NCBI GenBank assembly: GCA_001938485.1
Contig: MQRK01137262.1
Location: 1-55,118 of the forward strand
Direction: 5' to 3'
DNA from: Girardia tigrina
Taxonomy: Eukaryota
DNA: 55,118 bases
The notes below the pieces were generated by a model. It saw nothing but the letters and a program-made list of their open reading frames with translations. It was not told the DNA's origin and did no database searches. Positions 1 to 55,118 of this stretch are shown here, piece after piece. Position 1 is the stretch's first letter. The number at the start of each line of letters is the position of its first letter. Made by a program: the position numbers and the translations under genes.

Positions 1-326
1 ATTAATATTTTAATTCTTATAATCTGAAACTAATTTATTCAAATTTATATTTAATATTCAAATTTTTATTTATTATTATTGTAAATTTTTAAATAATTAA
101 ATCAAATTAATATTTTAAATGATTGTAAAAAGTAATTTTATTTTAATCAACAAAATTTAAAGTAAATATTTTAAATAAAATAATTCTTTTCAAGATAGTT
201 CAGATTTTGGATGAGAAGTATTAAACATTGATAGATGAATTTGAGCGAAGGCATTATTACGGATTGTCATAAATCCAAATTGTGATTGCAATAAATTTTG
301 TTACAAATGTGTGAGTTCTCGTACCA
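1..326 (+). mobile_element. Solo/partial LTR, family A (3' part; cut by window start)
   Basis: Inverted homolog of 13051-13410. Similarity ends at ...GTGAGTTCTCGTACCA versus ...GTGAGTTCTCTTAACA, exactly where the 13 kb element meets its PBS. Confidence 0.7.
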
Positions 327-1019
327 CATAGTAACGAAAGGGTTAAACATCACTCTATATACATTTATCTTTCCTCAACATAATATTTTTGGAATTATCA
401 TAGAATGCGAAGTTCCAATCAATATACCAATCCTACTTTAACATTCCGCACATAGTAGTATATACGATGAAATAGAGGGCCACATTTATTTACGATAATA
501 GATTGGTCTTTTTCAAAATACTGAGAGTTTTATTTTTTTACTGAAAGTAAAAATACAGGCCAATTGTTATTAGTAATGATAATAACAAAATTAAAATTAA
601 TAAAAAATACTCTGAACTCTTCAATAGGTAACTCTGATAATGCCAAAAAGCAACTGAATAGAAAAATTTGTACATACTAAAATACAAAAAATTGCATTGA
701 AAAAGGCTAAAATATATAATTTAATAAAAAGAAAAAGAAGAACATTTTTGGAACAAAATTTGAGACCGGGATTTATTTTTCACCGCTAAATATTTCTACC
801 TAAATCCAAAACTATAATTAATATGGTTACAAATTTTCGTACATTCATAGTCACAATGGTAGGGCTAAGGTAAAAAATTCATACAGATAAGTCGAGAATT
901 TTAACAGATTTAGTTTTAAACGATTACGCGATTTATTCTTTTTCTTATTTCATTTATAAAACAAGTAATCAATTAATTTTTGGAGTCTTTTTCAAAGATT
1001 TTCCCACTTTTCTGTTTAA

Positions 1020-1340
1020 TTTTAAACCTTCGCAATAACGATTTTCTTGAATATTATGGCCGATTATTTCAGAAAATACAATAAATTAATACCCTGACGA
1101 AAGATCTATATTATATAAATAATGGATGATATGTTTCGTGTATTTAGTTATAAATCTTCCATAGAATTGTTCATAAAACTTTTGAATGATCTTCATTTTA
1201 ATATTAAATTTACTAAAGATTTTGAAGTGTATAATAAACTTCTTTTCCTTGACATTCTTTATACTTGGATAAATCGCGGAAATGACACTTAATTATATAT
1301 AAAGAATATGTGCACTTGTCTCTATTATACCGAAGTTATA
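1020..1340 (+). mobile_element. Penelope-like element RT fragment (decayed)
   Basis: Manual translation gives a degenerate ..MDD motif followed by LNDLHFNIKFTKDFEVYNKLLFLDIL, matching the PLE RT LNxxHxNIKFT...LPFLDI motif. A weak GIY-YIG-like remnant lies at ~1790-2000. Confidence 0.6.
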
Positions 1341-1353
1341 ATAATCATATATG

Positions 1354-1762
1354 AGAGGATTTTGGGTAACTCTTCTAAATTTTGGTTTTAAAATTTAACT
1401 AAACAACCTTTTACAAATTAATACAATATTTAAAATACAAAATTAAATATTAAGTTACGTTAAATTAAAGATATAAAAATATTTAAAAAAGAATATTCAA
1501 TAATTTATTATAGTCTTTTTAAAAAATACAAAATACAAGATTTCAAAAATAATAAAATTTACATTTAATTAAACTATATATTTATACTTAGAATTTATTT
1601 TGGTATTATTTGTTTGTGCAAGAAAAATGAAAAAGTGTTCCTCAGAAATTTACTAAATTATTAACTTGTTTAATTATTATTTTATATAGTGGATATTATA
1701 AATAAAAGTTTCAAAAATATCTTCATCTGAGTTTTCAGCAGAACACAACCACAAATCTAACA
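1354..1762 (+). mobile_element. Solo/partial LTR, family D
   Basis: Inverted ~400-bp homolog of 28598-28998. Shared sequence stops abruptly at ...TAACA in both copies. It interrupts the PLE fragment. Confidence 0.6.
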
Positions 1763-3032
1763 ATATGTATGAAAGGTCTAGTTCACAAAGCTTAAAATCT
1801 GTCTTCAAATTTTTAGGTTGTTTATCATGGTCCAAAATTACTTAAGGAATCCTTGAGGGAAAATATAAACATAGGCAAACAAACTGTTTTTGATGATAAC
1901 ACAAACACAGTAAATTATACATAGAAGAAATACTTAAGATACCAAATTCTGCAATCATCATATCATTTAATAAAAGTATTTATAACAATATGTAGTATCA
2001 ACATAGTTTCAATAAAATCCAAAAGTGCAATGTTTCCTCTTAAATATTTTGATTACGGTTTGTGGATTACAAGCTAATCTTATATATAAATTTAATTGTC
2101 ATGGTTGTCTAAATACCTTCATTAAAGAGACAAATTATCATCTCCAAACCTGGATTTGTGAACATTCCAAATAAGGTAGATCAAAAAAAGGTTCTTGAAT
2201 ACTAGCTGTGTTGAAAGAATATATTCTCTATTTCAAAAGAGGAGTTTTCTAATCTACTGGTTGCTCAGTAGATTAATCAAAGGATTTTACGAATCAAAGT
2301 GTATTTAATTAAACAAGTGATAGAGCCAAACAAATTTATTTTCACACAAATAAAACCAAAGGATTTTATTTATTTCATTACGCATTTTATATTTATTTTA
2401 TTTTTTATTTTATATTTAGTTAATTATTATTTGATTTTGAACACCTCAGAATAGCAAGCCTATTTAAGTAAATATAATTGTTTCATAATATAATTGTTTA
2501 ATTTAATTGTTTAATTAATAATTTAAATAATTTTATATAATTGTTTCATAAAATCTTTTGGTTTTTTTACGGGGCACCCTGTACAATAAATGTTTTGATT
2601 CATATTTAGAACAGCAGTTCTGTGAAACACCATAAATTAGATACTACAACTACATTCATTGAAAACACAAATGAATTAACATTATTTTTTATTTATTTTT
2701 AGTGTTTTTTAAAAAAGCATTACTAAAACATATTATTTTATATTCTTTGAGTTGTTTACTGATACAATTAGTTTTAGTTAACATTAAGATTTTTAATAGA
2801 ATTGTTACTAACAAATGAACTAAAGTGTTTTTCAGCAACACTGATCAATTTGTCAGTGATTGATCATAATAAAAAGAAAGTATCATTGTTCTATTTGGTA
2901 TTACCGGAGTGAGTGACAATCACTACAGTTAAGAATCTCTGATCATTCAAAGTTTGTGATTTACTTGAAAGATATTTTGAAGTTAAAACAACATGAAAAG
3001 TAAATTAAATAAGATTTAAAGATTATTTATTA

Positions 3033-3900
3033 TTCTAAAAAGAAATGGCAATTTCCTTTCCTCTAATCCAAAACGATCAAGAACTTCTTCAAAAAATTGT
3101 TTATTCATTTCTTCTATTAATTGACAATGAACACTCATCAAATGTCATCGAGCCTGCTATCTTCCATAGTCGATCTCAACCAAGTTTCAACTGTGCGTAG
3201 GGTGCAGAAAGACCTTTCTACTGTACAAGTACTTGTTGGAAGAGTAATTACCAAACTAAGTGCCAAAAAATTGGAGGATAAAAATCCGATGTAGATTTTT
3301 TAAATCATACTCAGATTTTTAAATTCTTTCTTTGGTTTATCGTTCCAATAAGTAAACCAAATTGTTCCTTCTGCTTTGAAATTATCCCAAAAACAAACAT
3401 ATTTATCAAGAATTTTGTTTATAATTTCTTTATAATTTACTTTTGATAATTGGTGCATTTTATTGGAAAGCAGAGTATAAAGTAAAAACATAGGTTGATT
3501 ATCTTCAGAAAATTTTTCATTTAAGGACATTAATAATGACCCTAGACATGTAATAAAAACAGATCTTCTATAATATATTTATATATTATATTTAAATATT
3601 TTGTGAAATATACATTTTTTAAAATATATTTTCAATATATTTTGTCTAATAAAAACACCTTACAAAAATCCTTAATTAAAAAATGACAAAAGTCTTTAAT
3701 TCTTTGATAGTCATTTATTTGTTTATTAATCTATTTTTGGAATGTAATTGTCACAGCCTATTTATCTGAAATATTTTTTAGTTGATATCCTTTTATCCCA
3801 TTAAAATTTTCAAATTTCATTACTGAAATAAGTTTTTTTTAATTTTTTTAAAACATTATTTGTCCAGGGGAGACAAGTGTCCTACCTGGGGATGCCCATG
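3033..3900 (-). mobile_element. hAT transposon remnant (ZMYM1/THAP12-like C-terminal dimerization region) with terminal motif
   Basis: Minus-strand translation ...LPTSTCTVERSFCTLRTVETWLRSTMEDSRL (hAT dimerization motif), with stops. CATGGGCATCCCC...CCCCTGG end-like motif at ~3865-3900. Confidence 0.7.
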
Positions 3901-4689
3901 TTTCTTTCCTACCATGATGGTTTTTCGATATTTTTATTACTCATTGTTTGAAAATATGTTAAATTTTATAGATTTTATAATAAAAATGTTCTAAACACAA
4001 TAAATTTTTATAAACAATAAGCATTGATCATTGACTAATAAAAGCAATAATAGTTCAAATTTAAATTCTATTAGATCTTCGCTAAATCCTAAATGGGATA
4101 CTTTCCAATGTTTATAACTTTCAATGACAATGGAGCATCTGAAAAACTAAAAACGAAATATTTTTATCATAACTACTCAAGTAATTTATCAAATTTTTTA
4201 ACTATTAGAACGAAACATGCAAAAAACATTTTTTTGTTTTCCATCTACTCTCTCGATAACTACATAAACTTAAAAAATTGTTACTGAAATGGTATTTCAC
4301 CTCTTAATTGGCATATTTCGTCGAACGACGTAGATACAATAAACAATACACAAAAACTAAAGAATAAAACCTATATTCATACATATTACACACAAGAGAA
4401 TATATTCAAATTATCCAGAGTTACGCCCCATTTAATTTTATGGGAATATATTCGCTTTAGGCGCTCTGTCATACATTTGTTGTGGGTAATATATTCGTCA
4501 TAACCACTTAAGAGGTTAAAAGTTAATATTTTTAAACACTGCCGCTGAAGATCGTTCTATATAGAATTCTTGCGATGGCATTAAATTTATCACATATAAT
4601 CTAATCTGTTAGTTAACTTTGATTTCCTTACTGTAAATGAAGATTTCCATTTAAAAAGAAAAAGATTCAATAGAATATCAAACCATCGT

Positions 4690-5500
4690 TCATGATTACC
4701 TGCGCCTCATTCTTGAGTTGACCGAACATCTAGGGCTGGGTTTGCGAAGTAATTTCACAATTTGTTGTCCCATTACCAATATCTAAAATATTTTATTTCA
4801 ATCAATTTAAAAACTTTATAATTTAAAATGGATTAATTATTCATTCATCAGAATGTGTATAATTCAGTCATTTTTACAACGCTGTAAATATTCACTTTGT
4901 CTGTCTGAATGTAATATTTTTTTTCAAATTTTTCGATCGAATTTTTACCACTTCATGATGTTGTAACAAGTTGAAATTTTGCATACAAGCTCATTCTCGA
5001 TGACAATACAATATTCGATACCAAATATATCAGATATATCTTTCCATGCAATCGACAGACTGACCAAAAATTTGTCATCAAATAACTGCTTGATATTTCC
5101 AGAGGTCTGAGGCTACCTAACAATAACAATAACACATACGCCTTCTTTAAATCGACCAAGGAGCAGTTAGGATCTCAATTTCTACACTCCCACAGTCGTG
5201 ACTGACAACTAACATAATTCTCAGCCGTACAGTTATGAATTTATTTGTTTAATAACCTGAAGTCTAATACAGGTAGAACTCATTTCATGGCTATTCTCGA
5301 CTGTCTGACTGGCATAGCTGTACTTGGAGCATTGTAGTTTTTGATATGTGTAACTTTTGTCAGTATTTGCACCATCACCTATTCAAAATTAAACATTTGG
5401 CCCTAAGTCTTTTATTGGGTATAGACTGGACCTAAATCTTTTCCCCTGTCGTTTCATGAAACTTTAAACAACAATAATTCGATTTAATATGCACAACTTT
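4690..5500 (-). mobile_element. Gypsy reverse transcriptase fragment (decayed)
   Basis: ORF 4953-5159 begins VDLKKAY (RT motif xDLxxAY) and matches the + strand fragment at 22 kb (IDLKKAY). Confidence 0.5.
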
Positions 5501-5895
5501 GCCACATTATTAACATTTACCTTATACATATTTTGTGAGTGTTCAAGCCGATTGCATCAGACAAATCACTGTGAATTTCTTGTTAATAACGGAAACAACT
5601 TATTGGTTAAGTTGCCGTTATTGTGTTAATCAACAACTAAATGACTTAAAATGATTTATGTCATATATAAAAAAGTCTAAAAAAGATATATTTTATATAA
5701 TAATTGTCCTTATGTACATATCTTTGGTTTATTTTTAATAATAAAGAGATAATATAAATTTTAAATATGGAAGCAACTTTTGAATCACATAGTATAAGGT
5801 CAATTTTAGACAGTATTATATTATCAAAATTTTCAATTCCAAGTAAATATTCATTCGCCGTTTTCATTCGATTATGAAGAAATACGTTATATCCC

Positions 5896-6016
5896 CATAA
5901 CAGCGAATCCTGAAACAGCGATTTATTAAAACAGCGAATTACATAACAGCGAATCCCAAAACAACCATTCTCAAAACAGTGAAGTCTCAAAACAGTGAAT
6001 CCCAAAACAGCAATTT
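5896..6016. repeat. ~8 x 15-16 bp tandem array (CAAAACAGCGAATCC-like)
   Basis: Directly visible degenerate units; probably a subterminal array of a DNA transposon. Confidence 0.8.
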
Positions 6017-6049
6017 ACTTTCCAAATAGAAAAGAAGTCAATTAGATAT

Positions 6050-6390
6050 TATTAAGAACACCAACATGGCTTTTCGAACTTTTATTTTCAAAACAATTAG
6101 AATTGTCTTTTGGACAATTTTCAGCAAAGCTTTCGTAATTCGACATCGTTCTAAATTGAGGAATTTTAGTTAATGTTTTTTAATAAACAATTATTCGAAC
6201 AAATTTTTATTATTTTCAGATTTTCTTTTTAAAGTTCAAATTTTGTAATTTTATTAATAATTTTATCTACATATTAATTTTATTTAAAAAAATGATTTTA
6301 TGGGAAGAAAGAACATTTATTTAATTTGAAACTTAGTTAAAAGCTATTTACTTTATTTAAATTTTTAATATGAAAATTTGAAACGATTAA
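6050..6390 (-). mobile_element. Solo/partial LTR, family B
   Basis: Same-orientation homolog of 47192-47530. Homology ends sharply at ...GGTGTTCTTAATA (minus strand) in both copies. Confidence 0.55.
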
Positions 6391-6423
6391 TACGTCATCA
6401 ATGTATCATGATGCAGTAAGTTA

Positions 6424-8539
6424 TTTTAGAACGATACTAGACGTAATACTAAATGAAGTACCTACATAAGTATCTAGAAATATTTCATATAGAAATAAAA
6501 AATAACTTCTTGATAAGAATTGTACTGTAGCAGTACCTAAGTTTCTGTTTTTTTCAATATAATTTAGTTATGGATATTTGTTCTTCTCCGAGTGGTGTTC
6601 CCACAGATTCTAACATGGCGGCCTTCGAATTCGGACCACTTGATTTTGCGGCTGATTCCGGAACACTTGAAGAAAGATGATGATTTGGAAATGTTTATCT
6701 CCAACTGTAATCGATATTTCAAGGCAGCGGGAGTCCCAGATAGCCTGAAAGAAACTCTGGTAGTGACACTACTATCACGAGATTTGATTGCAGTGTACGA
6801 AAATACGAGACCTGCCGAAAAAAGTTTCGAAAACAGACTAAGGGAAGCGTTCCAGGTGAAGAAGTCTCAAATTGAAGTCCTACGAGAAGCGGTGGAATTC
6901 AAAAGGACAACAGGTAGTACGACGGAGTTCTTCGCGAAAACCAGGAAAATGGCGGAGAAAATCATGTCCTTACAGTGGACCATCGAGGAAATCGAGAAAT
7001 GCTTATTTTTGAATTGCAATAATGAAGGGGAGACTCGGAAAGAGATTATGATGAGGGATATCAAAGGGAAAGAAGATATTCAACAAATCATAAAAAATGA
7101 ACGAAGTTAAATCGGATCGGAAACTGATCAACGCGGTGAAAGCATCATATGTCAATGTGACGAAATGGAACCATTAATCAAAGGATAAAAAGTTTTGGGA
7201 GAAACGGACATATGGGGAACAACAGACCTGCTGGACTGCCATGAAGTGGGTCATATCAGCATGCAATATCAGAAACAGAGAGATGTTACCTGCTTCGGAT
7301 GTTGCCCGAAAGGTCATATACGACGAAAATGCCGGATCAAATGCACAAGATGTGACAAAACAGGTTACTGCGCGGTCGATTGTTTTTCAAAAGTGAGACA
7401 CGAGACGTATTTTGATACGACAAGGGGTAGAAGACTAGAACGAGATTGGGAGAGTCCGAGACGGTGGATCAACTCGAACAGAAATCCGAGACTGGAGAAG
7501 AACGAGCCAATCTTCGAGTGACTACATCAGGAGAAAGACTAACGAGAGACAGGTAGCAATAATGGACAGAGAGGATGAGGACGTGAGATCGATTCGGATA
7601 TCGGAAGATTATTACCAGGGGATCGAGAGAGGCCGACAATTGGCAGCTGAGGAAGAAAGAGAATGAGAGTACGAGAGAAAAAATGAGAGTCACTCAGTCG
7701 CAGAGGAACCGATCTTGGCGATGGCGTAAGTTTTATTAATGTTTAACCAGTTTATGTAAATAATGTATTTGATAATTATAATATTAGTAATTATAAAAGT
7801 AATAATTATAAAAGTAGTAGTTATAAAAGTATTAATTATAAAAGTAGTATTTTTTTCGAATAATAATAATATTAATGATAGTAAAATAAAACTTCAAAGT
7901 AGATTGTCGAGTAAAGGTATTGTAGTTTCGAATTGTAACAGGGGGAGAACAGAGACTCAGGAAGATTTAATTTGGGGAGATGAGATAGACGAGGATAAAG
8001 GAGAGTCGATAAACAGTAAAAAGAAGAGAAATAATATTTATGAATATAAAAGGTTAGCTGAAACGACGGACAGATGGATGAAATGCTTGGGAGGAGAGAA
8101 CAATAGGGGACCACCAGAGATGATGTCAATAGATAATGAACACGAAGATATTTCTTATAATAAGCTCCAAGGGAGACCGAGCATAACGGTGGAAGTAGAA
8201 GGAATAGGTTTGGAATGTTTACTGGACACTGGTGCGGAGATGAATGTTATAGCAGCTAAGAGCACAAGGAGTTTTAAGTCAGTGACAATCTATAGGACTA
8301 CTCAGAAATTGACAGCAGCAAACGGGTCAGCAATGACTGTTGTAGGAAAAGTAGATGTCGAATGTAAAGTAGGTAAATGTATAAGGAAAGTTAAGTTCGT
8401 GCTAGTGGAAAATTAAAAACCCCATATGATCGGAGGCATGTCGTTGCAACATAGTTTTGGGATAGGGTTGATATGTAAGGTTGATATTTAGTTATGGATA
8501 TTTATTCTTCTCCGAGTGGTGTTCATACAGATTCTAACA
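6424..8539 (+). mobile_element. Internally deleted Gypsy LTR retrotransposon (family C): 5' LTR, PBS, gag with zinc knuckles, aspartic protease, last 54 bp of 3' LTR
   Basis: 54-bp direct repeat at 6562-6615 and 8486-8539 ending TTCTAACA; TGGCGGCC PBS at 6616; gag-like ORF 6592-7110; CCHC knuckles (CFGCCPKGHIRRKC, CTRCDKTGYCAVDC); protease LLDTGA at ~8218-8235. RT/RH/IN are absent. The 5' boundary is approximate. Confidence 0.85.
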
Positions 8540-9807
8540 ATTATTATCATAAGGATTGAAATAAAACGTATTAGATTGATATCAAACTGTGATCGATCTT
8601 CTGAGTTGTGATGACTCTAAATGTGATACTAATAAAAGTTATAATAATAATTGTCTCAAAACTATTAAAAAACTACTCATACGAATTAAAAAAGAGAATG
8701 AAATGACAGGTGGCAGAGTTTTACATTTGAAAAAGTTAAATAAGCGTACTTTAAAAAGAATTTCTTAAAATAATAATAATTTTTAAATTTGTTTAAACAT
8801 TTTGTTAAACAAAATAAGTACAAATAAATTAAAATATTTACGTTTCTGATTTGATTATGAAATTGTGCAGTCGACAAATGTAATACAACATTAAATAAGT
8901 TTTATTATATAAATTAAATTTTACTAATTAAAAGTTGAAATTTCAGTTGAGTCAAATTTTATAATTTGATCAATTTAAACAATGTGAGAAGCGATTATTA
9001 GTATTTCTTGTTACGCTGTATTTATTCATTGTGTTGAAAAAAGATTTAGGTTTAATTTATTTACTTTATATTAATTTAATTATTTTTATATCGTTTGAGT
9101 TAACTTTACAAATTTTTTATTCGAAATAAACACATCTAAATTAACACATTGACTGCTAACCTGCGATTTTTTAGTATATTAACTTCGAAATATCTTGTTC
9201 GATTCGCATGGGCGGCCCATATCGAAGTACACCAAAACAAAAAATCAGTGAAATTCGATTGGAGTCTCAATACTTAGAACTTATTGATATTGAAATTTTC
9301 GACCAAAATACTTGTGATTTCTTTTTTGGCGATTAACGTTATAATGTTCTTTTCTTTTTTTGGACTTGATATTTGTTTTGTTGTAAAAATATTTTACTGC
9401 TATATATAGAATCTCGAAAAGCAATGTAAAAAAGTTAAGATAATTTAAATAAATAAATAAATGTGTATATAAAAAAAGACACTAATTAAAAAAATAAAGA
9501 AAATGTAAAAAAGAAATTAAAAATAAGAAAAAGGAGAAATAAATGCAAAAATTGTTGATTTAAAATTATGAAAAAAAATTATTGACTTTGTTGTTTAATT
9601 AAATCAAATATGTGATTTTTTACGGCGGTTTTTTGTTATTTGTATACGTGATCAGAATTTAATAATTTGTTTTAATCGATAAATTTTGGTGTGACAATTT
9701 GGGCAAAAATTTGATTTTGTGAAATTTATGTTGGAAATAAAAAAATTTGGCGTGGAGATTTTTTTTATTCGATTTGTTGTTTTGTAATTTCACAGAGAGG
9801 AATTATA

Positions 9808-10189
9808 TCAATGTTGGTCGAAGTTGGGCATCGTTGGTCGAACTGATGACGGGATTCCTATTGGCTCAGAGTAGTGAGATACAAATTGTTCAGACAAGTC
9901 TCCAGCTGCTCCATTTTCATTAGTAGCTCCAGCGCTGGTGTTCAAAGCATCCTGAGGAGGACGCCAGTGCTGACGCTGTGTGGGGAGAGAGGAATTAACT
10001 GTTGTCTGGGTCGAATTCGGACATTGGTTGACTGGAAAAGAATTAGGTTGAGGTTTATTATCGTCAAGACGAATTCCCGCGACACCAGATTCGTGGCCTT
10101 GATTTTGTCCTGATTTGGTAGATTCATTGGTTCGAATGGCAGGCTTCGGAAGGTAGCTTAAGTGCGATCCAGACTGAGCAGCTGGAGAC
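9808..10189 (-). CDS. Probable terminal exon of an unidentified gene (disordered S/N/P/Q-rich C-terminal tail)
   Basis: GC-richer open frame of ~126 codons after a TTTTCAG acceptor (AG at 10191-10190), ending in TGA and followed by AT-rich UTR-like sequence. Upstream exons were not found. Confidence 0.5.
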
Positions 10190-10842
10190 CTGAAAATAGA
10201 CAATTCAAAACCACGTGGAATTAGTGGCAAAAAATAATTACCTGACAGTTGATTAATCATTGTTGCGTTATTATTACGACAGAGTCGACGATTAAGTGCA
10301 GTTATGCATTTATCCAATATAAATGTATTATTCAATAATTTGCAATTATCGGCAATTAAAAAAATATATTGTAGATATTTTTATAAAACAAAAATCATTG
10401 TGTTCTTTTAATAATTTTTATAAACACACCAAACACTCAACATGTATATATCCATAAATTTTATTATAAAACCATCACGTTCATATGGTTTTGTGATGAC
10501 ATAGTTTTGACGTTTGGTTTGTTGTTTGCCGGACTTTTAAAATTGAAGTTTTAATTGAGAAATTCATTTATTATTTTTTGTGATAGTGTCTATTTTCGAA
10601 TTTTAATCAATGATTAAAATTCACAATCTTGAACTGTCCATTTGAATGGACCAATTAAATCGAAAGATTATGTTTGTGGATTAAATTGAGGTTGTGACTG
10701 GCCGAATGTATGTGTGCCAATGTGTGTATGCAGGAGGAAATTGATTTTTTTGTAATAATCACAATTAAAAAATGATTTTCGGAAAAAATTAAAAAAATGT
10801 GTACAAGACTTCGAATTTTTTTTGAGGATTGATAAATTCAAA

Positions 10843-11035
10843 ATGAATTGCAAATATTGTATCATTCTCTTGACTTATTACGAAAAAGAAAACCTGCTGA
10901 TCGTTATCAATTTATTCGATAAATACTTAACCGAAAATAAAATTGCCTATGAATTAATTATCGTCGATGGCAACAGTTCCGATGGAACAAACGATGCTGC
11001 GATTAATTTGCAGAAAATTTACGACAATCAGCCTT
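10843..11035 (+). pseudogene. DPM1: Dolichol-phosphate mannosyltransferase (DPM1, GT2) N-terminal fragment
   Basis: MNCKYCIILLTYYEKENLLIVINLFDKYLTENKIAYELIIVDGNSSDGTNDAAINLQKIY aligns with DPM1 KYSVLLPTYNERENL...YEIIIIDDGSPDGT...LEKIY. Conserved PTYNE and DD are altered, and similarity stops before the DxD motif. Confidence 0.8.
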
Positions 11036-11494
11036 TAGTTGATTCTCTAAGCAGACCTTTCAATTTGAATGTTCAACATCATTTGATGGACGGGTCTTAT
11101 AATTCGTCCGAGACGCCGAATATAATCCCTAATTATTGCCTCGATCACTTTGGCATTATTCTCAAAATGATTCTGAGCTCGGTGATTGACGAAAGTCTTT
11201 TCTCTTTGGTACCCGTTTTAAAATGATGTTTGAGAATTGAAACTGAGAATTACAGAGTTATTTTTACAAATAAAATTATTCACGTCGACTTTCTAAATTG
11301 TGTTTTGAAATCAAAATTTTGAACAGAAGAAATATTTTTATGGTATACCGATTTAAATATTTTCGAGTGTTCAGTGGAGTAGCAATTCCTTGAACAGTTT
11401 TGTAATCTGGCGGATATGATCGCCAATCCGACGACGAGTATCCGACTTGCAAAACGAGAGCCAACTAACAAAAAGATTCCCTCAGAGATACAAC

Positions 11495-13410
11495 ACCTGG
11501 TGATGTCATCATCATCCATTTCGAAATCATTGAACCATCCAGCAACGTAACGCGCTCTTCTTGACCACCCTTCTACTAACTCAGAGACTGACTCGCTCTT
11601 CTCATCGTCACTCGGCATTTAAGTATATACTAAATTAGGGCGTTTTCCACAATTCTTGGTCGCCGCCTTCACGAACACTGTATCCCCAGACACAAAATCG
11701 ATCTTGTATTGTTGTTCATTCCATAATTTCCACGTCAGAAACCGCCATTCATACGAATAAACACCGTTCCTAGGAACCGAATACCTATTTAGCCCTACTT
11801 TCGGGGTCACGTTATAATAATACACCATGTCTAGCACATCTCCACCGGATCCTACCGCCATCCCTTTAATAGTACTATGGTTCCCCTCGACAATACCGTT
11901 TCCTGACGGGCGATATGCACATTGATACCTCATTGATACATTCCATGTTCTACAAAATTCCTGTACCGTTTGTAAACGGAAACCTTTACCGTTATCACAT
12001 AACTCTCACTAAAGATTCGCATCCTATATTTCCGCGATGATATTGACACTTTCACTTTTGACCCGTTTCCAGATTGCAAAATGACTCGGTCCCCAATCAA
12101 TACTTGAGAAGAAAATTACCCCCCCAAAATGTGTAATGTCATACGCTAGGCATTGCCAAGTTCTTGTTACTTCCAACTGACTTCTAGGCTATAGCACAAC
12201 ACATGCCTCAAGGGACAAACACCGAGTGCACCCTGCCACCACCTTGGCAACTACACTCTCATCTGCCTTTCTACAGATCTTTTTGACTGCAAAAAGTGTT
12301 CTATTCACACCAAAATTATGAATTGCATGAATAGCTCTCACCTCTTCCCTAACAGCAACTTTCCCAGGAGTAGCTAACATCATGACTCTTTCTTGCTTGA
12401 AAGGAAAGCTGGTCAGAATATCAGCTTTGTGTTGGGTCTCCGGGAGAAGATTGTAAATTTCTCGAAGACCAAACAAAAATTATTTCCGCTGATTCGACTG
12501 ATCTAAGGGATGTGCTTTCCTTGTGCTATATACTGATATCGATGAATTTCTTTTCTTTTTCCTGTATTCATACATCATCATTTGTATGTTTTCAATCTCC
12601 TCTGCCTTCGTTACCCCGTGAATCGCGATCTCTTGATCGACGTTATCATCGTCAATCATATTAGCATAGACCAAGTTTGATAGTTCTTTCTTACCAAAAT
12701 TTTTCTCCACTAATTTTTCGATTATCTCATCTACTTTGCGGAACGCAAGTGACGGGTCACCGCAACCTACTCTTAACTCTATTAGATCTTTCATCAAATC
12801 CAAAATAGATTTTTCTTTTGAAATGCTGCTCGCATTTTCTCTTCGCAAGTACTCCCTGGGGCCTTCTCGTATCTCAGAATCGCATCTGGAGTCAAGTAGG
12901 GTGTTGCCAGTAGGATTTTTCTCTCCTCTGATAATCCCATAATCTTTGAATACCTGTTAAAACTTATCAGGAATTCTTCTAAATTGTGTTCGGATCCATC
13001 GAATGTTTCTGAACCTTTGATGTTCGGAGTCACGTGGTGTGAAGTCGCCATGTTAAGAGAACTCACACATTTGACAGAACATTTATTACATTCACATTTC
13101 TTATCATCTTTATGATGATCAATAGTATTGCTGTCACTTAGATCCATCAATCGATTTTCAATATCTCCCATTATAATCTGAAATATATTTGAGAAGATTA
13201 TTTTATTTAAGAATATTTAATTTAAATTTTATTGGCTGAAATATTTTTATAGTCACTTTTAAATATTAATTTGATTTTAATTATTTAAAAATTTACAAAA
13301 ATAAAATCAATAAAATTATTTAAAAGTGGCAATAATAAAAATTAAAAATTTGAATATTAAATCTATTAAATAAATTAGTTTCAGATTATAAGAAATTAAA
13401 TATTTATAAT
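11495..13410 (-). mobile_element. Internally deleted Gypsy LTR retrotransposon (family A): 5' LTR end, PBS, gag, integrase
   Basis: LTR end TTAACA|TGGCGAC at 13051/13050; gag (ETFDGSEHNLEEFL...) 12480-13171; integrase HHCC (HAIHNFG...CTRC) and DDE motifs (YDITH, CDNG, GNGIVE) 11619-12430; RxRxxxxWxxDF pol tail. PR/RT are deleted. Confidence 0.85.
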
Positions 13411-14810
13411 CCATCTGGTTAGGAGAAGCACAATCCAAAATAAACATACAACATTTAACCATGCAAACACTACACAACAACATCCACACACCAAATATTC
13501 CTCACAGGGATCTCATTTTACATCTGTTTTTACCTAATGTCAGAAAGTACTATAATTGAATTTTCCCACTGAACACAAATTTATTTTACAGAAAATTTAA
13601 AGACATAAACGTTTTTATAAGAAAATGAGAGACTCAAAGTGTTTATTTATAATAAAAACCGACCTGACTAAAATTTATGTGAAAAAATCAAAAATGTATT
13701 CTACTGTATTATGATACTATACCGTATTAGGCTTTAAAACAACTTCTAGAGTTTTCTCATGTTTTCATCAGACAAATCATCTCGATTTCTTTTCTTACTT
13801 TGTAAGTTTAGAGCTGAATGTTTGCCTCGAAGCAGCCAAGAGTCTACGTGCTTTGTAGAATAAAAATATTTTATTGGAGGGCCGACCATTCTGATGAATA
13901 AAAGTGCCGAGACTGTTTTTTGTCATAAGCGAAGCTCTCGTTGGGGTGATTATCAAATTCATTTGTGAGAATCCCCTTTCACACTCGCTGAAAGAAATGG
14001 AAATTGTATTAAGAGCATGTATCAGAGGAAGAATTCTTTCAGAATATGTTCTTTCCGTAAGATAATCACGGAATCCATGAATGATTTATCTTGCGTTAAG
14101 TTGCAGCCTACTACATAATTTCTCAATTTCCGCTTCTCCAAATGTCAACTGGTTGTTCATGTTATCTGTCCAATGGCTCTGATCTAGTATGATAGTCCAC
14201 AGTAATCTTTTCGCAATTGATTCGCTAAGTTTTTCGTTAGAGACATTTACAACAATAGGAGGGTCATTTTTGCAGTTTCTGTTGTGTAGTACAATTTCAT
14301 TTAATATTAGATGCTCAGCAGCTGCTGTTGCACTCTTGTAGTATAGGCCTGGATTTTCCCTTCGTTCCACGAACACCTGTACGAGTGATTTTATTTTTTG
14401 ATTCGCTTTATAAAGATTCATGTTTCGCTGCTGTAGGTCCAAGCTCAATTCTGATAACTCTTGAAGAGCATCACATATCAGACCAAGATCCATCACAAAT
14501 TCAGTTGATGCTATTTTCTTCTTCAACCCTTCATATGTACATTTATCATTGTTACTTCTTGTGAGATCAGTCATTGCTTCTTCAAAATGATTTACGAGAG
14601 CTGCATAATTATTCCAGACTGCAAACACTGTACAGAAACTTGACGAAACCCATCGTGTACTTAAAACCCGTCCAATTTTTCATAACTCTACTTCAAGTAA
14701 TTTAGCATATGAATGCAGTTCTCTACTATTTCTTGGAGAAGCATGGTATATTACTTATAGCCTATCAAGGAATGATTTAAATCTATTGACTCCTAAAACT
14801 TCCTTTACAG

Positions 14811-15224
14811 CAGTGTTTCTCAACCGGTGTGTCGCGATTGGATCGACAGTGTGTCGCGATGAATTGGTGTGTCGCAGATGTGTCGCGAAAAAATGGTGTG
14901 TCGCGATGATTTGCTTGATAATATGCAATACTCTTAAATTTTATATAATAATTTTCAAGATTCAACTTTGTAGTGTAGAGTCTACACTGTAGACTGTATA
15001 CTGTTATCAAATAAAATNNNNNNNNNNNNNNNNNNNNNNNNNNNNNNNNNNNNNNNNNNNNNNNNNNNNNNNNNNNNNNNNNNNNNNNNNNNNNACTAGA
15101 GTCTAGAATTAATACTTTGAAAACCTCAAAGTTACATAATAACTTCGCTTGATAACAGGTGTGTCACAAAATTTCATGTATTGTGTCGAGTGTGTCATTC
15201 GGAAAAAAAGGTTGAGAACCTCTG
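14811..15224. mobile_element. Non-autonomous hAT (Charlie/Buster-type) element
   Basis: TIRs CAGTGTTTCTCAACC / GGTTGAGAACCTCTG; perfect 8-bp TSD CTTTACAG (14803-14810, 15225-15232); TGTGTCGCGA subterminal repeats. Contains the assembly gap. Confidence 0.9.
15018..15094. other. Assembly gap (77 N)
   Basis: Run of N. Confidence 1.
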
Positions 15225-15681
15225 CTTTACAGTATCTGCTACTGATATTTCAAGTATGTGATTAGCACAGTGCCAGAATATCACCGATGAAAATTTATCA
15301 GTAAGTAGCTTCTTTACTCCACTTCTGCATCCCAACATGACAGATGCACCATCAAATGTAACAAACTAAATAGTTCTTTAAGTATTCTTCACCCATCCCA
15401 TAATATTTAACACAGTTTAATAATGCAGTAAAGATTGCGTTGGCTGTGACACTTTGAAGTTCGACTAAATCCAGAAATAAATTTACTGGTTCTTTCATTT
15501 CATTGCCTTCTATACAACTTCGCAAGTATCACTATAAGGGTTGATTTTCTACTCAATGTCGTAGACTCATCGATCATCAGTGACATTTTACTTTTGGAAT
15601 TAACCACTTCTTTGACCAGCTTCTGTCTCATTTCAGTGCTTATATGGTTCACAATATTAATGCATGCATTTGTCGAATGTA

Positions 15682-16918
15682 TTGGGTTGAGGAATAAGTT
15701 CCCGCCTTTTTTTGAAAAATGAAAATTTTATTTTTTAACAAAAAAGTTACTAAAAATTAATAACAAATATAATGTCCGCCATTATTCACGACTTCTTCCC
15801 AACGTTCAACGAGTTTTTCAAGGCCTCTTTGGTAGAAATCGCCTGGTCTTGACTCGAAGAATTCAGCCAACCAAACTTGCGGTTCTCCATCATTGTTGAA
15901 CGAAACACCACGTAAAGCGTTAAAAAGCGAACGGAAAAGATGAAAATCAGATGGAGCCAAGTCAGGTAAATACGGAGGGTGCGGTAACACTTCCCAACCA
16001 AGCGTTTGAATGGCTTTTTTTGTCATTCTGGCAATATGAGGACGTGCATTGTCGTGTTGCAAAATAAGGCCATGTTGTCGATCCGGATGTTTTTGTCTTA
16101 TAGCGGCGTTGAATCTATGCAGCTGTTGAACATAAAGTTCTGCGTTCACTGTTTGGTTTTCAGGTGGTTCACGACAGTTTTTTGATCACAATCCATTTGT
16201 TCCGCCAATTCTCGAGTGGTTTGACACGCGTCTTTATGCAAAAGTTTGTTCAAACGCTCTTCATTGAATTCATTTGGTCGTCCTGAACGAGGTGCATCCT
16301 TCAGGTCAAAATTGCAAATTTTAAATTTTGCGAACCAATTACGAGCGGTTCTATGAGCTATAGCACCTTCTCCGTATACAGCAAAAAGCTCTCGGGCAGC
16401 GTCTGCGGCTTTGGCGCCTATTATACGCAAACAATAGATGGTGTCGGAAATGCTCATTTTTGTCGACTTGATACTCCATTTCAATGGTCTAAAAATCGAC
16501 AAAAATTAATCTAAATAAAAAAACAAAATACACCATTTTTTAGAGCAAAACAATAGCTTTCAAATAGCATATAACATTACATCAAAAAATTGATTTAAAT
16601 ATTAAATTGATTAAAAATTCAAAAAAACGGCGGGAACTTATTCCTCAACCTAATATATATTGTTCCATTCCTTATATTAACTTACTTTCTATATACTTTA
16701 AAACTTCCAATAATCCCCTGGGGATTATATAAATTCATTTTTTTAAAAAAAGTTGGAAAAACAAGGACATGGAGGATTATTAGAAATTTTTAGAAAATCA
16801 AATTTATTCATCGATTTCTGAATAGCTAGATTCCGAAATACATTACATAAAAAATTTGATTTAAATATTAAATTGATTAAAAATTCAAAAAACGGCGGGA
16901 ACTTATTCCTCAACGTAA
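15682..16918 (-). mobile_element. mariner (DD34D) element, internally deleted, with duplicated 5' end (TIR ends at 16653 and 16918)
   Basis: TIR TTGGGTTGAGGAATAAGTTCCCGCC and two inverse copies; TA on both sides; transposase pieces with PRSGRP, HDNARPH and PDLAPSDFHLF. Confidence 0.92.
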
Positions 16919-19900
16919 TAGAATCCGACCCATGTCTATCCCGTTCATTTCTTGTAATTCAATTTCCATTTCAGAGTTATTAAATGAATGATTTCCTTTT
17001 GCAACTTTGTATGCAATGCGAAAAATTTTAGCCGTCACTTTAAAACTACGTTTTCAAGCTTTTCTTTTTCTACTTCTGTTACTATCTTTACAGCAGTTTG
17101 ATATCCAGCAGATTCCTTGTGAAGCAAAATTTTCTTTCGGAGTGAATTTTGCTGTTTCTTTTTATCATCTCCGTAACAAGATACTTCTCCATCAGTCCAT
17201 TCTTTAGATATTTTCATGCCCATTTTTTCTTCTATGCCAAGTGTTCCAACCTTTCTGCAGACTGTACAGATTGTACTGTACTTTTTTTTCTTCTAACGCA
17301 CAGCCACTCATATCTTCCGCAGAAGTCTAATTTTTGCTCCAATGTCCAACAAATTGGCTGATCATTGTCCGAGTCTATGTCTACATCGCCTACACACGTT
17401 TGTTCTGAGACTGTCGTTTGAATATCATTACCTTCTGCAAGTTCTTGTTTCAATTGTTTGCTTACCGGAGCAGCAGCTGGGAAAAAAACTTGAGATTTTC
17501 TTCATTTCAAGGCTTTTTTGTTTATTTAATTATTATTAATGTTAAGGCTGTTTATTTAAATCAAGTTTATTGTAATTCAATTATTCTCTATCACAATTTA
17601 AAAATTCAGAATTCACTAACCTATTTGAAATAATTATTAGGTAATGTCGAGTATTCAATGTACTCCTAAATGTTTTTGACTAATTAAATAAATATAAAGG
17701 TAAGTCATATAAGCACTTTTATGGTTCCACATCATTTTTTTCAAAAATCAATTTTTCGAAAAAAATAGTTATCCTTTTATATTACATTATGTTAATTTTC
17801 TTCATCATATTTTTCGACAACGTAAGAAGTTACAACTTTGTTAAGATCATATTTTAAATTCTATTTCTAATAATTATTATCAAAAACGTTTAGAAATAAA
17901 TCAAAATTTCTTATTATGAGAATTTTCCGTATCAAAAATCCAAAGATGTATAAATGTTTATTTCTATTACACAATTTAAAAATGTACGTATTAATTTATT
18001 ACATTGATTGATTTGAACAATCTCAGGAGTTTTTATATATTCAGGATCCTTTTATATAATATGATAGTGATATGAATAAGTATATGTATTTTAATTTATA
18101 AATACATAAATATTAATTATTCTTACTTTTATAATTTTCCTGTTTTTCAATTTTTCATATATTATTCAAAATATGATATTAAATGAAAATTTATTTAAAT
18201 TTTCATTCAATACCAAATTTAGAGATGAGAATTTAACTGCAGTCGCTGATATAGGAAAAAATATATTACAAAATCCATTCATAATCCATTAACATTTAAG
18301 ATTCATACGAAATAAGTAATGAAATAAAACAAAACTAATTTGAGTCACCCAAAAAGACAAAAAATCTTGAAATTCAACTTGATGGCGAGGAATCTGAGAT
18401 TAAAAAGTGCTAAATTAATTTATATCAAAAGAAAAATAGAAACAATTCTAACCTAAGAGATAGTTCTTGGAATTGCACGTGGTGAACAGTCAGATCGCCC
18501 ACCATCTGACATGCTAAATAAAAAGCTACACGCGTACCTAGCAACATGATAGAATGATCAGTTTCATGTCCAAATTAAGACAAAAAGGGTAGAAAAATTA
18601 AATACACAATATGACAACAAAAAACATGTATTAATTATGACATTTCGAAACACAGCTCTGGTAAAGTAAATAAAATAAATTCACCAAGAATTTTCAGTAA
18701 TCTTAGCCTTTCAGACACAAAAGATTGTAATTTGAACAAAAGGTCGATACCCGTTCGTGAACTACAGGTACTCTCCTCCGAAACCGGTTTTTTGTATTAG
18801 TATGCAGTGTGGTGTATGTGATCATGATTATGATAATGTACAAAACTTTTGTTGACGTGTCAATTCATTATTTATCTATCCAAACGAATTCGAATATCCT
18901 ACAATTAAGAATAACACCTAATTTGATTCAGCCCGAATCGGAATACGGTGACGGAGACCTGGTAAGGGCATTTAATAAAAAACTCTGAAGACCTAGACCG
19001 ATTCATAGCGTAATGGATCAATGAATGAGTTGCCTTGTATGAAAATTTGAGCGGAAACATCACATACTTAAAATAATTGATATATCTTTATAACAATGAA
19101 ATATCAAAGTTTGAATTGGTTTGTGATTCAATGTAATCAAAATGAAAAACATCAATGATTTTATTATTTAAATATGTATAAGATTGGGGACTAAGTTTGT
19201 CTGCTCTACAGAACTATGTTAATTATATTACAACTAATTAGATTACAACAAATTACGTAACTTAATCCGATTAATTAATTTTCTTAATTTAATTTCTACT
19301 ATGTAACTTGAAGATGCAAATAATTAATTTGCTTTTGAAATATTAAATAAACATTGAAAATAATAAAACCATTTCAGATATTTTAATAAATGATAATCCT
19401 ATAATGTAATTATTAAGTATGTATAGTATAAATAGACTATATTTTGTAAAAAAATATATATACTTTAAACCTATTATAAATTTTTATTTGATTCCTATAA
19501 AAATGTAAGTTTAGTTTATGAAAAAAAATTAACAAACAATATAAATTTTAATAATTTATTATAAAATTTTCATTTCTATGAATAATGAATTTTTAAAATA
19601 TTGCTAAGATAATTTTTTAATTTCTTAGTTCTTTTATTGTTTATGGTTAGTCCAGTTCTGTTTCAGTCGACGTAACTAAATTTCCAATACTAATATTTCA
19701 AAAAAATATTTTTTTGCTCTATTATCAATTATTGCAACCAAAAATAAAGCAAAGTTTCCAATATCAAAAACTTCTAAATTATAACAATTTCTTTACTTGA
19801 ATTTTGTTTGTTTAAATATTTCATTTAAATTTACTTTAATTAATTCAAGTTCAAATATAAATATTTGAATTGAAATAATTATAAATTTCTTTTTTTTCAA

Positions 19901-19979
19901 ATGTTATTAATTTTAAATAATTGAATTTATGAAATATTTTCCTCGCTCATAAAGAGATTTATTTCATAAATAAATAAAA

Positions 19980-20180
19980 ATGGGTTCTTCTTCTTCAAAA
20001 CCGATTCCAAAATACAAATTCATCAACACCGGTGAAGGACAATTAGAATCGAAGACCGACAATTTAGAATACGAAAAACGATGGGAAACTTTCATCCAAT
20101 CGTTAGATGTCGGCCCGGAAAACGTGAGACAAATCGATCAATTAGATCCAGATCAAAAGGAACAATTACTTTTGAATTTT
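19980..20180 (+). CDS. FMNL: FMNL exon 1 (MGSSSS..., putative N-myristoylation site)
   Basis: ATG at 19980, 67 codons, donor GTACGA at 20181. Confidence 0.85.
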
Positions 20181-23100
20181 GTACGAGTTTTATTTTATGA
20201 GATTTTATTTCTATTTGTTTCTAAAAAATGATTTCGATAAAAATCAAAAGGAAGCCAAAAATCCGCGATGTTCTGCCTCTCATTATGTGGCGTTGATTAA
20301 AGCGTTAAATAGCGGCAAAAGTGTGAAAAAAGTAATCAATCAAAAATTTGACATGAGAAAACAATCGATTTATTGTCACGTTTCTTTACAGAGTTTCAAT
20401 AGGAAGAGTGAAGATGATCCAGTGCATGTTCTGTCGGCAATTGAGGTGTCGTTACGTACGAATAATGTCGAGTAATTATTGGATTTAAATGATGAGAGGT
20501 TGAGATTAGGAGCGTTTTTGTGTCGAGTCTTTTGCTATTTATTTGGGGGTTTTTTGATTATCGAGAGATTTGATAAGGCTAGCTTGAGAAAGTAATTCTA
20601 GAATATATTTCGATAATTTGTAATCTTCCTCATCTCTTAATTTCTGTGGGATTATGAATGAAACCGAGTTATTTTTATTAAATAAATGCAAACAGAAGAG
20701 TTAAAACAACAATTTCATTAATTATCAAGAGATTTATATTGGAAGAATATAAATTTAATGACACAAACTTAAGAAAGTTATTCTAGAAAATGTTTCGACT
20801 ATTTTTTTATATTCATCATTTACTAATTTCTATCTTATTACGAATATAAAAACCAATAGTTTATTTATTAAATCAATACAAAACAAATGAATTAAAGATT
20901 TAACTTTAAATTGATTTTAATGATTTGTAATAACAATAAAAAAATTAATATTGAGATTGCTTTACTTGCCCATTTTGGATATTATTTAATACAATTCGTA
21001 ATTGAGATCAGGGTCATCTGTACTTTACATGGAGCTTTATTTAAGAATGTCTAGTGATAAAGTTAAAAATAAGATCTGTTTAGAAATGTAATTGTAAAGT
21101 TTTGAAGAAAACCAAACAAACGTTAATTTAATTAGCTAGATTTTTTTTCAATAAATGTTTCTAAAAATAAAATTATAAAGTTTAGTTACTTAACCAGAAC
21201 GGAAGATTAAAAAGGAAGTAGCTAGAATCACCAAACAGAATAAGTGGGGCTTTAAAAATTAACCATTCGTAACTCAATATCTTAAAAAAACATAAATATT
21301 GTGTGAAACAGTAGCTTTTTGTAAATAATGAAACACGTAATTTTTGTTTTTATTGATCTTTAACATAAACATATAAAAAATTATAAAAAAGGGAGTGTTA
21401 CAGTTCTGTCACATTGTGTTACAACGCTACAAAATGATAATGATACAACAATATTTCAATTTATTTTATATAACTAAGTAAATAAAATCCAAAATAATCA
21501 ATTTACCTTTGTGTTTTTTCAAAAATATCAACAATATCAATAGCACAAATATTTTTATTTTTTAAAGAAATTTGCATACGCGCACTCCACATAATGTAAT
21601 AGAGAGAACTGTCAAATTCATCTTCCTACCACCAACGCCATCTGTAGGTACTAATAAATCACCGATGTTGTATAGATCGGTGTGTAACACATAGGCAACA
21701 GTGATTTAAAATGTGATATGTTAATAGTTAGAGATCCTGTAAGAGTTACAACGGTTTGTTACAGAAGTGTCACACCATGTTACAAAGGGTTCATAATTGT
21801 TTGGAACACAATAAATTTCTTTGGAACACAATAAAATGTTTTATTTTCTTTCTTTTTATTAGTTATGATTGAGACCACTTTTATTCCTCCGTTAGATTAT
21901 CTGATTTTTGATTAAAGTTCTGAATTTATTTTATGATTAATAAGTTATTAATCAAAAAATAAATTCAGAACTTTAATCAAAAATCAGATAATCTAACCGA
22001 AGAATAAAAGTGGTCTCAATCATAACCAATTAAAAGAAAGAAAATAAATAAATGACAATACGGCATGAGTTCTACCTGTATTATCTACAGATTATTAGAC
22101 GAATAATTTCATAAATTTCCGGCTGACAGTTATGTTAGTTGTCAATCTTGGCTGTGGGAGTGAAAAAATGAAGGTTCTAACTTCTCCATGATTGATTTAA
22201 AGAAGGCATATTTGTTAGTGAAGATAGCCTCAGACATTTGAAGTATCAAGCAGTTATTTGATGAGAAATTTTGGGTCAGTCTGACGATCACATCGAAAGT
22301 CATTTCTGATATAGTTGAAACCATACTCAGTGAGGAGCTTATGATTTCTGCATCGGGATACATTGATGACGTATTGATTGTGGAAGTCTGTTGTAATGCA
22401 GATAAGGTGACAAGAATGTCTTAGCTGTTTGGGCTGGAGTCTAAACCAGTGGAAAGAATTGGCTTAGGCAAAGATATAGGATGTTTGGACTGAATGTGAA
22501 AAGCAATTTACAGTAAAAAAGAGATCAATATCTTGTAACTAGAGATCTTGATAAGGCAACGAGACGAGAAGTACATTGAAAATTCGGGGGAGTAGATGAG
22601 TCATTTACCAGTTGAGGGATTGATATAGGTTGTTTGAGTTTACTTTCAGAGACTGACAACAAAGCATAAGATAAACTGGAATGAAGTAATTTTTTAAAGA
22701 GGTATTAAAATGTCAATTAAACCAGGGAGAGGTTTATGATTGATGGAGATCCTGAAACAGGCAAGTTTGTGATTAATTTTAATGATAATGTTGACAGATA
22801 CAAGTATGATGTAAGGTTCTTGTGTTAAAATATTTTTATTTTATTTTTAATAGCAAAGATAAAATATATTAATAATAAGGGTTAACCTAATGCATCCTTC
22901 TTTTTAATCCGTGTCGTTACGTAATCACAAAATAAAAATAAAATTGGCAAAACGCCCATTTAAAATTTGGATATAGTTTAAAGTTTATATATATATTAGA
23001 TAGAATTTGATGTTCAAAACCAATACATTTTGAGAACTTTAAAATTTGTTTAAAATCTTATTAATTCTTGAAAAATAGTTTGGCGTAAATTTTTCATTGT

Positions 23101-26100
23101 GTATATCATATATGTTTCTGAGATTTCTTTGACTATATTATAAGAGGTTAGTTTCAGATTTCAGTTAAAAAATGAATTTTAAACCCGACTTACCATAATT
23201 ATACACACAGTTAATAAATTTTGGACGTGAAAATTGGATTATATTTGGATGCATTATTACACTTATCATTTTCATTTATTTAAGTAAAATATTGGATTGT
23301 TGCATAAGTTCCCGCCGTTTTTTAAACATTTATTTTCAAAGAAATCAAATAATTTTAACAACCAAAATAATGACTCAGTTAATTATATATTTAATGAAAT
23401 CATAAAATTTTAACAGCAAAAATAATAACACTTCAATCAATTATGTACTCTCCTTCATTGTACACTACTTCTTCCCATCTTTCCACCAGTTTATTGATTC
23501 CATTTCGCCAGAAATCCTTAGGTCAAGTCTCGAAGTTGTTGAGCCAATTCTCAAGATGATCCTGATTTTCCTGATGATGATCCTGATCCATCATTTCATT
23601 TGAAAGACAGCGGAAGAGATGGTATTCCGTCGGGGCGAGGTCTGGGGAATAAAGAGGATGTTGAAGGACCTGCCAACCGAGCTCTTGGAGTGCCATCTTG
23701 ACAGTTTTTGCGGTGTGTGGTCGAGCATTGTCATGGAGGAGGATCACCTGGCCTTGTCGATCCGGTCTTTTTTGTTGAATTGCCTCATTGACTCTATGCA
23801 ATTGGGCTTTATAGAGATTCTTTTCTACTGTCATGTTCTTTCCAAGCATTTCCCAATGGATTAAACCTTCCCAATCCCACCATACACAAATCATTGTCTT
23901 CATCGGGTGTAGGTCTTTCTTGATCCTGGGCTTAGGCTTCTCTTCAAGACTCATCCACTTTTTTCTTTGCTTCATATTCACATAGAGACACCATTTCTCG
24001 TCTCCAGTGACGATTCTGTATAAGAAACGTTGCCTGTGGCCATTGGTTCCTTGGTGTCGAGCGAGATTTTGAGCAGCAATGAAAAGCCGCTTATCCTTCT
24101 GTTTTTGGGTGAGTTCGTGCGGGACCCAAGCTCCAAGCTTTTGAGTGAAACCCATCGACTGAAGATGGCGTGAAATTGTCGCAAAATCACAATTCATCTT
24201 TTCGGCCAATTCTCTGCATGTCTGGCGGCCATCTTCCTTCAAAAGATCCCCGAGTTGGTCCTCGTCCATCTCGACTGGTCTTCCGGAAGTAGGAGCGTCG
24301 TTGAGGTCGAAATTATCGTGTTTGAACCTGGCAAACCAATCCCCAGCAGTTCTCTCAGCTATAGCGTCCTCTCCATACACGGCACAAATATCTCTGGTAG
24401 CTTCACTCGCTTTTTGACCTCGATTAAAGGTGAAAAGAAGGAGGTGTCGAAAATGCGATTTTTTGTCGACTTGACAATCCATTTGACGGTTCTAAAAAAA
24501 GACAAAAAAATAATATAGGCAAAAACGATTACTTTAATCTTGTAATTACTTTAATTACTTTAACTTCGCCAAACATCAAAAAGTCTTTGTAGAACAAATA
24601 GTTTCATGTAACGACGGGAACTTATGCAACAATCCAATATAATAAAAAAACGAATTAAAAGTCATGCATATCTAAAGAACTTTTAGTAAAGGTACCTTTG
24701 CATTAACTGTTTAGTTTTGAAGAAATTTTGTATTAGGCATATTTTAACTGTTGTTAAAAATTTGTTAACTCTATCTATAACTATGATAAATTTGTGTATA
24801 TATACTTAAAGAAGAATTTGTATAAGTTTATAATTGTTGATGATGATGTAACTAATCGAGACATTTTAAATTAAAATATTTATTGATTATATCCAACTAG
24901 GGTGAACCCGTTTCGCCAGGTCTGGCGATTTTTTTTATTGACTAAATCCATTTTTATTAATATTTACATGATTATTTTAAAATCAATGTATGGCGGGGCA
25001 GATCCGAAATGATGATATTTCTATGTCGAGGCATTATGGATAGAATACTTCAAATCTGCCTCAGAATATTCCTATATCGAGGCAGTATGAAATCGCATCC
25101 CGGATTGCGACCGATTTTCCCCCGAATCCGTGTCAAAAAATATGTTGGGGCACGACGGAAATTATTTAATGAAAATAATTAAATTTGTTTTACTGAACAG
25201 CGGGAACTTCACAGACAGAAATCATAATTCTATTATAAAGATAATTAGCGATCAAAAACTCAATAAAATAAACATAAATTTAATAGAATAACATCTTCAA
25301 AGTAAATTATTATTCTATGTAACATCATTTGACGGTAGACTTGCAACGTTTTTATTCAAATATACCAAAAATCAGAGAAGAGACGAAATATCGCTATTAT
25401 TTTTGCTACAAAAATTCTTTTGTAGAAATTCCTTTTGGCATCATCAAAGTATTTTCAAGTTCTTTACCTTCAATTTATTCATTGAATTTCGAAATGAGAT
25501 GATTTCGAGTTGACATTTAACACATACCATTGAAAACGGGCTCTGTTTACTAAATTAATTTTAATTTACAATTTTCATGTTATTTAAATTAGATAAATAT
25601 TTATTATTGATAAATACTTTAGTTAAAGTCGTTTTTGAAGTTATAATTATATAATAAAACTATAATTTATTGATAACCAATGTTTGTCTTGCAAGAGTAG
25701 AACACCATCAAGGTTTATATTCACATTTCTGGTGGCATTTCTGCGAATCTATATTGATTAGGCACTTAAAATAAATACGATTGGATAAAAATGACAAAAA
25801 ATAGTTGGAGAAGTGTAAATTAAAGTTTTCAAATATTACAATATTATATGGAATTTATTATTTGATGAAAATTACTTAATACCCTTAACATGAAAAGATT
25901 TCTAATTTGAACCTCTCATTGAAAAATATTATCGAATTGATTTAATTAATTTTATTAGTTGGGTTTACGATTTTCTTAATAAAGATGGATTGGAGGTTTT
26001 ATTGGATTACATGTCGAAAGCTCTTGTTATATTTCTCAGGTTGGATTGTATTTATTAAATAAATTTTGTTTTTTTAGTATTTATTTGATAAAAAATATTT

Positions 26101-27551
26101 TAAATAAATTTTAATTTAATTTTTTATATAACAAATGTAGTTACAATTTCAACAGATTTCCTCTGACAGAGTCTGCAGAATTGTAAGTTGAATGATTAAA
26201 GAGTCAAATTGTTAAAGAATAAAAAGAAAAAAGGATGTTCTATAATAAACCGACTCATATTGAACTGTCATTAATTGATTTATTAGAATGTAAAACTAAT
26301 ATTAAAAAATTGAATAATTTAATTTTTAATTTTTAAAATTTATTTAATTTATCTGATTTTCATTAATTAAACTAAAAGTATTTATAAAAATTATTTTCAT
26401 TAAAATGTTTATTTTTTGTTATTTTTTTATTAATTAATTTGTTTTTAATCATTATTTTTATAATTTAGATTAATTATTTAATTATATATCGGGCTCTGTT
26501 TATTATTACTTGCATTAAAATTATTTACAATAAACTTTAATTTTTCTATAAAATAATCTTTAAATTTCGAAAAAAAGTTAAGAATTATAGTATTTCTTTC
26601 ATTAAATGATGTTTTTTATATTAATTAGAAACACTATTTTTCATCATCAGTAAAGAGTCTCTATTAAAACTACTTGAACTTGAGCACCTGACTAAAACTT
26701 TAGTAATATTAGCCAGTAATAAATATGTTAATGTTAAGGTGGTCAAAGAATTTTGACAAAGAAATATTGCCAATTTAGTATTTTTTTCAAAATTAACAAA
26801 AAAAATCGTTGTCTTTTGATACATTATGGCCAAAACCAAAATTCATAAAAAAATGAAATTTCTGTATAATTGTAAAAAAAATTATTTAGTAACCAAAATA
26901 AATAAAAATCTCTCAAATATCTGTCTTTAAAGTTCAAAGAACGTTCAGCCAGCTCCACACTGGCATACATTGTGTTTTGTCGTGGTTCTGCTATTATCGT
27001 AATTCTAAAATGTTCTTCAAAATCTTCTGAAAACATTTGAAATGATTGTCGTTTTTATAGCTGTTTATTATTATCTTCTGATTTGCTCGTTATGGGTGCT
27101 CACAATGTATGGCCAATGTGTATTCTGGTCTGTAATTCTCGGGTGTGCCACGCGGTTCTTATGATATTCATAATGATATTCATAAATATCCATATGATAT
27201 TCATAAAAGCTTTCCATGTATGGATCTTATACATTTTGACAGACCAATAATCGTTTTCCAATCGAAAAATGGTTTATATTTTAAAGAAAGATCATTAAAT
27301 TATCAATAATGTTTAATGTGACATCTTACTAAGATTGTCAAATCATATTAATAATGGCACTCCATCTTGCAAGGGCCTATATGTTGGGTTATATCACCAA
27401 TTACAAGAAAATTAATAAACTGCAATTATTGACCATTATTTTATTAATTTTGTAATGTTCGAAAATTCTTTACATTCTCCTAACAAAACCTTCCTAAAAT
27501 TCTTCACACAATCCTTTTTTTTATCCAAGATAATTGTTATGATACCTATGA

Positions 27552-27598
<47 letters not shown>

Positions 27599-30500
27599 TA
27601 TATTTATATATAAAATATCTTACTGATTATAAACCGTACAATAATACCTTATAATTATATTTTTGAATAAGAATATAGTATAGAAATCTTATCAAAGATT
27701 TTATTTCTGAAAATTTAGTTTAAAAAGTTGTTGTAATTCCTATGAACAATAGTTTCGAGTCAAAGACCAAAAGTTAGGAGAGATCAAGTATCACAAGTAA
27801 TTTTAAGAAGCAGAAAATTGAATCACGCATTTGGTTAGTTACTTGTAAATTTATTTCATGTCGATTGTCATTTGTTTCAAGTCCCGACACTGTCATTTTT
27901 CGCGACTCCCAGAATCATTCATGACCCACGGTTTAAAAGAGCTCAAATCCATCTCTTAATTAACTTAATACTCTTTCTTAATTTGAGCATTGAGAATGTT
28001 GACCCTCCACAAAATCTTACATATTTTCTCCCTTGTATCAAATATTTTGTTTATTTCCAAATATATGTAGAATTTCGATTATTATCTCTATTTTTGATAT
28101 TTGATTATTTCAATAATTTATTTATTATGTCATCTTTTTATTGTTTGTCAAATGAATTTGAATACCGATTGTTATTACACAACCATTTAAAAATTTTTAT
28201 TTTATAAGTTTTATTTTTAAGTACGCTAGGATGAATAATTTTTTTATCGCCTTTCTTAAAGCGTTCGGTGTTCTGTACATCCGTGTGCCTGAATTTCTCA
28301 TATTCATTTGAGTATCTTGATTTATATTCTATTAAAACCTAAGAATTTAAATATAATTTTGGTTAACTTTAAGAAAGAACAATAATTATTTCATATTAAG
28401 TCGTCCATGAATCGAAATGTCAATTTTTTTTCTTTATTAAAATTAAAGCAACGTTATTACTTCTTTCAAATGATAATCGTCTCCCCTTATGAACTTCAGG
28501 AAATTGACTTGGAAGATCAAAAATTAAAAAACCTTTAAGTACCCATGATTGTACTTCTTTCGAAGATCATGGTATTAGCATACTTTTGGATCATTGTTGT
28601 TAAGTTCGTGGTTGTGTTTTGTAAAAACTCAGACGAAGACATTTTTGAAACTTTTATTTAATAACAATAATATAAATAATATTTAACCAAGTTTTGTTTA
28701 AGTAAATTTCTAAGGAACACTTTTTCATTTTTCTTGCACAAACCAATAATACCAAAATAAATTCTAAATATGAATATATAGTTTAATTAAATGTAAATTT
28801 TATTATATTTTAAATTTTGTATTTTGTATTTTTAAAAACTATAATAATTTATTGAAACATCTTTTTGAATATATTTTTTATATTTTTAATTTAACGTAAC
28901 TTAATACCTTATTTTGTATTTTAAATATTGTATTAATTTTTAAAAAAGTTGTTTAGGTAGATTTTAAGTCAAAAATTTAGAAGTTTCCCAACATCCTCAA
29001 AATTTGTATTTACTTTATCTATGAAAAATTGATTTTAATTAATATACCTAACATTTAATAAATAATTGATTATTGTTATTCGTTAACCTTTTCCTGCCAG
29101 ACTGAGAATTTAAATAGTTATTTAATTTCAAAATTTATTTCCTTATAATTATTGATTTTGGTATAATTTTGTATTTTAATCATATCAAATTATGTATTCT
29201 AAATACATTTTCTATTAGTGTCTTAGAGGGAGACCTTGACAATTCACGTTACAGAAACCACTTGGCAGTAATAGGGTTATATATCGTCTGTATAACTAAA
29301 TAATACAGCATCGGAATTTACGCCGCTTATTTTCATTCCACTTCCAGAAACTAAAATTTATTCTTTATTTAAATTTATTTTATCATTCATAATTTTTAAA
29401 ATTCTTTCCTAATTTAGGAACTACTTATTTAGATAATAAATTGAATCATAAATATAATTTCTAAATTTAATATTAATGACAATTTTATCAAATGAACATT
29501 TTTTTTCTCTATTACCCTCAGGATGATTTAATATATAATTAGAACTTAAGAAAACCTAATATTTTCATTACTACTTATTTATTAAACGAAAGGTCGTTAA
29601 AAGATTCTTAAGTCTTCGACGAACCCTTCGATCTTCCATCTTTCCAGATCATATGAGTTGGTTGACCATAGAACATCTGAAATTTATTTTATTTATATGT
29701 GAATCTTCACATATTTTTAATTGCATTATTTGATTACTTATTTCACTGAAATACAATTTATGCCAAATTGTTGATTATAATGAATATTTATGTTATCACA
29801 AGATTCTATGCATAATTCAATCCATATTATAATATACTATTAATAATCATTTAAGGATTAGGTAAACTTATTGTTTACTATTAAAACTGGATCAGATTGA
29901 AGCCAACCATCGAGAATACAGTTGTGTAGCCAAAGAACATTATTCAAATTATAGGCGATAAAACATATATTACATCAATGAAGAAATACCTGATCGGAAA
30001 AATGTCACAAACAATTAAAAGATACTGATCTGATGACAATTCGAATTATGGTTTCTTTATTATTTTAGAGAAATGACACGAAGAAATAGAAAAAAAAGTT
30101 TAATTAAAAGTTAAGAAGAAAAGAATCCGCAAAATAGATACAAAAAGTTAACCAACAGAATATCATTAAGGTGACTGTCAATGAGCTGACAGCACAACTT
30201 GTTCTTACAAAACTTCATTTTTGGAGAGCAAGTGCTTGCACGAATAAGTATTGCCAAACATGGTGATACCACGCTTCTCTTTCATACAAGCACCTGACAA
30301 CTTGAGCAGCAGCCAGTCGTAATGAGAGTGGTAACGAAACTGCGACAATTCAATTAAGCTGGACCCAACAATAAATAATTTAGGGGGAATAGGTCTCACT
30401 GGAATATTAGTTAGACCGGAGTTGGCCAACTTCTGGTTTAGATTAATAACATACATGATTATTAAATACTTCGGAAATAAAATCTGCTATTTCGTGGAGT

Positions 30501-33500
30501 TTAAATTTAGCAAACTGAATTGATTACCGAATGTTTTTTGTTATTTGCTATTTAATCATAAATAATCAATACAAAAGTAAAAAAAATTTCATCAGAAATA
30601 GAAACTACGATTGCTGGAAAGTGCTGCAACTGATAATTTGGAATCTAAATTTAGGGTTTAATATTAATGAATGGGATCCCATTATACTTGTTATATTGAA
30701 AAGCTCTAGAATTGTCCAAGAGACGTGCAAATGAGCAAGAGACTACTTACGCTAAAGATGGTTTAAATATATTAACAAAATTGATAATATTAACGAAACA
30801 AAATACATTTAAGAAGATCCATGGCGTAATTGTCCAAAAACAAATTTTATAATAAAATTGTGATAAAAGAATAAAAATGAAACATTCTTACATGTTGAAT
30901 ATTATAACATCATACATTACTGCCACTACATTTAATGCCACATAAGTAAATATGATTAAAAAGAGAAATGTTGATCAAGGAAGAATAAACACTCTTAATG
31001 ATGAAATAATCATAATTGGGGAATTAAATTATACTAAATAAGTATTACTTTATAGGTTGACATTAGCCGTTAAATTTATGGATTCAGTTATGTATTAGGT
31101 CAGTTAAAATTATAATTCTACAATATGCTTTATTTCATATCATTCTAAATTATTTTTTTGCCTAAAAAAACATTTTCTCTTTAACAAATCTTATAGACAA
31201 TCTGATTCCGGATCTCGGCGATCTTCATTTGATCGGCTCAAGACAAAAAACGCCCGAAACCAAAAATCGACTTCAGTGAAACGTAAGACGAGCTTTCTGT
31301 CTCGACTCAACCGCACAAGTGACTCGATCAATGAGTTCGTGAAGAAGAGCTTGCACCAAGGTCTCAAATGCATGAGAGCTATTTTAAATAACCAAGTGAG
31401 ATTGTAAAAATTATTTTTCAATATTATTAAAAAATTTATATTTTGTTATTTTAAGAATGATTCATTATTTTTCTTTAAAAATTCTTGTTAATTTTCTATC
31501 ACATATCCGCAGTTAGTGATAACAGTTTTACGAAATTTCATGAACCAATGCAACATTGATGTGGGAAAAATAATTCTTTAGTTCTGTATAAAATATCAGT
31601 TATTATTACATGGAATCGGCATTATTTTTAATGTCCTTTTAACACCTTTTATTGTCTCTATTGTTATACTACATTGAGAAGAAGATTGATTTCTTTATCA
31701 ACAATTTCAAAGTTTATGTACCAGACCGTTGATCAGATTTCTTTTAAATACGGTTATATATTAATAATTAGATACTGCACAAATTGATGTCTGTTTCTGT
31801 AAATCTAGGGGTCGGAAATTGGGTCTATAAAGACCCCATGGTTTCTAAAAACATTTTATGTATCTGAGAAAAGAAATTTAATTTATATTAATCTTGGTTT
31901 CGTATCGACGATACCTTGTTTTGTCTGACCAGTTGAACTTGTCAGAAATTGATAGAAAACAAATATAATATTGATAGACATCTTTAAATTCAAAGTAGTA
32001 CCTAAAATTTCTATTTTTCATTTCAATTTCATAAATATCTAATTATTTATATTTTCTGTGAATTTTTCTAACTTTGAACGCGCTTATGTTTGTGTTATAT
32101 ATTTTCATATAGATAATGATAAATTTGTTGGTTTGGTTTAATGATTTTACGTATAATAAAAATATATTAACAATAATATATTAATAAAAAATAAATTCAA
32201 TTTTGATAGGTGGTCTTTTAAAATTTTAAAACATCCCAAATGGGTCTTTTGGTTAAAGTTTACCGAATATTTACACGGGGTAGGTAAGTCTCGTGCAAGT
32301 ATCAGAATTGCTGTACCCCATGAAAAAGGGTATTTTCATGGACAAAATAACTAATTAAACAAGGCAATAATAGATTTTATTAAAAACTAACAAGAGATTC
32401 CGATTTGATCTTCCGTGTCCAAAATGAAGTAAAACTTATAAATAAGTTGTTCAAAAACTATTCTTTTAAATTCTAAATGTTGAGAAAGGCATGAATGTTG
32501 AACCATCTTCGTCTCAGGAGATTTATCATAAAGGGTGGGCAAAAGTAACTACACAATTTATTTAACCTATAGTTTCTTTTCCTTTTATTAAATTTAACAA
32601 ACAATAAAACAAAAATAAACTTTAAAAGTTATATTTTATTAATTTATCTTTTAAAGATTACATTATTTAGGTGTTTTCCATTTCCCGATTGACAAATTCT
32701 ACCTCTTTCTATGGCAGTTTCCATTACCCTGTTTAAAACTGATGGCTTAATCGATCTTATTTCCTCGGTTATAATTTTCTTTAGATCTGATATTGAACTT
32801 GGGTTTCTTTTGTATACACTCTTTTAGATAATCCCATAAGAAGAAATCAGGTGCGTTAAGATCTGGAGATCTTGGAGGCCACTCAATGTTACCACGTCTT
32901 GAAATAATTCTGTCATCAAAATTATCTCTTAGCAAATTCATAGTCTCATTTGCAGTGTGACATGTGGCCCCGTCCTGTTGGAACCACATATCCGATTTAT
33001 TTTCGATGAATGGTAAAACAATCTCTCTGATCATTTGACGATATTTTATTCCATTCACATTGATTTGGTGACCATCAGTATCTTCGAAAAATAAGGCCCA
33101 ATTATTGCTTCAGAAGTAATACCGCACCACACTGTGCATTTTTGGGATTTGAAGTTCGTTCAATAATCTCCATGGGATTTTCTGAACCCCAGAACCTCCA
33201 ATTTTGCTTATTTATATACCCGTCCATCCAAAAGTGAGCCTCATCAGTCATTATCATTTTGTCAATAAAATCTGTAATTTCGACCACCATTTGCAGAATT
33301 CTGACAGAATAATGAACTCGTTTCTGAATAAATAAATATTCTTTGCTCCGTTGTGTATCTTGGCATGATAAAATGGAATTAAATAATTTTCAAAATTTTA
33401 AACAAAAGTAAACCTGAAAAAAATTTAAACAGAATAAATTGTGTAGTTACTGTTGGCCCACCCTTTATAAAGCATACTATTCAGTTCGCTCAAAGACCTC

Positions 33501-36500
33501 TCGTAGTGACCTAAAATTTTCACCCATAACTCGTACCCTTCTATTATCACATACCAAAACGAAAATTTATAATTAATTTTAAAATACATTACTCATTGAA
33601 TGGCAAAAAAACATCATAAATATAAAGTTGTAATCGATAAATCTATTTTATTGTGTATTGCCTGTATTTTTGATCAATATGAATGAGTATTCTGATCGAA
33701 AGGTGTATGGATGGATCTTCTTTGTTCAGAATCGAATATTTTAATTATCAGTTTGATAATTTAATTATTAAATAATGTTTTTAAAAATACATTTTTTTCA
33801 TTTAAATTTAACAAATAAACGTTATAACTTGGTTTAATATTAAATTTAATACAAAGCGTTAAAAAATAAATCAATAATTATTTTGCTTAAATAATAGTTA
33901 TTTTTTAAAATGAGTAAAAGTGACAGTTTTTGATCACGCTCAAATTTTGAGCACATTTCAATTTTGAAAATCACACACCTTCTGATATTCTTTATTTTTC
34001 AACTAAATCTTCTCTTGTTGTTATACCAAGTACGTTTTATTATTGCTATACACTATGATCCTAAGCTATAAAAACACATGATTATTGATATATATTTTGT
34101 TATTTTCTATAATATAAACTCATTAAAACCCGGACCTTTTATTGTCCTTGATTATTAAAAAAAAACTATGTAAAGTGATAAAAAATAAAATATACAGACT
34201 GCATTGTAATAAAAATTCTTCAATTAAACAATTTTTTTTTAAAATTGCATATTGTGAATGTGTAGAAATAAAAATTGATAGAAAATAAAAAAATATTCAT
34301 AACTATTTTTAATAATATATCGAACAAATATGTATCCTAATTAGATCAATGTCTGTTTAATATATGCTTTCTTCATTTATCGGAACATTCTTGTGTATAG
34401 TAATGTGAATAGTGCATTTTAAGAGGGAGATGTTGTTGAACAACGGTATAACGAAACTCTGTTTTCAGGAACATGATTTCGATCTCCATGCCTAATGTTA
34501 ATATTAAATACAACAGCAAAGGGAAGGTGTTTGGTTTGGCCTTCGGATTCCCAAGTTAACAGTAACAATGATAAAATAGCAAACAAGCAAATAACAACTA
34601 AAGATAAACACTCAGTAAAACAAGTAGGAAACAATAAACAGAGGAAAATTCATAACAAGGAATTTATTAACTCAATCAGTTTAGAAACATTAAATCATTC
34701 GAAGTCTGGTTTAACGAATTTCCTGTGGATCGCGATAATGATCGCTAAACTGATTTTCAACTGTATTAATAACTTTTTTCTTGTAGTTCAAGAAAAAAAG
34801 AAATATGGAAAGATCAAAATTTGTTGAATATTTTGCAGCCGCCGATTCGAGCACATCTCGATATTTATATATTTTTGTATTATAAACGGCCTGTTGCTCA
34901 TTATTGACATTACAATAGCTAAATGATGACTAATAGTATTATAGAAATATGCTTTAAGAATATAAACCTGCAGAAACAAATTTGTCTAAAATATCAGTTA
35001 CATTTTACAAAAATTTATACATAATTCAAAATAAATCTAAAGTAAATAATGGTAAAATGAACAAGAATATCTTTAATGGTGTTTCTAATCATTGAATCTT
35101 ACTTATTTAAGAAGATGTGGAATTTGATTGAAATGAATTAACATGTGATCTTATTTTTAATCAAGCTTTATTAATCTGGATCATTAATTTTTTTTTGTAA
35201 TGAGACTTATGCATCAGATTTGTTATTATTTATATCGATGTTACTTAGGTTATATGGGTTACTGTACTTGACACAGTATTAATCATATCTTAATGAACAA
35301 TGATACACCTGGGTTTGTTTTTATGCGGCAGAAATGATCCGAGAAAACCGGATACAAAAACATCTGAAAAGAGTTTTGAAGACAAAACTTTTTTCTTTAT
35401 TTTCATTAACTATTTAATTTTCATAATTTCAAAATGACATTCAAAGAATCCCCATAAAAGACCCGTGTATATATTAAATTTGTACTTCAATATTCTAATC
35501 CAAATCTATGAACATAAGTTTCTTCATTATCCTTTATTTTCCTTTCAAGTGATAAATATCATATAAAATGGATAATTCAATTAAATAAAACAACTTTACT
35601 AAAATAATATTTGGTAACAAAAAGGTTTTAATAAAATTTCACAAAATACGTTTATTTTAATTTTATATAATATTTTCGTTTTTTACACAATATTCAATCA
35701 AAAAATGAACCTTTATTGTCTGAATCTTATTCTATGAATACTTGTAAAAATTAATTTAACTGATTAATATGAGTAAAGGATTAACTTTTACTTATAATAA
35801 ATGGAAAAATATTATTCGACTCTCTTAATTTTTATCTATTGAAAAAGTTACACAGTCTTTAATTTTGAAAAGTGTTTTTGTGGTCATCAGCACTGTCTCT
35901 ACTTTATAAAATGTTTTTTATAAGTTTGTATTATACAATGTAAAACGATTTGAAAGTTTTTTTTACAAAAAATAACCAGTGATCAATTTTTAAGCAAAAC
36001 TTTTGAGTTTTAAATGATTCAATTTATCGGGAGGAATTAACCGTATACACAAGAATGATTCTGTCTTTGTGTTATTTCAATTAATTGATTTTATTATTCA
36101 TAATATTTATTATTTCTATGTCAGTTATTATCTGTTTTATTTATTTCACAGTTAAAATATTATGATTATTTGTACAATATTTTAAAAATATTTTTGAGAA
36201 AGTTTTTTATGATTAACATTCTAGTTTGAATTCCTCAATACGAAGGACAGACTCTAAATCTTTTGAAAAACCTAAATTTTTCTTTTGTTAAAATATTGAA
36301 CACCGTTTTTCAAAATTTATTTTCATTAATTTAAATTTTGAAAAATTGCGTCCAATCTTTTTTAATAATTACCAATTGCCTTTATTTTTTAATTTTCTTT
36401 TATTATTTACTGAAAAATGTATCCATATTTTTGATCGAATTTCAAAAATAAACGTTCAAATAATAAAATAAAAAAATAAAAACCACATCCAGAAATTTAA

Positions 36501-39500
36501 GGAAAGAAATTTAGATAATATATTGTTAGAATTAATTTGGAAAAACTAAATTATAAATGAATAAACTATCAGGAGTTAGTTATAATTTCACCTCGCCGAA
36601 TAACTTATTTAGAAAATTAAAATTTTATATTAATTTTAAAAATTAAAAATCCAACTTAATTCATAAATCCAAAAACTATACATAAATTTTATAAGACAAA
36701 AGGAGAATTTAAAATTGCAAAAATTAAAACATGTTAATTCAATATTTTTAGAAGTATATATCAAAATTAAAAAGTTAAAAATTTAAAGTTTATAAACCAC
36801 ACAAGAATGGAAATACAGTAAGTCACGACTTACGCGGTTTTGAAATTACGCTGTCAGTAAATGTACGTGTAAAATAATACATGTATATAAATATTTAGTA
36901 AATATTGACGTTAACAATCTAAGTTTAAATTGGATTATATTTTGAAAGTTTTGAATTTATTTCCTCCAACAAATGTTCAATGTGGATGAAACGGAATTGT
37001 TCTAAAATAGGATGCCAGATCGATCTTATATATCTCATGAAGAAAAGAGTAAGCCGGGATATAAAGTAGCAAAGGACAGACTTACGCTGCTGTTTGGTGA
37101 AAATGCCACCGGTGACCACAAGATTAAACCGCTGCTGGTGTACCACAGTGAGAATCCGAGGGCGTTCAAGAATGTAGACAAATCATTCCTTCCTGTTTTT
37201 TGGAAGTCATTCCAAAAGGCATGGGTTACATAAGAGATTTTTGAAGAGTGGTTTCTTTGCCATTTCGTGACAGAAGTTGAAGAATAACCTGCCATTCAAA
37301 GTATTGCTGTTGATTGATAATGCACCTGGTCATCCAATAACAATGCCGAATCATCACCACAACGTTCAAGTAATATTCCTACCATCAAATACAACCTCTC
37401 TTCTTCACCCCAGGAATCAAGGTTTGATTCAGACAGTCAATTATCTACAGACAACATTCAGATAAGTCATATAGGCTACGGAAAGGGAACACGCCAAGAC
37501 ACTGAGGCAATTCCGGAAAGAATATAACATTTATAAAGCTGTAAGCAACATTGGTAGTGAATGGAATGAAGTTATGTCGTTTACAATGAATGTAGTTTGG
37601 AAGAAGCTTACCACTCAGTTCGTGGAAGATATTTTGCGCCCTGAAAAACACGAAGATATCATGGGCGCAAGTTGAACTTATATCTTGAGGAAAGTGACTT
37701 TGTGGAATTGTTGTAAAGTGATTCAAGAGCATTTACCAATAAATAGTTGATGGAACTTGAATAAGTGGATGATGATGAAGCTTGTGAAGAAGAAATGGAA
37801 ACAGAGCCTGTGAAACGATTTGAGACGAAGAAAATGGCGGAATGCTTTAGACTGATTAACAAAGGACTAGTCGGTTTGGAATCTCATGATTCCACGATGG
37901 AAAGATTTCAGAAGGTATTTCAATGTTTTCATGACGCCATTTCATGCTATAAAGTTATTTACAACGAGAAGTAAAAATCTGCAGTTCCAACCTCACTGAC
38001 AACTTCTTTTTTTCCGAAATTAGCATCGACAATATCAGATGACGAGAACGGCAAAAGTGGCAGAGTCTAGATGTACAATGTACATACATGTACCAATAAC
38101 ACCAAAGATACATTGTAAAATGCACATATAAATAAATTACATGTATTAAATTAATTGTAAATATTGATATGTACATGTATATAATATTTAATATATGTAA
38201 AGTAAGTCCCCGATATACGGGGTTTTTAGATTTACGCGGACATTCTAGGAATGAATTATCAGCGTAAGTTGAGGACTTACTATGTGTTAAATTAAATTTT
38301 TCATAACCATATAAAAAATAAAAAAGATATTTTAAAAACATTAAAAATGAATAATAAAAAATCTAAAAAGTTAAATAAATATTTAATAAAAGAAATAAAA
38401 GAAATATAAATATAATTTTAAATATTTAATTTAAAATAATATTCAAATATTCTACAAAATGGACATAGTTTTATCAAGAAACCGTAGTTTGGGCTAAGAT
38501 ACTTTTGTCGTGAGTCTCATACAATTTGACCATTTATTTATGAAATATGCAACGAAAGTTTTTCGTAAAGACCTGTATAAAACAGAGGAAATTTTTGATA
38601 ATTTTAAAATAACTATTTTGATAAATATTATCTCTCTTTTTCTATCTCTATATATATTCCAATTTAATATACTTTAAGGAATTCATTTGTAAAAATGATC
38701 TATTATATAATAACTGTTTCTAAAATATATTTTATCATGTGATTATAAAATAAATTGAAAATCAAATTTATCATTCTATCAAATAAATATTAACTAAACT
38801 GAAAAATATCAATTCCATTAAATATAAGTAAAAACTATGAAGTTATTTTCAGATTCAATTGCACTTTTATAGACATAAAAATTCTGACAGTAATCCTTAA
38901 ACTTGATTGCCGATAGACAGACCATGGGCTCCCGCCGGACAGAATGTGGGATCGAGCGACTGGATGAATAATTGCGGTGTAAAGGAGAGAATTGGTGTTG
39001 TCTGAATCAGTCGATTATTATTCAACGATACCCATCGTTAATTCTTAGGATCTATTAATCACATTTCCATAAAACAGGAGATTTATTTCACTACTTCCTT
39101 TAGTACAGTCATTCTCTCCTCGTCTCGCTATACTCGGGGATTGATGGAATAATGAACTTTCGGGGATGATAAAATCGCTTTTACAATGTTTCAATAAACT
39201 CTAATTCTTTTCTAGAAAAAACGTTTGTAAATTCCTTTAAATGAAATAATTAGCATAAAATTAATATTTTCTTTTACTAATTATTGGATTGATTTGTTAT
39301 TGTAGAGTTCACATATATTAGTAAATGTAATAATAAATCAGAAATGCGGCTCTTCTAAATTTTTAATGTGGCTCTTGAAAAAAATTAGGATATTTCGGTA
39401 ATTGTGTTGAATTAGATGGGAATCCATTTCAAATTGATATAATGATCGAAGAATTTACATTTGCGAAGTATGTATTATCTAACAAAGCTGTTGCAAATAT

Positions 39501-42500
39501 GGAATTAATTGAAATTCAAGATGATCGTGCATTACGGATGTACCACAAATCATCGAAATCTACAATAGAATTTCGGAAAATCTTACCGGATTTGAAATAT
39601 CCTACTTTAAAAAATGCATGTAAATTGATTTCAATTTTCGCTACAATTTACTCTTGTGAATCTTTGTATTCCACAATGAATTTTATTAAATGGAAACATC
39701 GATCCAAACTGACTAATGAACATTAAACTGAACTTATTTGTACGGCATTCACAAGCTTCGAACCGGATTTTAACAGATTTTTAATTAATAAATAAACGTA
39801 AAATAAACATCTGCCGATTAAAAATATATATCTAAAACAGTTCCTTTGTAATGTATAAAAATTTTTAAAAACCTTGGCTTTATATTTACTGTCATATATT
39901 GTGCAATATGTTACGACATTTTTCTTATTGTGGCTCCTAAAAATTGGATATTTTTGATTTGCGGCTCCCGTTGAGATATTTCTGGTCCTGATCGTAATAG
40001 ATCAACATTGACAAAATAATTTAAGACTATTTTTATTAAAAGATCAGGTTTTATATTTTTTATCTTTTTGTACAAATACTAAGATCTCGTTATCCATTAG
40101 CGATTCTGAATAAAAAATATGTATTAAAATGTATTAAATACATTATATGAGATGTTATTTTTGAAATAGTATTGGTTCACTCTAAAAAAGGAGAAAACAG
40201 CAAGATATAAACACTCTTCCATATTTAGAATAATGTATTCATATACAGTCCATAGTTCTATAAACACCAGTGGAATCGATTAGTATTTGCTCTTATTTTT
40301 CCATTTATTCAAATGACCAATCTCTAAATATTCGATAATCGAAAAAATGGACTTGCACTACTACCAAACATAACGGCTCGTTTAAAATCATTAATAAATT
40401 ATAAAGCGGGAAATCGATAGAAATTATACAGTAATTTATTAAAATTATTCTATTTAATATTCAAGTTCTCAAATCCAAATTTCATAAAATTTATATTTTC
40501 GAATTCCGTTATTTTACTATTTATAACTTAATATTTTTTATTTGAATCATAATAATAAAATGAATAAAATTCAAAAGAATAATGAAAATTAAATTAAAAT
40601 AATTTTCTCTATTTTACCAAAGAAAAACTATTTCAAAATATTTTCTTATATAATATTTTCAAAATTGTGTAATTAGTAAGAAATATAATTATTAATTAAT
40701 TTTCGTCCTCCAATAATTGCATTTAATTTGTTTCAGCGCGGTTGTGAAATGGCTCTCGAACACAGCCGAGCAATTGATGTCATTACTCTTTGCCTCTTAC
40801 ATCCCAGCTACCAGTAAGATATTAATTATTACTATTATTATTTTGTAATATTAGTTTTATTATTATTTTGTAATATTTGTTTTTTTTCCATTTCCAACTT
40901 TAAATCAATATTTATTCATAAAAATATTCGAATCTGAACAGTACTCAGTTTTATTCTATGACTCATCGCTCTTTTAAATTTGATTTGTCGATATTCTTCA
41001 TTGAATTTCTGTTAGACAAAACGCGAATGATATCACACCGGTTTGAGGTGATGCCAGATGTCTACTGGACTCGTGCGTGTGTGTATGTGTCTCAATATGT
41101 GTGTGTCTGTGACCGTGTGTATTGCTGTTTTAGTTGGCATGTGCCTTTGGATCAGTTTTTTGTGATTAAAAAAAGCAAAATGGAATTTAATATTAAAATT
41201 TATTGCCAAATGAAAAAATGTTTACAATTTCGAATGATATATAAACATACAATTTGTCTCATTTACCAAATCTTAATTTTAACCTTAATCATTTAATTTA
41301 AATTAAATTCCAAATATAATATTAACAATAAATCATAATTGAATTGGTGCACAATCACCGATCGATCAATATCACCGTGAATCATCTGCGAACAGCATCA
41401 TAATAGATAAATATTATTCAATCGATTCATTTTTTATTTGTGATGTTGATTTATCTATTGATTGAAATCATCATTAAAAGTAAACAAAATTTGAATCAAA
41501 TTTTCTTTTTTTATTATATAAAAAAAAACGATTTTTTTTCGGTTCAATAACGAAAAATTAAAATCTTGTACAAGAAATGATTTATTTAATTTAAGGTTTT
41601 TTTTTGGAATTATAAGTTTAAAAAATCGATTAATTTTGCATTTTTGTTGAATTTGATTTTTTTCGAGTTTTAATTATTTATCCAAAAAATATTTATTTCT
41701 TATTTTTAAAAATTATTTTTTGATAAAATAAAAAAAATTCTTTGGTTAATTTTGGAGATTAGTATTAAATGTATACGGTAACGTTTTGAGGATGTAAATA
41801 ACATAAGTATAATAACTTTCGACTTAGTAAATTTGGAAGAGAGTTTATTAGCTTTTAGAGTCTGAAAGAAAATATTTGAAAATAATATTACAAAATTACG
41901 AAAGAGAAAATATTTTAAAAAATAAGTTAAATGTTTATACTTCTCTTTGGTGTTATTTGGAATTTTACTCAATAATTAAAATATGATGAATAAACGTTTA
42001 TTATTATGTTTTAGGAACATTTAATAAGAATGAAAAAAATCAAAAATCTGTTTTCATCAACATATTGAATGACACAAATAATACAGTCGAGAAATTATTG
42101 CGGTTTTAAAAATTCTTTGGACTTTTATAGAATATTCAAAATTTAGTTCCGAGATCTAGTTCTTTAGTAACTTGTAGCAATAGATATGTCACAGTTTTTG
42201 TTAATGTTTTTTAATTTAATAGTTTTTATTCGTTCTTTAATATTGGCTTTGTCTTGCTGGATTGGTTATACGTGAATTGGAAATAACTATTTGCAAGTTA
42301 ACATCTTAAGCCAAATAAACATTCTTTTTTTGCGATAAGATCACAATTTTACCGTGACACGATATCATTAACAAAATATATTAAAATATAATATGTAATG
42401 AGATAATGATAAATAAAACAGTGAGACACATTCACTATAGCAGTACGAGTGTAATTCAAATAAAATAACGTGACCGCAATCCGGTCGTCATACAATTGAG

Positions 42501-45500
42501 TTGAACAACATGCATAGCCAAACACACCGATTATAGCAAACATTCTTTTATCTAGGATTATCTAACACTATGCTATCTTTTTGAACGCATGAATCTACAC
42601 GCAGGTGCATATTGAGTCCTATTATTGTCGGTGTTTCTGGTTTGAGTTTGTCAAAAAATTAACTTTGCATGCTATAGGAAAAACCGCGATAAAGAATATC
42701 CCAACATAATAATTTTACTTTGTAATTTTATCTTCAGGGTCTGTTGTCTTATATTTTAACAACAAACTATTATTCTACTGTTACAAAGATTATATCAGCA
42801 ACATTTGGGGAATTTAGACACATTCTATTAAAGTATTTGTTTGGAAACATGATCTTTTAGCGTCATAAAAATGATCTGATACGGAATTCACAATATACAG
42901 TAATTAAATGAAACTCGAAATTAGCGTAATATGAACTGTTGTTTGCGTTTATAAATAATGTTTCTGAAATTTGTGAGTTTAATTATAACTTTAAGTTTGA
43001 ATTTATTATCATTGTCTATTGAAGTGTACATTTATTGCTAGAATAATAAAGGAACATTAATTAATTTCTTCGAAAAGGAACTGGAAAGGGAGTAAAGTAA
43101 ACTAAAGGCAGTAAATCGACTGGAAAGATTACCTGATCAAAGTTAGTACCGAAACCATGATTAAAAATACCGTCGTATTGTTGATGAGAACCAAACTGTT
43201 AAAAATGACTAGTCTTTTTTCATTGACGAAAAAATTGTGGTCGTATTTTCCCTCAACTGTGAGTTTGTAGTAAGAAACTGGGGGATTGATTTATTTTACA
43301 AGTTAAATACAACTTAACCATCTAACCGTATGAGCATACCGTTACTTTTGTGGATCCGACAACTGGATGAATACGCAAATCATATCATAATGTTAGAAAT
43401 TCGTTAAATAAAGATCGAGCATCAAAGTTTAAGGAATATGACAATGTTGAATTTATTAGTTTGAAATGAATTTTAAGGATATGGTTACCTCTTGGTGGTC
43501 TACATAACTAAATTACTAAATAAAAACATTTACGAAAAAATAACATAAAGTAAAATAATTTATAAGCTCCATGATTCTTCATTTTTCTTCCTAGGGACTT
43601 AAAAAGTATAATGACAAATATGTCCCCATCTACTGAATTCGTTTCGAATATCCCTCAAAGAAGCGCTACTTATGTGATGAAAAGTGAGGGTAAAGTAGTA
43701 TTGTTTTGGTAGTTCAGTATGGTTTATCTTAAGTTGCATTACGGAGTGTAAGATTAACTGTTACTTACTTCACAGAAATTGAAACTAGTAAAGAAAAAGA
43801 AAATGTAAAATCTAACAAAATAATCAAGAAATAACAATAATAATCATTTTTATTCTATATTTCCTATTCTTCCCCAGAATTATTTATTTCATCGGTCTAA
43901 TTAATGGTTTCATTGAAAAATTTGGAAAACCAAATTTTTTTATAGCTATTATTACAACAATAAAAAATTTTATTTCAGAGAACATTTTTTCTTTTTTGTT
44001 TAAAATCGTATGAATGACAATTTAAAGTTTAATTAAAAGATACTTAGATTTATTAACTTAAAAAAAGGGAGTTAAAAATATGTCCAAAAATAAATCTTTG
44101 TTGATTTGCATTAAAATAGTATTTTCTTCCAATTTTCTTAAATCTTTAACTGAAATATTGTTAATTCAAAATTTAATGTATTCGAAATCTCATATTGTAA
44201 TTACCAATTCAAACCTAACGTAAAACCGTATATAAAATGTATATAGTATATACAGTGTATACAGTTGCACTTATTTTGTCACTTCGTTATGATTTCACGA
44301 GTTTTAAATATTAGAAAATTAATTTTTGGGAATTTTATTTGCTTAGGGAATGTTGATGAAATGAGCGTTATTTTTCTATCTTTATATCCATGGAAATAAA
44401 ATTTTGTGAGAAACGTTCCTGTAATGTTGATTTTGACCTGGTCGAAATTATTGCGATAATATGATACGAAAATATTGTTTTAATTAACAAAGTGTCAAAA
44501 ATCGAATCCAGTTGTAATTTATTCAGGCTATTGATAATTATATTGTTTGAATGAATTCGATTATTCGTCGAGTTAAGCCCATCTTTTTTATTTTACCGTT
44601 ATTAAAATATTAAAATTGAATGTAGAAACAAGAAATTATGATATTATTATTTTGGAAATAAATACAATTTTAGATGACGATAAATATTAATTATTCATTT
44701 TAATCATCAAGTGTATCGTAAATTATTATAATCTTTCGAATAATTATCATTATTATTTATATCTATTTATTCGAAGACTTAGAGAAACGCAATTTTGTAA
44801 AAAAATTTACTTCTAAAATTTTAATTTATAAACTAATTAGCTTGGACTTTTAAAATAGTTTTTGATTTTTTTAAGAAATACCTCGATAAATTGTTCTTTG
44901 TAAAAAATACTCGCAAATTAAAAATTTAAAGGATTTTTTTAGAATTTTTTAAAATTTATAATTATTTTTTCTATATTATATTCCTTTTCAAATGTGTTTT
45001 CTGATATATTATATGATTTTGAATAAATTGATTCTATGGATTTTTTGCACTAATTATTTTATAATCTACTCTTATGATCATCCTTATACAAACCACAATA
45101 TATAGGTGATAAATTCCAAATTCTGTGTAATAATCCTTTTACTTTATTTATATTGTTCTTAGGACCATAGAAACTTTAGAAAATATTGAATAATCCAGTA
45201 TAGTTCTTCTTTTGAAATACTTTTCAAGCATTCTAATTTCAATTTTATCTTTAAAAATTGTAATATTATTTGGTGGTTCAAATTCACAGACTTTTGAATC
45301 ATTGTATCAACTAGAACATATGAACATAATCAACTGAAAAGAAATAGTTTGATTTTCAATCACATTAAAAATGTAAAAATCGAGTAAGGTGAACTATGAG
45401 AGTGACTTCACAATATTGATAAAACATTGTGAAACATATCATGAAAGAATAGTCACTGATGCATTATTAATAAAGCATTTAAAACCATGCTTGGATGTTC

Positions 45501-46342
45501 AATGATTTGTCCAATCATAATAAAGTATTTTAAAATTTATAAATTGCAATTTGAACGAGAAACTTATCATTTTAAAAATTACTCAAAACTTAAACTGAAA
45601 TATGTTTTGTATATTACAATTTGATAAAATGACATCTTTTACTTTTAATATTTTAAAATTAATTATCATTGCGTCCTAGTAAATAAATATTTTTAAATCA
45701 GAAAAGACGTTTCAAGACATATTCATTCTCACTTTTTAGTCAATCTTTATCGTTACTTTTTCTACATCTGGAAATTTAATAAAAGATTAAATCTTTGTAA
45801 TTAATTAATGCCGGAATTATTTTTCCAACAAATCAAAAACTCCTTTGTTTATTAAGGCAAATCTAGTTTATCAATTCAAATGTCACAAGTGCGAAGCCTT
45901 GTACATTGGAGAGACAAGTCGTCATCTCCGCACTAGAATTGCTGAACATACTCAATCGAGTAGAAATAGTTCGAATTGAGTCATATTAAAAGATTCAAAA
46001 GTAGTCTTATGTATTACAATAAAGATTTTAAAGTGATTTAAAATAATTTTGACACAAATTATGAAAGGATTATTGCTGAAGCATTGTTAATAAAGCATCA
46101 TAAACCATGCTTAAAAGTGCAAGGTGATTCATCTAATCATATTAAAGTTTTTAAATATCACTAAAATACTTTTTTTTAAATAAATAAGGAAAAAAAGCAT
46201 GTTTTTGAGACGTATGATGTAATAGTTTTCAACTATATAAATAGTAATTAATCGCTTTATTTCATTGCACTGAACATGCCGAAATGGTGAAACGCATATG
46301 TATTTTGAATAAATTTAATATTCAAAAATGACCTTTGTTTGC

Positions 46343-46380
<38 letters not shown>

Positions 46381-49300
46381 TATATTCCTCCCTATAAAGA
46401 AATAAAGGTAGACGTAGCAAAGGTTTTAGAATGATTTAAAATTATTCTGACATAACACTATTAAAGAATTATTACTGAAGCATCATAAACCATGCTAAAA
46501 TATGAAAGGTGATTTATCCCATTACATTAAAGTATTTTAAAGCATGTTTTCAAGAGATATAACGTAATATTTTTCAACGATATAAATATCAATTACTTAA
46601 GATACTGTAATGGCAGTGAAACCGTTTTGCATTATCAATATTTTTTATTCTTTGGATTATTATCAAAGATATTGTTATTCTAGATAATATATTTGAAACA
46701 ACTAATTTTTATTCTTTATTGTCCATAAATAAAAATCTTTTATTAATATTAAGTAGTACGTAAGAAAAAAATCCATCCGTGACATTTAAATGCAGATGAA
46801 ATAGACAGTCGACAAAAATAATTAGTTTGCTAAAGAAGACAAGCTTAGCATTTACAACTAGAAATAGCAGGAATTGAATGAAGAATATTTATGTCTAATT
46901 ATAATAAAAAACAACAAATTTATGTCCTAATAAAAATGGTTAAAAATATAAGAAAAGTTATACAGAATAATACACAAAAATGTCAAGGTATATCATGTGA
47001 TTAAGTACAAAGTATTTATTCTTTTAAATTTCATCTTCTTAATCATGTATGAATGAAGACACATTTATTATTCCTTATAATCATATCAATACTCGAGGTG
47101 GACAGATTCGATTCTATGTATTTCAATAGGTAAACGAAGAGTATCTTTTTCAAAAACCATTATTAACAAATAGAATTACAAGTTTATAGACTATTAAGAA
47201 CACCAATATGGTTTTCTACACATGCACTTTCATCATAATTTGAATCGTCTTTGGGACAATTCTCAGTTAAGCTTTCGTAATTTGACATCTCGCTAAATTG
47301 ATAAAATTTTGTTAATGTATCTTTAACAAACAATTATTTGAACAAATTTTCATTTTAAATCATTTTCAAATTTTATTTTCAAAATTCTACGTTTATAATT
47401 TCGCTACTAATTTAATCTAAAAATTTATTTAATTTTAAAATGATTTTATTTATTTTTAAATTTAAAATTAAGTTTAAAATTATTTACTTTATCAAACTTT
47501 TTAATATTCAAATTTTACAAGATTTAATATTTTAAAAGTTTTTAAATATCTTACGTTTAATATTCAACAGAAGTTAGAATGTTTGAAATCAAAAACCTAT
47601 CCAGTTCTATATTAACGTAAATATAATTTTTAAATTATTGATTGGACAGAAAATTTGACAATAACCGAAAAAAAATGATAATCTGATAGATAAATGTCTA
47701 GACTCCAGACTAGACGGTAGATGTGACAGAATAACCCGGGAAAATTATATCGCTGGTGTTGTTTACAATATGTAGTCATGCGTTATTATGGAGCAGTAAA
47801 ATTCCATTTATGTTTTCAAATAAAGCTCTGGTGAACTATAGTAATCTGAGCAGAATTTTTATGTCTCAAGAAGATAATCCACATAGACGATTTCCAGTTA
47901 ATTTTAACAGCCCATAGCCATAGTTTTGCTCTGAATATCTTTATTTGCACTTGTTTCTGGAGCAACCTATCTTGGATCCGTTGCCGTTATCTTAAGAGTT
48001 TGCAATAGGTCACCTATTTTATGTCACAGTTGAAAATTTGATCATTGAAAGGATTGCTAGTTGAACATGCAAACAACTTTAGATGGTGAAACGAGTTATT
48101 TTTTTGTTTTCTCTCAACATATACGATAGTCAGTTATCGAGCTTTAAAAAAACCAATACCATGAAGGCGTTTACTGACAGTTCATTTATCACATTATGAT
48201 AATTTCGCATTTGTTACATTTTGCTTGTGTATTTTCATCCACACAGTTTCAAATGTCTTCGCCTTTACATGCCAATGAACACCATGAATGTGACTAGTTT
48301 TAAAGATTTTCAATTTCCTGATTTAAAGTGATGAAACTGAAAACGTTTACAGAGTCTTAACTTAAAGCATTTCGTATTTTTCTGGCAGCTTCAGATATGC
48401 TTTTTCACTATTTTTTGTGCAAAATAGTATAAATTTGAAAACTTTAATGCTCCATTTGATGTGCAAAATAATTACTAGTAAATTTATTATTTAATGTAAA
48501 AATGTTTTCATTAAAACAAGCAAAACAAAAACTTTCAAAAACTAAGTAAGGTTTACAAAAAATTGGTATGATTTTCCTTTGTAATGGTATAACAGGAAAA
48601 ACGTTAATTACTTTTTTCGGTGCCTATGACATAGATATATAATGATTGTATTGATTACAGAATTTCTGTCGACAAATAATGAAAACAAAACTAACACTTA
48701 TTAATCAAAGTATGATTCTCCTTTTTATTGATGTACAAGGGAAAAATAATTTTCCGTTACATAATATGTATAATATTTGACAATTGGTAAGTGATACTAT
48801 CTTTATTTTACATACTTACCTATCTAATCTGCTCCATAAACTTATGTTTAACAACAAAGGTATTTAATTAATATACAGATATTGGAAGATTTTTCTGTCA
48901 ATCCCTAATGTTTGATGTAATATTTACTAACATGATGATAAATTCACAAAGATACGTGAAAGTTGCTCATAGGTACAAGTTCTATAGAAATCAAGAATTC
49001 CGTATTGAATAACATTTATATGTATGCTTTCTTAGTCTTATTTTATTTATATGTCTACTCATTAGTATGACATTTAAATTCAAGTTTTAAACAAACTTAG
49101 CGTAAAATATCATTGGAATTCAACATCGAAATACCGGTATTTAATATTAATGATCGTTTAACGCTAATTAATGAATGCATTGAAATAAAATAATAGGAAC
49201 AATTTTTGTTTGTCTTTAGAACTCGTGTTTCTGGTTTTAGTTATATATTTAATTAAAGTAATTAGTCAATTTTTATTGTACTCGTAAATATACGAAATAA

Positions 49301-50927
49301 GATTAAAAATTCATGCAATGTTTTCTTTAATTTAATTAAACTTCAATATCTGGAAGCGAAATGTTTGATCGTTCTTCCTTTGAATTGTTAATACATATTT
49401 TAACATAATGTTTCATATATTCGATAGAATACGACCTGTATGTAACGAATATAAATATGGTTTATTCGTTGATTAAATCAAATTAATTATTGAAGAATTT
49501 AAATGTATAAATATTATTGATTTACATTGTCGTTTATTATCATTATATACGTACCAATGTAAGTATAAAATATATATTAATATAAAATGTATAAAAAAAT
49601 TTGAAATAAAATCGTAAGATAGTATTATTTATCTATTATTGATAACTTAAAAAAATAAGTTTTCGCAAAGATTCTTTTCCTTGAGCACTTTTTACCGTTG
49701 GAAGAGCGAAATTCTAAGAGCGAGTTCTAAATAATAAAGAGTTATTATTAAATAATAAAAATAAAAAGAATAATAAAATGCAAACAATTTTATAGTTTTC
49801 TATTGATTTACTTTAACAAAATATTATTAAAATGATGGTTATGAATCATATTAAAAAAATCGAAAAATATTATTGTAAATTATTGTATAATTTTACCGGC
49901 ATGCAAAAATAAGACATCTGATGTAAAATAAAATAACAAAAAAATTTTAGATATGTAAAAGATTCCAATATGTATGAAAAGTTTACGATTTTGAAATAAT
50001 TAAAGAGCAATTACTGTTGCGGCAGCAGCGCAGTGGAAGCTTATATCATATCTTGACCTCCTGCGGGTCACCAAGGGGAGAGGAAAGTGTTCGATCACCT
50101 CATTGTCATTTTTATTATCATTTATATTTTGGCTAAATTTCCTATTTTTATTATTTTTATTAATATTGTTACTCTTATTTTTGCTATTATTTTTATTTTT
50201 ATTTTTATCATTATTATCATTTATTTTTACATAAATAAATATAATAATTATACAAGGACATACACTCATTAATCATCCGAACGCACCGACCGATTTGGGA
50301 ATATCTGAACACTTGATCTTTCTTTCGCAATCATTAGAACAACTTGAGGAGCCACCGATGAAATAATCTGGTTGAAATAATTTCCCAAGAATCGAATTCA
50401 GATCGTGATCGAAAGTGGTACAATTCAACTCAACCATGACGCTGATCGGCGCACACTCTCCATGAACTCCCGAAGTAACGTAAACGTCGTATCTCTGCAA
50501 TCGCGAATCACTGTCGCTTTCGTGAACACCAATGGTCGGTTTGACACCGTGTTTGTTGGTGATTATTTCCCAAGACTTCGTTCCCATACTGTTTCTACAA
50601 CTTTGAATTATTCTCATAAATTCATACCATTTATCATGAATGTCTTCACAAATTTTGATATACAATCTCCGATTGATAATTTTTACATGATTATTTTCAA
50701 ACGTCTTTACAAAATAATCCACATTAAAAATATAGTCGAATGGCATGAATAATTTTCTTAGATAATAATTGAAATCAATATCTCTCGTATAAAACTCTTA
50801 TTATTATTACATTTACAAATTAGCGGAGTTACCGCGAATATAAAAACAATTTTAAACGTTTTAAACAAACGTTAATTTCAAATATATATCTATATATAAC
50901 CATCATATAAATATATATATATATATA

Positions 50928-50965
<38 letters not shown>

Positions 50966-53900
50966 TATAATTTTGATTAAATTAAATTTAACTTTTTTTG
51001 TAAATAAAATTTTCTTTTAAAAAATAAAAGAAAATATTTAACTAGAAATTTATTTAAAAAAAACGAAACCGAACAATTACCAACACAGGGAATTAACCAT
51101 TAAACCGCCGAAACCCGAAATAACCGGTTTCAGGTACTTTTTATCAGACTGCCAGAACCGACTACGCGTAGAGACTACTAAGGTGCTTTTTGCTAAAATT
51201 ATAACGTTTGCAAAATTTCTCGTTCTTTTTCCAAGTTATGAGTTTTTCTAACGCAATTTCTTAAAAAGTATTTGGTTTCTGTGTTGCATTAACTCCCTAG
51301 GTATGCAATGGTTTAAAAGTTAAAAAGTTCCACAAAACAGAATCAATAACATAAATACTAAGGGAAATTTCTCATTCTATTTTAAATACAATCTTAGTGG
51401 TAACATCCAGAGGCAACAAAATATAGAGTATATAATTTATCCCTTAGGTGGATGAAAGACTTTTTAGTATAACAATCTTATTTTATGTAGACCATAAAAT
51501 CTAAAAATTATATAATCGTGAACCTAACCATTACATAGATTTTTTATATTTGATATTCATAAAACCGAAGAACAATACTGCTTTCAAAACTAATGTTCAA
51601 AGATTTAAATGAAGTTAATCATTATTTTATTAAATTAAGTAGATGTGTGATAAAGAGTTTCAATTGCAGTTACATATAATTTATTAATTTAAATCAATAT
51701 AAAAATGTTTATATTTATTATTAACAAGCATGTTCTACATCCAAAACAGTAATCAAAGGAAAACACATGAAAGTGTTATAATCTTTGGTCTTTTCGGTGA
51801 CTATTTAAATGTTGAACGACCCCAATCGTAAAACCGCGACACACTTTGAAAATCTTGTGTCTCCTCACATTTATAATTTGAGAACATTTATATAATAATT
51901 GAAGAATATTAAACAATTTAATTTTTACATATATGATTTTTATAAGGAAGAATAATTGATAATAAAATTTAGTAAAACTATTAAAAGTTATAAATAATAC
52001 AGAACGAAAACATTGGTCTTAGAAACACTTGCTGCAATTTGTCTAATTGTGAATGGTCTCCAAAAAGTTCTTTCTGCTTTCGACTATTTCAAAGAAATTA
52101 CCAGTGAAAATAGACGATTCGAAACATTAATAACTTATTTTCGTGACCACGAAACTTTCAAGGTTGATGATTACAATATTGATTTCATGGTAAAATTTTA
52201 AGTTTTTGTTGGAGATGATTTTTAATATATTTTAAGGTGTCATGTACTCAGTTTATTAATATAGTCGTCCATTCGGGAGAAGATATTAATCTACGTGTCT
52301 ATTTACAACAAGAGTTTACCTTGTTAGGTTTAGACGAATTTTATAAGGTATCATTTTTGGAAATACAATACTACTTTAAATATTTAATGTTAGAAACTTG
52401 AAGAACGTTCTGGCGACAGACTTAAAAAACAAGTTGAAGCATATCATGGTAACCGAGTTGATGTAGCTCTCTTACTTGAGGATGCAGATGCCAAAGAAAC
52501 TTTACTCCTAGAAGTTGAAAAATTGGAACAAGAATTATATTCAACAGAAGAAAATTATCAAAATAGAATAGTCAAATTAGAAAATGAATTGGCTGAACTA
52601 CTACAAACTAATCAGACTTTAAAAGTTTATTATATATTATTAATTAATCTTTTAATATATTATTCATTTTAAGACTGAAAAAGAAGAACAATACAATGAA
52701 TATATGACATTAAAGCAAACAATGTCCAATTCCGCACCTCAAACTGATAGAGAGAAAGATCTACAAAATCAGATCAATACATTGGAAAGAGTTTTAAAAG
52801 AGAAAAACATTTCATATGAATTACCTTCTAATACGACAATTATTCCACCCCCACCATCAGCTCCATCTCTTCCTCCGCCGCCTCCTATTGCTCCACCTCC
52901 ACCTATGGCACCACCTCTTATAGGAGCCCCGCCTCCTCCAGGCCAACCACCAGGTGCTTTCAAATTGGGAACAGGTGTAACAAATACTCAGAGTAAGTTT
53001 TTATTAAATAATTATTTCATTACGGATTTGTAATATTAGTTGTTATTTTTATTAATTTTAACAGACAGTAATAATAGCATTTTTCCTGTATATTTATTGT
53101 GTTTTTTCTCATCAATCTATAAAAATTTGTTAAAAATAATCACAGATTCGAACAATCTGTGGTTCATTCTAATTAAAATGTTATACTCAGTGTCAATCAA
53201 ATAGACTTTGGAAGTGAATTTTAATTTTCCCTCTAAAGATATTGTAATTTTGTGAGCTTTTTCAAACATACTTCTAATTTAGAAAATCGTTAACCCCGAA
53301 GTTGAGTGTGAGACTTGAATATTAATTTTCAAAAAAAAGGATCTTATAATCAAGTATTTCATGTCACTCTCTCATAATATGAAATCTCTAATGTATAATT
53401 ATCGTTGAAATAATTTATTTTTCTTTTGTAAGTGAAATTATGTGCGACAATACTGTCTTCATTGTCAAATCGTCTATGCTCTTCGAAAGAAAGGGGTTCA
53501 ATGTGTATGAATATATTTATCATGTATATGAATAACAGTTTTCAAAGAATAATGATTTGAAAGTTTTAAAACATTTCAGATAAGGTATTGATAAAATAAT
53601 AGTTGATTTATATATTATTAAAATAATAATAATTTTTTAAAATAGAACATATCATTATACCATGAACCGCCTTTTTCTCAAATTTTTAAGACATTGTGAA
53701 TAGTTTCATAAATGTTTTAATATTTTTTTTATTATTTAGCCCAATCAATCAGACCTCCCATTCAAACCAAATACAAATTACCGATGTTTAATTGGACAGT
53801 ATTAAAAAATCAGCAGTTAAAGGGCACCTGTTTCGTTTCAATGAACGATGAAGTTCTTTATAAAAACTTAGACTTTGAAACATTTGAAGATATTTTCAAA

Positions 53901-54016
53901 TTGAACTCGGTCAGCGAAACACTACAGAACGGATTGGATCACAACGATTTTGCCAGTGAAAAAGGCAACAAGAAGAAACCAGAAAAGAAAACTTTATTAG
54001 ATGCAAACAAACACAG
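19980..54016 (+). CDS. FMNL: Formin-like protein (FMNL/FRL subfamily), spliced gene, 3'-incomplete in window
   Basis: Phase-consistent GT-AG splicing of 19980-20180, 20251-20331, 20392-20471, 25959-26039, (26141/26156-26182), 31197-31395, 40737-40813, 52003-52189, 52237-52347, 52394-52624, 52674-52992 and 53740-54016 gives FMNL motifs [45 protein letters not shown], a poly-Pro FH1 and the FH2 start [11 protein letters not shown]. Confidence 0.93.
20251..20331 (+). CDS. FMNL: FMNL exon 2
   Basis: AAG acceptor; [19 protein letters not shown]...; donor GTAATC. Confidence 0.75.
20392..20471 (+). CDS. FMNL: FMNL exon 3 (GBD)
   Basis: TTTACAG acceptor; [14 protein letters not shown]; phase-2 donor GTAATT. 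Confidence 0.85.
20580..20900. repeat. Old tandem duplication (~130 bp copies at ~20580 and ~20767)
   Basis: Both copies begin CTTRAGAAAGTWATTCTAGAA..TTTCGA and stay colinear. Confidence 0.6.
21840..22048. repeat. Near-perfect 209-bp palindrome (104-bp arms, 1-nt centre at 21944)
   Basis: The arms are reverse complements with only a few mismatches. Confidence 0.95.
22060..22830 (+). mobile_element. Gypsy RT/RNase H fragment (decayed)
   Basis: + strand translation [11 protein letters not shown]...SGYIDDVLI...FGLESKP. Confidence 0.7.
23292..24637 (-). mobile_element. Full-length mariner transposon (1346 bp); transposase 24482-23433 with one premature stop
   Basis: TIRs TTGGATTGTTGCATAAGTTCCCG; TA TSD; WVPHEL, TGDEKW, HDNARPH and YSPDLAP motifs. 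The frame continues after the stop at 23523 ([20 protein letters not shown]). Confidence 0.95.
24897..25241 (-). mobile_element. Non-autonomous Helitron
   Basis: Minus strand reads A|TCTTTATAATA...CGCCAGACCTGGCG hairpin...CTAG|T, i.e. 5' TC, subterminal hairpin, 3' CTAG and AT target. Confidence 0.75.
25959..26039 (+). CDS. FMNL: FMNL exon 4
   Basis: TTATTAG acceptor; [18 protein letters not shown] matches FMNL WVxEFLN..GLDVLVEYL. Confidence 0.88.
26156..26182 (+). CDS. FMNL: Candidate FMNL microexon (27 nt; 42 nt if the 26140 acceptor is used)
   Basis: CAG acceptor, perfect GTAAGT donor, symmetric phase 2-2, open frame FPLTESAE. Confidence 0.55.
27554..27595. repeat. (TA)n microsatellite
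   Basis: Visible. Confidence 0.95.
28598..28998 (-). mobile_element. Solo/partial LTR, family D (second copy)
   Basis: Reverse complement of 1354-1762; ends CTTAACA on the minus strand. Confidence 0.6.
29083..29280. mobile_element. piggyBac-like MITE
   Basis: TTAA-CCTTTTCCTGCCA ... TGGCAGTAATAGGG-TTAT imperfect TIRs with a TTAA-type target. Confidence 0.5.
30160..30310 (-). mobile_element. hAT (GTF2IRD2/Charlie-like) dimerization-domain remnant
   Basis: [14 protein letters not shown] resembles MFGSTYxCEQLFSxMK. Confidence 0.5.
31197..31395 (+). CDS. FMNL: FMNL exon 5
   Basis: TTATAG acceptor; ...[15 protein letters not shown]; donor GTGAGA. Confidence 0.88.
32531..33465 (-). mobile_element. 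rosa-family (DD41D) Tc1/mariner element, internally deleted
   Basis: TIRs AAGGGTGGGC(A/C)A(A/C)AGTAACTACACAATTTATT; TA TSD; [14 protein letters not shown] and [12 protein letters not shown], with 41 residues between the 2nd and 3rd Asp. Confidence 0.9.
36816..38282 (+). mobile_element. Tigger/pogo element, decayed and internally deleted
   Basis: TA-CAGTAAGTC..GACTTACGC / GCGTAAGTTGAGGACTTACT ends; DDE_1 motifs [34 protein letters not shown]. Confidence 0.9.
39340..39990 (+). mobile_element. hAT (EPM2AIP1/GTF2IRD2-like) remnant
   Basis: [41 protein letters not shown] dimerization motif; GCGGCTC/GTGGCTC subterminal repeats on both sides. Confidence 0.75.
40737..40813 (+). CDS. FMNL: FMNL exon 6
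   Basis: TTTCAG acceptor; [25 protein letters not shown]; donor GTAAGA. Confidence 0.88.
46256..46313 (+). ncRNA. Degenerate type I hammerhead ribozyme in PLE pseudo-LTR
   Basis: CTGAACA-T-GCC(GAAAT)GGT-GAAAC-GCATAT-GTA...TGAATAAA. The core CUGANGA has a G>C change. The position downstream of GIY-YIG is the known PLE hammerhead site. Confidence 0.55.
46326..46357. repeat. (TA)n microsatellite
   Basis: Visible. Confidence 0.95.
47192..47530 (-). mobile_element. Solo/partial LTR, family B (second copy)
   Basis: Homolog of 6050-6390. Confidence 0.55.
50021..50113 (+). ncRNA. tRNA-like Pol III unit (atypical tRNA/pseudo-tRNA/SINE head)
   Basis: A-box-like CAGCGCAGTGG (50026), iMet-like D arm GCGC-AGTGGAA-GC, T-arm-like AAGTG-TTCGAT-CACCT, 5' GGCAG pairing with 3' TTGTC, and a TTTTT terminator at 50109-50113. 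Confidence 0.45.
50273..50746 (-). CDS. Intronless orphan ORF (157 aa) antisense within FMNL intron
   Basis: Uninterrupted ATG-to-TGA ORF with globular-looking composition in otherwise stop-dense AT-rich DNA. No family recognised. Confidence 0.45.
   Translation of the reverse strand: MPFDYIFNVDYFVKTFENNHVKIINRRLYIKICEDIHDKWYEFMRIIQSCRNSMGTKSWEIITNKHGVKPTIGVHESDSDSRLQRYDVYVTSGVHGECAPISVMVELNCTTFDHDLNSILGKLFQPDYFIGGSSSCSNDCERKIKCSDIPKSVGAFG
50882..50967. repeat. Interrupted (TA)n microsatellite
   Basis: Visible. Confidence 0.9.
51093..51323. mobile_element. piggyBac-like MITE
   Basis: TTAA-CCATTAAACC ... GGTTTAAAAG-TTAA imperfect TIRs with a TTAA target. Confidence 0.5.
52003..52189 (+). CDS. 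FMNL: FMNL exon 7 (FH3)
   Basis: [31 protein letters not shown]...NIDFM. Confidence 0.92.
52237..52347 (+). CDS. FMNL: FMNL exon 8 (FH3)
   Basis: [35 protein letters not shown]. Confidence 0.92.
52394..52624 (+). CDS. FMNL: FMNL exon 9 (end of FH3/coiled coil)
   Basis: [22 protein letters not shown] followed by heptad-rich sequence; 77 codons. Confidence 0.9.
52674..52992 (+). CDS. FMNL: FMNL exon 10 (coiled coil + FH1 poly-proline)
   Basis: [33 protein letters not shown]; donor GTAAGT. Confidence 0.9.
53740..54016 (+). CDS. FMNL: FMNL exon 11 (start of FH2)
   Basis: [20 protein letters not shown]...[11 protein letters not shown]...TLLDANKH; donor GTAAAA. Confidence 0.92.
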
Positions 54017-54571
54017 GTAAAATAAAAAAACTGTTTATTTAATAATCTAAATTATTTCTTTTGATTTGTAAATTTTGGATCATTAAGAGTTACAAACTAA
54101 CATTTTGATCGGATTATTATTTATTTATGTAAATCATACAAATAAGGATTATATATTTATTTTTAGTTCAACAACTTGTGATATCACATTGTTAAGATAT
54201 TGATGGAATTTCGATCTTACCGATACATCCTTTACTAGATTCAAATCTCGATATCATTGTTTTATAAGAAAGCTCATGGATTATTTTTCATTGCAAATTG
54301 AAACTAAAGAATAGAAACAAATGAAACACTAAATTCTTGTCAATCAAATCTTGTTAAATGATGTCCCATTTGAGTTGAAAAGGTGATCTACAGATGTAAT
54401 TATTATAATAATTTGTATTAGTTATTCTTTACAGAAACAATAATTTCTTTCCAGCAACCTTTTCTATCTTGTCAATTAATGGCAACTAAGATTTATCGCT
54501 TTTATCTGAATTATCTTCTTTTCTTAAGAAACGATTATTTGGCGGAAGCGATATTATTTAAGGGGTTCCGT

Positions 54572-54953
54572 GACAATTCGACACAAGACAATTCGACACA
54601 CGACAATTCGACACAGACAATTCGACACAAGACAATTCGACACAAGACAATTCGACACAAGACAATTCGACACACGACAATTCGACACAGACAATTCGAC
54701 ACAAGACAATTCGACACGTACAATTCGACACACGTACAATTCGACACACGTATAATTCGACACAGACCATTCGACACAAGACAATTCGACACAGGCAATT
54801 TGACACAAGACAATTCGACACAAGACAATTCGACACACGACAATTCGACACACGACAATTCGACACAGACAATTCGACACAGACAATTCGACACAGACAA
54901 TTCGACACGTACAATTCGACACGTACAATTCGACACACGTATAATTCGACACA
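54572..54953. repeat. 26 x 14-16 bp tandem array (GACAATTCGACAC core), probably the subterminal array of a DNA transposon
   Basis: Units counted by eye. The array starts just after TTAAGGGGTTCCGT, and scattered AATTCGAC copies trail off to the right. Confidence 0.9.
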
Positions 54954-55118
54954 AATTTTTTAATTCAACACTTTTAATTCGACCAATAACTAAAATGAAA
55001 TGTTTTCATTATTACTACACATTTTTTGAAACTCGACATTTTCAATAACTATATTTTTGGTTAGACTAATGAGTTTTTCTGTATTTAATATGAAAAAAAT
55101 CAATTTTTATTAAAAAAA

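Follow-up and report, generated by a model that had tools for sequence, protein, structure and literature searches.

The DNA analyzed here, referred to as the window, is a 55,118 nt stretch of Girardia tigrina DNA from a 1.43-Gb, AT-rich assembly. Near 13 kb, on the reverse strand, lies one end of a retrotransposon, family A. Its 5′ LTR extends from bp 13051 to 13506 (456 bp, TGTGAGG at its start and TAACA at its end). The limits were placed by homology in 20 copies; 3′ LTR partners were found at loci L003, L008, and L019, and contigs of public runs have loose ends at 13051 and 13506, matching the LTR limits. The LTR-encoded Gag leader occupies bp 13052–13147 and has 32 codons, rich in Asp, His, Lys, and Cys; it is predicted to be disordered. 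The final A of the LTR and the TG of the primer-binding site (PBS) spell the junction ATG (bp 13049–13051), which is in frame with the leader and with gag. The PBS, bp 13033–13050, doubles as Gag codons, and its first 7 nt pair with the tRNA-Arg 3′ end plus CCA. The capsid part of gag (bp 12515–13051) is broken in the window copy: the frame shifts near bp 12820, and homology stops at bp 12515. As homology to family A covers bp 13506–12515 only, 13 kb is a position and not the size of the element.

An earlier note on this DNA had proposed a 40-codon leader starting at the first ATG of the LTR (bp 13151–13171). In the window copy the frame from bp 13171 does run into gag. In the rest of the family this ATG opens a 6-codon uORF closed by TGA: codon 7 is TGA in 20 of 20 other fetched 5′ LTRs, which are the best-scoring of 40 scored out of 1829 candidates. 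Across 28 distinct family-A LTR ends, codon 7 is TGA in 22, CGA in one (the window), TTA in one, and shifted in four, and contigs of four public runs show the TGA at full depth at bp 13153. The 40-codon leader is thus a near-private state of the window copy and no family trait. The family-wide frame starts at the second ATG, bp 13147, and runs 32 codons plus 1 nt; it is open at 20 of the 28 ends. An older subfamily, A2, is present as an LTR fragment at bp 1–326 of the forward strand, with its uORF ATG at bp 211 and its leader ATG at bp 235; the leader of this copy is shortened by a deletion. In the 28 ends shown for A2 as a subfamily, the 6-codon uORF, its stop, and a leader of 32 codons recur. 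In both subfamilies the uORF (bp 13171–13151 and 211–231) stops 3 nt before the leader ATG, and in the window LTR an ATG-free run of about 240 nt precedes it. The conserved uORF may limit Gag output. Its context is strong, so it should hinder the leader ATG, except where transcripts are capped near the uORF or beyond it.

Family B is found twice on the reverse strand: as a 5′-truncated LTR at bp 6050–6392, with a 32-codon leader at bp 6146–6050 and the terminus TAATA, and as a diverged LTR fragment at bp 47192–47553, with a 32-codon leader at bp 47288–47192. Family C lies on the forward strand. Its 5′ LTR remnant (bp 6556–6615) has a 15-codon leader at bp 6570–6615 and is followed by the PBS, a frameshifted gag, and the protease region (bp 6615–8482); the 3′ LTR remnant (bp 8487–8539, the 5′ limit being read by eye) has a 15-codon leader at bp 8494–8539. 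Both family C LTRs are cut 7–14 nt upstream of the leader ATG, at bp 6556 and about bp 8487, so that the leader-bearing end alone is left. The family segregates a 3-nt indel, the leader having 14 or 15 codons. Family D is present as two solo LTRs. The one at bp 1352–1762 of the forward strand has its leader position at bp 1717–1762, with the start decayed to ATA where most copies have ATG; the other, at bp 28598–28999 of the reverse strand, has a leader at bp 28642–28598 that is one base short.

The eight sites of the window that the earlier note had singled out were confirmed. The distance from ATG to LTR end is 121, 46, 46, 97, 97, and 46 nt, that is, 3n+1, at six of them, and 116 and 45 nt, off by indels, at two. 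B and D had been called LTRs from their abrupt ends and the shared layout, and LTRs they are. The start TGTGAGG is common to families A, B, D, and K, and 5-bp target duplications are found at 8 of 15 non-PBS ends of B and 9 of 13 of D, some of the rest being 3′ LTRs. The B LTR is about 530 bp long and the D LTR about 400 bp. Both families adjoin PBS-gag, contrary to the outcome that the earlier note had said would refute it: a B-type LTR-PBS-gag pattern gave 669 matches versus 1 in the control (at least two of the matches listed are family A), and a decayed PBS-gag adjoins the family D LTR at L153, L162, and L240. That the four families share little sequence was an overstatement, as A and B have in common the LTR start, the leader length, and 67% of Gag residues. 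The LTRs of families B, Bp, G, and N terminate in TA rather than the canonical CA (55 of 56 ends in B). Family B is abundant, with 5-bp duplications, despite its TA terminus, and the junction ATG and the Asn codon are retained.

The window has other features. Mariner-type transposase frames matching Pfam HTH_48 and Transposase_1 lie at bp 23523–24482 and 16146–16457 (–). A 127-codon frame at bp 10843–11226 of the forward strand has a weak match, below the cut-off, to glycosyltransferase family 2; a search found no longer relative. At bp 21840–22048 is a palindrome with 104-nt arms, 95% complementary and 1 nt apart, and at bp 54512–54896 a degenerate 15-nt tandem array lies within a 189-codon frame that has no Pfam match. 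Contigs C137263 and C99776 carry 100% identical copies of stretches of the window and were treated as assembly duplicates.

The elements belong to the Ty3/Gypsy group. The LTR pairs are direct, with TG...CA ends and 5-bp target duplications, the deviation being the TA end of family B and its relatives; a PBS follows the 5′ LTR, and a PPT precedes the 3′ LTR. In copy L002 the pol order is PR-RT-RNaseH-integrase, with Pfam RVT_1, RT_RNaseH, Integrase_H2C2, and rve above cut-off, which sets aside Ty1/copia (Pseudoviridae), where integrase lies upstream of RT. A Ty3/Arc-type capsid with a CCHC nucleocapsid is present. The Gag profile matches dArc1 (E 1e-4), Ty3 Gag (E 1e-4), and dArc2, and dArc1, dArc2, and Ty3 take the top ranks of a fold search, weakly (E 0.03–0.2). 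The earlier note had proposed a single Gypsy clade, and this is probable: one Gag profile finds families A to P and their metagenome relatives, and integrase identity is 46–92% within the clade and then falls to 24–29% outside it, the Gag tree being unrooted. The relatives retrieved bear no clade names. LTR lengths across the clade range from 157 to 530 bp, and gag and pol are two frames. Self-priming of the Tf1/sushi type was rejected, the best LTR match to the PBS reaching 6–7 of 11 nt when a single copy per family (A, B, C, K, and F) was compared. In families H and I, from a pattern scan, and in L245/L246 the Gag of the clade was not seen, and they were excluded. A further pattern scan stayed at control level (74 matches versus 98). 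Frames of 1100–1500 codons in family K are due to assembly gaps.

LTRs end in CA, and the PBS for a tRNA begins with TGG. Abutting the two spells an ATG automatically. In this clade the LTR end CA (TA in family B) abuts the TGG of the PBS, and the resulting ATG is in frame with gag; the junction Met is invariant in 45 aligned Gags. The PBS encodes Gag residues 2–6, the tRNA-Arg complement reading M-A-T-T-P. The PBS of family K matches tRNA-Arg(ACG) at 18 of 18 nt and reads M-A-T-T-P-G. Matches are shorter elsewhere: 11 nt to tRNA-Leu(AAG) in family F, 7 nt to tRNA-Arg in A and B, and only 5–7 nt to the tRNAs examined in C, D, G, and J. The primer has switched within the clade among Arg-ACG, Arg-TCG, and Leu-AAG (F, K, m252/m260), which alters Gag residues 2–5 and keeps the junction ATG. 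In three copies (L292:760–830, L288, and L289) the PBS is lengthened by about 25–45 nt of tRNA-Arg(ACG) complement, CCA included, as would be expected if copying of the primer had run beyond the point where it normally ends. A family N copy, L248, contains a fold-back (inverted duplicate) of LTR end and PBS. Three tRNA-like pattern matches, L232, L233, and L235, proved to be a repeat instead of tRNAs and were not used in the PBS matching.

Because CA|TGG forces the junction ATG, its conservation is no evidence of its use. The point is illustrated by three unrelated LTR families that share the genome (30 loci, L323–L352, giving 21 distinct copies, plus L247). In these families, which have a Ser-type PBS and which we take to be Mag-like, LTR end and PBS likewise form a junction ATG; unlike in the clade, it opens only 6–7 codons, there is no LTR leader, and a Gag-like frame begins about 48–75 nt downstream. 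Within the clade the junction ATG can likely serve as a start, since leaderless elements (L252/L268 and L261) have an uninterrupted Gag of 395–401 aa from it and long Pol frames. The same codon is the first in-frame ATG in L251, whose Gag is truncated where the contig stops. In a rapid, unrooted tree of Gag (64 rows, pieces of fewer than 100 residues left out), the leaderless elements verified at the DNA level require two changes; one of these nests among leader-bearing relatives, the tree having no outgroup.

Pattern and protein searches for further families were not conditioned on the presence of a leader. In the G. tigrina assembly, 13 families have an open in-frame LTR ATG. Their leaders measure 32 codons in A and B, 31 in Bp, 26 in N, 22 in G, 21 in M, 17 in E, 16 in J, 15 in D, 14 or 15 in C, 12 in P, and 8 in F and K; E, J, M, N, and P are known from one copy each. 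Counted per LTR end, the leader is open in 20 of 28 in A (plus 2 that are longer), 42 of 56 in B, 27 of 30 in C, 16 of 31 in D, 16 of 17 in F, 32 of 34 in K, and 4 of 6 in G. The family D copies without an open leader (12 of 31) are old ones. Two B-related groups have no open leader in the copies at hand, Bpp (0 of 3) and B3 (0 of 5). Dinucleotide shuffles give a chance of 0.08–0.26 of a leader per family, and because the families are related, the product of these chances overstates the case.

At the protein level, a profile of ten Gag pieces retrieved 197 cluster representatives (50% clusters), of which 149 new ones were listed and 94 cover the N-terminus. Among these 94, 61 have an extension of 3–38 residues, 18 start at the junction Met, and 15 have no junction Met in the stretch that the script scanned; 9 further proteins are truncated. 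Gene callers prefer upstream starts, so this leader count is inflated. The residue preceding the junction Met in the 61 extended Gags is N in 54, Y in 4, H in 2, and E in 1, in line with an LTR ending in xACA or xATA. The AAY-A terminus that the earlier note had described reflects nothing beyond the integrase end of the LTR.

In 27 close metagenome loci the junction is visible in 16, representing 13 families; a leader is present in 10 of the 13 and absent in 3. The LTR limits were fixed by a second LTR copy (L264, L265) or by the PPT in circular contigs (L252, L255, L257, L261, L266, L268, L273). The families of L264 and L258 also occur in the G. tigrina assembly, so at least two of the families are not from independent hosts. 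Among close relatives, L257 combines a 264-bp LTR with a leader of 12 codons, L261 a 157-bp LTR with none, and L273 a 384-bp LTR with one of 21 codons. Their gag DNA is 71–77% identical and their leaders have little likeness; L261 misses most of the leader region that L257 has. The layout is real and clade-wide. At the level of sequence it is of the Ty1 type, an in-frame LTR ATG being open through the PBS.

The composition of the leaders bears on whether they are translated. In 20 leaders (318 codons, first and last codons excluded) there are 0 in-frame stops, versus 13 and 47 in the other two frames, and three-base periodicity is marked (chi-square 143). Asp plus Glu make up 17% of residues versus 6% in stop-free shuffles, and Phe, Ile, Leu, Tyr, and Trp 15% versus 34%. 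No shuffle of 1000 was as extreme, and the result holds separately in the A group, the other G. tigrina families, and the metagenome set. Lys plus Arg are clearly depleted only when the sets are pooled and in the metagenome set. In the same frame upstream of the ATG, 238 open codons have 4% Asp plus Glu and 47% of the five hydrophobic residues, like plain AT-rich DNA. This switch in composition argues that the ATG marks a real coding boundary, and the leaders are likely translated.

What is selected is a separate matter. The net pN/pS of the leader is 0.60 (A1 versus A2) and 1.09 and 1.41 (A versus B), with intervals that span 1, and that of 60 gag codons is 0.23 (0.12–0.40). Leader dS is 0.93 versus 1.53 for gag, so nucleotide-level constraint on U5 may inflate the leader ratio. 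Variants shared within families (27.5 nonsynonymous, 8.5 synonymous, no stop) are too few to decide. The earlier note had seen a selected, fast-evolving leader and had itself counted a ratio near 1 against it. Fast variation is borne out, and frame and composition are held; selection on residues is not found, the values near 1 being of the kind it had named. Selection thus probably holds the frame and composition of the leader, not its residues. AlphaFold agrees with a structureless tail: in a family-A copy, residues 1–40 (leader plus PBS-encoded) have pLDDT values of 50–55 and no secondary structure, versus mostly 85–98 for the helical capsid. A simple simulation of neutral capture yields 13–40% leader-bearing families, versus 61 of 94 and 10 of 13 seen. 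This excess requires either common descent with lock-in or a benefit.

We propose, with a probability of about 0.7, that this is a Ty3/Gypsy clade in which the gag frame extends from inside the 5′ LTR through the PBS, with translation in most families likely starting at an LTR ATG and giving Gag a short, predicted-disordered, acidic or polar N-terminal tail. In most families an upstream in-frame ATG lies in the last 10–115 nt of the LTR with no stop behind it, and this ATG would be the working start of Gag. Selection would keep the leader open and the tail harmless, with few hydrophobic or basic residues, whatever the residues are. Once an upstream start had been captured, out-of-frame ATGs would pile up behind it, making a return to the junction start costly. 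Under such a lock-in model leaders would persist and drift in length, and the junction ATG would act as the fallback start in elements that had lost their leader or had never acquired one. It weighs against the proposal that the ATG-free run ahead of the leader ATGs is 14–158 nt, not clearly beyond chance, and that the contexts at –3 are mixed.

Signals near the leader ATG were also considered as landmarks and set aside. A candidate splice or trans-splice acceptor (YAG) precedes the leader ATG in A, B, C, and F, but D, J, K, and other families lack it, so it is not general. Run contigs over bp 12700–13560 showed neither a joint nor a loose end in common, though such contigs could miss a splice. 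A poly(A) signal, AATAAA or ATTAAA, lies 4–66 nt upstream of 17 of the 20 leaders, and also within B leaders, but is common in AT-rich DNA. In seven public runs, all contigs and six of them only guessed to be RNA (5–12% of words), depth tracks LTR copy number.

A more specific suggestion, which we regard as tentative and rather unlikely, is that the upstream start was selected because it takes initiation away from the primer site. On this view the start codon that the clade had originally sits under the CCA end of the primer tRNA, ribosomes starting upstream would sweep the tRNA or its 3′ fragments off the PBS, and use of one ATG or the other would switch the RNA between translation and packaging. 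If this were true, terminal-repeat DNA would be a recurrent birthplace of new protein N-termini.

The earlier note had read the two in-frame starts as a source of two selected Gag isoforms, a long one from the LTR ATG and, by leaky scanning, a short one from the junction ATG. In favor of this, the bases around the junction ATG make a strong context, mostly with A at –3 and G at +4, and often a stronger one than at the leader ATG; three intact leaderless families have no in-frame ATG ahead of it; and no out-of-frame ATG separates the two starts in C, F, K, M, and three metagenome leaders. But LTR end and PBS together leave the junction ATG no choice but to be conserved, and in the three unrelated families it opens only a dead-end uORF. 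Moreover, out-of-frame ATGs between the starts number 2–5 in A, B, Bp, G, and N and 0–1 elsewhere, 23 in the 20 leaders. A hand estimate from codon-position composition gives about the same number, so nothing indicates that selection keeps the second start reachable. Ribosomes could leak through to the junction where leaders are short, but hardly in family A, and selected isoforms, which these counts do not favor, seem to us improbable.

Still less probable is a leader that is a functional module, with selection that is positive or acts on motifs; its specific job could be, for example, to bind metal through Cys and His in the A group or to form a spike on the capsid surface. In its favor, several Cys and a V/L-x-x-L-N pattern at the C-terminus persist in the A-group leaders from one subfamily to another, leaders occur much more often than neutral capture would give, and 44 of the 61 protein leaders are net acidic. 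Against this, no motif is clade-wide, length varies from 3 to 38, dN/dS is near 1, the leader is predicted to be disordered, and L257, L273, and L261 have leaders of 12, 21, and 0 codons with little likeness. That the leader is untranslated, with U5 shaped by DNA or RNA needs and Gag always made from the junction ATG, would fit the dN/dS near 1, the leaderless families, and the uORF ahead of the family A leader, but it is very improbable given the three-base periodicity, the 318 codons without an in-frame stop, the composition switch exactly at the ATG, and the up to six ATGs that scanning would have to bypass in family A.

The closest precedent for translation from an LTR ATG is Ty1 of S. cerevisiae (Pseudoviridae). 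According to the accessible text of PMC4974528, Ty1 GAG starts upstream of the PBS, so that the PBS lies inside the GAG frame; there and in the accessible text of PMC5454406, the 5′ UTR is 53 nt and the PBS is near nt 94–104. In the clade, as in Ty1, gag starts in the LTR and encloses the PBS, here known from sequence. Unlike Ty1, the clade has the order RT-RNaseH-integrase, a tRNA-Arg or tRNA-Leu primer, and an in-frame ATG formed by LTR end and PBS. Ty1 is of another superfamily and is primed by initiator tRNA-Met, and the accessible portions of the two papers describe neither leader turnover nor a leaderless state for it (PMC4974528, PMC5454406). The clade resembles Ty3 and Drosophila Arc (Metaviridae) in its matching capsid profile and in having gag and pol separate, overlapping in –1. 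It differs from Ty3 in having the PBS inside gag; the Ty3 PBS is bipartite, adjacent to the UTRs, and outside GAG, as the available part of PMC4974528 has it. We found no description of the layout in a Gypsy clade in a search of mostly listings, as opposed to repeat databases, subscription papers, or supplements. The accessible parts of PMC4558846, PMC7175516, PMC6238403, PMC4202319, and PMC3095310 do not describe it, and 'PBS' and 'start codon' are absent from the main text of Parisot 2014 (PMC4202319) as far as that text was available. A Ty1-like arrangement in Ty3/Gypsy, which we did not find described for that group, is well supported at the level of sequence.

The Ty1 precedent leaves the general view of retrotransposons unchanged. 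What is added is a Gypsy clade in which a few dozen bases serve at once as integrase end, tRNA primer site, and opening codons of Gag. Annotating such Gags from the first ATG of the internal region would miss the N-terminus. The solo LTRs, which number in the thousands by first-look candidate counts, carry a start codon open to the LTR end and could fuse to host sequence. The leaders offer a natural series in which to follow non-coding DNA on its way to a protein tail, with selection acting on frame and composition alone.
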